Positions 1-64,000 of a stretch of DNA of 64,000 nt are shown here, one piece after another (the stretch's first letter is position 1; each line of letters begins with the position of its first letter). The stretch is from Zootoca vivipara. Its lineage: Eukaryota. Position numbers and translations under genes: made by a program. The stretch lies in assembly GCF_963506605.1 (NCBI RefSeq), contig NC_083276.1, positions 47,368,001 to 47,432,000 of the forward strand. Direction: 5' to 3'. The notes under the pieces are model-generated. The model was not told the origin of the DNA. It saw only the letters and a list, made by a program, of their open reading frames with translations, and ran no database searches.

Positions 1-219
1 ATCATTCAAAGCTGCATTAGTTTTAACCACTGATTTCAAAACTGCTGAAGACATTCTTATTTAGACACGCCTACCCATATGTTTAAAAAGTTTGAATGGC
101 TATTGTTCAGAAATCCACAAGTCCCACTCTCCTTTCCTACTGGTATGTCAAAGAAGAAGAGAGAGCTTACACCAAAATACCTGCCCAAGCAGGCGGACAG
201 AGACAGCGCCTGCCTAATA

Positions 220-436
220 CAGGCAGCTCCCCGTTTATGTGAGAGTTACAATCCAATGCACCACACGTGTTGGTGAAATTGTGTATAATTGAAAACGACT
301 GCAAGCGCCCCACTCCACCCTTTTAGTGACGTTTCAGTGACGTCTTTATGACGTTTCTGGGTCACTTCTGGGTTTGACCCGATGCACGTATAAACGGTCG
401 TGAACCTACAGGAAGCTTGTAAATGGGGGACTGCTG
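220..436. mobile_element. Tc1/mariner (Tigger-like) MITE, decayed
   Basis: TA-CAGGCAGCTCCCC at the left end and GGGGGACTGCTG-TA at the right end: imperfect TIRs with TA duplication; no coding capacity. Confidence 0.65.
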
Positions 437-1189
437 TATTAAAGAGGAGAGGGTTCTAAAGGGTAGGTGCCACAATAACAAAGGACTAATTCCTAAAGGC
501 ACAGTGCAGTGATCAATGGTATATAAAGAGGATGTGATCTTTCAGCGCAAATAGTATGTGCATAATTTTAAGTCTAATAGAGTCCAGAAAACATATTTAA
601 AGAAAAGCTAACACCTAATACTTCATGTTTGGTGAAACTTCATGGCACAATTTTTTAAGTTTTAAAAATATAGTGTAAATGTAAAAGATCTTTCACTGTA
701 GTGAAAGCAGCCATTTGCAAGCTTTAACTTCACCTGCAATTACAGATACACCGTAATGCTCACTACAAGTTATGTTTTTGTGGTGCTTTATATGGCCTTA
801 AATAGTAATTTATTGTGCACATGACATGTAGCTTGTAAATTACTTTGGGGAAATAAATTATTTAAAAACTGTATACAAACAAATAGCAAAGCAAACAAAC
901 AAAATTTGGATGGTTTTTAACAAAATAGGGAGGCCATGTATATACATTATATATAAAAATCAAACTTGTATGAAAGAGATTGTCTTACTGGTTACGCTAG
1001 TTTGAGGTTTATGGCATTAGCTTGACTCATGTGGCCCTTTTCTAGATGGATTACTTCAGTTAGCTGTTCATGGTTTTCCAAAGCCAACAAAGCCTTGTCA
1101 TATTTTAAAATAAATCCTAATTAACTTGTTCCATTTCCAAACTTCACCGAAGCACAAGCTGGAAACACCCCACAAAGAAAGAGTCCAAT

Positions 1190-1390
1190 GAGAACACAAG
1201 AGCCCTGCTGTATCAAACAAAAGGCCCATCTAGTTTAGCACCCTGTTCTTCCAGGGGCCAACCAGATGCCAATGGGAAATCCATATGCAGAACATAAGCA
1301 CAATCGCTTCAGGATTCTCAGCACAGGGTATAAAGAGACAGACTGATTCTGATACTGGGGCTAATGGGTGGTCATAATGATTAATATCCT
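1190..1390 (-). mobile_element. CR1-type LINE/SINE 3' tail fragment
   Basis: agagccctgctg...aaggcccatctagt...ggccaaccagatgcc is the reverse complement of the tail motif seen at 4360-4480. Confidence 0.6.
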
Positions 1391-1625
1391 GCATATTTTG
1401 TAATAGAGCTTCATTAACTCTAAAAGTTAGGAAAGTTACCAGGATGTCTCTGTTTTCCTAATCTTGATGCTGTTTTTGCTCCAATTTGAACAGCTGTTTC
1501 TATACATTATATAAAAATTATTTAGTTCCTCTCATTATGTGGTGTACTGAGGTGGCCACATGAAAAATGCCTTGAAACATAAATGGGGTATAAAAGAACT
1601 ACAGATCACATAGTTACTTGACAGA

Positions 1626-1632
<7 letters not shown>

Positions 1633-1702
<70 letters not shown>
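1633..1702. repeat. compound (TC)n(TG)n microsatellite
   Basis: Directly visible; it produces the spurious THTHT/ERERE ORFs. Confidence 0.98.
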
Positions 1703-1705
<3 letters not shown>

Positions 1706-1799
1706 AAATGAAGGACTTGGAGAAGCAGTAAGTAGGCAACAAAGGTGGAGTGTCTTTACCAGCTTCAACTGGCTGCCCAGATGCGATGCTATCTATACA

Positions 1800-2100
1800 G
1801 GGATAATCTACTTTCAAAAGTCTATGTTCTGGTAACTTTTATGTTAGGACTGTTGCAATACATTATATGTGGGCCTGCCTTTAAAGAGAGTCCAAAACTA
1901 TAGCCAGTGCAGAATTCAGTGGTCAGATTACTAAAACCAGAATATCTGAGCATATTGCACCGATTCTCACCCAACTGCACTGGCTACCAATTAGTTTCTA
2001 GGTTCAATTAAAAGTGCACAAGACCCCAATACCTCAAGGACTGCTTCTCCCCACAAGAAACAACCCAAACACTGCAATCTTCACCAAAGGCACTAGTTTT
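1800..2100 (+). mobile_element. L2-clade LINE RT 3' fragment, degenerate
   Basis: Frame-broken translation resembling LYVGLP..K..LVQN..ARLL...LHWLPI..RVQ.KV, typical of the L2 RT C-terminal region. Confidence 0.65.
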
Positions 2101-3479
2101 TCTGCTATACTGCAAAAGACAACATATGCCTCTATCTATGCTGTTTTTCAAAGATCAGCCAAACATGTATCAACTAGAAAACAGTTTGGCATTTTTAAAA
2201 TTAATAAGGCAAAATCCCCTTAGCTATTGGCTTTTGCCCAGGATTATGACGGAGATCTTATAAACTATATTTTACTTGACATCTTGCCCATAAAGATTTC
2301 CACAATTTAATTTTTGAGTAGGTTTTTCCCGTCATAAGGGCATTGACAATTTCACTTACATGCAACAAGGAGGTTTGTCCCCATGTTACTGACATCAGCT
2401 TTCATATGAAAACAGAGAGACTTGCTATTTCCATCTATGCAATAATTGCTTTTTCTTAGACTGCCTCCAAATCATCCTAGACTTATAAGAAAGTCACTGC
2501 TTTTGCCTTTCTTTCTCCCTCCTTTACATTCTGAGTAGATATAAGGAATTAATTAAAAGTTAGCTGTCTCTTCATGGTTTAAAACATTAATAAAATAAGA
2601 TGCGAGTCATGTTTCTGCTCCTACTCTTCATTCCTACTGTCACAAACTGTGGCAACTAGGCAAGTCAAGCGATCTTTCATACATCCTAGAATCAAATCAC
2701 ACTTTCTCTGCCATTTCTAGACATTCAAATGGCTTAGGAAAGTAATTCCCAAGCTACCGTTCAAAACCAGAGAGTAAACTGTAGTTGACCTCTGTAACAG
2801 ACCAAAGCAAACCCTCAAGTGACAGCTTCTTCAAGTGTTCCAGTGCTGATATAGATGGGAAATCTGATGGCAGCTGAAATGTCAGCTGACTTTGTGGAAG
2901 GAAAGGTCTGTCAGCTGTTACCCAAAGACATCCATGATTGGGTTGTGGGGGGTGTTCCATAAGATTTCAGGCAGTAACATGCTTTGGGTGAAGATAAGCA
3001 ATCACATTTTGTGAAGAGTGAATTTCTGAAGAAATTATGGAGAAGAATACAAATGCCCAGGAGAGCCTGGAAGAGAGTCCAAGTGTTTGAATGTGTACAT
3101 TAACCTCAATTAGGAACCTTTTGCTCTTATGATGGTTTGTTTCACAACACTAATTGTGGAAAGTGTATATTAAAAAAACCTCTAAGTTTTAATTGAGCTC
3201 AGATCGGTGCCTCCCAACTGAATATTATTTAGTTCCAAAGTTTAGGCAGGTTCCTTGAACTATGTATTGTAGGTTAATGCAGGGCCTGTACAGTTCCATG
3301 GAGGTTTACAAACCAAGGTTTTGGACATTCCTGCCTGGTTCAGACATAATAGTTATAGAACGTTATACATCAGGGGGTTGAACATTAGATGTTTTGGGTT
3401 GGAACTTATATTATCTCAGACCATTAGCCCTGCAGGGGCTGATAGGAAGTTCCTAACAACAGTTTTGAATGGATCCCCA

Positions 3480-3728
3480 AACCCATATTTGTGCATCTGG
3501 TTTTCCCTGCCTAAGTGCAGAACCTTACATTTGTCCCTATTAAAATTCATTTTGTTAGCTTGTGCCCAGTTCTCTAGTCTTTAAGATCATTTTGAATTCT
3601 GATTCTGTCTTCTGTGGCAATAGCTACCCCTCCCAGTTTGGAGTCATCTGCAAATTTGATGCACATCCCCTCAGTTCCTTCATCCAAGTCATTTATAAAG
3701 ACGTTGAACAACAACAGGCCCAGGATAG
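3480..3728 (-). mobile_element. CR1 LINE RT fragment
   Basis: ORF 3574-3756(-) contains LFNVFINDLDEG..CIKFADDSKLGG....DRIRIQNDL, the CR1 FADD motif region. Confidence 0.9.
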
Positions 3729-4480
3729 CGTCAATAAGCATATAGATAGATGTCATCTAGCTGAAAATGTGTACTAAGACTTTTCAAAATATTTTGACAA
3801 GATAACTCACCAAAGTCTCCTGAGTAAACTTAGAAGACATGGAATAAGAGACGACATTCTCTTGTAGATCAGAAATTGGTTAAATTACAGGAAGCATTGA
3901 GTAAAAATAAAAATTCAGTTCACTGAATGAAGAGATGTAAAAAATGGAGTCCCTGAGTAAGTATCAAGACCTGTACTTTTTAATTTGTCCACAAACCATC
4001 TAGACTAAGGGGTGGTGAATGAGACGGCCAAATTAGCTGATGATACAGGTTATTAAAACAAAAAGAGATTGTTAAGAGCTCCAAAAGGACCTGTTCAAAC
4101 TGAGTGAATAGGTAGTAAAATGCTACCTGCAATTCAATGTCAACAAGAAGTGATGTTATGCCAGGTTAAAAAAACACACCTTAAATTCAACTATACACTC
4201 ATAGAATGTGAATTGGTGGTGACTGACCAGGAATGTCATAGTGGATGGGAATATATCAACCAAGTGTATGGCAGCTGAGAAAATATAAACAATCATGCCA
4301 GGGATAATTGGGAAAGTAATTGAAAATAAAACCGCCTATATCATTATGTTGTTATACATGTTCTCTTGTGCTTGGTCCTGCTTGTAGGTCTCCCACAAGC
4401 ATCTGGCTTGCCACTGTGAGAACACTGTGAGATGGGACATTGACCTGATCCAGCAGACTGGATCTTAAATGTTCTTAAAA
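3729..4480 (+). mobile_element. CR1 LINE RT fragment with 3' tail, degenerate
   Basis: Broken frames resembling YxDFQKxFDK...LLSKL..HGIR...NWL..RK...GVP...ADDT...ELQKDL...QFNV, followed by the tail ccactgtgagaac...gacctgatccagc...atgttctta. Confidence 0.8.
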
Positions 4481-4994
4481 GGGTTGAACTACCAATCTAG
4501 CCTCCACAAACAACAAAACATGGAACTATGTTGTACCTGTCTCATCCACCTACCCACCTACCTACCCACTTCAGGAACTAATAGAAGATTTGAGAGTTAA
4601 TAAGATGGGGAAAAGGGGAAAGCGAAGTTAAACTCTCTCTACCAGAGCACCACTTCCCAGAACTTCAAAGCTTAGTTCCTAGCAACAGAGTTTTGACTGG
4701 ACTACCTACACCTACAGCCTAATGTTGACAGACTGGAACTATTGTAAACCAGACATGCTACAAGAAAATAGAGCCATAGTTTCAGAATTAGAAGCATGGC
4801 TGATAAGAATAGTATCTCATGCCTTAGCATGACTGAAAAAATGTAATGTGTATTAATATGCTGATCTTACCTGCAGTCAGATTAATGTACCCATTTTAGT
4901 CTGTTATCATGTACAATGGGGGGGGGGGAGAGAGAGAGAGCATAGCTGGAAGCCAGGCATGAAGGATCAAACCAGCTTAGGGGGGGGGGGGAAT

Positions 4995-5680
4995 CATTAA
5001 AATCTAGATTTTAGATTCTAAAGAGTAGAGAGTTTGCAAAAGAAAAAGAAGAAAGATCAAGTGTGTCAAAAGCTGGTGAGAGTTCAAACAGAACAAGAAC
5101 AGAAAAGAGGCTCTTCGATTTAGCAGCCAGGAGGTCATTGGAGATTTAGCAAGAACTGTTTTGGTAGAATTAAACGGACGGAAACCAGACCAAAAGGGGT
5201 CAAGGGAGCAATTGGAGGAGAGAAATGTATTACAGCGGGTGTAGACCACACATTCAAGTAACTTGGAGACAAAAGGAAGGAGGGACCAAGTGGTGCTTTC
5301 TGAGGATGAAAGAAACAGTGGTGTTTGAAAGCTGTGGGAAAGTGAGAGTCTGACGATGAGCAGCCCAAAAGGGGGAGATGGTGGCCTGCTAGAAGATAAA
5401 AGAGGGTAGAGGAAGAGAAACAGTGGAAGAAAGAACACAGGAGATGTCACTAAGGGGAGCAGGATTGAAAGCATTTAAAAGGGGGGAGAAACTGGAGCAT
5501 CAATGGGAAGATGGAGGAGGAAACTCAAATGAATCAAATCATTCTTGATCTATAATAGAAAATGAGATGTCGAACAGAAAGGTATAAAGCTTTCAGAAGA
5601 GAATGATGAGTGGAATTCTGAGGAAGGGAATAGTAGTCATGTTTTGCGAAGATTGCCAGCTGAGATGCTGGCTTGCTTAA
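4995..5680 (-). mobile_element. L2-clade LINE RT fragment
   Basis: ORF 5004-5474(-) contains SLLPFVSKLLE..V and LDPFWSGFRP.NST.T.LAK, L2 RT motifs with frameshifts. Confidence 0.85.
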
Positions 5681-6162
5681 ATGCACTTGTGTCCTGGCAC
5701 ATACATGTCCGCTGCTTGCAATCCGTAGCCCTGATGCAAACATTGACTACACGTTAATGCTGTGTGTGTATAGGCAGCACATGGCAGCAAGTACACTGTG
5801 ACAGAGGCTCTGTGCAGTACTTACATGGGTTTAGTAAGTTGTGCATGAGCAATGTGGCATTTAAATCACTCCCAAGGTTAGTTATGAGACAAAGCAAGAC
5901 CTTTTCAGTCATTGTCCCAACACTACAGATTATTTCGTCACTGGAATTCCTCTCAGCCTGAACTTGCAGTTATTCAGAAGAGCTAGTAAGCTTCCTAACA
6001 TTCATTTCACACATTATGCTTTGTTACTGTGACTATTCAATAGACAGCTGAAGTCACTGAGAATCCCTGATGAGTACATCTGTATGGTCCATACGTCTGA
6101 CATATTCATAAACGATATATTCTTTTTAAAAACCTGAGGTATACAAATTTAATCAAGTGATA

Positions 6163-6480
6163 GGTTAAACCACAGAGTCTAGGGCTTGCTAGACTCCCGT
6201 GAGCTCCTGTTGCTCGGTCCCAGCTCCTGCCCACCTAGCAGTTCGAAAGCACATCAAAGTGCAAGTAGATAAATAGGGACCGCTCCGGTGGGAAGGTAAA
6301 CGGCGTTTCCGTGCGCTGCTCTGGTTCGCCAGAAGCAGCTTTGTCATGCTGGCCACATGACCCGAAAGCTGTCTGCGGACAAACGCTGGCTCCCTCGGCC
6401 TATAGAGCGAGATGAGCACCGCAACCCCAGAGTCAGACACGACTGGACCTGATGGTCAGGGGCCCCTTTACCTTTACCTT
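6163..6480 (+). mobile_element. Sauria SINE (5' part deleted)
   Basis: ggttaaaccacagagtctagggcttgc...ctagcagttcgaaagcac...gagtcagacacgactggacc and a (TTTACC)n tail; gagtcrgacacgact is shared with the BovB 3' end. Confidence 0.92.
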
Positions 6481-7140
6481 CAATGCTGTTTTACCTGGAA
6501 CAGTAAAGAATTTGTTTTTGTCCTTTACAAGTGATAAATGCTAATGGCGTATTATATAATTTTAGAACATTTATTTTTGTAACTTGTTAGACTTATTGGT
6601 AGGCAGGGAAGTGGGTCATAAATATGTAAATTAAATAAAATTCTGATTGAAAGTAACTATAGAGCTAGGGAGGAGAGAATCTTCAAAGCAAGATAAAGAA
6701 AATCACTGTGGTGGTACACACTGTCAAAAAAGTCTACAATGAAACATCTGACAAAACCAATTGTGAGTATATTTCATTCTTCTCAACTTTATGTTCATTG
6801 AGTGTGACAGGGTGAACTGAAAAACTGGCCCTTTAGATGTAGCTACTCTGCCACCTACTGTTGCTTTCATGATTATATTAGAAGTATTTATGAAAGTAAG
6901 AAAGCAAAATAAAGAAGCTTATAAATCAATCTACTTATTAGTTTTATTTAGGACAACACATAATTTAGTACTGTTTAATATTTTCTGTTGAAGAAAAATA
7001 AAGTACTAAAAGTTCTGCAGAACTATGTATGTTATACATTATAAATCTACTCCTCTATCATTTTTCTTCTCCTGAAGGACAGTTTTCTGCACTTATTGCA
7101 TCTCTTATGCAGAAGATGGAGGATTGTCTCCATAATACTT

Positions 7141-7280
7141 AGAATAATAGAATTTTAAAGTTGGAAGGGACCACAAGGGTCATCTAGTCCAACCCCCTGC
7201 AATGCCCAACCTTTTGCCCAACGTGGGGCTCAAAACCACGACCCTGAGATCAAGAGTCTCATGCTCTACCAACTGAGCTA
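7141..7280 (-). mobile_element. tRNA(Lys)-derived SINE with CR1-like tail
   Basis: Reverse complement reads tagctcagttggtagagcatgagactcttgatctcagggtcgtgg...ccccacgttgggc, then ttggactagatgaccc...ttccaact. Confidence 0.85.
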
Positions 7281-7619
7281 GTATCAGATGCCTGTGGGAA
7301 ACCCTCAAACTGAACCCCAGCACAAGAGCATTCTTGCCTCCTGTGGTTTCCAGAAATTGATGTTCAGAAGCAAACTCCTATCATGGAGACACAGGGTAGC
7401 CATCATGGCTAGTAGCCACAGAAAGCCTTTTTCTCTATGAATTTACTTAACTGTAAAGTGTTTTCATAACCCACAGGGAACATGGACATCAAAGATTCAG
7501 TGGTTCCCAAACATTCACCAAGTTTAACCACCAACGGAAATTTGACTTTATGCACCCAAACATCCAAATCAAATTCCTCACATCACACCCTCACAAAACT
7601 ATTAGACTAGCCTTGCAAA

Positions 7620-7623
7620 ACAC

Positions 7624-7663
<40 letters not shown>
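7620..7663. repeat. (CA)n microsatellite
   Basis: Directly visible. Confidence 0.97.
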
Positions 7664-7665
<2 letters not shown>

Positions 7666-9189
7666 ATGGATTTCAGCCTGCTATTTCAGAATCATGGTCT
7701 TGAAAACTCCATGATGCTCTTTAGGCTTTTGACAAACTTTACATGCATTCGCGCACATTCAGTCGTCCTTCCCTTCGCTATCCTTGCGTCTCTGATTCTG
7801 TTGTTTCAATACCCTTGTTTCTCTCTCCCAGCCCTTGTTGAAATTTATAATGTAAGCTCCTTAGGATCAGGACCTGTCCTACTTGTTTCTGTAACTTGTA
7901 TTTTTGTCCTATGTATAGAAAGTACAAGAGCAATCTTTTTCTCCCCTGCCACATATCTTGCTGCTTCCAGCTTCTTAGCATCTGCAAGCTGAAGGCACTG
8001 CCAGCAAGGCAGTGAAGGGTTAAAACAGTCTATCTTTCATTTACAGCTCCATTAAAGGCTTGTTGTTCAGTGTTAGTTTTGGCAGCTAACAACTGCTATC
8101 TAGAGTAAACATACACCCTCTCTCCAAAGTCTTTGATTTCCAGCTGCCTGTTAGAGGCAACACTCCCACTTCTCTAAGTAACACATCTATAATAGCATCA
8201 GATTCCTACACAGGACTTGAAGAATTTCATTTCATCAAGTATACAGATTAACTGCCAAGACAACATCCCACCTACAGCATTTCTCCAGGAGGTATTCTAA
8301 GAAACCCCAAGATGAAAACGCTGCAGGAAAACAAGCCACCCAGTTTACACGGCAGCATGACTGACAGACAGGCTTTCCAGTAATTCACTAGAACTGCAGG
8401 AATGTAGAGGTGGATTTTCTGGTTGGACTACAGAGGTCAACTACAGTTGATGCACCTTATTTACTTTAAAACTGTAAGCCATTCTTTCATCCACAGCTGG
8501 ATAGATTTAATGGCCACAATGATCCATAATATGTACTTTTAAACCTTTTATTTGTCAGAAATTTAAAAAGTCCATTGCTGGATACTGTGAAAGGTATTCT
8601 TGCATACCATGGAAGCTGCTGCCAGATTAGGATTTGGTGCTGCCCCAGTTGCCAACCTTGCAAGTTTTTAAAAGATTTAAAAATTCAAATAGGACGCTGC
8701 TGTCTTAGCTCCTCCCTTCTTCAGTCTGGCACCAGTAGCATGCAAAGCTTCCTGGAGCCTTTTCTGGAGCTTCCAGAGAAGCATTAGCCAGACAGAGATA
8801 TGCAGAATCTTCCTACAGACCCATGAAGGGTGGGACAAATAGGAAACTGCTGTTTAGGAGGCTGGAAGGCTGTAGCACCCTCCTTCCAAAGGCAGCCTCA
8901 GCTGAAGCTAAAGTGTGATTCTGGAATTCTAAAGGAAAGCAGAAGGTGTTGACGATGTGAACGCTCTGCAAATCTCTTGTAGATGGGCGTTTAGGGGGAA
9001 GGTCACAGCAGCTGCCGCAGCCCTAGACAAGTGAGCCATGATTCTGGTAGGTGGAGGCATAAGCTAACAATATGCATCCTTCCACCCATCCAGTTAGCGT
9101 AGTGGATGATACTCTTTTCCAATCAATGGAGAATGAAAGAAGCAACCATGCAAGAAAGCATATGCATGGAAATTCAGGCATGTGTAGGG

Positions 9190-9350
9190 GCATAGGAAGT
9201 TGCTAAATAGAGTCAGACTATTGGTCCATATAGCTCAGCATTACTGATTGGGCAGTGGCTCTTCAGGGTTTAGGCAGGATGCTTTCCCCATCCCTACTGA
9301 TTCTGAATGCAAAGCAAATGCTCTAATACCAAGCTACAGGCCTTCTCGTT
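9190..9350 (-). mobile_element. old squamate SINE, decayed
   Basis: cataggaagttgc...gagtcagactattggtcca..tagctcagca tail and tgcaaagcaaatgctcta tRNA-like head on the minus strand; same family as the relic at 30070-30192. Confidence 0.6.
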
Positions 9351-9871
9351 CTAGGGGCTAAAAATCCCAAATTCAAATGTCATCTCTATCAAGAACTCAC
9401 TAGGTAAGCTCAGGCAACCTGAGGCCAGTTACTACCTCTCAATCGCAGCCTCAATCTTAAATGAAGATATAATTATACTGACATATTGTGCTGCAGTATA
9501 ATAAGCATTACTGACATTGGATCTCAACTGTGCTTCTGCTGGCAGGAGGAGATAAATTTCACTCATTTCCCCCTTTGCCTGCAGAAACTTGCACCCTCCG
9601 AAAATCTGCTCCAGGTGTTAGGAGACCCTCTAGAACAGCTGGGAAGCTGCAAGAGGAGGGGAGAATACACAAATCACCTTCTGCCAACAGAATCCCTCCA
9701 CTGGATCAAAAGCCTTTTGTGGACAGAAGGAGCCCTTCTGTTTGCGGGTGGCCAAGTCTGGATCCAACCCATATTATGCAGAGTACACTGATCATGCTTT
9801 CTATTGTTGATGACAGCTTCAGAGGAAAGTCCAAACTTAAGAGTAAAATATAAATGACTTCCCTTAACAGT

Positions 9872-10090
9872 TACAGGTAGGTAGCCGTGTTGGTCTGACG
9901 TAGTCGAAACAAAAAATAAAAAGATTCCTTCCAGTAGCCCCTTAGAGACCAACTAAGTTTGTCATTAGTATGAGCTTTCATGTGCATGCACACTTCTTCA
10001 TATAAGTGTGCATGCACACGAAAGCTCATACCTATGACAAACTTAGTCGGTCTCTAAGGGGCTACTGGAAGGAATCTTTTTTATTTTTTG
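9872..10090. mobile_element. Penelope-like element, fold-back pLTR insertion with hammerhead motifs
   Basis: 13-bp duplication ttcccttaacagt (9859-9871, 10091-10103); inverted arms of about 88 bp; both arms contain aagtgtgcatgcacaygaaagctcatac; homologous to 51530-51620. Confidence 0.88.
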
Positions 10091-11035
10091 TTCCCTTAAC
10101 AGTATCTCCTAATGTAGTCTTGTGGTCTCACACAGGAAACTTCCTGACACCTGCTTCAGGCTCAAGCCTTTCCTCCCTCCCCACCACCACCACAAAGTCA
10201 GGGAACTCCTGACATGAGCAGGGACCCCAGAAACCTTACTGGCAGTGGTTGGCTGCCAACTGCCCACTTAAAATGTCCCACAATGCCATGATGATGTGTT
10301 GCTTCAGAACACTGCAATAGATTATTAAAGGGGGAGGGGAGATCTAGAGGTGGGGAAGAACAAGCGCAGGGTGGGTCCAATCTGCAGGCATCACCACTGG
10401 TGTTCTCTCAGCAGACATGCACTCGCTCGTCCCCAAAAGGAATATGAGTTTAACATACTGCTCTGATCTACTGGGTCACAGTCTTTATACAGTACAGTAA
10501 GTTAAAACTTACAACAATCTGTATAAGATAATACCCAGCAGTTGTCAAAACCTCTACACTACATAGGCAACCATTGGAACCCTGTGTATTTCCTTTTGTA
10601 ATTACTTTCTAAGAAGCTAAAAGTATGTCTCAGGGGGAGCGGGTGAAGTCAAGAAAGACAGCTGTGCACTGGACACTTGGGATGAATTTACATAAAGACC
10701 CATGTGAGTTTGTTACCCTTAACTCTATTCCACATAACTCTTTGATCACTGGTAAAGAATTTTCATTAAGAGAGCTTGGCGCACTTATTTTCTGGGAAGT
10801 CCTTCTCATGTGGCTGCCCTTCTCTGGCTACCCTATGGTTTCTTTTCTGTTTTGTTTCGATTAAAATAAACTTGTTCCCCTCCTACAGGAACTGGAACAG
10901 TTTGTTCCACCCTAATGTAGCTGAAGATGGAAGGAGCAACTGTTCTGGAGACTGAATGGATTTTTCTTCTTCTGCAACTAATTTTTGTATTTTGGCACTT
11001 GGAGCTACAGCACAGCAGCACCTCATGATGCAACA

Positions 11036-11452
11036 CAGTGGTACCTCGGTTTATGAACACAATTGGTTCCGGAAGTCTGTTCATAAACTGAAGCGTTCAT
11101 AAACTGAAGCGAACTTTCCCATTGAAAGTAATGGAAAGTGAATTAATCCATTCCAGACGGTCCGCGGAGTAAGCGTTCATAAACTGAAGCAAACTTTCCC
11201 ATTGAAAGTAATGGAAAGTGGATTAATCCGTTCCAGACGGGTCCACGGAGTACTTAAACTGAAGCGTTCATAAACTGAAGCATGGGTGTAATTGGTTCCG
11301 GAAGTCTGTTCATAAACTGAAGCGTTCATAAACTGAAGCAAACTTTCCCATTGAAAGTAATGGAAAATGAATTAATCCGTTCCAGATGGGTCCACAGCGT
11401 TCATAAACCGAAAATTCATAAACCGAGGTGTTCATAAACCGAGGTTCCACTG
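11036..11452. mobile_element. Tigger/pogo-like MITE with internal tandem units
   Basis: TIRs CAGTGGTACCTCGGTTTATGAACAC / GTGTTCATAAACCGAGGTTCCACTG-TA; the unit aactttcccattgaaagtaatggaaa occurs three times; 417 bp. Confidence 0.9.
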
Positions 11453-12997
11453 TATAATAAATACCAGCCAAAATATAGTGTGGCTGATATTCCCATACAT
11501 TTAGCAGACATCTTCCTTCTTATTCTGAAGGAAACATGTTTAAAACAAGAAAGATCAAAATATGTCTGCTAAAAAACCAGGTAAACAAACACATATAACA
11601 CAATGCAAAATGATTTGGGTACAACCCATCCTAGCTTTCATGCCATTAATTCATGACACCTCTTTAGGCCAAAGACATGAGAATTACTCTCTTTTTTTTC
11701 TTGTTAAGTCTCCCATTTATTTGCAAACCAGGAATGTATTTGCTGAATCTAACAAAAAATACAACTTAATTCAGGCCAAGGTTTGCTGATCAGTATATTA
11801 TAAAGTTTCCTTCTGGGAAAAGGCAAACGGAAACTAAATAAGAGTAACTATTTAACACATACAGCTTTGCAGTGAACTGGGGTTTTGAAAAACAAAACAC
11901 GTCATAGTACACATGAAAAGGTTTTTCAATTAACATTGCTGCTTTGAAACCATGACTACACCACAGTAGTCCCCTACAAGACTCTGCCAGCATCTCAGTA
12001 GCCCCTGAATAGATACCATTGACAAACGTCTCATTTTTCCAAAGATCTATACGCCATTGTGATCAGTCCTGCCTAATTTGGAGCTCAAGCGCCCCCCAAA
12101 AACCCCAGGATCTATTTCCTTCAGAATTCCACAAGAAAGGGTATAAGAATCACTAATCAACAACAAGAGTCAGGAAAAGTGCAATACTTCAGTAAGCCTT
12201 GTCAAGCTGAAGTGCAGCATCTGCAAAGTGAGAGGTTTTCCGTAAGTTGAAAAGACTTCAATCCCTTGCTGACTTGCTCTGATTTTTTAAAAAAATAAAA
12301 AGAGAATAGACCAATGATGATCATTTATTTTGACAGCACATCTGTTCTCTTTGGCTTCACTGTGCAACTGCTGTAGATAAAAGTAAAATAACTGAGGTCT
12401 GTTCTACAGCTGAGACATTTTTCTGAATGTAATCCTCAGTCATGTTAGCCACTTTATTCACACATAAATTAGGTGGTGGCATAATCAGGGGTGGAAAATT
12501 TAGAATTCTGATTCTACTATGCCCAAATATCTATGCTGAATTGTCACTGATAAGTGATATTTTGACCTACTAATCAGGAAACCGCTGGTCATAGTCTAAA
12601 CAAAAATTCAGAGCACACTACTCCTCCAGGAACAAAAATGTGATTCATGTAAACTAACTAACTACTTAACTTCAAGGGATGCCTTTGATGCTAATTTTCT
12701 TTTTAGTGGACTATCATCATACATATACTGGTTCAGAAAAGCATAACTTAAGGTGACTTAAACTGATTGTTTCTAACAAAGCCATGTGTCTACTAACCTG
12801 CTTCCAATATTTTCTTAATGTGCATCTGTACTAGTAAAATGTTATTCTCACATCTTAAGATATGTATCTAGGACTTCACTACAGTTAAGGAATACAACAG
12901 GTGAGTCAAAGTTTTATAGGCCTCAATTCAGTGAAATACTGCTGTGTAACATTACTTTTAAGTGTGCGTCAACTATTAAGTTTCAAAGGACCTGCTA

Positions 12998-13130
12998 ACA
13001 TTTTAAACCTCGGTTGAATAAATGTGAAATTTGTCCTTTATATTTCTGTTATGGCACATATCCGTGACTCCTGTAAACAGGAGGACAAATACAGGACAAA
13101 TCTCACCTTTATTCAACCAAAGGTTTTAAA
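12998..13130. repeat. imperfect palindrome, probable MITE remnant
   Basis: ggttgaataaatgtgaaatttgtcct pairs with aggacaaatctcacctttattcaacc. Confidence 0.5.
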
Positions 13131-13208
13131 TCAGAAGAATAGTCAACTTTTAGTTTAAAATCTTTTTTTGTATGTTCACAAACAAATGTTTCACAGGAGG
13201 GACATATA

Positions 13209-13630
13209 TGTTAGGAATCGTCCTACACATGAGTAGGACCTTGGTAAAGACACATGCCTGACTGGCATGTTCTCTCCCTCCTGGTCGATCGTTCGGGAGC
13301 TTCAAAAGCTTTCTTCTGCCCAAACATCACAGGACACTTGGGGATCTGCAGAGTGTTCGCAGTTCGTGTAACAGACCTCAGCAACTCAGCATTTGGCTAA
13401 ATTACTTTATTTACATATAAACACACTCGGAGCACTGCAACATGGCTCCCTCTCTCTCTAGCATCAGACAACAAATAGAGAAAGAACAAAGGACAATAGT
13501 CTCACTTCATGGAACAAGTAACACAAACATCCTGTTTCCATCACTTCCCACTCTGTGGAATGAAAATATACACCATCATGTGATAGACAACAATCCCATG
13601 ACTGCAAACACGAGGAATGAATCTCCAACA
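13209..13630 (-). mobile_element. solo LTR (Gypsy-like)
   Basis: TGTT...AACA termini (tgttagga / tctccaaca), flanks atata/atatg (4 of 5 match), minus-strand AATAAA (tttatt near 13407), 422 bp. Confidence 0.65.
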
Positions 13631-14951
13631 ATATGTATGTAAATCTTTTCTTCTTGAGAGTAGACTGATTTGCATGTAACACTAAACCATGGCTTAACAA
13701 AATATGTCCAAGTTGAAATAAGGCTGAGCAAAAAAACTGGACTGATGGGCTACTTCTCCCCTCTTCCATGCAGCCAGGAGAAGGACTTCTGCAGCATTTA
13801 ATTTCATTATCCATGAATCCGATATTGCCATTGCATATAAACCAGAGACTGTGGTTTAAAGCAAACTCTAATATAAACAAGCCAGCTTCATACCCATGGT
13901 TTGATGTTGATTTGTTTAGAAACTAGATAAAAAGATAACTGTGACCTACAATGAACAAGGGGTATTAAGACACGAATGGGGAAACTTTTCCAAGATGAAC
14001 TGAATTATCTCAAAGATAATCTATTGAGGGTTTCGTGTCAGCTGTGGATGGAGCCAGAGAATTTATTATACAGCAAATGTCTCTGGAACTGGAACTCAGT
14101 TGTACAGTCTACTATGGAAGGCTTTAAAGGAATGAATATTTGTTGAATGAAATCTATTTCAATTTGTTGACAGATTCATATGGTCTATGTAAAGACCACA
14201 CTTTTTTTTAAAAAAAAAAAGTCCTCAAAATATATGCAATAATACACATGGAAAGGAAGCAGAGAAAAAATTCCAGTAACATTTAAAAATGAAGTTTAGG
14301 CATATTTACTCTGGAAAATTGTGAGATGCATTTGGGGGAGAAGAGGTATAAGGGAATCAGCAAAAGTTGTGGCCTCCTCCTATCACCAGTGAAGTCTCTC
14401 AGATGGATCAAAATCCTTTTGTGAATGGATGGAGTCCTTTCATTCATGAATGGAAAGTCTGTATTCAACCCAACATGTTTGTATGTCAAGTCAGTCAGCG
14501 CCAAATCCATCTATCAGAAGAGGGCCATGAATCAGAACCTGCAATGCAAGCTCAGAACTTTTGGTTGGGACATCTTTACACATTCTGGAGGGCAAAACGT
14601 TACAAGCAATAGAATTCTACTAACTATCCTTATAAGTATACTTTCCACATTACTGAATTATTTCAAAGGTTATTCTTCTGAAATTTAGCCAAATATTTCA
14701 GCAACTTTAACTTCAGTTTCAAATTTAACACAATGCAAATTCTGAAAAGGCAAATGCCTTTAAAGAAAGCATATGGTGGAAAGTATTGTACTTAAGTTTT
14801 CCATTAAAACTTGGAAAGCCTTCCTTTCTGACTTGAAATATACAAGGGGTTCAAAATTAGAGTTCATGATCACCATCAATCAGATAAATCAGTCTGTGAA
14901 AGCCACCTTTTTTATTATACCATACCTATGCAAGTGCTTTCTAAATGAAAT

Positions 14952-15210
14952 AAGGTAAAGGGTAAAGGGACCCCTGACCGTTAGGTCCAGTTGCGGCCGA
15001 CTCTGGGGTTGCGGCGCTCATCTCGCTTTATTGGCCAAGGGAGCCGGCGTTTGTCCACAGACAGCTTCTGGATCTACTTGCACTTTGATGTGCTTTCAAA
15101 CTGCTAGGTTGGCAGGAGCAGGGACTGAGCAACGGGAGCTCACCCTGTCGTGGGGATTCGAACCGCCGACCTTCTGATTGGCAAGCCCTAGGCTCTGTGG
15201 TTTAGACCAC
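14952..15210 (-). mobile_element. Sauria SINE (internally deleted)
   Basis: aaggtaaagggtaaagggacccctgacc...gggattcgaaccgccgaccttctgattggcaagccctaggctctgtgg. Confidence 0.92.
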
Positions 15211-18093
15211 CCAAAATAAAGCCTGCATTTGTCTCTCTAATAATAATGTTAAGCTGATAATTATGATTGCCAGCATAGTTCCAAACATTATGTTTATCAT
15301 TCCCCTATAACAGGCAGAAACAACATGAGACAGCTTACCCTAAAGGGGAATGTATAGAAACGTATGGTCCAAGGAGGTATACATGATGCAACTCTTCAGC
15401 ACAATTTAAGACTTACAGAATATTTTGAGATGGTCTCATTAATTAGGCCAATGTATCAGTTGACATTTAAACAACACAAACCTCATCTCAAAAACCAAAA
15501 GGAGGGGGGGAAGTTGTGGGAGGGGCCTGCCCCCTTCCCTTAAATCTTCTTCAATAGACAAAATCACAGCTTAAAAGTAGATGGTTGGAGGCACTTTTTA
15601 AAGATTTGAGAAAGTTTATTTTAAGGAAGACCACACAGATATCTTATGTATACACAAAGCAAAATGAATATAGTAATGGTTGGGAGATTCAAAGGAAAGT
15701 AACAGAAGTAATCTGAGAGCTGAATACTTACGGTGGTCTAGTTCTAGATAATAATTCAAGGGAAAACACACACATTATTTATTCTTGCGATAAATATAAT
15801 GTGAGTGTTGCTACTCAATAAGGAAAAAAAGCCTTCAATTTTATGTTAATGGTAAAGAGATAATGTAAGACAAGCATCTGAGAAATATAGGAAATAGCCA
15901 TAATTTTAAGTTCTTGAATAAAGATCGGCTACCAAAGCCTGCATCATTATTTGTACCTGAATGGAGAGCGAGGTTATAGATGGAGAGGAAATGGGTTCAA
16001 AGTGCCACAACCTTACTGGGCATAGCTCATGCAGTTTCATGTGGCATACATACAGCAAGGATCCAGACATCACACGACCCAATTTGCATCAGCAGGCTGA
16101 TACGATGGATTACCTCACCCCTGGGTGTGTATCAGGCACGTCTGACCTGAGCTAGGCTGGACCTTGAAGCAACACATCAAGGTCCCCATTTATCCCAGAT
16201 ATGGATCCTGCTAATGGCTGTCACATGGTTGTGATTATACTATATTGTGGGCTTCCCCGTGGTAACCTCCCATAGTGGCCGGGACAGCAGGCTGGGAAAG
16301 ACTGCTATAGAGAAACATAATTTAAGAAAACCCAAATAACACTGTTATGGGCAAAATAAACTCCCTATCACTTAAGTTAATCATGGATGCAGGTAAAATT
16401 CCTCCCCAGTTTCATCAACTGGCAGCTAACCTCTGCCCATAGAAAGCTTAGAAGTTTTGCAAGTCAAGGGAAGTAGGAGTGTAGACAGTAACAGCAATTA
16501 CAAAGTCCATGTCTGGTCCATACCGGTTTACACAGAAGTAGACCAGAAAAGAGTGAGATTCCCTCTCTGGCTCACTCAGCAGTTCCACACCAGTTGACAC
16601 GACTGAATGACTCCTGGGGCAAGGCCTGGGATGCCATTACATAACTGCCCCACAGTAAACGGGAGACCATTCCTTTTAATTGAACACTCAAACTCCATCT
16701 AATTTTAGTGTAGAATGTTTTCAACCATCCAACTCACAAAAACTCTATTTGAGGAGGTATGACAGTACCGCAACCAAGTAACATCCCACTGGGAGAAGAA
16801 AACAGGAGTATCTTTTTTACCTTTTAAATCCATATGTTCTTTGAAATATGTTGCACATTTTATTCTTCATATAACCTTAAGTTTTGCTGCTGTGTCTGAA
16901 TAATATAATTCTCACACTGTCATTCTGAGTTCCATGAATTGTGTCTTTAGAGATGAAGAGAACAGAAAGGAAACTAAAAGAGTTTAATATGGTCCCTACA
17001 GAGAGAAATATCTTATGTGGGATGTGGAGCAACAGACAAGCATACAACTGAGGCACATAATGGTGCACAACAGGATGTGGCAACCTGTGAGGTAAAAAAT
17101 TCTCAATGTTTCCAGGAAAGGTTCCCTACTGTTCAGTTATAGAAACGTGTTGGGATCATAAATTGCTACTCAGAGAACTTCTAACCTCAGTTTTAAGCCT
17201 CTCATCCAAATAACCAACACAGGACAGAATTCACAAGCATTCAACATGTCATAGGCAAAGAGAGGCTTGAGTTGACCTTGCCAGGAGTTTAACCTGTGGT
17301 TCCAAAAAGTCTGAGCCATACCCTGAAAATCCACTCTACCTTGACCACTCCAAAATTGGGTGTGTTGATGTCCTACAACTGAAAAATATATTAACTGTAA
17401 ATTGCATTGGTTTTCTTTTTAAATAAAGAAGAAGAAGAAACTTTATTAGGATTTTGGTAGTTAAAAGGAAAAAGAAATATTTACAAGCTGTTTAGATATT
17501 TTTCTTGATGCGTTTTACTCTTGGAACCACTATGAGTGTACTGGAAAAATGTTGATAGTAGTTTCATGTATCTTTCCATTTTGAATAAAGACCACTTTCT
17601 TTAATGTTCTTTTATGTAGCTTGACAAAATGTTTTGCAAGTTTATTTAAACCTCTAAAGCCGCCTGTGCTCATCACTAACCAGGAAGAGGCCTCTTTGGC
17701 TTACTCATTAGAACCATAGTTGGACTCAGGTACAAATTATTTTTCTGGTACAAGCTTTGATGGGCTTAAAAAAATTAACTGCTATCCAAACTACCAAATA
17801 TTTAATTGAAAGAGTTGTTGAGGTGTTAAAGTAAGTATTTTGCTATGGACAAATAATGGCACCATATATTAAAAATGTAAGAGAATCAAATATTTGCTAT
17901 TAGGCTTTCTAACTATATTGTAGCCCACAAAACATAAAACACAATATTTATATAGTATTAAGTCAACAAGTCCATAGTTATTTCTTTTAACCAATATCTT
18001 GATCACTCAGATGAAAGCTGGGTATATCCTACTGTGGGAAAATATGGCAACACAACAGAAACCAATTCAGAAATAATAGATATCAAATATTTA

Positions 18094-18095
<2 letters not shown>

Positions 18096-18126
<31 letters not shown>

Positions 18127-18152
18127 TATACCCTGCCCATCTGGCTGGGTTT
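18096..18152 (-). mobile_element. L2-type 3' tail stub with (ATT)n
   Basis: (att)n followed by atttataccctgcccatctggctgggtttc, the same tail as at 46862. Confidence 0.7.
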
Positions 18153-18232
18153 CTGGCTGGCTGTTTACTGCTACTCTGTCTTTTGACCCTAGCTCTCAAA
18201 GCCGCTTACAAATTTAAAACAGTAGCCATTAA

Positions 18233-19148
18233 AAGGAGTACGACAAGGTTGTATATTGTCTCCCTGCTTATTTAACTTATATGCAGAATTCACCATGCGA
18301 AAGGCTGGACTAGATGAATCCCAAGCCGGAATTAAGATTGCCGGAAGAAATATCAACAACCTCAGATATGCAGATGACAAAACCTTGATGGCAGAAAGTG
18401 AGGAGGAATTAAAGAACCTTTTAACGAGGGTGAAAGAGGAGAGCGCAAAATATGGTCTGAAGCTCAACATCAAAAAAACCAAGATCATGGCCACTGGTCC
18501 CATCACCTCCTGGCAAATAGAAGGGGAAGAAATGGAGGCAGTGAGAGATTTTACTTTCTTGGGCTCCTTGATCACTGCAGATGGTGACAGCAGTCACGAA
18601 ATTAAAAGACGCCTGCTTCTTGGGAGAAAAGCAATGACAAACCTAGACAGCATCTTAAAAAGCAGAGACATCACCTTGCCGACAAAGGTCCATATAATTA
18701 AAGGTATGGTTTTCCCAGTAGTGATGTATGGAAGTGAGAGCTGGACCATAAAGAAGGCTGATCGCCGAAGAATTGATGCTTTTGAATTGTGGTGCTGGGG
18801 GAGACTCTTGAGAGTCCCATGGACTGCAAGAAGATCAAACCTATCCATTCTTAAGGAAATCAGCCCTGAGTGCTCCCTGGAAGGACAGATCGTGAAGCTG
18901 AGGCTCCAATACTTTGGCCACCTCATGAGAAGAGAAGACTCCCTGGAAAAGACCCTGATGTTGGGAAAAATTGAGGGCACAAGGAGAAGGGGACGACAGA
19001 GGACGAGATGGTTGGACAGTGTTCTCGAAGCTACGAACATGAGTTTGACCAAACTGCGGGAGGCAGTGGAAGACAGGAGTGCCTGGCGTGCTATGGTCCA
19101 TGGGGTCACGAAGAGTCAGACACGACTAAATGACTAAACAACAACAAC
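18233..19148 (+). mobile_element. BovB (RTE) LINE, 5'-truncated
   Basis: 293-aa ORF with LRYADD, near-identical to the 3' end of 55102-58134; (CAA)n tail; duplication agccattaa (18224-18232, 19149-19157). Confidence 0.97.
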
Positions 19149-19905
19149 AGCCATTAATAAATAAATAAAACACAGGAAAACAAGTCAATAAAATTGATTA
19201 CCAATAATAGTACAAGTTGATTGCAACTTACACTTATGCAATCACAACCTTATGCTGATCACAAAAAATATAAAAACAAATAGAAAGGCGGCAGGAGATC
19301 CTTGCTTACCGGGCTCTGGAAGCTCTCGAGATCTTGCAGGGCCGACCAAGATCTCATGAGATCTCGTGAGAGCATTCCGAGGCCTTGTGCAACCATCAGA
19401 GAACCCTGTAAACAAGGCATGCGGCTTAAAAATCTATTTCCACAAAGGGTTTTGTAGATTTAAGTGGCTCTAGTATCAGTATTTTTTTTTAGAATAGCTC
19501 TCCTTAGTAACTTAAGTTATTATGGATGCAACCACTGGGTTCTGGGAGAGGAAATGTTTATTATATTCTGAGAAATATTATGTTTGAGAGGAAAAACCTA
19601 TTAAGGTGGCTGAAGTTTGAAATCTTGAACATTGCTTTAAACTTATTTTGACATTGTGTTTTAATGTTATAATTTACCCTGGAACCTTAGAGCGAATATA
19701 CTTTTTTTTTTTTTGATCAGAGATAAGCCATATGAAATTCAGTGGAAGTTACTTCCAGGTAAGTGTGTTTAGGGCAGCAGCTTTAAAAAGCTAGAACCCA
19801 TGTGCCAAATTCCTGTGCCAGTAGTTATAAACAGAGACTGACAAAGCATCAGAGAAAAGAAGAAGACGCAAGGCCAAGAGTTGACCAGTTTCTGTTCAGT
19901 GAACC

Positions 19906-20277
19906 CAAACCCTCCAAGTGTCCCTATTTTCAAGGGACGTGTCTGATTTAAAGAAGTCTTCCCGGTTTCTCATTTGATCCCAGAATGTACAGCTTATCCT
20001 TAGGATGTCCCTATAAATGTTGGAAGGTATGATAGGATGTCCCTATTTTCATTGGAGGAATATTGGAGGGTATGGAATTATCCAACCCCCAAGCCATCTG
20101 AGGGCAATCCTGTATAGGGAATTTAAAAAAATGTTTTATTACATTTTCATATACTGTACATTGGAAGCTGCCCAGAGTGCTGGGGCAACCCAATAAGGCG
20201 TGTGGGGTATAAATAGTAAAATTATCATTGTGGAATGGGACGTCCCTATTTTCATTGGAGAAATGTTGGAGGGTATG
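19906..20277. mobile_element. non-autonomous DNA element with an embedded L2-type tail fragment
   Basis: Ends caaaccctccaa / ttggagggtatg; repeated gtccctattttc units; an internal ggaagctgcccagagtg...ggggtataaat tail. Confidence 0.55.
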
Positions 20278-20779
20278 TGAACCACCAATGGCATTTCTCA
20301 GTGTTTGGTAGAAAGGTGCGTCCTGAAATTTCCACAAATTTTCATGGGTTCATTTCATCATTAATTTACTTATATACCACCACTAGTATGTATGGTACTT
20401 TACAAAGCCTAAGAGGATAGGAGCCTGCCCTGAGGAGCTTGCAACCTAAAAACTGTGCACAGGGGAAACAGAGGAAGGAGACAAGCGTGGAGGTAGGAGG
20501 AAAGAGGAAAGCAATATGCAAGCGTTTCAACTGCTCATGCTTAAGCTTAGTTACATGCTAAGCTACAGTAGGCCATGGAAACAAGGAGGTTGTGCCAAGC
20601 CTTCACAGAAAAAGCCGTTTGTCAAATGTAATTTTCATTAGTATTTCATTCCCTGCCACGAGCCACTTGCACTGCACTCTCCCTCTCTCTCATGTCCACT
20701 AGTATAAATATCAATTTCACGAACACACAAAGTGCCACAAAATAAATAAAAACAGATGGAAGACTATTTCTGCTTCATA

Positions 20780-21131
20780 AAGGTAAAGGTAAAAGGTGCC
20801 CCTGACCATTAGATCCAGTCGCGGATGACTCTGGGGTTGAGGCGCTCATCTCGCTTTACTGGCCGAGGGAGCTGGCGCACAGCTTCTGTGTCATGAGGCC
20901 AGCATGACAAAGCCGCTTCTGGCGAAACCAGAGCACACGGAAACGCCATTTACCTTCCCGCTTGGAGTGGTACCTATTTATCTACTTACACTTTGTGCTT
21001 TCGAACTGCTAGGTTGGCAGGTGCAGGGACCAAGCAATGGGAACTCACCCCGTCGCGGGGATTCGAACTGCAGACCTTCTGATCGGCAAACCCTAGGCTC
21101 TGTGGTTTAACCCACAGCGCCACCCGCGTCC
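20780..21131 (-). mobile_element. Sauria SINE, full length
   Basis: Complete head (reverse complement gggacgcgggtggcgctgtgg-like) and (GGTAAA)n tail; 13-bp duplication tttctgcttcata (20767-20779, 21132-21144). Confidence 0.95.
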
Positions 21132-21815
21132 TTTCTGCTTCATACCTCCAATTTAAAAGCCCAAAGCTTGAGAAGAAACAATTTCAGCTTCTTTAATAAA
21201 TTTGTCCACTTCTGGCATGTCCTTAATTTCCCACACTTCCACTTGCATGAATCACTAAAAGGAAGAACAGCCTGCAGACACACCATATACCTGAGAAATA
21301 AAATCTATTAAGTGTAGTGTCACTGAGATATTTTCAAAATCTATCCAATGGGTTCTGATCTGTGGAAAGTAAGGGCAAGCAAAAGCTTACATGGATCACT
21401 CAACTATGCAATCATTGCCACTTTGCAGTTATCAATGATTAAAGAAGTAAAATGTGGCAGGGATTAGAAAAAGGACTTGCAACAGAAATAATTATCAGCT
21501 TAGATATCAGGAAAATATAGATACAGCTTCCTGTATTCCTCTAGAATACAGCTTCCTAGGGTGGCCTGGCTTGTATGTAATGTTGAATCATTTTAGTTTT
21601 ACATGCAAACCATGGTTTGTTAGCAAAAATAAATCAATGTTTCTTGTTGGCTTACTGACCTGAACTATGGTTTAGACTTACATGTACAGACAGTTCCCAC
21701 AGGGAAGAAGGAAAAAATATGCAGAGAAGAGAAGAAATTCAGGGGTCCTGTATGGTGGCCTGGATGGCAAAATACTGTAAACAGGGGGTGGGGTGAAGGG
21801 AAAGTGATGTTGTGA

Positions 21816-22577
21816 TTATAAGGATGGATTAACAGGTTTATAACTGGTCTGCTGATTATGGAATTTGCTGGATTGGGGGGGTGGAGCCGGTAATCGGGGA
21901 TGTAAGGTTAAATTGAGAATAGTTATAGTTTTAAAAGTGAATGGATTTTGGAAAAATGTGAAAATATGGAGGCTTATAGAGGGAGAAAAAATTAGGCACG
22001 GGAAGATAAAATGGGAGTTTGATTTTTCAGTGAGTTGAATATTAGATGAAAATGTTAACAATTGATTTATAAGTTGTATAAGATACAAAGGTGTATTTTT
22101 ATAAAGTAAGAAACTGTTGCAGATGATAAAAAAGGGATGAAAACCGGGGAAGGGGGGGAGGGGAAGCCCACAAAATATGGTTTTACAATTATGAATGTAA
22201 GAAAATTTTTTCTGTTTTGTATTGTTTTTTTCTCTTTTTTTGCCCTTTCTTTTTTCTCTTTTTTCCTATTTCTATTTTTCTCTTTTTTTTGGTATGACAA
22301 TAGATGGTTGGATGGATGGCCTCCTGCGTACTGCCCTGGTTTGCTGGAGCTCCCTGGTGGCAGGGGGGGGCTTTGGGGTCAGGGGAGGGGGAGGAGGACA
22401 GAAATCCAAGCATAAAATGGACCATCTCTGACTGTTCACATACATGGGATACTTCTGTGGCAGGGGAGGACCCATGTGGGTGGGTAGGAAGGAGGTGGAA
22501 AAGGTGTTTATGTATGTACCGTTGTTGTTTTTTTGTATTTTGTAAAATTAATAAAAAGTATGTTTTAAAAAAATAAA
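21816..22577 (+). mobile_element. L1-like 3' end fragments (composite)
   Basis: Purine-rich then T-rich composition ending in aataaa and an A-rich tail; similar architecture to the insert at 37843-38230. Confidence 0.5.
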
Positions 22578-22837
22578 ATGTAGTTTGTTTGCCCCACCCA
22601 AATCATCCACCAAACTACAGAAATGCTACCCAAGAGTGGTTGAAAAACGACTCTCCATGCTCCACTGCTCTCACTGGCTGTGCTAGTAAATATGATGTAG
22701 CTTCCAAGGCTGCCTGGTAACAGGGTCCTCTTCCTGCTTAACTCATTCATCTCCAGATGGAATCTTAATAGGACCTTTGGTCTTACCCCTTCTAACAGAC
22801 TGAATTTTCCAATTCATATTTAATGCACAGCTGTGGC

Positions 22838-22970
22838 ACAGAATCCTAGAGTTGGCCAGGACCACAAGGGTGATCTAGTGCAACTCCCTGCAATGCAGCA
22901 ATCTTTTGCCCAATGTGAGGCTTGAACCCACAACCCTGAAATTAAGAGTCTACTGACTGAGCTACCCCAG
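22838..22970 (-). mobile_element. tRNA(Lys)-derived SINE with CR1-like tail
   Basis: Homologous to 7141-7280 (gaccacaagggt.atctagt.caac...cttttgcccaa.gtg.ggct.gaaccca). Confidence 0.8.
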
Positions 22971-24018
22971 CTGGAGTGGAGATGAAAATTTAACCGGAAA
23001 GTTAAAGGGACTAGTCTTCATGATGACAGGCTTTCACCACTTTAGTCTTTTTTTTTTTTACTGTTTAATAAGTTTAGAAGCCTGTTGATACCTCTTTACA
23101 AGGCATGACTGTGCAAGTCAGTACAGGGCTTTTAATAAAACGGGGGAACCCATTGGCTGAGGCAGTCAACTTAATTAAGGTATTAAACCCCTCACACCAA
23201 CAAATTTAGTTTAAGTTCACACCCCCACATAGCCATCTGGGAGATTCTATTTCATAGAACCATTTTTCTTTTCCTCTTTTCTTTCCACTCTTATCTGCAT
23301 TACAGCACAATCTTATACATGTCTACTGAGAAGTAAACTCCACTACGTTTTGTGGAGCTTGCAGCCAGGCTGAATTTTAAACTGTTAAAGGGAAGGTGGA
23401 CGTTTCAAATCACCTTGGACACATCAGTACACTGTGGAGGGACAAGTGATGGGATGTGATACGATCTTGCACACAATTAATTTGTGCGACTTCAACCTTG
23501 CACGGTTAAAAGCTAGTCGGTTGAAATCCCACAGATTAATTGCATGCAAAGTGAAGAGCTTAAAGCTTCTTTTGCACCAGGTTTTCCCAGCATTGAGAGA
23601 GCTTTTAAGCTCTCAGACTTGCTTATCAGGCTCTTGAGATCGTCCAGTAAAGTGCCCAGTCCTGCTCTCCACCCAAATCAAAGAATGTTGGATACCTTAC
23701 ACAAGTGAAAATTGTTTATTAAAATCTTTCTAACCTGCCTTTCCACACAAATGCTCAAGGAAGCTTACAATTCATAAAATCTCTTTACAAAAAGTTATGA
23801 AATCCAATAACAAACAAAATACTATCAAAATTAATGTGAAAACCCAACAGCTGGGTTTTTAAACAGATGAAAAATTGGACATGAATGGCAGCACATTTAA
23901 CTACTTCCAAACAATTGAGAGATCTAACCCCTAACCACACAAGGTGTGATACACAGAATTAGTGGGAAAGGTGATACAGAAACTTAAGAGTACTTGGTGG
24001 TCATTCACAGACAGACTA

Positions 24019-24435
24019 CAGTGGAACCTCGGTTTATGAACACCTCGGTTTATGAATTTTCGGTTTATGAACGCCGCGGACCCATCTGGAACGGATTAAT
24101 TCACTTTCCATTACTTTTAATGGGAAAGTTCGCTTCAGTTTATGAACGCTTCAGTTTATGAACAGACTTCCGGAACCAATTACACCCATGTTTCAGTTTA
24201 TGAACGCTTCAATTTAAGTACTTCACAGACCCATCTGGAACGGATTAATCCACTTTCCATTACTTTCAATGGAAAAGTTCGCTTCAGTTTATGAACGGTT
24301 ACTCCGCGGACCGTCTGGAACGGATTAATCCACTTTCCATTACTTTCAATGGGAAAGTTCGCTTCAGTTTATGAACGCTTCAGTTTATGAACAGACTTCC
24401 GGAACCAATTGTGTTCATAAACCGAGGTACCACTG
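24019..24435. mobile_element. Tigger/pogo-like MITE, inverted copy of 11036-11452
   Basis: TA-CAGTGGAACCTCGGTTTATGAACAC...GTGTTCATAAACCGAGGTACCACTG-TA; 417 bp. Confidence 0.92.
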
Positions 24436-25069
24436 TAATTTGTTAAAGTTTGAAAAGAATATAACAGGAATCCTTATGCACATTATACAAGTATTTGGAC
24501 TGTTTAATGAACTCTTTATGTACATGGCATAGATCTAGTTTTCTCTCATGATTATGATTGTGTTTGCATTGTAACAACACCTAGGACCTGAGGGTGAAGG
24601 ACAGGTAATAAGTAAAAACTGTTGCTGTTTCTACAGCTACACAAGATTGTACTGTACAGTATATGTATTGTGCTTAACTGAAGCTGCAAAACTTGTCCCT
24701 TCCTCTTAGTAATGAACTGGGCTTTGTCCAACCGATGACTGAACTCAGTTACCAAGCAACATCTGGGTTGAAATGTAACTTTACTGTACACAGAGCATGC
24801 CATACAGTTTGAAAAGCAGGTATGCTGCAACTGCAGGAAATCCCCATGCTGGCTCATGTAAAATTCAATCTATAGTGTAGGAACAACAATGCTATCTGGA
24901 GCAAGAAGCAATAAAACATTTCCCAATGATTCTCAAGGTTTCACAGCACATGACTGAAATTTCTATTACATGGTCAAGATAATTTTACTGTTCCACCACA
25001 CTGAACAAAAAATTACCGATTTTCATCTGATAAAATGAGTGGCTGGGGAAACCCAGCCAGATGTGCGGG

Positions 25070-25070
<1 letters not shown>

Positions 25071-25115
<45 letters not shown>
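25071..25115. repeat. (ATT)n microsatellite
   Basis: Directly visible; it produces the poly-Ile ORF. Confidence 0.97.
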
Positions 25116-25116
<1 letters not shown>

Positions 25117-27138
25117 TGCATAATATATTTTATAATGATATATAAAATAAAAACTATTTACTTTTATTTTATTTTATTAACTCTTTTTAATTTTACTAAA
25201 CTCCACCCGCAAAAGCTATACAAGAAAATACTACCTGTCATTCTGTTTTGTTTACGGTACTTAAAAAAATAATTAGTAAAGTATCTTTAAAATGTGACTC
25301 AGAATAATTTTGTATTGCAACTAATGCTGAACAATCATATCAGATTAATCTAAATCATGTTAAATTGAGTATCATTAAATGCTGAAAAATTAAAAAGTTT
25401 AGTGACAAAAATCCATTTTCTCTTCCCATAATCTAGAGAAAGGGTCTGACAGTTGTGGAAGGCAAAGTTTTGTGGGGAAATCTCTCTTTTTAGTTGATGA
25501 TGTTGAATTTCTTTCCAAATTAATGAAGTACTCTGCGGAGTGGAGCTCTTTTTGAGCTTTTTACATAATTTCAAAGTATGTTTTCCATGTTCCCCTTTGC
25601 CCTCATTGTTAATAGCATTGTTAAGAGCATCTAAACACATACAAAATATGAGCACCTTGTAGGGATTAACAGACCAAGACAAAAAAAGTATTTGCTGCAG
25701 CTGGGTTTTTAAACAAAACATCTTATAGAAGCAAGTCTGCTAAATGCCGGGAAAGAGCTTATTTTATTAAATGTACCCCAATGAAAATCAAGATTTAATG
25801 GAAGAACAAGAAGCTAGCATACAATTCCAATAGCAGAGTATGTTTTCAAACATTAAGTTCCAGCCTTATTTTACTAGTTAAAGCCACAATGGGAAGTGCC
25901 AAATAGACATTTATAGTCACACATTTACAAACACTGGGCTATGCTATATGAAAAGATGGTTTTCTGGATATCAGCCAATGGGAACTTCAGAACTTCACGG
26001 CTTTAAACAGTGGAAGAAGTTTAGACTCCAATAAGAAGCCTTCGCCCCCTGAAGGATGGTGTCATGGAAATCAGCACTCACTCCCAAACAATTTTCCTGA
26101 AATTATATATCACCAATGGCGTCAGAGGTATTTTCAACTTGCCAGATGTTAAATGAATGAAAGGAGATTGTTTCCTTTTTGCCATCCCTTTCTTAGTGCG
26201 ATGGGATTTGCTTCTCAGCATTTTAGTACTGTATCTCCTTTCCTACCAAGGCTTCTCTATGGTATAATGCTAGCCAGAATAATACTTTTATATATGATAC
26301 AGGGAAATCCCATAGCTTTCTCACTTCAGCATGCAATTTATCTATTATTTATTTCCCCCCACAAAATTTATATGCCACTTGATATTTAAAAAACTCAAAG
26401 TGGTTTACAAAAGACCAACATTTTTGTCCTTTTTCTCTTTCTGTTTTGTTTTCTTCCTCCTTATTGGAGTTCTTTATCACTTTAGAATCTGGATCCAGAT
26501 TCCAGATTACATTTTGATAATATGTACTTTATTCTGTGTTCATTCCTTGAACACTGCTACACGCAGACTGGTGTTGTTCCTTTCAGAAAACCCCTTGCCC
26601 TGCCAGCCTACTGTAAGTCCTGGGGTGGATTGATCTGCAAGGGCATTCTGAAATCCTCGTCAGAAACAAAGACTAGATCTGCCATAAACATTACACAAGG
26701 CACTTTGCAGTCTATAAGCAGAGTACATGTGCAAAAGGTATCATAACATGTATTAAGATGTTCCTACTCTTTCAGTCTTTACTGGCTTGTGTAAAAATGG
26801 TCTCAAGGGCAACGTCCACGCTTAGGCTCTACATGCGTTCAAAAGGACAAAGGGACTATGGTCATCAACTTCTAAGATCAGGGGTCCCCAAACTTTTTCA
26901 GCCGGGGGCCGGTCCACCGCCCTCAGACCCTTCGCTGGGCCGGACTATATTTTTTCGGGGTGGGGGGGAGCCGAAATCCTATGCACATTGAACATATTGC
27001 ATTTGGTGCACAAAAAACAGGAAAACAATACAATATTTAAATTTAAAATAATGATTTTAATCAACACAAAATAATATTTTAAATAAAACAACACCATACA
27101 ATATTTAAATTAAAGAATGATTGTAATCAACAAAAACT

Positions 27139-28953
27139 TCAATGGGAAGAATGGGAAGAATGGGCCTGCTTTTGGCTGATGAGATGGTCTATATCTGGTT
27201 CCATATTGGTCACTGCTAGTCTTAGCAAGTGATGTAAGTGTTCATCTGTCAGTCTTGATCTCGTGGGAGATTTCAGATGTTTCATCCTAGAGAAAGTTTG
27301 CTCGCAGACATATGTGCTGCCAAAGGCCGTTGCAAATCTGAGTGCATGGTTTCTGATGTTTGGATATGTCTCTGAGGGGAGAGATGCGTAGAAATCTGCA
27401 AGGCTGCTTGTCTTGAATGCGTCTTTCAAAGCATCACAAGTTTGCAGTTCAATCAATTCCATTTGGTGAATGGGATCTGCAGTGTCAATGTCCACACAAA
27501 AAGGGTTTCGGAAAAGATGTATGTCCTTTTCATGGATGTGAAGCTCCTTAAATCTTGTTTGGAACTCCTTTTGCAGACTCTCCACTAAATCCACACATGC
27601 TTCTTTTGGGAATGGAACTGTTGGATTTCCCAATGACCGGTTTTGAGTTGTGGGGAGATGAAAAAAGTTTTTCTCCTTCACATGTCTAACAATTAAGTCT
27701 AATTTCCCTTGGAACGCTTTCACATGTGCAAACATTTCACCAATGAGCTTCCCCTTTCCTTGCAATTGAATATTGAAACTGTTCAGTAGCTCGGTTATGT
27801 CAGTCAGAAAGGCAAGCAGCCATTTCCATTCGTCATCTTGGAGCTCTGGCACTTCTCTGTCTTTCATCAGCATAAAATCATAAACTTGAGGAAGTAATTC
27901 GTAGAAACGTTTTAAAACTCTTCCTCGACTCAGCCAACGGACCTCTGTGTGGTATGGTAGATCTTCATGCTCAACATTTAACTCTGACAGAAATTCTTGA
28001 AACTGCCTGTGGTTAAGTGCATGAGCTCTAATGAAGTTCACACAGGACACCACAGTTTTCATGACTGCGTCCAACTTCAGCGATCTTTTGCAACACAGCA
28101 CTTGTTGGTGGATAAGGCAGTGTATTGCTATTGGATGTGGCTGATTGTGTCTGTCCATCTCTTGGTTGATGCGTGCAACCACTCCTCTTGTACGCCCCAC
28201 CATGCTAGGAGCACCATCTGTTGTGATACTGGCAAGTTTAGCCCAGTCCAACTTCAAATCATGGATAGTTTGCTGAACTTTTGCAAAGATATCCTCTCCA
28301 GTCGTTGTTCCCTTGATGCTTTGCAGTGCAGCAAGCTCTTCTGTGAATTCAAACTTTTCATTTGTTCCACGGATGAAAATTAGGAGTTGCGCAGAATCAC
28401 GGATATCTGTGCTTTCGTCCAGTGCCAGCGAGAAGTAACGAAGCTTTTCTGAGGAATTTTGCAAAAGTTCATGCAAATTTCCCCCCATTTCTTCAATCCT
28501 ACGAGTCACTGTGCTTCCAGAAAGACTCAATGTGGAAAACAATTCAGTCTTCTCCGGACACATCTCTTTGGAGGCTGTAAGAATACATTCTTTAACAAAT
28601 TCTCCCTCTACAAAGGGTTTTCCATTGCGGGCTATAAGCCTGGAAATCTGAAAACTTGCTCGCAAAGACGAAATGTTCTCCTGCTTCCGCTTCACAAACA
28701 CATTTTGTTGAGCTGTCAAGGCAGTTTTCAGTCTCGCTATTTCATCTTTTCTTAATTGTCCTGTCAAAGAAGAATATCTATCCTTGTGGTGAGTATTGTA
28801 GTGTCGTTGGATATTGAATTGCTTGAAGACAGACACCGTGTCGTGGCAAATAAGACAAACGCCTCTTTCTTTGTATTGGGTGAAAAAGTAGTCGTATGTC
28901 CACTGTTCGTTGAAAACTCTGCACTCGGAGTCCACTTTTCTTTTACGTGACAT
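27139..28953 (-). CDS. hAT transposase (GTF2IRD2/Buster-like), intact, 604 aa
   Basis: NLS RKRK; BED-type finger CLIC...RHYNTHH; catalytic FSLALDESTD and TTDGAPSM; CxxH (HCLIHQ); EVRWLSRG; FGSTYVCEQTFS with the catalytic E; no stops or frameshifts. Confidence 0.97.
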   Translation of the reverse strand: MSRKRKVDSECRVFNEQWTYDYFFTQYKERGVCLICHDTVSVFKQFNIQRHYNTHHKDRYSSLTGQLRKDEIARLKTALTAQQNVFVKRKQENISSLRASFQISRLIARNGKPFVEGEFVKECILTASKEMCPEKTELFSTLSLSGSTVTRRIEEMGGNLHELLQNSSEKLRYFSLALDESTDIRDSAQLLIFIRGTNEKFEFTEELAALQSIKGTTTGEDIFAKVQQTIHDLKLDWAKLASITTDGAPSMVGRTRGVVARINQEMDRHNQPHPIAIHCLIHQQVLCCKRSLKLDAVMKTVVSCVNFIRAHALNHRQFQEFLSELNVEHEDLPYHTEVRWLSRGRVLKRFYELLPQVYDFMLMKDREVPELQDDEWKWLLAFLTDITELLNSFNIQLQGKGKLIGEMFAHVKAFQGKLDLIVRHVKEKNFFHLPTTQNRSLGNPTVPFPKEACVDLVESLQKEFQTRFKELHIHEKDIHLFRNPFCVDIDTADPIHQMELIELQTCDALKDAFKTSSLADFYASLPSETYPNIRNHALRFATAFGSTYVCEQTFSRMKHLKSPTRSRLTDEHLHHLLRLAVTNMEPDIDHLISQKQAHSSHSSH

Positions 28954-29270
28954 GATTTCCTATGGATGGAAAATTGGTGTCAGTAAAATACCAATAAACT
29001 TAGAAGAGCAAGAAAAATGATAATGGCAACAACTGATTATTTGCCATCGCCCTAACTATTTTATAACCATTCAGGGCTGTCTTAAGAGAAAGCAAAGCAG
29101 CGAATAAAATAAAATATATGTGTATTCTAGGCCCGTCTCTGAAAACTAACTATGCATTGCTAAACTAACACATTATTTCCACTCTGTACTGAGTTAATCC
29201 CTGTGCATGAAAATGTGCATAAAAATGTGCACTGGATATGGCCAAGGGCCATTCCACTGTGCTTGCTTAC

Positions 29271-29396
29271 CTGGTGCCTTGGCGTTTCTCTCTGGGTGGG
29301 CAGCAGAGAGAGAGAGAGTCTCCTCTTTTTAAAAGGTGGAAGGACTGATGGGACGAAGAAGCTGGGGGTGAGGCCTGTGGGAAAGAGAGAAAACAG
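29271..29396 (-). other. predicted non-coding leader exon of the transposase mRNA
   Basis: Acceptors tgactaat...ctttctttcctgcttag (AG at 29398-29397) or ttctctctttcccacag (AG at 29376-29375); donor CAG|GTAAGC (GT at 29270-29269); no ATG. Confidence 0.6.
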
Positions 29397-29662
29397 CTAA
29401 GCAGGAAAGAAAGGGGAACATTAGTCAATTCTGAAGATCTCAGATTTCAAGGCTGCAACTTTAAGTTCATTTCTCAATAAGAAATTTCTTCTCAATTCAG
29501 GGGGACATACTTATGAAAAAATATACATTTGGCAAAGCAGAAAGTGGTTTGTACAAGAGAGAACAGCTCTACAGGGCTTGGCCCTTCTAGAACCAAACAA
29601 GTGACTTTTAACATGAAGAAAGCGAGAAAATACACAAAGCATCTTTTGGCAGATGCGCCTAC

Positions 29663-29745
29663 CCGTACCCAAAAGCTTCGCACTGCCGGAATCTCAGAAG
29701 AAGGAACTCCTGTTCCAAACCTGGGCTGGAACTCCCAAAGGAAGC
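29663..29745 (-). other. predicted non-coding leader exon of the transposase mRNA
   Basis: Acceptor tctaac-cagttttctcccattgcttgtttccag (AG at 29747-29746); donor TGG|GTACGG or CGG|GTAGGC; no ATG. Confidence 0.45.
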
Positions 29746-30069
29746 CTGGAAACAAGCAATGGGAGAAAACTGGTTAGAGATGAGGTGGCATGGGGTAATT
29801 AATAACAGTTGTCTGCTGTGTCTGTGCTTGATGGGTGGTAACAATGCTAAGGCTTGCTTCATGCATGTATCCATTCATGTTGGTGCTGGCCACAACTCAG
29901 GCATGTGGAGGAGCTCCCCACGGAAAAACCACAGATGTGGCTTGAGTATATGTAAGCCAAGTCTAATGCAACACCCTCCCCCTGCCACACTTGAAAGGAA
30001 AGGGAAATGGTGTGCTCAAAGAGGGCTGGTGAGGAGGACATCAGGGGAAGGGTCGTGGGTCGGTGGTGG

Positions 30070-30192
30070 TTAGAGAACATACATTGCATTTCCATGCAGA
30101 ACTGGGAGAGGCCTCCCCCTGAAACCCTGAAGAGCTGGGCTGACAAAACTGGGCTAGATAAATAGTCTGATTCAGCATAAAGAAGCTTCTGT
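30070..30192 (+). mobile_element. decayed SINE relic nested in the hAT leader
   Basis: cctgaaaccctgaagagctg...gacaaaactgggctagat...aatagtctgattcagcataaagaagcttct resembles the reverse complement of 9190-9350. Confidence 0.55.
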
Positions 30193-30527
30193 GCAACTTG
30201 CAGGAAATTGAGAACCTTGTTCATAAAGTGGCAAGTCAAGAGTTGCAAAGAAGCATCTTTTCACTAACTCCCTTTGAGGGTATATATGTGGCAAAGCAAC
30301 AAAGCTCTAACAAACTTAAGTAACGTGGTACCGGCTCTGAGCGAGGCATGTGCAAAGTGCCTTTTCCTCGCCAATGAGATGAACCCTCGAAAAGATCACT
30401 CGCCCCTCTGGTTCGGTTTGGAGAGCTTGCGCTCAGTTTGGGACGGCCAGGTGGGCAAGCCAGCGAGGCTTTGCTTGCCGGCGAGCTTGAGACTCACCCA
30501 GCGCCTTTAATTGTAGAATTTGGCCAG

Positions 30528-31140
30528 GTGGCGACGGAGGGAGCCATTAAGGGGGCCGCGGCAATGGCGGCGGAGGAGGGAGCCACCAGGGCGGCTGCGG
30601 AGGGGGCCATTAAGGTGGCCGCGGCAATGGCGGCGGCGGAGGGGGCCACCAGGGTGGCGGCGGCAATGGCGGCGGCGGCCAGGCGGCGGCGGGGGCCATT
30701 AAGGGGGCCGCGGCAATGGCGGCGGAGGAGGGAGCCACCAGGGCGGCTGCGGAGGGGGCCATTAAGGTGGCCGTGGCAATGGCGGCGGCGGCAATGGCGA
30801 CGGCGGCCAGGCGGCGGAGGGGGCCATTAAGGGGGCCGCGGCAATGGCGGCGGAGGAGGGAGCCACCAGGGCGGCTGCGGAGGGGGCCATTAAGGTGGCC
30901 GCGGCAATGGCGGCGGCGGAGGGGGCCACCAGGGCGGCGGCGGCAATGGCGGCGGCGGCCAGGCGGCGGCGGGGGCCATTAAGGGGGCCGCGGCAATGGC
31001 GGCGGAGGAGGGGGCCACCAGGGCGGCTGCGGAGGGGGCCATTAAGGTGGCCGCGGCAATGGCGGCGGCGGAGGGGGCCACCAGGGCGGCAGCGGCAATG
31101 GCAGCGGCGGAGGGGGCCATTAGGGCGGTGGCCAGGCGGC
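30528..31140. repeat. GC-rich minisatellite (about 4 higher-order units)
   Basis: Anchor ttaagggggccgcggcaatggcgg at 30547, 30699, 30827 and 30979 (spacing 152/128/152); CpGs retained. Confidence 0.95.
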
Positions 31141-31226
31141 CCAGGCCAACTCCTCTTCAAGCGGCAGGTCGGGCCAGCCCAGCTCCGGCGGCGGGAGCGG
31201 CAGCGCGGCTAAGCAGAAACACAGAA

Positions 31227-31230
<4 letters not shown>

Positions 31231-31257
<27 letters not shown>
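31231..31257. repeat. (CA)n microsatellite
   Basis: Directly visible, just inside predicted intron 1 of the transposase leader. Confidence 0.95.
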
Positions 31258-31267
31258 AACCACGTAC

Positions 31268-31510
31268 CTTTCAGCAGGGGCTGCTTGCGGCGGAGGGTGG
31301 AACGGCAGCAAAGAAAGGGGTTTCTCCGGCTGGCTCTGCTCTGGCAAGAAGCGGCTGCTGAAAATGGCGATCGGCCAGCTTTGCACAGCCCCTTTCCTCC
31401 TGTGCACGTGCAGCTGCTGCCCACCCATTGGCTGAAGCACTCCGACTTTTTGATTGGCTGCTGCTGGCCAACCACGATGAAGGAGAGGGGGGAAATGGCG
31501 ACGAAGGAGG
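31268..31510 (-). promoter_or_regulatory. predicted CpG-island promoter and first exon of the transposase
   Basis: Two minus-strand CCAAT boxes (31453-31457, 31427-31431), E-box CACGTG (31405-31410), YY1 motif CGCCATTTT (31361-31369), donor AAG|GTACGT (GT at 31267-31266). Confidence 0.6.
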
Positions 31511-32483
31511 AAAATTGCTCTCGGCTTGGCTCTCGGCTTGAAAAAATTTTTTTTAAGTGCGGGATGGCCATGCTGATCCCCAGACCTTTCGCGGGCCGGA
31601 TTGGAAGGCCAATTGGGCCGCATCCGGCCCGCGGGCCGTAGTCTGGGGACCCCTGTTCTAAGATCAAACAGATTGCACACACATTAGCAGTTGTAGAAGT
31701 TAATCTGCTACTACAATTATACTGCCTGAGTTCAACTGTGCTCCAGCAATGTCAAGGTTGTGCACATTTATCCAATGAAGAAAAGGGCATTGCGATTTAC
31801 CACTGCAATTTATCTTTGTGTGAGTAGAGCACACAGCTATCAGTACTAAGCGTCACAAACCAAACCAGAAAAGGCTGAGGTCATTCCATGACCGGATATC
31901 ACAACGTTGAGGATAGGCAGGAATTAAAACCCAACCTGCCATCTCCAGCTTGCATAAAACTCTAAAGCTTTTGGTACAATGCAAACAAAAACTTCTGGTC
32001 TGCCATGCCTGATTTAGGTTTGGATGTTTAACAAATGCAGAAATAAAGTGGATCCAGCTGAACTTGTATTACAAATTCTTCATTCCTCATAAAGTTGCCT
32101 TCCTGGAACACAAAAAGCACTCAACAGGCACACCAGCACAATAAATTGGGTGATTAAAACTTTTTCAGGTGTTACTTGGAATTGACTGGCATAACACAAT
32201 CAATATACAATTTTGATGTTTCCTAACGAAAGGAACAAACAATTCAGTAGCAAAATGGAGAATACTGATAGTGGATACTAGGAATGAAGCAATTTGAAAT
32301 ATCCTATCAAATGATGGCTAGCGCAATAAATGTCTATGATGATGATTTCCTATCAATATAGTTTGTTCATCTAGTAAGTTTTCTTTCATGTGTTAAAATT
32401 ATTGTTTTAACTTGGGTGGGTGCTGTTTTATTTGGAGACTCGGGTTGTTTATAATTGTTTTCAAATGTTATATGTTAATTTGG

Positions 32484-32703
32484 CCACCTCATGAGAAGAC
32501 TCCCTGGAAAAGACCCTGATGTTGGGAAAGATTGAGGGCACAAGGAGAAGGGGACGACAGAGGATGAGATGGTTGGACAGTGTTCTCGAAGCTACTAGCA
32601 TGAGTTTGACCAAACTGCGGGAGGCAGTGGAAGACAGGAGTGCCTGGCATGCTCTGGTCCATGGGGTCACGAAAAGTCGGACACAACTAAACGACTAAAC
32701 AAC
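32484..32703 (+). mobile_element. BovB 3' fragment inserted in an older LINE tail
   Basis: ccacctcatgagaagactccctgg...aactaaacgactaaacaac; duplication atgttaatttgg (32472-32483, 32704-32715). Confidence 0.93.
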
Positions 32704-33095
32704 ATGTTAATTTGGATTTTTGTATTTGTGGACTGGAGTATTTTTAAGGGCTTTTGTTGGGGATTGTATTGTTTATACATTACTACTGTTGATTGTTTGA
32801 TTATTTTTATTATGTATTTTCTGCTTTGTATATTGTAACTTTGTGTTGCGAACCACCCTGAGACCTATGGGTATAGGGTGGTCTACAAACTGAATCAATA
32901 ATAAAATAATAAATAATAAAATAATAATGATACATATATTTTATGGTGTCAGTTAACTCTGTTAGGGCTGCTTAAGACATTACATCTGGGTGTGGGCATT
33001 AACCTTATACACGTTCCCCTCCTTCCAACCCCTCTTTGTGCATAGAAAGTAAGGCCTGGAAATACTGAAGATAATATTCTTTTTAAAGACTACAT

Positions 33096-33231
33096 CAGGC
33101 ATCCCCAAACTGCGGCCCTCCAGATGTTTTGGCCTACAACTCCCATGATCCCTAGCTTACAGGAAGATGGGTCAGGGAAGATGGGAATTGTAGTCCAAAA
33201 CATCTGGAGGGCTGAAGTTTGGGGATGCCTA
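33096..33231. mobile_element. hAT-Charlie MITE (URR1/MER3-like)
   Basis: TIR CAGGCATCCCCAAACT / AGTTTGGGGATGCCTa; nearly palindromic body with ctacaactccca; 8-bp duplication gactacat (33088-33095, 33232-33239). Confidence 0.92.
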
Positions 33232-34653
33232 GACTACATTGTACTCCTGTGGTAGTTGGTCAGTCCCATGGATGAGATGGCCATCAGAATTGTCTCCCAG
33301 ACCACTCTCTTCACCTCTGAACATAACAGAACTACCAAGTCTCACCCCCCCAAAAAAGTAATGTAAAATAATATCAGAATAAGGTAACTTCTCAGCAAAC
33401 GATTTCAAGATCTTAACATTCACATTCTCCTTTATGAAGCCTTTCTTGAAAAGTTAAGCTTAAAACAACATAATCAAAAAGCAAACAACAGCAGGCAACC
33501 ATGAGTTCAGTCCCTAAGATTTTAAGAATTAGCATTGCTTAATGCGAATTCTTTAGCTGCTGTGTAATAGTGTTCCTTTTGCTCTCTAGAATTTAGACTG
33601 TAAAATGAAATCTTATTTGACATCTGTAAAATGCATTTGCTTCAGGGGTGTTAAACAAAAGCAAACATTTTAAAATAGGAAACTGCTGCCATGGAGCTGT
33701 ACTCTACTCTAAACTATCTACTGCTCTACAGGCAGAGAATACAAATCTCCAAAAGGTAGAGAACTGACTACAATATTGTAAATTCTGAGGTTTGTATGAC
33801 AAAGTATTTTCAAAAGCAAAGCTTTCATGGCAAATTTGAAATGAAAATGGTCAAAGCTGATAGAAAGTACTGAATTGACATCTGGAGCAAAAGCAGTCTC
33901 TAGTTCACATGGAAGATACACTAATGGCTGTGACTGCTGTCTGATGTCTGCCAAACTCTGGAGAATTGTGATTACTCTGAAAGGCTGGTCTCTTGAGGCA
34001 CATACAGGCTTGGTCTTGCTGTTAAAACTGACGGAATGTTATCCACTGTTCTTGCTTTAACGCCACCTTTCTTTTTCAATGCACACCATGTCTTAATTCT
34101 TGCATTAGGAATAGTGGATGTTCCCAACTACTGATACTAACTTTTGTAAGAGCTCTATCAACAGTTATGCACAGGCAAGTACTGTCAACTTCAGTGAGGT
34201 TTGGCCATTTTTGTCTTGTTACAACTTTGTAGACTTAGGATACTGTCATATGGTTGCTTTCATAGGTGATGAGTGCCCAAGACATGCAAACTGTGTAAGG
34301 TCTGTGCTGATCCCTACTATGGAAATGTAAAGTACGAGAAATGGTAGTGGCTCTTCCTATGTATTCCACAGTGTCTCTCTCCTGCTTTCCTCATCCGTAG
34401 CATATATTGTGGGAAACCGCATCGAAAAGTGCTTAATTTTCAATCTTGTATCTGTCGCAAAAGACAGTGTCACTGGTGTGCCTTGTACACTGCATAGCAA
34501 ACCATAAGTAGCAGATGAGTACTTAGTAATAATAGTAGCTTCGCTGACTGAAAGAAAAGGATTGAATCTAGGCATTTGATTATAAGAATGCTTTGTAGAA
34601 GTACAATAGGTCCATTAGATGGAAGTGTTTCAGATCTTTAAAGAATGGATTTC

Positions 34654-34655
<2 letters not shown>

Positions 34656-34694
<39 letters not shown>
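34656..34694. repeat. (TG)n microsatellite
   Basis: Directly visible. Confidence 0.97.
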
Positions 34695-34696
<2 letters not shown>

Positions 34697-35962
34697 AAAG
34701 GTTGACACTGAAATTGTTTTGTAAAAGTGCACACATTGGCTAGTATACTGTGGCCTGGTAAAAGTGTAGTTTTCAATCAGTTATGTCAAAACACATCAGA
34801 ATATTGATCGTACCATATTAGGTGCATAGGTAAGAACATGGAAAAAATGAGCTTTTGTGCGACAAAGGTATTAGGAATGAATTAGGTTTTAAGTCGATTT
34901 TTACAGCTTGGTTTGGAAAAGAACTCTGTGTGAGGGAAACTTCTCAAAGGTTTTGTTCTTCTGGCTCTTAGGTGTTTTCCGTTGCTTTGTGACTGGATGA
35001 GTAGTGATGCAGTTAATCTTTTCTTTTCTTTCTTTCTTGTTGGTGAAAAATAGGTTGAGGAAATGCTTTGTTTTCAAGGGTAGTTGAGCAACTGCACAGC
35101 AAAATCTGCACCGCGGCTTCAGCTTGGAAGATCCCAACAGAAATCACTGGCAAGACTGTCCTGCAGGCCAGATTGGCACTGGGTCTCTCCATGCCACATC
35201 ACCCCTAGTTTACAAGGTATTGAGTATCTCCTAACACCTCCTCCCACTTCCTGTTCTGCTTGGCAGAGAAGGAAGGGAATTGCAGACACAGTCTGAGCAA
35301 AGTCACAGAAAAGCAAACCCATTTAAAACATTCTTGTGGCTTTTCTTCTTTTTACATGCTGGCAACACAAAGGAAAAGAAAGGTTGCTACTGGAAGAGCT
35401 GAGAGAATGTGTAAAATGTACCAAGTACACTAAGGAATAAACACATCATTCTGTAAAAGACACTGTAAACACTTTGCAATTCTTCCCATTTTTATGGGGA
35501 CCCAATCTTGGCAGGTAACACTCTACCTTCTTTGTTTACAAAGTTAATCTGCCAGATTTGTTTACTTTGTCTCATTTACTTAAGACAAATACACTGAGAG
35601 ACTAAATGTCTTATCCAACTCTGGGAAAGGAAAACTAAATGGAGGGTTGTGCTTTATTAGCAGATAAAGTGCAAACATCCATAATCTTACCAAATGAACG
35701 GTGAAGACCTTTGCCCACCATTTACTAAACAACAAAATTAGCCTTGAGTGGCAAATGCTTTAAGAACATTAATCACAGCTAGTACTTAGCTGGCCATAGG
35801 GTTAGCCCTTTCCCAAGCAGAGCTCTACACTTCAAAGATCTGAATTCTTATTAAATACAACATGATCCACTTTGCATATGCTGCTTGCAAATCATCTGCT
35901 TTTAAAAGAGGGCTAACAAACTTAAAATGCCATCGGATTCACACCAAGATTTTGCAACATAC

Positions 35963-35986
35963 TCATTTAGATAAGGTCTTTGTGGC
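35963..35986 (-). other. candidate 24-nt host microexon
   Basis: cctgatcattctattgtcactttttacag|GCCACAAAGACCTTATCTAAATGA|gtatgt; one frame is open (xPQRPYLNx). Supported by splice signals only. Confidence 0.3.
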
Positions 35987-36285
35987 CTGTAAAAAGTGAC
36001 AATAGAATGATCAGGAAAGGCATGGCAGACAATGAAAGCCCAGCCCACTAACAGTATCTGGACTGCCCTTCTGTCTTCCACCTGCAAACTTCAACTTGCT
36101 CACCCTAAGAATCAGGTATTTTGGGACATGAGAGGTAACAGAAGAGATATTATTTAAAAGCAGAAAAGAAAGCAACAATCCCACAGAAGAAACTATAAAT
36201 CTATCCTCCATTTGTAGGGTAGTCAAGACACTGTCAGTCAATAGGAGAGCATTTTTAGTCTCTCCAAAACTGTAATTTTCAACTA

Positions 36286-36674
36286 CAGTGGTACTTTGGT
36301 ATTCAAACAGAATGCATTCCGGGAGTCCATTCGAATCCCAGAACCGTTCGAAAACCAAAGTGCGGTTCCCGATTGGCTGCAGGAGCACCACCTTAAGGAT
36401 CTTGATCAGCAAAAGTCTGGGCCAGATTTTCTTTTAATCATATAGCAAAATATTTCCCATGTCATAATACAGTCATACCTCGGGTTGCGAACGTGATCCG
36501 TGTGGGAGGAACATTCGCAACCCGCCGCGCCGCGTCTGCACAGACGCATGATGCGATTTGGCGCTTCTGCGCATGCACGTGATGTCATTTTGTGTTTCTG
36601 CGCATGCATGAGTGTCGAAACCCGGGTCCGGCGCGGAGCGCAACCCGAAAACACGTAACCCACAGCGTTTGCTG
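36286..36674. mobile_element. two adjacent Tigger-like MITE fragments
   Basis: TA-CAGTGGTAC...(36286) and TA-CAGTCATACCTCGGGTTGCG...(36470) ends; internal gcgcatgc motifs. Confidence 0.6.
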
Positions 36675-36719
36675 TATTAACTATGTTGAGATCAAAATAG
36701 TTTGCATTTAACTCTCCTT

Positions 36720-36842
36720 CATTGGAGGTTTTTTAAGCAGAGGTTGGTCATATGTCATGAATGCTATAGTTGACATTCCTGCATTGCAGAAGGTTGGACT
36801 AAATGACCCTTGGGATCCCTTTCAATGCTATGATTCTATGAA
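36720..36842 (+). mobile_element. CR1-type 3' tail
   Basis: ggaggttttttaagcagaggttgg...cctgcattgcag..ggttggacta.atgaccctt...tgattctatga. Confidence 0.75.
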
Positions 36843-36897
36843 CTCCTTTTAATGTTTTAATAATGATACCACAAAACAAGGTACATGAGTACAAGGT

Positions 36898-37014
36898 ACA
36901 TGACCCAGAAGCTGTACGCTGGCTCCCTCGAGCAATAACGCGAGATGAGCGCCGCAACCCCAAAGTCCAGTCACGACTGGACCTAATGGTCAGGGGTCCC
37001 TTTACCTTTACCTT
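36898..37014 (+). mobile_element. Sauria SINE 3' fragment
   Basis: catgacccagaagctgtacgctggctccctcg...cacgactggacctaatggtcaggggtccctttacctttacc. Confidence 0.9.
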
Positions 37015-37589
37015 TAGAATCAAAAGCCAATTTGCTACTTTAGAAACATAACAGTATTATGTTATGCTTTAAAATTATCATGTTTTGTATATTAAAAGTA
37101 CAGTATGTTCAGACAATAAATACTACAGTAATTGAATTTACTTTTTATTTTGCTATTTTAAACAGAGCTGCAAGCTGATAAACTGTAAGGAACTAGGCAT
37201 CTCTTTGGTTTTACCAATTTATGTAGGCCCGGCAAAAAACAATAAAAACAGAAGAAACTGTCAACATTACATTCTGCAATCCTCCAGTGTCAAGCTGACA
37301 TAAATCAGTCATTTCCGTAAAAAAGGGTTGAGATAAAGAGGAGAGGAAACTAAGACTCAAAGAATACTCATTTTCTAAGTTATCACTATCAGTTTCTGCT
37401 TCTTCATATCTGTCATCATATAATCACAAATTTGAGACCTATCAAGAAAATATAAAGGACTGATTCTACCATACCAACAAGAGGAAGCCCACAAGTAAAG
37501 AAGGAGGCACTAAATCCGTCTTCCTTCTCTTATGACAATGACAGTGCCCCCTAGAGGCAGAAATGCATTTTGCTCTTGCATTTGAGATA

Positions 37590-38330
37590 CAGTGGTACCT
37601 TGGTTTAAGTACACAATTGGTTCCAGAAGTCTGTACTTAACCTGAAGCATACTTAACCTGAAGTGAACTTTCCCATTGAAAGTAATGGAAAATGGATTAC
37701 TCTGTTCCAGACAGGTCCGCGGACTACTCAACCTGAAGCATACTTAACCCAAAGTATGAGTGTAATTGGTTCTGGAAGTCCGTACTTAACCTGAAGCGAA
37801 CTTAACCTGAAGCGAACTTTCCCATTGAAAGTAATGGAAAGTCTGGAAGTGAGGGAGATAAAATAGAGGTTGTAGATAATACAATGGTGTAAAATAAGTA
37901 TCGTTAGAAGTTGATGATAAATTAAGTAAGAAGAGAGATTTGGAGAGAATATAAAAGGTTAAGATGTAAAAGATATAGAAATAAGGTAATATTAAGTAAT
38001 AACTAGAATTATATAAGATTTAGAGTTTACTACTGAAGAAATGCAAAGAATCGCAGGAGGACGAGGAATGAGGAAGTCAATAGATTAGCAACAAGGGTTA
38101 CAAGCTTGAATTTTTGATTTTGCATTTTTTGTATTTTTTGTATTGTTGTATTTTTTGTGTTTTGTATGTTTTTTAAATGTTTTTTTTAATTGTTTGAAAA
38201 AATCTTAATAAATATATTACACACAAAAAAGAAAGTAATAGAATGTGGATTAATCCATTCCAGACGGGTCCGCAAAGTACTTAAACTGAAAGTACTCAAA
38301 CCAAAGCGTACTTAAACCGAGGTATGCCTG
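37590..38330. mobile_element. Tigger-like MITE interrupted by a retro-insertion
   Basis: TA-CAGTGGTACCTTGGTTTAAGTAC...GTACTTAAACCGAGGTATGCCTG-TA; same internal unit as 11036-11452. Confidence 0.85.
37843..38230 (+). mobile_element. L1-like 3' UTR insertion nested in the MITE
   Basis: Ends with aataaa and an A tail; flanked by gaaagtaatggaaagt / gaaagtaatagaatgt (16-bp duplication, 2 mismatches). Confidence 0.7.
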
Positions 38331-41300
38331 TACTATACTGTATTCAATTGTACTGTGTACAATTCAGGCCTTGCTTGTCCTCGGCATACAGGATTTTTTT
38401 TATCTGATACTGTTCAATAGACTTACTGTACATAAAAGTCTTCTTGTTACATAATTTTTAGGAAAAAAAATTATGGGGGAATAAACATATAAGCACCTCG
38501 TCTTCTAAGTTTTATTCGTGATTCTGAAAGAAAATATTTCATAATCCAACCCACCCCCCCATTTTGGGGGGAGAGGGAAACCTTGGAAAAAATGTGGGGA
38601 TGGTCCTTGAATTTTTTTTTAAGCTTCCCCCCTCCCCCCAGATCTTCACATCTCTAATTCCAAGAAAAAACACAAAGGAACAGCAGATAAATTCATAATT
38701 TCAGAAGAGTCATATCACCTGAGAAAGCATCCCCGAAAATTTTAAAGAAGTACCTAAGAGTTTCAGGTAGTCTAGTCTCACCCTAAGCATAATCATGTGC
38801 AGAGTCCAAACACATGGATTATATTTGAGGTGGAAATAGTGACACATTCTAACACACACACAAAAATCAAGAACAATGTAACAATTCATTAACTGTCATA
38901 GGGATATGTAGCAGTACTCCAATGTCATTCTACAAAACCAGAAAAGGCATAGCTCCAGAATCGAAATGAAACCTGAAATAAATCAGCTTATTCCTGGAAC
39001 TCAGTCCTTTTGATTAATTCTATAATCCCCACCAAAATTATACCTTGATAATTGGAAAACTTAAAGCACAGTAAATTACTTTCTGTTCTACTCCGCATTA
39101 GGATATATTTTAAATTTTTACAGATTTTTTATAAAAAACCAGCATAACCTATCAGGTAGCTGAAAGTGCTGCAAAATAGCCACAATTCTGCTCTAAATCT
39201 GAAAATCATAGCTAGTTTCTAGTAATGTGCTAGCACATTTAGGAAGACTGTAATTAAACTATACGTTTATGATTCTTGGCAGGCAAGCACCATCTTGTTA
39301 AATATCTTTAAATTCCAATATCTTGGCGGAGGCAGCATTTACTGTTTACTGCTGCTTTGGTTGTTAGGGGTTACCCACAAAGTTTTTGTTATTCTATGAC
39401 ATCAGCTGCATTCTGAGGGACGTGTGCCAGTGAATTTCACCACATTGAAAAAACAGCCAAGCTTGGCTGCACCTGCAGGCCAGCTGAGCAGAGGAAAAAC
39501 TGAAGTATACAGATTAAGTGGGATTTCTGATTTGGTTCCTAATGAATCAAAATTCCTCAGGTGGGAAGTGGAAAGAGCTTTTCTTTGATTCTTTTCTTTC
39601 AATTCTCAAAACACAGTTCTTGAATGCTCTGAAGTGATACACATCTGTCCAAAAGCAAAATGCTTCCAGCATAACACTTTTTCTTTAAAGATGATGATGA
39701 TGATGATGATTGAGACAAATCCCCAAATTTTAGTGTATTACATGAATCCTGGCATATTTCTTATGAAACCATTTTCTAGCTGGGGTGATTGAGGTGGGTG
39801 GGAGAGACGACTCTTTGTGTAGTTCTGGCTTGCCTTGCTTTTATTATGTATTATTTCTGAAGATGAGCCAAGTCACACATATTACTTATTTAAAATATTT
39901 GCACTCTACCTTTCCATTCATCAGGATTCGCAAGTTGTCTCAATAATATAAAACATGCAAATAAAACATTTCTAAAGCAATAAAACCACAGTATTGTCAA
40001 TATCATCACATCAGCAGTTGCAACAAAACTGAGATAAATGGGGAAAAGTAAAAGTTATCATAAATGCATCCAACAGAATGGAGGTCTTAACTTGCCACGT
40101 GAAACCAATCAATGAAACTGTAAAATGTGCCTATCTAAGAAAAGAATTCCATAATCCAGACAACACTACTGAGAGAACGCTATTCTGTGTAGCTACCTAC
40201 CACACATCAGACAACAGGGGAGGATGGAACAAAACAACTAAAGTTCACTCGATTGCACAGGTAAGTTCAAATGAAAGAGGTTTCAATCCTGGAACCAGTA
40301 CTTTGAAACAAGCTCGTAAACCAACTGCACATGCTGTTAACAGCTCTAGGTTGCAGATCTCAACACAGCTTTACTTTGGTTTATTCTAGTCTTATCCAAA
40401 GCAGCTCTCACATCCCTAGAGAAGTTGTCCCTGTTTTGAATAAGAGGGTGACCATGAATTCTGCCACTGCTTATGCTTGCATGTCATGGCTTAGCATGAA
40501 CACAAATGTCCTGGCTTATGAGATCACAGTTGCTTTGTTCCTTCTCAGTCTTGTCACTGGAGCTGATGTGTATTCTTGAATCATGGGGTCATGGTTTAAG
40601 GTTTCTCCTCCATAACCTTGATCCTGAACCAAGGTTTGTCCTACGGTTAGAGGTCATCGTTAAACACAAATCCAGGTTTGAACCACATACTAAGGCAAAC
40701 CTTGGCTTAGCTGCCATTCCACACTAACTTAAAATCCTGGGGAGTAGCAAAGTGAATGTGAGTTCCTCTCCAGAAGCTAGCACGCTCGCACAGTCATGGT
40801 AAAACAGGAGTTGCCAACCTTTTTGTACCAGTGGGCACATTTTGATTTTTGATGGCATGACACAAAATTAGAGAGTACAGTAATTTCTGCCAGCCTTCAT
40901 GTTTACCATGGGACATCAGCTTTATAGCTTCTAATAAAACCTGATCTCAGATGAACCCACCACAGGGAGGATGGATCCTGGTTCTTAGGGAAAAAGGCAG
41001 GGGAAGCTAGAGGGATTCCAAGGACTACTAAAAATAAGACAAAAGCAGGAAAAGTGTGCTAAATGGAGGAGGAAACAGCAGCTTTTTAGAACCACAGGGT
41101 TTGCCTGGTTTCCAAACAGCTTACTTAACCAGTGACAACTCTGACTTCACTCATTAGCTAAACACAGACAGGGGGAAGTAACAAAAGGCTGACTCATTTC
41201 ACAGAAATTGCTTAGAAGGGTATCTGCACATTTTTCTTCATAACTTTCTAGAAGGGCTAGAGACATACTTTAAAATAAGAAAGAAAGAAAGCTCAAAGTC

Positions 41301-43844
41301 TGGGGCCACTGGCTGGGCAGCACCAAGAAAGAATTTGCTGAGCACAATAGTACCAGCAGGCACTGTGTTGATAACCCTTATGGTAAACCATACTCCAGTT
41401 TATCATGTGAACCAGACTACGTACAGTACTGTGATATGGAAATGGCTTCAGAGATGGTGTATATGTTCTGAATGAAGTATTTTTAAAAGGAGTGCCTGAT
41501 AGGAGGAGTGACCTGACAGGGGAAAATAGAGGAAGTGGTGGCAAGTGTTGAGAAAGTGGTGGCAAGAAATAGAGGAAGTGGTGTTAAGAAACGTATTATC
41601 TCATTTAGTAGCTTGCTTGATATTTATAGTTATCATATGCACTTTTAGCAAATAAAAACCTTAATACATGTAGCAAAGTTTATCAGCTACAATCATTTAA
41701 AATAAGTACTAAAATGAGTGGGGAGAGGGAGTTAATGACGTCTTCATTTATTAAGACAGAATGACGAACTGTGGCAATAAGAGAGACAGACTTGACATGC
41801 TTTACAGAGGGTCCCCAAAGCTCTGACAGGGATTCATTGTGAGTGTTCATAAAGCAAATTCCTTTAATTATTTTCTACCTTACACACAATGTGACTGCCT
41901 CAATAAACTTTAAATTCCTCTACCATCTCTATGTTATTGCAATCAGCACTAAACAGAATATTTTAATAGAATAATCTCCTCTTTTGTTATTCTGAACCAA
42001 TACATGTATTTACATTAGGAAATAACTGTAATCTCAAAGTCACCATACAATGAAATAAAATCTTAAAATGGAACATTGTGGCATGAGAATAAGAAACATG
42101 GCATGCCAAAGAATACTGACGTTCTGAACATTGACATACTCAGCTAAACAAACAGCTGCTAAAAAGCTCCCTGCAGAATCCCTCCACCTCTCTCCACCAA
42201 CAAAATCCCTCACTTCACCTCTCTAAGGAAAAGGTAATCACCAATGGGCTCAAATGTGGAACACGATTGGTTCAGCAGGCCTGTTTCCTTGCTAAGAATT
42301 GTAACTGTCATCTGCTTCAAGTCAGCAAACTGAAACAATCTCTGTGTGATCATTCAGCTTCCTTCTTTCTCTGATGAATGGAAAGGTAGAGTGCATGTTA
42401 ATATACTGCAGCATTCCTGCACATCAGTCTGTTGAAGTAAAAATATTTTCTTAGCTTGGGATATTATCTTAAAAATAACTTTGTTCATTAAAAAGCTTTT
42501 TCATAAAAAATGATATGTTTGTTTCAATGTTCAAAAACAAGGTAATGCGGCTTCCTCTAGCTATTTAAGTTTTTATGCTTCTAATGTAGTAGAAGAAACA
42601 AGATGTGCATCTAAGTGCTGACCTGTGTATTCAGCCAAATTACACAGCACAGGCATCCTAGGATGCTACCATGTAAAACCGCAGATGAGAAAGATAAATC
42701 ACATTTGTAAGTGCTCTCCAACATCCAACAACTCAATTAATTTAAGACCATCTGGTGCTTTTCCTGGTCTGTACTACTTCTGGCTATAGCTGTGGGACTT
42801 GAATGTTTACACACCCCATGTATAAAAGTCCCTGCACCTATACATCTAGCACACCAAGCATAGAAGGACAAAACTGAACCAAGCCTTCCCCCCCCCCCCC
42901 AATATGGTACTTTTCTAAGTGAAGGTCATTTATTTTGAGAGCAGAATTCAGATGTAGAACTCCCTACTGGCAGCCTAAAATGTTGCAATCCAGGAAACTC
43001 TTTATCAGTTGATGCTGCTGAATGGAATGTACAAGCTGTCCCTCCAAAAATCCAAGCATCGGGGAAAGACCAACCTTAGAAACTCTTCCATGGTGTGCCA
43101 ATTCTCTCTATAAATGAACTTTTTTAAACAAATGTTCAAAAATGCAATCCCCCACCCTGTAATATGAAATGATAGGAGTCATTTCTGAAACTGGTTGGAG
43201 TGGGAAAGTTGTAATGCCAGTGAGAAACTAAAATACATCTCTTTACTACCGGTAGTAAATAAGAGTTTTTACTTTGGAGATAAGTATTAGTGCATCTTAA
43301 TTTCTTCAGAACATAACTTAATGAAGTATTAGTAGGCTAAACAGTTGAAAATAACACTGGATATTCTCATGGCAATAAATCTGAGTGTTGAGTAAGAAAG
43401 GCTTTTTACCAAGAATTTTTGGAGGTCATGTTGTGTCTGTGTATCAAGGAGAGTAGCATTTGAAGAAATTGGCTGTTCTTCCTTTTGCATCTGCTGCTCT
43501 CGTAAATGTTCAGAGTTTAATAAAGTAATACAAAACTTTTAGAAGACGACATTCCTGGCCTGTACATTTGTATAAAGACTATACTGAGGGAAGCAGACAA
43601 AATGAAAATCTAACCCTATCTTACAACTTTTCTGCTTTTCCATTTGCAGTTCAATGCCCCCAGCTACAGCTTACACTTTTATTTGTAAGGCATTTTATGT
43701 TCTACTCATATGTCTTCTATTTAGAGAGATATCATCTAGAACTGTAATTCAGATTGGCACACTATCTGAATTAGCAATTGGCAATACAACTGAAAGAGGT
43801 CTGTGGCCTGATTCCCTGTTTTCATTTGGAAAGTCTAACTTTAT

Positions 43845-43970
43845 TGGTTAGAATGTGGTGTTGATAATGCCAAGGTTACAGATTTGATCCCTGTATATTC
43901 TTGCACTGCAGGGAGTTGGACTAGATGATCCTCAGGGTCCCTTCCAACTCTACAATTCTATGATCCTATG
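43845..43970 (+). mobile_element. tRNA-derived SINE with CR1-like tail
   Basis: ttggttaga.tgtggtg.tgataatgccaaggtt head; gttggactagatgatcctcagggtcccttccaactctacaattctatga tail. Confidence 0.8.
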
Positions 43971-46355
43971 AACTTCCCAATACACGTGACTGAGATCACA
44001 GCATAACACATCTATCAGTTTTTAATAAAATAATGCAGAGTGGGTAGGAATATAGGTAAAATGAACTACAGTAATTGAAGGAAGGGAACATGTTTTAAGA
44101 GGGAATAGATGGTTAAAACAGAAATTCCTACATCTCAACAGACAGTCAAATTACTCAAACATAATATGACTGCATAATATGACCTCATAATATATGCAGT
44201 AATACAGAGGAAGAAGATAAAATGGTTCTATAGGAAGGAATATCAGAAGAAGTGACATATAAAACAATACAAACCCAAACAGCAAAAAATGTTACCAGGG
44301 CACAATGGGTTGGAATGTTTGTTAGCGGAAGATTTTTTTAACTTAGTGAAAGATTCCTGTGTGAGAAAACAGAACTGAAATAATATGTTTGCTTGAGTGT
44401 GTTTTCCACTAGCTCTTGAGCACAATATGTTTGTGGAACAGCAACATAATTAGAATGTCATCTGCTCACACATCTCTGGACCCGATGTGTTCTTTGGAAT
44501 CTAGCCCCATTGAGATCTACTTTATATTAAGATATATTAAATATTTAAATTGTTTAATTACATTCCCACACTCCTTTTAACTATTTTATATGTGGGAATC
44601 TTTTGCATCAAAAACTTGTATCTGCATAGTCAGCAATCTTCTTTACATACTGGTATATGAGCACTCTTTACAATTACAGTTTTATTAAGAAACAAAGCAC
44701 CAACGCCAAGATCTAAAGAGTTGCATTTCATGAGTCCTCAAGGGTTCAGGGCATCAATTCCCTTCACAAGTCAACAAACTGCTTTTGAAAGTTGATTCAG
44801 TTACAAAGCAGTATCATTGTGACTATGGCATGAGGAAGGGAGCAGAGTTTGAGAAAAACAAACTCAAAGTCCTTTTGCATGTGCATGCCCCAGTATTTTG
44901 TTATGCTTTCAGTGATTCTATTTTGGTAAGATATCAGTAAGATACATCTGATTAAATAATTAAATTAAATTATCCAGGTGTACTGGTTATTCATAAAATA
45001 CAAAAAATACTAAAAACTGGCTACAAACATTTCTTAAAATGCAGGAACTTAATGAAGGAACTTTCATGTCCAACTACCAGCTATATATTCTAGGTGGAAG
45101 TATGGTATATACACAAAGATAGTTGCAAATCAGCTGAGAGATTAGGATTAATGCAACCCAGGTGGCACAGCTAAAATTCCAAAAATATGATTACTTGAGG
45201 GTAGATTTTTTTAAAATAAAAATAAATAAACTACCACACAGCTAAGATAGATCTAATCACTGATTAATTCTGAAGCCATTTTGTATGGCACTTCTAATGT
45301 AGGTACAACTTTTGGGGCAAGTTTAGTCACATGGGTCCAGATTGAATAAAAAAATTTGTACCAATACTGATGCACAAACTAGGTTTTCCATTGGTACGTC
45401 CCTCCTCCCAGGAACTTGGACATAGAGAATTCACAACTACTTTGAAAACACTTCCGTATTTCATATTCACCAGTTAGGTTTGAAGACAGGAAATAGCTCT
45501 AGTCCAGTAATTTATATCCTAGCAGAACTCTTTCCTCGGCAATATCACCCCTGAAAAATCATCATGGCCATTATTACATAGGCACAGCTCCATATCTGCA
45601 ATTCCACATCTTTGTTGCCTTTCATGGTGATTGTTAATAGGCCACAACTCTGAAGGTACAGGCTGCATCGTAGTAGTTATTTGTGAAAATTGGCGGAAAT
45701 GACCTTTGATGTGACCTGTAGTAGAAGAGTGCCAATTATTTACATAAAGACTAACCATAAATTCTGAATACTACATTTATTTGCATGTGTTTGTGTGTTT
45801 AGCCTATTACTTTACATCCTTCAATCTATTTTATTGCACTCACTTTTTCTTAGCTTAGATCTATGACTTCAAAGTAGTCTGGTAGATATTTCAGAGCACT
45901 ACCAAGATAAGGCAACAGCATTGAGCTAAACACGGAAGAGAAAACTACAAAAACAAAACTGTTGTGTCTGCTCCTTTCCCAGCCTTGCTGTTAATAGAAC
46001 ACAGCTGTCAGTTTATTCCTTTCTACTAAAAACAACAGCTATACTTAATCAAGAAAATTATCCCTGAATCATGGAACATTAAAAACTATCAAAAAATTGG
46101 ACAAGAGGTAAAGATGACAAACATAAGCCTGAAGGACTCTGGCTAGTTGACCATATTATTTTTGCATGCATTTAAGAATGAAAATTATTCTTGAAGTGTA
46201 CATGGAGACCTTCCAGCAATGAAAGTTACACAAGAATAATAACAACAACATAGAATTATTAATAGAGTAATTGCATGTATTTCTTTACATTTGTAATCCA
46301 CAAAGTATAGAATGACTGACAGACTGATGTTTTCAGCCACAAAATAATTTGCTCT

Positions 46356-46585
46356 AACCTCATATTATAAGACATGTCTTATATTTATTTTTTCCTCAAA
46401 AAAACACACTATGGCTTATTTTCAAGGGATGTCTTATTTTTTTCCTTCTCCTCCTGCCGCGGCTGGCATTGCTGCTGCGCCTATCACTATGTCTTATTTT
46501 CGGGGTATGTCTTATATTCCTTGAATGCTTAGAAATCCTGCTATGGCTTATTTTATGGGTATGTCTTAAAATATGAGAAACAGGG
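46356..46585. mobile_element. Tc1/mariner-type MITE, one end truncated
   Basis: Repeated gtcttatttt(cgggg) subterminal motifs ending gaaacaggg-TA. Confidence 0.65.
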
Positions 46586-46861
46586 TAAGGTTACTATTTT
46601 TAGCATCACAAACCTTGCTATTTTTAGAGGATTATTTTGATGAGCACATGAACCAGGAAGTATCATTAATTTTCAGAACATCTACAGTGTGATGCTATCT
46701 ACAGACTGAGAAGCAACAGTGACAATATAAACAAAGAGATGACAAAGGAAGAGCTGCTATCATCATGAAAAAACCAATTTCCTCTACAAAAAGGAGGCTG
46801 ATCAACACCACATTCATTCAATACCACGTTCATTCATTCATTTCTCTTATTCGCAGTTGAG

Positions 46862-46869
46862 GATTATTA

Positions 46870-46912
<43 letters not shown>

Positions 46913-47305
46913 TACCCCGCCCATCTGGCTGGGTTTCCCCCACCACTCTGGGCGGCTTCCAACAAAGATTAAAATACATTAAAATATCACAGATTAAAAA
47001 CTTCCCTAAACAGGGCTGCCTTTAGGTGTTTTCTAAATGTCAGGTAGTTATTTATCTCCTTGACCTCCGATGGGAGGGCGTTCCACAGGGCAGGCACCAC
47101 TACTGAAAAGGCCCTCTGCCTAGTTCCCTGTAGCTTTGCTTCTCACAGTGAGGGAACCGCCAGAAGGCCCTCGGCGCTGGATCTCAGTGTCCGGGCTAAA
47201 TGATGGGGGTGGAGATGCTCCTTCAGGTATACAGGACCGAGGCCGTTTAGGGTTTTAAAGGTCAGCACCAACACTTTGAATTGTGCTCAAAAACGTACTG
47301 GGAGG
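46862..47305 (-). mobile_element. L2-clade LINE 3' end
   Basis: (ATT)n(ATTT)n tail, ataccccgcccatctggctgggtttcccc, and a minus-strand frame resembling AQFKVLVLTFKTLNGLGPVYLKEHL. Confidence 0.88.
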
Positions 47306-47371
47306 AACTATGCAAGCTGATGAAGAAATTTCCTGCAGATGTGCAGAACCAAATCCATAAAGCCATGCCTC

Positions 47372-47951
47372 TGTCAGGCTTCGGGGAAGCGGCTTCCTCC
47401 CTCCCTTTGGCCGTGGATAAGCAGAAGAAAGCAAAAATAGTCTCTTATCATTTAAAGAGATTTTAATGAACCAGTGAAAGAACAAAGAGTCCATTCTCTG
47501 AGTAAAGGTGCTCCCAATTAAGGTTTACACCCACTTCCCCCCGAGTCACCTTCGTTACTTTCTCATCTTTCAACCTGATCTCGCAACCACTTTGCTTTCT
47601 GTGCTGCCACCTTATCTGCCCTGCGTGACCTTGGGCTGGGCAGATGTAGGCTTTCCAGCGAGAGAGAGTTAAGGCTCTCTCCCAGTTCTTCTTCTCCTAG
47701 CTGTTCACCACCCAGTTCGTCCCAACTTTTGTCTTCAAAACTATGCCCCTCTGCGAACCGCTGTTCCAAATCTATACTGTCCCACTGTTCCTGGAAAGAT
47801 TCTTGATCCTGCAATAGATTACTGGCTCCTCCATCCGGCCACGCCCCCTCCCCCCGTCCTCTAGATCGCTAGAACGGAAGACGGAGCTTGCTGACTGTCT
47901 CCTTAGCAATCAATCGCCGAGCGCCTCTTTTCATTTATTAGACCTGAAACA
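47372..47951 (-). mobile_element. solo LTR (Gypsy-like) with an internal acidic reading frame
   Basis: TGTCAGG...CCTGAAACA termini; minus-strand ATTAAA near 47462; ORF 47563-47814(-). No convincing target duplication. Confidence 0.65.
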
Positions 47952-48099
47952 CACACACACAATCATGTGAGTAGATCACAGTCTCTTGGAAGTTGGACAT
48001 CCTTGCCCTATAGTTTCAGACAGCAGTATAGCATTCAAGGTGTAGGGTTACATGGACTCAACCCTCAAACTATATGTCAGCAGTACTCCCAAGTAACAT

Positions 48100-48850
48100 A
48101 TGGGACAACACTAACATCCAAAGGAAACTACAGCCTATTGACAATCTCTCAGTTTGGGGGAGCTCTTCTGGTCAATGGTACTGCAATGGGCACTTGCATA
48201 GCTTCATAGCGGGCCAACATCTTTATAGATGCCTCCTTATCCCATTCACAAATGCCTATTCTCTGCCTGAGACATATTGGTGATCTTTGGGCTCGTGGAC
48301 AGGAGGCAGTTGTGCAGTTCCACACGAACTTCAGTAACTTTCAGCCCACCATTAGCCTAAGGCTAAGCCTATATCAATCCACACAAATGTTTCACTTTCT
48401 GGATATATAAATCACCACCCTATGTAGGAAACACTGACTTCTACACATATTTACAAGCTTGCAGCTTCCATCAGAACACATCACAAAATCAGCTGTCTAC
48501 AGCCAAGGCCTTCAATACAACCATATCATTCACAGACTCATTGGGCAGAGACTTACAACCTAGAAATTTATGTTAGGTAGTCTGTGAACTGCAATACTGA
48601 CTCATTGTAGTGGAAAAAAACATAATGACAAGCCCAAACTGGTACCCAGAAATAGTCTATTACAGGACCAATCTAGAAGGAAGAGAAAATGAACAGACCA
48701 TCACTTGTTGTCACTTCCAGATCTCAGCTGAAACCACACCACATCTTCAATAATCTACAAGTTCATTCTGGCCGATACTTTTCTCTTACAGGGCTTAGGA
48801 AGCAGACATGTACTTGCTTGGAAATTGTCACCCAACCTAAAATAACCTAC
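48100..48850 (+). mobile_element. Penelope-like RT remnant, degenerate
   Basis: NGTAMGTCIA...ANIF (Penelope GTAMG motif), then FLD, TTL.RK, SFH and VYSQ thumb-region fragments in broken frames. Confidence 0.85.
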
Positions 48851-49074
48851 TGCATGTGGACTTTAAGTACAAATATGCTACACTGTAAAGTGTAAACCTA
48901 CTAAATAAAGAGAAAAATACACAAGCTATTTCATTTTTTCATTTTATAATCATTATATTTACAGCACCATTTTGGTAATAATTTCAAAATATGGTGCCAT
49001 GTTTAACATTAACTTTTTTCTTTACTGAAAGATTGATCTACAGAAACAAAACAAATTTGCTTCCATTGATTACA

Positions 49075-49076
<2 letters not shown>

Positions 49077-49109
<33 letters not shown>

Positions 49110-49145
49110 TATTATTATTATTATTATTTCTACCCCGCCCATCCC
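49077..49145. repeat. (TAA)n(TTA)n inverted microsatellite with an L2 tail stub
   Basis: aataat...aatattattatt...atttctaccccgcccatc. Confidence 0.85.
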
Positions 49146-51293
49146 AGTAAAGTATCTGAGAAAATACATTTTTACAACTTATGCAGCGAATGCATTTGCA
49201 TATCTTTTTGCTTCTGTACCATCCAATGCTTGAAGCAACTTGTTTGAATAAAGTACTTAGACTGTCTTGTTTATCATTCACATTTGAAAAAGCTGCTATT
49301 GGAACCTATTAAAGAATGTGATCTGGATACAGTAGCAATACTGCGGGCTCCTTGCTTCTCCTGAGCGCACAGTCTTATCCACAGTCCACTTAAACATAAA
49401 CAATCCATTTGAGGTCCAAGTGGCATGCTGCACAATGCTTGGATCAACTGATTTGATGACAGGCTGCTCGAAAAGCCTGCTCTTTATCTAAGAGAGATGT
49501 TCTTTGAAGGAGAACAACAGGCCCACATAGGTAAAGGACCTGGGCAGCACGCACTGCAAAATGAACAAAAACAGGAAGAGATAAACTGCACTGTGAAATG
49601 ACCTGCAACAGAGTAGTTTCTAGTTGCAGTTTGTGCTACTACTGAATATTTATCTTCAGATAATCATATATCTCCAAGCTACACTTCCAACTGCAAATAA
49701 TTTAAAATGGCAGCTTTTACGTTTACACAGCTGCTCAACTAATACTGGAAAATTCTGTTTTAAAAAGATACAGCCTTGAAATTTCCTCAACTTACTTATT
49801 CTAATTAAGGACATTTTTGTTTAGCTGCTTTAAGGAGCACTAAAATTTATTACAGTTTTCCTTTAACAAATAGCCTCAAGAACCATTGCTTCCTGCTGAA
49901 CAAGACCGAAGGCCGGACGTTCAACCCTATTACAAGCACCATATATAAACACATAAAACTCCTCATAAAGTGACTGATGTTTACAAAGCAAAAGAGAGAG
50001 AAGTGAATGAATGTGCCCTGCACTGAAGTCACCAAGCTGTTATTAAAGTTTAATCAACCCCAATGCACTTTATCAAACCTAAATCATTCACTATCCCCAC
50101 CGAGATGTTTCAATGGGCTTCTGTGTCATGGGCCTGCAAACCTTTAAAGTGGTATAAGCATCAGGTCCTCCTGCAGAAGCCTGCTGGCCATGCCATGAAT
50201 AACAGAAAGCAGGAAAAACAGTTCCTAAATCAAATATGTGCTCTTGGGAATAAACACAGTTCCAAATGATGTAATTATAACAGTATGTCACATGCTGTTT
50301 CAAAATTAATATACCATTAAAAGTAAAGAATGTGTGGGTAGGAAATATAAACACAAATGATATAATGCTAGTTTGATGCCAGCTGCTGTCTGTTTTCAAT
50401 CAGCCCAGCTGCTGAAAAGCTATTTCAGAGGGAGGAAAAGTCTCACTAAATCAGGGAGATTTTTGTTTAGATCAGATCCCAATGAACCAAGATCATATTT
50501 AACCATGTAATACAAATAAAGTCAACCAGAGTGCATATATCGTCTAAGAACAAGTCAAGTTTGGTCTCAAATTGAACTACTGCTGCAGAAAATTTATCAA
50601 CTTGATAGCTAGGTTAGTCTAGGGGAAATATAAGTAGCCATACAAATGCACAAAAGATGAAGGAACAGGAATCAACATGCTGCTAAAGACATAAAGGTCC
50701 AGGCCTTCACTTTTAGACTGTCTGGCCCTCGTTTCGCCCACATGGACTACTTATTTATTGTATGGATTTTATATCTTGCCTAATAATCCTAACAAGATCC
50801 TCAAGCTACCCCAGGAAGAAATATTAAAATCACAATATTAAATCATATACTAATCTAATAAAAGCATTGCATATGCAATAGCTTCAAAAAGTTGCTACAA
50901 TACAATTATTCACAGCTCTATCATAAACCATTAACAGAGAATATATAAACATTTTGCCAGCCTACTAAATATACCTGCATACATGTACAAAACCAATGTT
51001 GCTAGCCAAGATGTGCCAGAGTGGCCTCATACTAACAGATGAATGAAATCCAGTATCTCATCACTGAATAACTGTTGAGAAGTCATTACTTGAAAGATAT
51101 CAGGGGCATTTTTCCAAATAATTAGTTATAGCACTGACATCAGAAATAAAAGGCATGAAAGAAATAAAGGAGAGAGGTGAAACCTCAAACTAGAACTTAA
51201 AGAATGATTTTCTGATACATTTACAATTGTTTCACACATTTTGATAGGTAAACTATAAAGGACACAGTGCACTACTATAATAGAATCTTAGTA

Positions 51294-51624
51294 AATTAAA
51301 ACCATGGCAAGACCTGGTCTGAATAGAGACAATGGATTCTTATCTCATTTTACATGATAAAGCTATTTTTGGCCATCTCATCCCTTGCTTTTTCCTGTAA
51401 GACCAATTGCAGTCGTAAACAGGTTTACCACACCTATCAGCCAATCACCCATTCCCACCACCCTTCTGAGTAATACCCCTCCCCACCCTCTCACTATATA
51501 TAAGGGTCTGGTGACTTATATACTGTTTCAGTGTATCTGAAGAAGTGTGGATGCACACAAAAGCTCATACCAAGAACAAACTTACTTGGTCTCTATGGTG
51601 CTACTGGACAATTTTTTAAAAAAT
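51294..51624 (+). mobile_element. Penelope-like element 3' end (ORF tail plus pLTR)
   Basis: Frame ending LKTMARPGLNRDNGFLSHFT* (GLN motif of the GIY-YIG C-terminus); CCAAT and TATATAAG; hammerhead motif; duplication gaatcttagta (51283-51293, 51625-51635). Confidence 0.9.
51533..51570 (+). ncRNA. minimal type I hammerhead ribozyme motif, probably inactivated
   Basis: gtat-CTGAAGA-a-gtgtg(gatg)cacac-aAAA-gc-TC-atac; the GAAA core reads AAAA here but GAAA in the 10004-10031 copy. Confidence 0.75.
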
Positions 51625-53292
51625 GAATCTTAGTAGAGTTAGTGAGATCTCCTTTAACGTCACAAATGAATTCCGGGACAGAGAACCATAACCACTAGAT
51701 CTGAACTAAAATCTTAAACTTAATTCCACATTAGGAAAAGTAAGCTGGAACCATAAACAAATATTGTTATTATAGTATTGAATGTCAAGGTTCCTCCTGG
51801 AAAACAATGGATTGTGGGGAGGGGATAATTAATTCCAACTGGCAGCTAATCTAAAAATTATGTACACAAGTTGATCCAAAATATAATTTTGTCAACAGTG
51901 TTGTTTTTATTAATTGTTCTGAGGGTAATCATACATCAGTAACATTTTACTCATTACAGATACTATGGGTGATCCATTCCGCACATGTAGTACAGAGAGG
52001 TAAGTGTGTATCAAGGAATTTGAATGATTGCAGAAGATATGAATAGCTTATTAATGCACTTAACAGAGGAATATTTTATGCAGTTTCTGTATATATTTAA
52101 CTTTTCCTACACACAAAAGTTTGTTTGAATTTGCAAATTTGCCTTGTCTGATGTGTAATCACTGGGTTGTATTGAACAATGTGGAAAAAGCTACAGTATA
52201 GCCACTTTAAATTTGTGGTGTCCTGTGGTCTTCCCCATGGAGCTCCTGAAAATTGCTGAAGGTATTGGAGGACTACTTAATTATTTTTCTGCCTCTTTTT
52301 ATTGCATTACAAGTTAATAAAATATAATATAGTAAATAAATATCCAAAAATCAAGATTCAACTTCTTAGTTACAGCCTCCCATTTGCACTCCTTTCCATT
52401 GCATCCTCAGCATCACTTCTGGTCTGCATTGCTCACCTTCCAGGTAGATTGCCTAAGAATGACAGATCAGCTGCAGTGATCTGAGACTTAATCATGTTGG
52501 ACATTCTTATTTTCTTTACTTTTTGTCCACTAATACATGTGTCAGATTCTATAGACTGTATTAATTTCATCACATGTGAAAAGATAGACATTTTTCAAAG
52601 TATGTGGATAACCAGACAAACGGGGATGTTTGTCTGTAGTTTCCAGCCAATAAATTCATCTGCAGAACATACATACGTTTCACTCTGTTAGAAGCTTGTC
52701 AAGTAAGCCGCCATATCCAGGTTGAATTAGTTCCCTCTCCTTCCCCCTCACCATTTAGTGCAAAAACCTGAAAACTTTTCCACTTGACTGAGTTCAGTCA
52801 ATAGTACAGCTAGAATTTCCAAGCATTTCCTAACGAGGCTTATTTCAAGTGGAACAATATCAGATTCTCACCCCACCCAAACAATGGCTTCAGTGTTGTT
52901 GGGTGCAACTGTCAATTCACCTGTCAAATGCTTGCAAAGTAAAACAAATTTTAAGAATTTGCACAGACTTCCTAAGAATGTTTTCTCCTCATTATATTTT
53001 GCACTTACAAAGCTAACTCCCTCTTTGGATACTGAGTATCCCATAACTATATGTCTTGAGAGACAGAAAAATATTACACACATGAAGCTCAAAACACAGA
53101 GAATGTTATTATCAATACCCATTAAGTAGCAGTTGTGAAACATGAATCCCCAAATGTTGCCTTTATTGATTCTAATCATGAATATATGTTTGGAACTTTG
53201 CCCAAATTGTCTCAATTTCAGCAGCTAAGATCACTCTCATGGTACAAACCCCTACAACAAATATAAGCTACTGTATTAGGACTAGCTACTGT

Positions 53293-53678
53293 GGGACACG
53301 GGTGGCGCTGTGGTCTAAGCCACTGACCCTCTTGGGCCTGCCGATTGGAAAGTTGGTGGTTCGAATTCGCCTGACGGGGTGAGCTCCCGTTGCTCTGTCC
53401 CAGCTCCTGCCAACCTAGCAGTTCAAAAGCACACCAGTGCAAATAGGTCATAGATACCGCTGCGGCGGGAAGGTAAACAGCGTTTCTGTGTACTCTGGCA
53501 CTCATCACAGTGTCCCTTTGCACCAGAAACTGTTTAGTCATGCCGGCCACATGACCCAGAAAGCTGTCTGTGGACAAATGGCAGCTCCTTGGTCTGAAAA
53601 ATGAGATGAGCACCGCATCCCATAGTCGCCTTTGACTGGACTTAACCGTCCAGGGGTCTTTTACCTTTTACCTTTACC
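53293..53678 (+). mobile_element. Sauria SINE, variant subfamily
   Basis: gggacacgggtggcgctgtgg head, ggttcgaattc B box, (TTTACC)n tail. Confidence 0.92.
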
Positions 53679-54236
53679 ATCAAACTTACCCCCCAAAAAA
53701 ATACCTGTGTAAATTCTAGTTCTCTCTTTACCTATTTTGGTTTAGCTTCCCCAGAATGTCAAATGTGGATTAAATGTCAATACAGATATGGTCTCAAGTT
53801 CATCTTCTTTACTATTAATAAGACAACTGTAAAATTTAAAGTAGTTACTTAACTAACATGTAACATGAGATATAAACCTGCTTTATCTACTCGTCTGGAA
53901 AGTTGTCTTTGATCAACTAGAATTATCCCTGGGCTGGGGAGCTGACTCTTCTTTCGGCACCCTTGAGATAGTAATATTTCTGTTCCTACTTGCAAGTCAA
54001 CTTATATTTCATAACGTGACATGTAAATTCTTTCCATTAAACTTTCCATTTTTGAGACTAGGTTCTTCACACACAAAGAATATTCTTGTGGCTATCACTA
54101 CAAGGCTATCACTACAAGGTTATTTTTAAAACAAAACAAAACAAAACACCTTCCAGCTTTTCCAGAGGTATTGGTTTTGACATTTGCAGCTTCAAAGAGC
54201 TGTAGGCGTCAGAATACGCCACCCCAATCTCCAAGC

Positions 54237-54750
54237 TGTGTGAAATTCCAGAGTTCCCAGGTTTTTACTCAGGGTCTGTATTTCCTATTGGAAATGAAGC
54301 ACAGTGGAGACTGTGATGTCTTTATGATATATATATATAGTTTATTAACACATATATACAACCTGAGCCTGCGATGGAGAGGCTCCCAGCATTACACTCC
54401 AAGAGGGTCTGTCTTCTCTCATAGCTACAGCCTTGGATTCAAACAGAAATCAAACATGCTCTAAATTAAAATGTGGCTCTGGTCCTCTCTCCAGCTTGCT
54501 GTATTTTACAGCAACATCATTGCAAAAAAAAAAAAAACCCTAAGCTCTCCACTCTGCTTCAAAGAGTCTCTTCCTGTCTTCTGCCTGACTCAGAGCTGGA
54601 GGAGGGGCCTCTCCCATTTTTTGTCTGGCACAGTCCTTGCCTTCTTAATGGTCCTTCCCGTTGCCCACTTTTAATGACCCATCTCTCCAGGCAATTACTT
54701 CATCAGGATGCCAGTCTGTCTTATATTTTAACATGGCTTATATTTTAACA
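54237..54750 (-). mobile_element. possible solo LTR
   Basis: TG...AACA ends, minus-strand AATAAA (tttatt near 54340), LTR-like composition; boundaries and target duplication unresolved. Confidence 0.35.
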
Positions 54751-54921
54751 TTTAATGGGTAATGGGGTAGGTCTGGCACCCACAAAGTCATAGCAATACT
54801 CTAAAAGCATGCAATCTTTAACACCCAATGGCAGAGCTAAAAACTGAGTTGTTGGTTTCCCTTGTGTATCTTTAGGGAAGGAAGGAAGGATCATCTTTTG
54901 TCCTCCTTTACTATGTTTTAT

Positions 54922-55050
54922 CCCCTTCATGGATCAATGCCTTGTCGTGGCGAAGGGGCTTGAATAACTCAGAGAAGCTATGAGCTATGCCATGCAGGGC
55001 CACCCAAGATGGACAGGTCATAGTGGAGAGTTTTGACTAAACGTGATCCA
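54922..55050 (+). ncRNA. HDV-like ribozyme fold at the BovB 5' end
   Basis: P1 ccccttc/gaagggg, P2 tggatca/tgatcca, P3 gcc/ggc, L3 ttgtcgt, single G-C P1.1 pair, J4/2 gaCtaa. Confidence 0.7.
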
Positions 55051-55101
55051 CCTGGAGAAGGAACTGGCAAGCCACTCCAGTAACCCTGCCAAGAAAACTC
55101 C

Positions 55102-58100
55102 ATGGACAAAGACAACAGGCATATAAAAGTTATTACGCTGGAAGATGAGCCCCTCAGGTCGGAAGGCGTCCAACATGCTACTGAGGAAGAGCGGAGGACA
55201 AGTACAAGTAGATTCAGAGCTGATGAAGCGGCTGGGCCAAAGCCGAAAGGACGCTCAGTTGCGGATATGCCTGGAAGCGAAAGGAAAGTCCGATGCTGTA
55301 AAGAAAAATATTGCATAGGAACCTGGAATGTAAGAACCATGAGTGGAGGTAAGCTGGATGTGGTCAAAAATGAGATGACAAGAATAAATATCGACATCCT
55401 GGGCATCAGTGAACTAAAATGGAAGGGAATGGGCGAATTCAGTTCGGATGACTATCATATCTACTACTGTGGGCAAGAATCCTGTAGCAGAAATGGAGTG
55501 GCCCTCATAGTCAATAAAAGAGTGGCAAAAGCTGTAATGGGATGCAATCTCAAAAATGACAGAATGATCTCGATACAAATCCAAGGCAGACCTTTTAACA
55601 TCACAGTAATCCAAGTTTATGCACCAACTACCGGTGCTGAAGAAAGTGAAATTGACCAATTCTATGAAGACCTACAACACCTTCTAGAAATGACACCAAA
55701 GAAGGATGTTCTTCTCATTACAGGGGACTGGAATGCTAAAGTAGGGAATCAAGAGATAAAAGGAACAACTGGCAAGTTTGGCCTTGGAGTTCAAAATGAA
55801 GCAGGGCAAAGGCTAATAGAGTTCTGTCAAGAGAACAAGCTGGTCATCACAAACACTCTATTCCAACAACACAAGAGACGACTCTACACATGGATATCAC
55901 CAAATGGACAGCATCGAAATCAGATTGATTATATTCTCTGCAGCCAAAGATGGAGAAGCTCTATACAGTCAGCAAAAACAAGACCTGGAGCTGACTGTAA
56001 CTCAGATCATCAGCTTCTTATAGCAAAATTCCAGCTTAAACTGAAGAAAGTAGGAAAAACCACTGGGCCAGTAAGATACAATCTGAATCAAATCCCTTAT
56101 GAATACACAGTGGAAGTGAGGAACAGGTTTAAGGATTTAGATTTGGTGGACAGAGTGCCTGAAGAACTATGGATGGAGGCTCGTAACATTATACAGGAGG
56201 CAGCAATGAAAACCATCCCAAGGAAAAGGAAATGCAAGAAAGCAAAATGGCTGTCCAACGAGGCCTTACAAATAGCAGAGGAGAGGAGGCAAGCAAAATG
56301 CAAGGGAGATAGGGAAAGATACAGGAAACTGAATGCAGATTTCCAAAAAACAGCAAGGAGAGACAAGAGGGTCTTCTTAAATGAGCAATGCAAAGAAATA
56401 GAGGAAAACAATAGAATGGGGAAAACCAGAGATCTGTTCAAGAAAATTGGAGATATGAAAGGAACATTTCGTACAAAGATTACCATAATCAAGGACAAAA
56501 GTGGTAAGGACCTAACAGAAGCAGAAGACATCAAGAAGAGGTGGCAAGAATACACAGAGGAATTATACCAGAAAGATATGGAGGTCTCGTACACCTCAGG
56601 TAGTGTGGTTGCTGACCTTGAGCCAGACATCTTGGAGAGTGAAGTCAAATGGGCCTTAGAAAGCATTGCTAATAACAAGGCCAGTGGAAGTGATGATATT
56701 CCAGCTGAACTGTTTAAAATTTTAAAAGATGATGCTGTTAAGGTGCTACACCCAATATGCCAGCAAGTTTGGAAAACTCAGCAATGGCCAGAGGATTGGA
56801 GAAGATCAGTCTACATCCCAATTCCAAAGAAGGGCAGTGCCAAAGAATGCTGCAACTACCGCACAATTGCGCTCATTTCACACGCTAGCAAGGTTATGCT
56901 TAAAATTCTACAAGGCAGGCTTAGGCAGTATGTGGACCGAGAACTCCCAGAAGTGCAAGCTGGATTTCGAAAGGGCAGAGGAACCAGAGACCAAATAGCA
57001 AACATGCGCTGGATTATGGAGAAAGCTAGAGAGTTCCAGAAAAACGTCTACTTCTGCTTCATTGACTATGCAAAAGCCTTTGACTGTGTCGACCACAGCA
57101 AACTATGGCAAGTTCTTAAAGAAATGGGAGTGCCTGATCACCTCATCTGTCTCCTGAGAAATCTCTATGTGGGACAAGAAGCTACAGTTAGAACTGGATA
57201 TGGAACAACTGATTGGTTCAAAATTGGGAAAGGAGTACGACAAGGTTGTATATTGTCTCCCTGCTTATTTAACTTATATGCAGAATTCATCATGCGAAAG
57301 GCTGGACTAGATGAATCCCAAGCCGGAATTAAGATTGCCGGAAGAAATATCAACAACCTCAGATATGCAGATGACACAACCTTGATGGCAGAAAGCGAGG
57401 AGGAATTAAAGAACCTTTTAATGAGGGTGAAAGAGGAGAGCGCAAAATATGGTCTGAAGCTCAACATCAAAAAAACCAAGATCATGGCCACTGGTCCCAT
57501 CACCTCCTGGCAAATAGAAGGGGAAGAAATGGAGGCAGTGAGAGATTTTACTTTCTTGGGTTCCTTGATCACTGCAGATGGTGACAGCAGTCACGAAATT
57601 AAAAGACGCCTGCTTCTTGGGAGAAAAGCAATGACAAACCTAGACAGCATCTTAAAAAGCAGAGACATCACCTTGCCGACAAAGGTCCGTATAGTTAAAG
57701 CTATGGTTTTCCCAGTAGTGATGTATGGAAGTGAGAGTTGGACCATAAAGAAGGCTGATCGCCGAAGAATTGATGCTTTTGAATTATGGTGCTGGAGGAG
57801 ACTCTTGAGAGTCCCATGGACTGCAAGAAGATCAAACCTATCCATTCTTAAGGAAATCAGCCCTGAGTGCTCCCTGGAAGGACAGATCGTGAAGCTGAGG
57901 CTCCAATACTTTGGCCACCTCATGAGAAGAGAAGAATCCTTGGAAAAGACCCTGATGTTGGGAAAGATTGAGGGCACTAGGAGAAGGGGACGACAGAGGA
58001 CAAGATGGTTGGACAGTGTTCTCGAAGCTACGAACATGAGTTTGACCAAACTGCGGGAGGCAGTGCAAGACAGGAGTGCCTGGCGTGCTCTGGTCCATGG

Positions 58101-58134
58101 GGTCACGAAGAGTCGGACACGACTAAACGACTAA
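55102..58134 (+). CDS. BovB APE endonuclease-reverse transcriptase, intact, 1010 aa
   Basis: Endonuclease motifs GTWNVRT, ILGISE, VYAPT, GDWNAK, NQIDYI, SDH; RT motifs NYRTIALIS, QAGFR, FIDYAKAFD, GVRQGCILSP, LRYADD, FLGS. Confidence 0.98.
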   Translation: MDKDNRHIKVITLEDEPLRSEGVQHATEEERRTSTSRFRADEAAGPKPKGRSVADMPGSERKVRCCKEKYCIGTWNVRTMSGGKLDVVKNEMTRINIDILGISELKWKGMGEFSSDDYHIYYCGQESCSRNGVALIVNKRVAKAVMGCNLKNDRMISIQIQGRPFNITVIQVYAPTTGAEESEIDQFYEDLQHLLEMTPKKDVLLITGDWNAKVGNQEIKGTTGKFGLGVQNEAGQRLIEFCQENKLVITNTLFQQHKRRLYTWISPNGQHRNQIDYILCSQRWRSSIQSAKTRPGADCNSDHQLLIAKFQLKLKKVGKTTGPVRYNLNQIPYEYTVEVRNRFKDLDLVDRVPEELWMEARNIIQEAAMKTIPRKRKCKKAKWLSNEALQIAEERRQAKCKGDRERYRKLNADFQKTARRDKRVFLNEQCKEIEENNRMGKTRDLFKKIGDMKGTFRTKITIIKDKSGKDLTEAEDIKKRWQEYTEELYQKDMEVSYTSGSVVADLEPDILESEVKWALESIANNKASGSDDIPAELFKILKDDAVKVLHPICQQVWKTQQWPEDWRRSVYIPIPKKGSAKECCNYRTIALISHASKVMLKILQGRLRQYVDRELPEVQAGFRKGRGTRDQIANMRWIMEKAREFQKNVYFCFIDYAKAFDCVDHSKLWQVLKEMGVPDHLICLLRNLYVGQEATVRTGYGTTDWFKIGKGVRQGCILSPCLFNLYAEFIMRKAGLDESQAGIKIAGRNINNLRYADDTTLMAESEEELKNLLMRVKEESAKYGLKLNIKKTKIMATGPITSWQIEGEEMEAVRDFTFLGSLITADGDSSHEIKRRLLLGRKAMTNLDSILKSRDITLPTKVRIVKAMVFPVVMYGSESWTIKKADRRRIDAFELWCWRRLLRVPWTARRSNLSILKEISPECSLEGQIVKLRLQYFGHLMRREESLEKTLMLGKIEGTRRRGRQRTRWLDSVLEATNMSLTKLREAVQDRSAWRALVHGVTKSRTRLND

Positions 58135-60053
58135 ACAACAACTATGTTTTATGCTGTTAGCTTCTACCTGATCTTTTATACCCCACCGATCCTTTAGCAA
58201 AGGTTGCTGCTAAATCTGTTTAATTTTTCTTACATTTATATGTACAGTATTAGTACCACACCTTCATTAATGATCCAGATAAGGAGCCGGTATCAGGCTA
58301 CAGGAGATTTATACCTTCTCTAGCCAAATCTCTCTTTGCATGGTAATGATTTAAGTACTTGACACCACATTTTAGTACAAATAAATAAATAAATAAATAC
58401 ATGGCTTCAACCATTATTTTGACAAAATGTGTGTGACTATACAGATTGCCCTCCCTGTCTTTAGCCATGTGGACCCATTTTTGCAATTCTATGCATCATT
58501 ACTCAGCAGTAAGTCTGACATCCATTGAGTTCAATGGGATGTACACTCTAGGAATTGTGCATGGGATTGCTGTAGTAGAGAAATAAAATGGTACACATGT
58601 GGAATATACTCCAGCAAAGAGAAAGACTATTAAATATCCATCTAACATTTTTAAAAAGACAGTAAAAATAACCCATATTGAAATATAATTTCAACATCTA
58701 ACAAAAGTAAAGTTCCTGATGCTGAGCAACAGAAGGAAAATGATACTGATATTTCCCCTCACTATTTAATTAAGAACAATAAAATCTCAATGTGTTTGAG
58801 ATTTTAACTGCCCCCACAGCCCTCTACAGCCTCTACTATTACGTATGCAGGGCAACCAAGGTTGAGCCTGAACACAGTTCAAGCTTTCCTTAAGCAGAAA
58901 AAGCTGTTCCATTAGACATAAACAAATCTGCTGGCATGGCAATAGCAGTCCTGCTATAATTAACAGAGGCAGATGTAAGAACATGAGAAAATCTTCAAGC
59001 AAGAGATAAATATGAAAAATGCAGAAAGTGCTCTGGAGAAATCCACTTTCTGCCTCTTCACAGTTAGTTCCAGCATCAGGGAATGTTTCTAAAATCAACA
59101 CAATGGCCAAATCTGTTTTTAATGGCAGGGCTCCCTACCACCACACACACTCACACACAACATCAAGAGCACTCCTTCAAACTGGCTGACTGTAACTCTT
59201 GTTGCCTTGCTTTTCACTTAAGAATTCAGCACAAGGTAATGCTTTGCTTCACTACGCTCCTTCACTCTAGCTTTTCCCATGAGAAACTTGGTAAGGGTTT
59301 CTTAAGTACATAGATAACAGTGTAGTAAGGGAAAGATGCACACTTCCCAAAAAAGTTATCTTATCGTATGTAAAGTATACACACTAATTAAAAAAACACA
59401 ATGAAAAGTGCTGACATGCACTTTGCAAGGCAAATTTTCCCATATTACTAGTCATCTTTTGAGAAGTGTGACATTATGGATCTAAGAATACAAGGATTAA
59501 TTTCATTCAACTGCATGGGAAATCTGAAATGCATGACAAGGGGTGGAATTCAATGACACGCTATCAGCACAAGAATTGCAGCCTGCAAGATGGAAGGACC
59601 CCCCTACTCACCCTGTGTATTGTTCTGGCGGTTCTCCTCACACACCCCAAAGCCAGTTTTGGAGGGTGTGAGTACGGGGGAAAGAGGGGGGGAAAGCTCC
59701 ATTGCGCAAGCAGAAGTCCTTGTGCAGGGCTTGTGCTGATAGAACGCATTAGGTGAGTCCTGCTCAAGGTAATTTGAACTGAAACAATAGCAAATGATGT
59801 TAGATAACCTCTGGATTTTAGTCTTGCCATATACCTTATTCACTCTGCAATGCATAAATCTAGATGGTGGGCATTAGAGAACAAAAAGGTCATCTCGAGG
59901 AATTCAGACACTCTTCTGCAAACACAAGTTGAAGATGAGACTGATGGGTGTTATAGCCTAAAATACCTGGAAGACACCAAGTTAGGGAAGGCTGGTCCAT
60001 ATTATGTTGCCTGTGGCTGGTCCATGGGCATTGCCCAGCAATATATGAGTTGG

Positions 60054-60420
60054 TGCTGGAGTTGGTGCTGGAGGAGACTCTTGAGAGTCCCATGGACTGC
60101 AAGAAGATCAAACCTATCCATTCTGAAGGAAATCAGCCCTGAGTGCTCCCTGGAAGGACAGATCGTGAAGCTGAGGCTCCAATACTTTGGCCACCTCATG
60201 AGAAGAGAAGAATCCTTGGAAAAGACCTTGATGTTGGGAAAGATGGAGGGCACTAGGAGAAGGGGACGACAGAGGACGAGATGGTTGGACAGTGTTTTCG
60301 AAGCTACGAACATGAGTTTGACCAAACTGCGGGAGGCAGTGGAAGACAGGAGTGCCTGGCGTGCTATGGTCCATGGGGTCACGAAGAGTCGGACACGACT
60401 AAACGACTAAACAACAACAA
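60054..60420 (+). mobile_element. BovB 3' fragment
   Basis: WCWRRLLRVPW...KSRTRLND* and a (CAA)n tail; duplication atatgagttgg (60043-60053, 60421-60431). Confidence 0.95.
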
Positions 60421-61101
60421 ATATGAGTTGGATCTAATGGCATTTAGACCAGTCATTGATCATTCCATACTGGCATACTTTCAAGCAAGCCTAGTCATTT
60501 AGTAGAAATGTCAAAAACAACAAGCTCTTTACAAATTTAGAAAAAGAATTCCATATTTCCCTATTCATTATCCCTGAACTCGTTATCCAGTGCTGATGCC
60601 TGCTGAGGCCAAAACAGTACCATCCTTCTACAACAGGCTTGGGGAAAAATATTGCAGAAGTACCAAGGGTAGGAGGAAACACAGCAGGGGGTGAAGCCAA
60701 TACAACCAAATGATGACTGAGCTTGATCAGGAACCTTGGAATTTTAAGTGAGTTGGAAAAGAAAAGCAGGTGTGCAGGGGAAGAAACTGAAGTGGCTGAT
60801 GAAGGGCTTGGAACAATTACCGCAATCCAGGAGGATTTAAAGCACCATGGGCTAGCTGGCAGGCAGGAAAGGCAAGGAGAAGAGGTAAGTAGTGCAGAGG
60901 GGCTAAGAAGATGAACGGAAGATGGACAGTCTTTGTCCTTGACTCCCTTTCTCTCCTCTTTCCTTCTCTTGAGAAAAACAAGCAAGGGAGGGCGAAGGAA
61001 CACATAAACAGAAGTGCACAGACACAGCTCATTATCCAGATTATCCTGCTTCACTGTGGAAAGGGAGATAAACAACTTTTTATATATAGTATTTTAATTA
61101 A

Positions 61102-61332
61102 CAGTGGTACCTCTGGTTATGAACTTAATTCATTCCGGAGGTCCATTCTTAACCCGAAACCGTTCTTAACCTGAGGTATGCTTTCACTAAGGGGGCATCC
61201 CACTGCCACCGCGCGGCTTCCGCTCACATCCTGGGGCAAAGTTCGCTACCAGGAGCACCTGCTTCTGGGTTAGCGGAGCTCGTTACCTGAAGCGTTCGTA
61301 AGGAGGACGGTACGTAACCAGAGGTTCCACTG
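61102..61332. mobile_element. Tigger-like MITE
   Basis: CAGTGGTACCTCTGGTTA...TAACCAGAGGTTCCACTG-TA. Confidence 0.88.
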
Positions 61333-63154
61333 TATTTATTGTTTATTAAATTTGTTCAGCCCTTCATCTGAAGATCACAGGGTGGTTCACAACAGCAATA
61401 TCCATAATGTTAATGTTGTTGTGACAGAACATCAGTGTGTGCAGCCCCCACAAAACCCAAACACAGCCCAATGAGGATAGACCATGCTGAGAGGGCATAG
61501 CATGCTGACAGATTATTGGGGGGGGGAGAGAAAAAACAATGGTGGAGGGATGGAATGAAGTGTATGACATTCTGAACAAAAGTACTCCACACAACTATAT
61601 ATTTTATTTATTCCAGCACCACACATGTCCTCTATCCTAATTCGTATGTAGCAGCAAAGAAAAGCATTTTTGCTCGTTATTATATATGAAGTTTCTATGC
61701 CACCCATATCCAAGGATCACAGGGTAGTTTATAATATAAATCTTTATAACTTAACTATTATTTACAGGCAGCAACCATTTTGCACGGGGGTGGTGTTGCC
61801 GCCCCTGCCCCCAGCATCAGCGGAGCGTGCCAAAGCTTGCCTCACCCTGTTATACCCCTGTTCTGCCCTCTTCCAGGTCCAAAAGGACCTGTGCATCATG
61901 CGTCTATTGGACACACACAAAATGGCCGCCGCCTGTATTCATAGCATTTTTACCTTTCTCTTCAGTCTAAAAGTCTTCCATAGCAGCTTCCAGATCAACA
62001 GAAAACAAGACATTTCATGCCCTCAGACTTACAATCTAAAAGGGAAGAGGAGGGAATAAGAAAAATACACAAACCCAGTTGCCAGCTCTTATACTTACAA
62101 ACGCTCAATGTATTTAAAATATTTGGTGTGAAGCATTAAGAACACAGTCCTGCTAAAGTGAATTTCAAAGTAAACACAATTATTTGACCCCATGTCACAT
62201 GTTGGAAGTGGCTGTGCTGAGAGAGAATAGGCTACTACGGCCTACAATGTAGTCTACCCGTTGCCTTTACTGCAAGTGTGACAGATGCAAGTGTGGGTTT
62301 CAAACCAAAAATCGCTCATCTCTCTCAGGCTGCAGCAACTGTCAACCTACTTATGTAGTCATTTTAAAGAAATATAGATAGATAGGCAGTGATACAATGT
62401 GCAACAAGCATTTAGAGAATAATTCCTGTCCTTCCAAAGGGATCTCCATTAGTAGCCCATCCTACATTCTCACACTTAATTAATTTGACTATACTGCAGC
62501 ATACTGAAAAGTTAGCTTCCTCTTGGCAATAAAACCTAAAGCAAACAACGAAAGCAGCTAATCCATGGAAGGCTTGGTTGTAACATTACTCGGCAAGATT
62601 GATAAATATGGAAATAGTTAAAATGTTCTAACTTGTTAATTAACATACTTCTTGGCCTCAGCACACACAAACAGCTAACTTGGCATGCCTGCAGCACAAA
62701 ACACCACAAACTGAAAATCAAAGCTTTCCACAACAATAGAAATGAAGATGACATGTAGATCAAAACTAAAACTCAAGTGCAAGCTTCGCTGACCCCATCC
62801 ATCCATAAAAATGAACTTTCATTTATTTGGGTCAGCAGCCAGGCTTGCACGTTCACCCCAACTGTGATTTTTAAGCTCATTTAATCAAAGTGCATCAGTG
62901 CACTACATAGTCACATGAAGCAGATCAACAATTTGTACGGGGATTGGCTGTTACAAGAACAAAACTACTGAAAGGCCAACAGTGGAATTACTATTAGCGT
63001 GATCAGGCATGGTGTGCTACATTCAAGTGAGTTCAGCTATAAAAAAAGAATAACACTCAAAACATAAAGGATTGTTATGCTCCAGATAAGAGGTATAGTT
63101 TTCATATTCCTTCCTGAACTCTGAAAACTAAAGAAATCACTGCATAAAGCAGCA

Positions 63155-63290
63155 GAGAGGTAGAGAACCTGTGGCCTTCCAGATGCTGCTGAACTACAAC
63201 TCCCAGAATCTCTGGCCATTGGTAATGTTGGCTGGGGTTGATGGGAGTTGGAGTCCAACATCATCTGAAGGGACACAGGTTTCCCAAGCC
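63155..63290. mobile_element. older hAT MITE (URR1/MER3-like)
   Basis: gaacctgtggccttccagatg...actacaactccca...tgggagttggagtccaaca.catctgaaggg.cacaggtt. Confidence 0.75.
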
Positions 63291-63530
63291 AGGAGGAAAG
63301 GAAAGGACATGCAGAGGCTCTAAATGACTGCATACTAGCACCAGGCAAAAATGTTTGCCTTCACCCAGGCCTTTGTGAAGGGTTGAGGTAATTTGCCAGC
63401 TGTAAAGTAGGTTTAAAATTGCTGCTTTGCCATGTGATTTTACTGTTTTGTTTAATTGACATGGTTTGTTTTATTCTGTGGTCTATCCTAGAATCAGTAA
63501 CGGATGAAGGACAGTACACAAATGGAAATA

Positions 63531-63803
63531 CTGTGGCACCTCGGTTTTTGAACGTCTCCGTTGACAAACATTTTGGTTTATGAATGCCATAAACCTGGAA
63601 GTAAATGCTTCGGTTTTTGAACACGCCTCAGAAGTCAAACATGCCACACGGCTTCCGCGTGCAATCAATCTGTGTTCAGCTAATCTCGGGAGCTCTCTTG
63701 CAACCAATTTGTTTTTGTGACTGTCTGCGCCTCAGTTTTCGAACATTTCAGAACTCGAACGGTCTTCCGGAACGCATTACGTTTGAAAACCAAGGTACCA
63801 CTG
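63531..63803. mobile_element. Tigger-like MITE
   Basis: TA-CTGTGGCACCTCGGTTTT...AAAACCAAGGTACCACTG-TA. Confidence 0.85.
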
Positions 63804-64000
63804 TAATAGATCAATATTATTCATCACCAGAAAACTAAGGTGATAGTGCATAAAATGAATTTCAGTGCATTAAGCGGTTGATGTAAATCTGTACACAACA
63901 TGGAATGATACTGTAATGGAAACATATAGCAAGGTTACTCATTACTTTGAAATAATTGACTTTTTTCATTTTAATAGCCATGATTATATCATAGCTGCAG

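Follow-up and report, generated by a model that had tools for sequence, protein, structure and literature searches.

The window (the whole 64,000-nucleotide stretch of Zootoca vivipara DNA analysed here) carries on its minus strand a complete autonomous hAT element, recognized by its TIRs, a flanking duplication, and a single intact ORF. Its transcripts were followed in RNA from three independent studies (runs X1, X4, X13, and X14) at a read likeness threshold of 95 %, at which reads are shared between this lizard copy and its paralogues. The features of the locus are as follows:

26870–26878, no strand: first copy of the flanking direct repeat TTCTAAGAT, 9/9 identical on both sides
26879–31655, minus strand: complete autonomous hAT element, 4,777 bp
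26879–26893, plus strand: 3' TIR CAGGGGTCCCCAAAC, as read on the plus strand, pairing with the 5' TIR
26894–27138, minus strand: 3' UTR and 3' subterminal region, with ATTAAA at 27061; an X4 contig extends to 27091
27139–28959, minus strand: exon 4, consisting of 6 nt of leader and the 604-aa transposase ORF (27139–28953); sense RNA
28960–29270, minus strand: intron 3, 311 nt, GT..AG; joint 28958/29270 (cut +1) in X1, X4, and X13
29271–29374, minus strand: exon 3, 104 nt, without ATG; from RNA and sequence
29375–29668, minus strand: intron 2, 294 nt, GT..AG; joint 29373/29668 (cut +1) in X1, X4, and X13
29669–29745, minus strand: exon 2, 77 nt, without ATG; spliced contigs in X1 and X4, raw reads in X13
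29746–31267, minus strand: probable intron 1, 1,522 nt; acceptor 29745 proven by loose ends and contig ends, donor putative
30530–31134, minus strand: GC-rich minisatellite in intron 1, units of about 63, 128, and 152 bp; GCCGCCATTGCC occurs ten times
31217–31260, minus strand: (GT)n microsatellite, just within intron 1
31268–31363, minus strand: predicted exon 1 with the putative donor AAG/GTACGT at its end; 5' limit provisional
31364–31520, minus strand: promoter-like region, delimited by motif location only, with CCAAT at 31457 and 31431, CACGTG at 31410, and CGCCATTT at 31500 and 31369
31589–31655, minus strand: conserved 5' terminal and subterminal block of about 66 nt, delimited by the similarity of relatives
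31641–31655, minus strand: 5' TIR CAGGGGTCCCCAGAC, 15 nt, matching the 3' TIR at 14 of 15 positions
31656–31664, no strand: second copy of TTCTAAGAT, 9/9 identical to the first

The usual target-site duplication of hAT elements is 8 bp long; the perfect TTCTAAGAT repeat exceeds it by one base, and RNA contigs reveal a second copy of the element with a separate duplication of 8 bp (ATTTAAAC). As in other hAT elements, the TIRs are short (15 nt, 14/15) and the protein is a DDE transposase with a C-terminal hAT dimerisation domain. A Pfam search of the 604-aa protein returned a Spin-doc zinc finger and this dimerisation domain, the latter (PF05699) as a weak match of 16.4 bits that lies below the cut-off of 21.4, with the same domain on record for relatives. 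All residues found invariant in a family alignment are kept (D179, D246, E551, W340, and C279/H282), and the Hermes catalytic region aligns with D246, the second D, and E551. In a tree, the lizard transposase falls on a long branch inside a clade with proteins of Antechinus, Monodelphis, Myotis, Pelodytes, and Ambystoma, while single-protein scans of metagenome and viral contigs gave no match.

By its sequence, the transposase belongs to the OC1 (OposCharlie1) clade, and the TIRs, the transposase tree, and the subterminal similarity agree in upholding the original prediction of an OC1-type hAT. The element carries OC1-type TIR and subterminal sequence, the match to the ends of OC1_Das being judged by eye. 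It is nevertheless a distant member: the protein shares 72–77 % amino acid identity with OC1-type proteins, which are about 90 % identical among themselves, and the element lies outside the 90–95 % nucleotide identity seen among OC1 consensus sequences. Nor is it compact, as it measures 4,777 bp with an ORF from element position 2,703 instead of about 2.6 kb with an ORF from about 565. At least five large, chromosome-sized Zootoca contigs encode the transposase, and five cluster members are 98–100 % identical. Taken together, the lizard element is probably a young, autonomous hAT of the OC1 clade that is likely still mobile.

Between the end of the TIR at 31655 and the ATG at 28953 lies a leader of 2,702 nt. 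Every feature that the original prediction had named in it is present, namely the 2.7-kb spacing, the CCAAT pair, the E-box, the YY1-like motif, the donors, and the acceptors; further CCAAT motifs occur at 31616 and 31604. The leader has just three donors of the type GGTA[AC]G, precisely those at 31268, 29669, and 29271, and pyrimidine tracts precede the acceptors at 29745, 29374, and 28959. The predicted exons are indeed free of ATG (none in 280 nt, with about four expected), as opposed to 41 ATGs across the leader, and the predicted exon 1 stretch is predicted to fold as a single hairpin. The region 30400–31600 is CpG-rich (GC 0.56–0.79, CpG o/e 0.6–0.94, vs. 0.40 and 0.31 in the whole window), half of it being the 600-bp minisatellite of intron 1. 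Six leader ORFs gave no Pfam match, the leader had no Rfam match at E ≤ 1, and no repeat similar to the leader module was found in the surrounding 59 kb. A transposon nested in the leader was considered and rejected, as the leader contains no internal TIR pairs and resembles no other part of the window.

The leader of the transposase mRNA is spliced, and the term "spliced leader" was thus correct. First mates fell on the plus strand (12–18 vs. <1.1), and the RNA is therefore minus-strand, i. e., sense. The joints 28959>29271 and 29374>29669 were recovered as contigs in two studies and as 4+1 raw reads in the third. Intron 3 is removed at the exact bases that had been predicted (29271>28959), whereas for intron 2, for which the prediction had offered 29663 or 29669 joined to 29374 or 29396, it is 29669 and 29374 that are used and not the alternatives. 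For the remaining junction, predicted as 31268>29745, use of the acceptor is proven: a contig of X1 stops at 29747, and in X13 three reads run on from 29745 into a foreign exon. Support for the donor 31268 is indirect, because positions 31211–31269 were masked in read mapping, and the junction was judged from flanking contigs and depth. An X1 contig at 31270–31357 (depth 22.6) bears exactly 30 extra letters, the k−1 overlap expected for GAAAG joined to exon 2; RNA depth is zero at 31128–31210, and mapping dropped one joint inside the masked interval. These data suggest that exon 1 ends at 31268 and is spliced to 29745, which would remove a 1.5-kb intron. With two introns proven at exact bases and a third acceptor proven, the predicted multi-exon, ATG-free leader holds.

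Where transcription starts appears to differ between copies. An X1 contig at 31328–31655 (depth 15) covers the promoter-like region up to the last base of the TIR, which implies either a start further upstream or outside the element, or a contig derived from other copies; other RNA contigs run from the TIR into other flanks. In the stranded raw reads of X13 and X14, no sense coverage was seen at 31270–31520, and the 5' ends in two other studies differ. The copy transcribed in X4 departs from the window sequence at 29784, yet it is expressed and spliced, and neither its divergent sequence nor the foreign exon of X13 was found in the window. Both the X4 copy (interrupted at 27576/27579) and the X14 copy (a 2-bp deletion at 27482) are defective. 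Different copies thus use different first exons, and in view of the X4 divergence and the X13 exon the predicted promoter is not required for all expression. Among the RefSeq gene models for XP_034972434, XP_034983190/192, XP_060126018, and XP_060134853–55, one protein is encoded by three transcripts, a hint at variant leaders. For the element itself, we infer that transcription begins within the CpG-rich 5' 400 bp.

Which parts of this leader are old can be gauged from its relatives, a set of 80 loci from an alignment-based scan. The first 41 nt of the element are 85–90 % identical to L002, L017, L007, and others and resemble OC1_Das of dasyurid marsupials, and reads of abundant relatives depart from the element at 31589, their GC-rich continuation not being found in the window. 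In five relatives that share a homologous TIR block (L017, L018, L010, L028, and L002), the leader measures 151–414 nt, and OC1_Das (2,571 bp) has one of 564 nt, with its ORF starting at position 565 (PMC3621081). The lizard leader is accordingly far longer than those of its relatives (2,702 nt vs. 151–564), and about 2.5 kb of it would therefore be lineage-specific. Compared with the 80 related loci, 29050–31588 showed no similarity beyond the terminal 41 nt, and by eye it is not present in OC1_Das.

The end of the leader is a different matter. By eye and by one pattern search, OC1_Das shares the arrangement TTGGTATTTTACT..CAATTT..TAG/GAAAT.ATG, and the final ~100 nt of intron 3, which include TACTGAC as branch point and end in the acceptor 6 nt from the ATG, are homologous to OC1_Das 448–564. 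Judged from this homology, the last acceptor, the branch point, and ~100 nt of intron 3 are ancestral to the OC1 family, and this segment would therefore have been inherited and not captured from a lizard gene. In OC1_Das, positions 66–447 are unique to its lineage; Old and New World OC1 elements differ in the 5' subterminal region, which from position 66 onward is reported to be replaced between OC1 lineages (PMC3621081). At element positions 56–79, a motif from the 3' subterminal region recurs as a significant direct copy of 24 nt, which raised the idea of a MITE fused upstream of a host promoter; this was rejected, and the copy is read as a family feature and not a fusion scar, because both ends of OC1_Das bear a similar GCCC..CTGAGG motif.

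The reading that we favor, and regard as likely, is that of an OC1-clade mobile element with inherited ends and a lineage-specific spliced leader module. The ~66-bp terminal block, the closing part of intron 3 including the acceptor, and the ORF would stem from OC1 ancestors, while the ~2.5 kb in between (promoter-like region, exons 1–3, introns 1–2, and the start of intron 3) would be specific to this lineage and would occupy the region known to be swapped between OC1 lineages. The mRNA loses at least two leader introns, so that the 604-aa ORF begins 6 nt past the last acceptor, behind an ATG-free leader. The strong acceptors may also allow expression from foreign upstream exons, as in at least one copy. 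The module itself could derive from the host, from some other DNA, or from an ancestral intron that grew.

Two of these sources can be pressed further. According to the original prediction, the element captured a lizard gene's promoter together with the non-coding exons and introns of its 5' end, which now serve as promoter and leader. For the end of the leader this is contradicted, given that the final acceptor and ~100 nt of intron 3 come from OC1 and not from the lizard; for the module it is unlikely, albeit with several points in its favor. As expected of transduplication, the segment is absent from compact relatives (80 loci) and, by eye, from OC1_Das; it combines paired NF-Y-type CCAAT boxes, an E-box, YY1-like motifs, and a CpG-rich first intron with three good donors, the sole GGTA[AC]G sites of the leader; it resembles no other repeat in the surrounding 59 kb; and it sits exactly where OC1 lineages hold unrelated replacement fragments (PMC3621081). 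Conversely, the promoter-like region is a candidate promoter at most, with RNA 5' ends that vary, a high CpG content is expected of any young insert, and the leader holds no coding or RNA-family remnant pointing to a source gene. An intron already present in the ancestral OC1 leader may instead have grown in situ by insertions and expansion of the minisatellite, two short pieces having been exonised by chance; no host gene would then have been captured, and the extra length would lack a function. This would fit the conserved ancestral acceptor, the tandem array that makes up 600 bp of the extra length, and an intron content that varies among copies (X4 departs at 29784). We nonetheless consider it improbable, as at least two diverged paralogues retain both exon 2 and exon 3 along with the splice sites, no ATG falls within the exons despite 41 in the leader, and neither nested TIR pairs nor known repeats were found there.

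A further explanation concerns the origin of the transcripts rather than of the module. If the leader serves mainly to provide acceptors, the element would act as a natural gene trap: copies inserted into transcribed regions of the host would be spliced to upstream host exons, the transposase would mostly be made from host promoters, and the CCAAT/YY1 region would be incidental. Three X13 reads that join acceptor 29745 to an exon outside the window argue for this, as do the expressed and spliced X4 copy with its different sequence from 29784 upward, the X1 contig reaching the TIR end, and the contigs running from the TIR into other flanks; moreover, in eight of nine host–transposase fusions examined by Cosby et al., a transposon acceptor just upstream of the transposase ORF is used (bioRxiv 10.1101/2020.05.07.082677). 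However, RNA depth is zero in the flanks of the window locus while X1 has near-identical (99.7 %) spliced contigs, an internal exon 1 fits the X1 data, and the expression of the defective X4 and X14 copies may be passive noise; we consider this scenario rather unlikely. By far the least probable is a domesticated transposase gene with retained or restored mobility, the alternative named in the original prediction. A multi-exon structure, a CpG-rich 5' end, and the host gene-like NCBI product name (GTF2IRD2-like) might hint at it, but the TIRs are intact, the flanking duplication is perfect, all catalytic residues are retained, at least five near-identical loci (98–100 %) lie on different chromosome-sized contigs, and the second copy has its own duplication. 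A domesticated gene was therefore rejected, with neither a loss of TIRs or duplication nor a single fixed locus being found.

Among known systems, OC1_Das (PMC3621081) comes closest to the lizard element: it has a homologous TIR/subterminal block and 3' end, a transposase of the same clade (602–604 aa), a matching pre-ATG segment in which the branch point is followed by an acceptor 6 nt from the ATG, and a lineage-specific replacement fragment from about position 66. The two differ in size (2.6 vs. 4.8 kb), in leader length (564 vs. 2,702 nt), and in leader introns (at most one, putative, in OC1_Das vs. three, two of them proven, in the lizard), and 72–77 % amino acid identity separates OC1 from the lizard element, compared to 90–95 % in nucleotides among OC1 consensus sequences. 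Tol2 of medaka, an autonomous hAT from another vertebrate, is about as large (4.7 kb, four exons; PMC2874221) and likewise has a spliced transposase mRNA. It belongs to a different hAT clade, however, and its introns split the coding region, whereas those of the lizard element all lie in the 5' untranslated leader and leave the ORF uninterrupted. Maize Activator (Ac; 4,565 bp, four introns) is a hAT with its own promoter, a spliced mRNA, and a long untranslated leader, the length of which affects Ac activity (PMC2921059); unlike the lizard element, this plant element has an unspliced leader and introns in the coding part. The fusions of Cosby et al. share the acceptor directly before the ORF, and the alternative upstream exon in X13 fits this pattern, but they are fixed fusion genes, whereas the lizard acceptor works in the mRNA of an intact multi-copy element with upstream exons of its own.

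The lizard case thus offers an intact, multi-copy, transcribed OC1-clade element with leader splicing at base resolution. Active cut-and-paste transposons are rare in amniotes, and to our knowledge it is poorly understood how transposons gain expression after horizontal transfer. The leader pairs an inherited acceptor with a lineage-specific 2.5-kb module at a known OC1 swap region, and this location, where OC1 lineages differ, makes the idea of promoter/leader swapping testable. The element furthermore displays, while probably still mobile, an acceptor able to fuse transposases to host exons. A bolder and doubtful proposal is that OC1 hATs carry an exchangeable promoter–leader cassette, flanked by a constant 66-bp terminal block on one side and a constant intron end with its acceptor on the other, and refitted by capture of a host gene 5' end in each new host. 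If so, no other case would be as large or as well documented as the lizard element, in which a promoter and three non-coding exons would have been captured along with working introns. By analogy with mammals, in which HUSH silences intronless DNA (PMC8770142), these introns might also shield the element from silencing of that kind, and such cassettes would provide a mechanism for horizontally transferred DNA transposons to gain expression in a new germline.

The hAT element is bounded by TIRs of 15 nt that agree at 14 of 15 positions between the ends (CAGGGGTCCCCA[G/A]AC) and is flanked on either side by a perfect direct repeat of 9 bp (TTCTAAGAT; 26870-26878 and 31656-31664). This is one bp longer than the usual hAT duplication; a second copy of the element, represented in transcriptome contigs X1, has an 8-bp duplication (ATTTAAAC). 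The protein encoded by its sole long ORF combines a Spin-doc zinc finger with a weak hAT dimerisation match and has kept D179, D246, E551, W340, and C279/H282, which are invariant among 16 family members; its second D and its E align with the catalytic region of Hermes. From the ATG to the 5' TIR we measured 2,702 nt, in line with the 2.7-kb leader of the original prediction, and all motifs and splice sites proposed for this leader were found.

Features of the element and its leader
26879-31655, minus strand: complete hAT element, 4,777 bp
27139-28953, minus strand: sole long ORF of the element, 604 aa
31457 and 31431, leader of the minus-strand element: CCAAT
31410, leader of the minus-strand element: CACGTG
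31369 and 31500, leader of the minus-strand element: CGCCATTT
30530-31134, within predicted intron 1: GC-rich minisatellite, about 600 bp of the CpG-rich stretch

The sequence GGTA[AC]G occurs just three times in the leader, each time exactly at a predicted donor (31268, 29669, and 29271), and none of the 41 ATGs of the leader falls into the 280 nt of predicted exons. The stretch 30400-31600 is rich in CpG, whereas the window as a whole is CpG-poor; high CpG in a young insert is, however, alone no proof of an unmethylated promoter. The intron 1 minisatellite holds 10 exact copies of GCCGCCATTGCC, each with a YY1-core-like GCCAT inside, which may form a clustered factor-binding array or may simply be the repeat unit. 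Predicted exon 1 (31269-31363, minus strand) folds as a single long hairpin with 20-nt arms at both ends and reaches from the YY1-like motif as far as the donor site (MFE −39 kcal/mol, z-score −3.5 versus shuffles).

Two of the introns are resolved by RNA, which was mapped on 26400-32300 from transcriptome contigs of two studies (X1, X4) and stranded reads of a third (X13, X14); the masked GT microsatellite at 31211-31269 was left out, so that one joint and one loose end were dropped there, and reads were placed at 95% likeness, at which the paralogue of origin is not separable. The transposase coding region is covered by RNA, and X13 first mates over it stand at 12-18 on the plus strand versus <1.1 on the other, which in usual stranded libraries denotes minus-strand, sense RNA; on the flanks of the locus, none of the four runs has any depth. 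The joint 28958>29270 (28959/29271 when the cut is counted +1) is present in one X1 contig, one X4 contig, and four X13 reads, and the joint 29373>29668 (29374/29669) in the same two contigs and one X13 read. Both have CT..AC ends on the plus strand, that is, GT..AG on the minus strand, and they coincide exactly with the last two introns foreseen from the sequence, deciding for 29669 and 29374 where alternative sites had been offered. Relative to the window, the X4 contig carries 6 differences over 800 coding positions and 2 over the 104 positions of exon 3; a second, diverged copy therefore has the same splicing.

For intron 1, the predicted acceptor 29745 proved to be in use: an X1 spliced contig ends at 29747, and three X13 reads pass at 29746 into 89 nt absent from the window. 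Its donor 31268 is probably used as well, as indirect evidence suggests. A 118-nt contig of X1, at depth 22.6, maps to 31270-31357 and carries exactly 30 extra letters; neighbouring X1 contigs share 30-letter overlaps (31328-31357, 29718-29747), giving k-1 = 30, and with AG closing exon 1 as well as intron 1, a contig joining exons 1 and 2 is expected to stop exactly 30 letters past 31270. Length variation in GT units would instead leave 29 or 31 letters. There is zero depth over 31128-31210, directly past the GT microsatellite.

At 90% identity, the transposase clusters with Zootoca proteins named in the sources as GTF2IRD2-like (five members, 98-100% identity, at least five chromosome-sized contigs). 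The best matches beyond this cluster, from frogs, axolotl, gecko, turtle, falcon, bats, and marsupials, show 72-77% identity and a mutual identity of about 90%, and a quick tree places the lizard protein within their clade on a long branch, beside a second Zootoca protein. Because the clade takes in the dasyurid Antechinus and opossum, it appears to be the horizontally transferred OC1 (OposCharlie1) family (PMC3621081); we file the lizard element as a divergent member of the OC1 clade that lies outside the 90-95% identity and the compactness of the family. In metagenome contigs, an alignment-based search recovered 80 related loci. Where a homologous TIR block could be placed, their leaders measure 151 nt (L017, 63-67% amino acid identity), 224 (L018), 295 (L010), 328 (L028), and 414 nt (L002); two of these elements, L028 (2,455 bp) and L018 (2,781 bp), are complete and have both TIRs and duplications of 8 bp. 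OC1_Das, the dasyurid consensus, comprises 2,571 bp with its ORF starting at position 565 (PMC3621081). Given these short leaders, and since none of the 80 loci matches the lizard leader past its first 41 nt, about 2.5 kb of it appear to be lineage-specific.

Both ends of the leader resemble OC1_Das, which starts with a similar TIR and subterminal block and reads TTGGTATTTTACTAAT..CAATTT..CCCTAG/GAAATA upstream of its ATG (PMC3621081), as compared to TTGGTATTTTACTGAC..CAATTT..CCATAG/GAAATC in the lizard element, an arrangement occurring once in the window. By eye, this similarity extends about 100 nt upstream of the ATG and corresponds to OC1_Das 448-564, the part treated as common to all OC1 elements (PMC3621081). 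Both the branch point and the acceptor, the latter 6 nt ahead of the ATG, thus look like family heirlooms inherited within OC1, and their presence in OC1_Das contradicts the proposal that they came with a captured host gene. For the 2.5-kb module itself, capture of the 5' end of a host gene is unlikely, the main alternative being growth of an ancestral intron. The leader itself held no hint of where it came from: it matches no Rfam family, its ORFs contain no Pfam domain, it encloses no nested TIR pairs, and nothing similar to it lies elsewhere in the window. OC1_Das 66-447 is a fragment absent from every other OC1, and the 5' subterminal region has distinct Old World and New World versions (PMC3621081). 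Reads of abundant relatives depart from the lizard element at 31589 (element position 67), which together with the OC1_Das replacement places the module in a known OC1 swap region. The OC1_Das fragment contains, by eye, ETS-like CCGGAAGT motifs and a donor-like GAG/GTGAGT. The terminal 66 bp (31589-31655) are common to these far more abundant relatives, which have RNA on both strands and a different interior continuing CGACCCCCGCCGCC..., with none in the window; they are probably non-autonomous, MITE-like partners.

Other repeats also occur in the window. The segments 18232-19137 and 57229-58134, the latter belonging to a 1,010-aa ORF (55102-58134), share 98-99% identity and probably represent young copies of a single retrotransposon. 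A 420-nt inverted repeat (11035-11454 and 24017-24436; 96% complementary, 12.5 kb between arms) consists of tandem units, about 80 and 149 bp long, that recur at 37588-37861.

The RNA reveals three different 5' ends in three studies. One X1 contig (31328-31655, depth 15) covers the entire promoter-like region through the final TIR base; X13 and X14 have zero sense reads over 31270-31520; and the X4 copy reads through 29745 without splicing and departs from the window sequence at 29784. This X4 copy is interrupted, its contigs breaking at 27576/27579, and the copy chiefly represented in X14 lacks 2 bp at 27482. The X4 paralogue has also lost 9 bp of the AATGGGAAG repeat (27141-27164) that codes for the C-terminal HSS repeat. 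The constant part of the leader is exons 2 and 3 with their splice sites, while the first exon differs among copies and samples, and at least one copy is expressed by splicing to foreign upstream exons, in agreement with a report of transposon-borne acceptors that lie directly upstream of the element's ORF (bioRxiv 10.1101/2020.05.07.082677).

Such acceptors are already known, as are spliced hAT mRNAs, for example, those of Tol2 with four exons (PMC2874221) and of Ac with four introns and a long leader (PMC2921059). New here is the combination of these features in an intact, multi-copy amniote element, in which the ORF is uninterrupted and follows a leader of 2.7 kb; two of the three leader introns are resolved to the base. 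To judge from the comparison with its relatives, this leader joins an acceptor that was inherited to a module specific to the lineage.

Follow-up and report, generated by a model that had tools for sequence, protein, structure and literature searches.

The window analysed here, a stretch of 64,000 nucleotides from the genome of Zootoca vivipara, contains on its forward strand a full-length BovB LINE flanked by a target site duplication (TSD) (Table 1). Its assignment to BovB is based on the single ORF encoding an AP endonuclease and a reverse transcriptase, the length of ca. 3.2 kb, the short-repeat tail, and the TSD. The ORF protein is 94% identical to a Podarcis BovB protein (P0001), and the element's 5' end is almost identical to Podarcis Bov-B as aligned in Fig. 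S3 of PMC13295347. The family is young, since an internal 201-base probe (element nt 139 to 339) detected 39 further identical copies in the genome. Three 5'-truncated BovB 3' fragments lie on the same strand of the window (18232-19143, 32476-32704, and 60063-60416) and are 93 to 98% identical to the full-length copy, while the segment 30001-32000 is GC-rich (60% versus ca. 39% elsewhere) and is possibly a CpG island. BovB-like sequence was also present in several bacterial assemblies and protein records (L210 to L223; P0017, P0019, and P0050), most likely through contamination. Two patterns run against the genome found neither an older BovB nor a second RTE family with other 5' motifs.

Table 1. 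Coordinates of the BovB element and of its proposed 5' structure in the window
Feature	Position	Strand	Remarks
TSD, 5' copy, 12 bp	54910..54921	+	matches 58141-58152
Full-length BovB (RTE-clade) LINE, 3219 nt	54922..58140	+	young family, copies ~99% identical
P1 5' strand; C54922 is nt 1; predicted cleavage between 54921 and 54922	54922..54928	+	pairs checked; covariation with L133
P2 5' strand (54930-54936), then A54937 and U54938	54930..54938	+	
P3 (3 bp: 54939-54941/54949-54951) with 7-nt L3 (54942-54948)	54939..54951	+	
P1 3' strand (54952-54958) and J1/4	54952..54960	+	
Long P4 domain	54961..55036	+	predicted -21.4 kcal/mol folded alone
J4/2 with candidate catalytic C55037 (C-N-A-A), and P2 3' strand (55044-55050)	55037..55050	+	
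Conserved block between putative ribozyme and start codon	55055..55096	+	L133, L135, L140, L141, L142, L150, L206
5' strand of predicted 11-bp long-range helix; holds first ORF ATG (55102)	55097..55107	+	
Intact single ORF (AP endonuclease, reverse transcriptase), 1010 aa counted from first ATG	55102..58134	+	
Hot spot where inverted heads of sister copies end (element nt 189-208)	55110..55129	+	
3' strand of predicted 11-bp long-range helix	58093..58103	+	
TSD, 3' copy, after short CAA-repeat tail	58141..58152	+	

The 12-bp TSD directly adjoins C54922, so that this base is nt 1 of the element and, as a preliminary description of the locus had claimed, also nt 1 of a fold resembling the hepatitis delta virus (HDV) ribozyme. 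All the pairings listed there are present in the sequence: P1 is made of seven Watson-Crick pairs out of seven, P2 has seven of its seven pairs, and P3 all three. The L3 pattern, the swapped P1.1 pair (G54944 opposite C54959), and the candidate catalytic C55037 were likewise right in both coordinates and letters. In P1.1, U54943 faces U54960, and in the window copy P1, P2, P3, P1.1, and P4 occur in the right order for a nested double pseudoknot. Within L3, the positions of U54942 and G54947 suit the conserved U-G trans wobble and that of G54944 suits P1.1, an assignment of roles that comes partly from the established HDV structure. It also draws on the HDV-like ribozymes described in PMC3774820. 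The U...C-G of L3, which provides the trans U-G wobble and the C-G pair closing P3, was invariant in four aligned examples, and C55037 with the following N-A-A of J4/2 was unchanged in 88 near-identical copies. The register of C55037 relative to P2 is one that we infer, two extra bases preceding P2; the adjacent C55038 was discarded as the catalytic base, given that the youngest subfamily has a U there. Two bases that the preliminary description had overlooked, A54937 and U54938, separate P2 from P3 in the young subfamily, and U54938 may pair with A55041. The caveat raised there about position 1 holds. The nt-1 pair of P1 is C54922-G54958 and thus departs from the purine-at-1 feature (usually G-U) of HDV-like ribozymes, and the same C-G recurs in an RTE relative, L133 (see below). 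J1/2 is the single base A54929 if all P2 pairs form and 2 to 3 nt if the outer ones fray; a linker of some 3 nt or more is what HDV-like ribozymes need to connect P1 with P2.

The fold was then searched for with HDV-like descriptors and Rfam models. A strict HDV descriptor had 54922 as its sole match on both strands of the window and none in 30 dinucleotide shuffles, a test that is post hoc because the descriptor had been widened after its first version missed the window copy, owing to the two bases between P2 and P3; a relaxed descriptor matched 13 times in the 30 shuffles. Rfam returned no HDV family at E<=10 for 54000-56000, nor did any curated HDV or CPEB3 model match. The nested subset P1+P3+P4 reached -35.0 against -36.5 for the best nested fold, P2 not yet added, and the z-score of the nested fold was -0.34, nested folding being uninformative for a pseudoknot. 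Near matches to the L3 motif at 15143 and 28836 in the window were judged not to be ribozyme heads.

The junction counts are based on 40 copies that an anchor at element nt 139-339 had picked out (the window copy plus the 39 others), leaving out a genome search that favoured copies with similar flanks. Most of them (31 of 40) start exactly at C1, five have their start inside the first six bases or deviate there, and four are truncated at nt 18 to 132. A further sample consisted of 60 copies taken in chromosomal order out of 2632 core matches; 30 started exactly at C1 by a crude classifier, and 18 of the other 30 were inverted heads (see below). A TSD was found for 47 of the 61 exact-start copies and abuts C1 in 44, overlapping it by a shared C in two and being spurious in one, so that the common 5' end expected for full-length copies was borne out. 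The base preceding C1 varies freely (T10 G8 C7 A6 in the 31 anchored exact-start copies) and no two of the 61 copies have more than five upstream bases in common; hence, there is no 5' transduced flank. Cleavage one base upstream of C54922 was ruled out, since base -1 is heterogeneous host sequence. No extra G was seen at C1 in any of the 47 exact-start copies with a TSD. In L074, L247, and L293, the first 14 to 22 bases are tandemly re-copied at the 5' junction, which suggests repeated template jumps at the RNA end.

Inside the fold, copies differ by subfamily. Older copies have C at 54937, which forms an eighth P2 pair with G55043 and gives an 8-bp P2 (503 exact matches in the genome), while the youngest subfamily, with A54937, has lost that pair. 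A short-P4 subfamily (at least 205 copies by exact matches) lacks 48 nt, all within P4, and keeps every core element; two further changes turn P4 mismatches into pairs and leave a short 7-bp hairpin. These copies (L245 to L264) have a compact 81-nt HDV-like fold, and 3 of the 20 examined extend to at least nt 1615. Reads labelled as another species showed near-fixed differences at 54937, where the P2 pair is restored, at 54945 in unpaired L3, at 55038 in unpaired J4/2, and at 54992 in P4. Positions 54945 and 55038 would be the L3 and J4/2 positions that vary in HDV-like ribozymes. The changes at 54937 and 54945 also appear in the Podarcis copies of the alignment given in PMC13295347 (Fig. S3).

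To look beyond Zootoca we used 115 related loci from public contigs (755,054 bases, both strands), among which L133 was the only strict descriptor match. It belongs to an RTE whose protein is 60% identical to that of the window element and 91% identical to a Rotaria protein; the fold precedes the ORF match by 362 nt, a spacing like that in the window, and its predicted start is again C1-G. Compared with the window, five of the seven P1 pairs, one of the three P3 pairs (the first), and the P1.1 pair are exchanged, the latter being U-A in L133 and C-G in L141. At 51% protein identity, L141 carries a canonical G-U/C-G version that matched the relaxed descriptor and has one P1 mismatch. Two other loci with enough upstream sequence, L150 and L206, gave no descriptor match, and most of the remaining loci, as well as the GTDB contaminant contigs, are without 5' UTRs. 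The covariation that had been anticipated for P1 and P3 is therefore present, together with that of P1.1, in a set of two informative relatives. From the copy junctions and this covariation, an HDV-like fold at the exact, common 5' end of the element is supported.

The block that follows the fold in Table 1 is conserved in RTE relatives whose protein identity is as low as 45% and is likely a protein-recognition element. No RTE relatives were found in the viral contigs or in the plasmids searched. In L153, a distant RTE (39%), inspection by eye of the region some 500 to 350 bases before the ORF match at 1838 revealed a P2-like pairing of 8 bp, a P3-like stem preceded by a single U, and a six-base J4/2 identical to that of the window, with a non-canonical loop. 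A virus record without an RTE protein match (L277, IMG/VR record G001, 112.9 kb) contains at 480-541 on the minus strand, apparently between genes, a minimal HDV-like fold with C1-G, the L3 of the window, a G-C P1.1, a perfect 7-bp P1, and no P4; it was one of 14 pattern matches.

BovB is the textbook example of a horizontally transferred LINE, and the preliminary description had suggested that a ribozyme could help explain its wide spread. The ruminant-type contig L135, 92 to 95% identical to Bos and Moschus BovB proteins, does not support this. At 330-500 it keeps both P2 arms with a compensatory change, while the P3' and P1' strands are missing and several hundred extra bases lie upstream. 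Query lengths in PMC13295347 are 3.7 to 3.9 kb for ruminant and 3.1 to 3.3 kb for squamate Bov-B (Table S4), and the cow has 365,688 ruminant BovB copies (Table S5). Since the core is missing from this one contig and the cow copies are so many, amplification after the transfer seems not to have needed it. A role of the ribozyme at the moment of transfer is possible, although speculative.

Inverted 5' segments were found in 25 of the 60 position-ordered copies, with the first ca. 200 bases head-to-head with an inverted 3' fragment. All outer breakpoints but one (at nt 233) fell at nt 189-208, whereas the inner junctions ranged from 17 nt inside to 35 nt outside nt 1 and never included a long host flank. 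The whole inverted unit was enclosed by a TSD in 15 of the 25 (five in one set and 10 of 17 in a second, one of them a simple repeat; the second set comprised 18 regions before a misplaced one was dropped), and the outer junctions of such units mostly had an overlap of 1 to 5 bases. Genome-wide, 23-base patterns gave 3431 matches at nt 164-186 versus 1920 at nt 240-262, an excess of heads that is the reverse of ordinary 5' truncation. L282, L301, L313, and L336 are examples. This is a twin-priming-like inversion, but at a fixed site, and the inverted heads show independently that the template ends at nt 1. As in L1 twin priming, the inverted 5' segment lies head-to-head with the 3' segment inside one TSD; differently from it, 24 of the 25 BovB outer breakpoints fall within 20 nt and the inverted piece reaches the RNA 5' end (for the L1 side of the comparison, see PMC4245944, where inversions were seen almost only with L1 in human cells). 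Internally deleted copies in which a 5' piece is joined directly to a 3' piece within one TSD were also seen (L280, L310, L321, L331, and L332), and a loose end at 55122 in run X24 was grouped with such bipartite forms.

Immediately upstream of the hot spot lies a segment that may pair with the other end of the element. In five of six elements (window, L133, L140, L141, L142, and L150), the 16 bases after the conserved block have their best partner within the whole element 22 to 42 bases before the ORF end; in the exception, L142, that site ranks second. The sequences differ in each element, so that the long-range helix appears, from these comparisons, to covary between the start-codon region and the ORF 3' end. 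The ATG opening the long frame is within the helix in the window, L133, L141, and L142, and outside it in L140 and L150. For this pairing, significance was reached by the local 16-nt scan only; when nt 130-210 as a whole were folded as a duplex with the 3' end, the window gave no significant result (as good in 53 of 200 shuffles). The helix and the inversion site may well be linked.

Our explanation for these observations is that the first 129 bases of the LINE would supply, from element nt 1 onwards, the helices of an HDV-like double pseudoknot and cleave themselves at 54921/54922, the predicted general acid being C55037, so that longer transcripts would give rise to a defined RNA of 3.2 kb. 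Catalysis would probably be slow, given the C1-G pair and the one-nucleotide J1/2; the folded product would presumably protect the 5' end of the RNA, and the source of the precursor transcripts is presumed as well. Once set free, the RNA is predicted to be closed by the 11-bp helix joining its start-codon region to its 3' end; nt 190-205 would thereby come to lie beside the integration site, which would account for the frequent priming of the second DNA strand at this point and for the copying of the head backwards to nt 1. We consider a BovB headed by a ribozyme, with active self-cleavage at 54921/54922, to be probable on sequence grounds, and self-cleavage from longer transcripts would be the likeliest function of the fold. 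The boundary of the insertion falls exactly, to the base, at the predicted scissile bond, and the letters of the catalytic core (U...CG in L3 and C-N-A-A) survive the exchange of helices in relatives. Tolerance is wide among R2 ribozymes according to section 16 of PMC3774820, and a P1.1 made of a Watson-Crick and a U:U pair supports fast cleavage in a crystallised HDV-like ribozyme, as described in PMC13635239.

The alternative that survives best, although we find it rather unlikely, is that the fold is kept as a structure, serving in 5' protection, translation, or protein binding, and cleaves little or not at all, while an internal promoter starting at C54922 sets the 5' end. Published data on the HDV family make the C1-G pair, the one-nucleotide J1/2, and the P2 mismatch each unfavourable for cleavage: a review calls G1 invariant and the G-U pair at the cleavage site essential (PMC8495972), the G1A change lowered CPEB3 cleavage from 92% to 3% (PMC8233481), and Agam-2-1 constructs with a one-nucleotide J1/2 showed little cleavage in the results given in PMC4908430. 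Fraying of the outer P2 pairs could lengthen J1/2. In four raw RNA runs, of which 6 to 12% each was read, no pile-up of read starts at 54922 was listed and 52, 32, 8, and 50 reads, respectively, continue upstream across the junction; these may be antisense or come from inverted-head transcripts, and, with strand and copy of origin unassigned, they were counted neither way. Uniform 5' ends would also follow from a fixed promoter start. Against a structure that does not cleave stand the retention of U...CG and C-N-A-A in relatives with exchanged helices and the coincidence, to the base, of the start with the predicted scissile bond. Capped templates often leave an extra G in L1, but none was present at the 47 TSD junctions.

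Improbable in our view is a ribozyme that was active in ancestors and is now a decaying relic in the youngest subfamily, as in ruminant BovB. A54937 indeed breaks a pair present in older and in Podarcis copies, and ruminant-type L135 has lost the core, but the A54937 subfamily, the most recent one, has retained the precise start at C1 and carries no 5' transduced flank. That complementary stretches of a 5' UTR match here by mere chance, as the missing Rfam match, the z-score, and the post hoc adjustment of the descriptor might suggest, hardly deserves consideration given the absence of strict matches in 30 shuffles and the homologous folds that L133 and L141 have at the corresponding place, with their pairs exchanged, and this covariation largely refutes it.

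Beyond the self-cleaving head, we propose tentatively, as a possibility somewhat short of an even chance, that squamate BovB RNA would be a closed RNP: an active ribozyme of a hitherto unrecognised C1-G class would make the 5' end, the covarying helix would clamp the start codon to the 3' end and switch from translation to integration, a second priming site at nt ~200 would lead to the head being routinely written backwards, and ruminant BovB would later have exchanged the ribozyme for a different 5' end.

It is not new that RTE elements carry ribozymes at their 5' ends. Ruminski et al. reportedly described, in 2011, RTE-clade LINEs headed by HDV-like ribozymes, a finding cited in PMC5786205, PMC3774820, and PMC6765202. 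The LINE clade, the place at element nt 1, the fold, and the proposed role are alike, whereas the C1-G, the G-C P1.1, and the 1-nt J1/2 of the window BovB depart from the usual consensus; the window fold would appear to work like its known counterparts while failing the purine-at-1 rule and Rfam. With the 5' ribozymes of R2 and L1Tc, as presented in PMC3774820 and PMC6765202, it has in common a ribozyme-defined 5' end of a non-LTR element and a tolerance of variable P4 and imperfect P1/P2. R2, however, is site-specific in rDNA and is described there as often cleaving in 28S, while BovB inserts genome-wide and carries the whole P1. The HDV-like ribozymes of CPEB3, Ackermannviridae, and C. briggsae (PMC13635239) resemble it in the 7-nt L3 and in a P1.1 made of a Watson-Crick plus a pyrimidine-pyrimidine pair, but their P1.1 has U:A instead of G-C, they are not described there as heads of retrotransposons, and CPEB3 has G1.

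For the same family, a 2026 study of reptilian Bov-B (PMC13295347) gives a run of cytosines at the start of full-length elements, 11- to 12-bp TSDs starting with A, and CAA tails; the terms ribozyme, inversion, and twin are absent from its main text, and ribozyme from the text of its supplement. No report of a BovB or squamate ribozyme was found in the literature searched, with the proviso that BovB may already be listed in Ruminski 2011, and, at the level of listings, none of a fixed-site inversion in RTE or BovB or of an end-to-end RTE helix.

The way in which the very short BovB 5' UTR yields full-length RNA is not settled in the literature covered. The RTE clade is already in use for RNA-only gene insertion (RTE-1_MD, in the account given in PMC13708176), and the fixed-site inversion together with the end-to-end helix suggests how the second strand might be primed in RTE elements, a model that can be put to the test. 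The natural 81-nt version with a short P4 is a compact form of the fold, ready for study. If the fold cleaves, there would be exceptions in nature to the rule of a purine at nt 1 which escape Rfam and the standard descriptors, and lizards would carry thousands of ribozyme copies, with 2632 exact core matches in the Zootoca genome.
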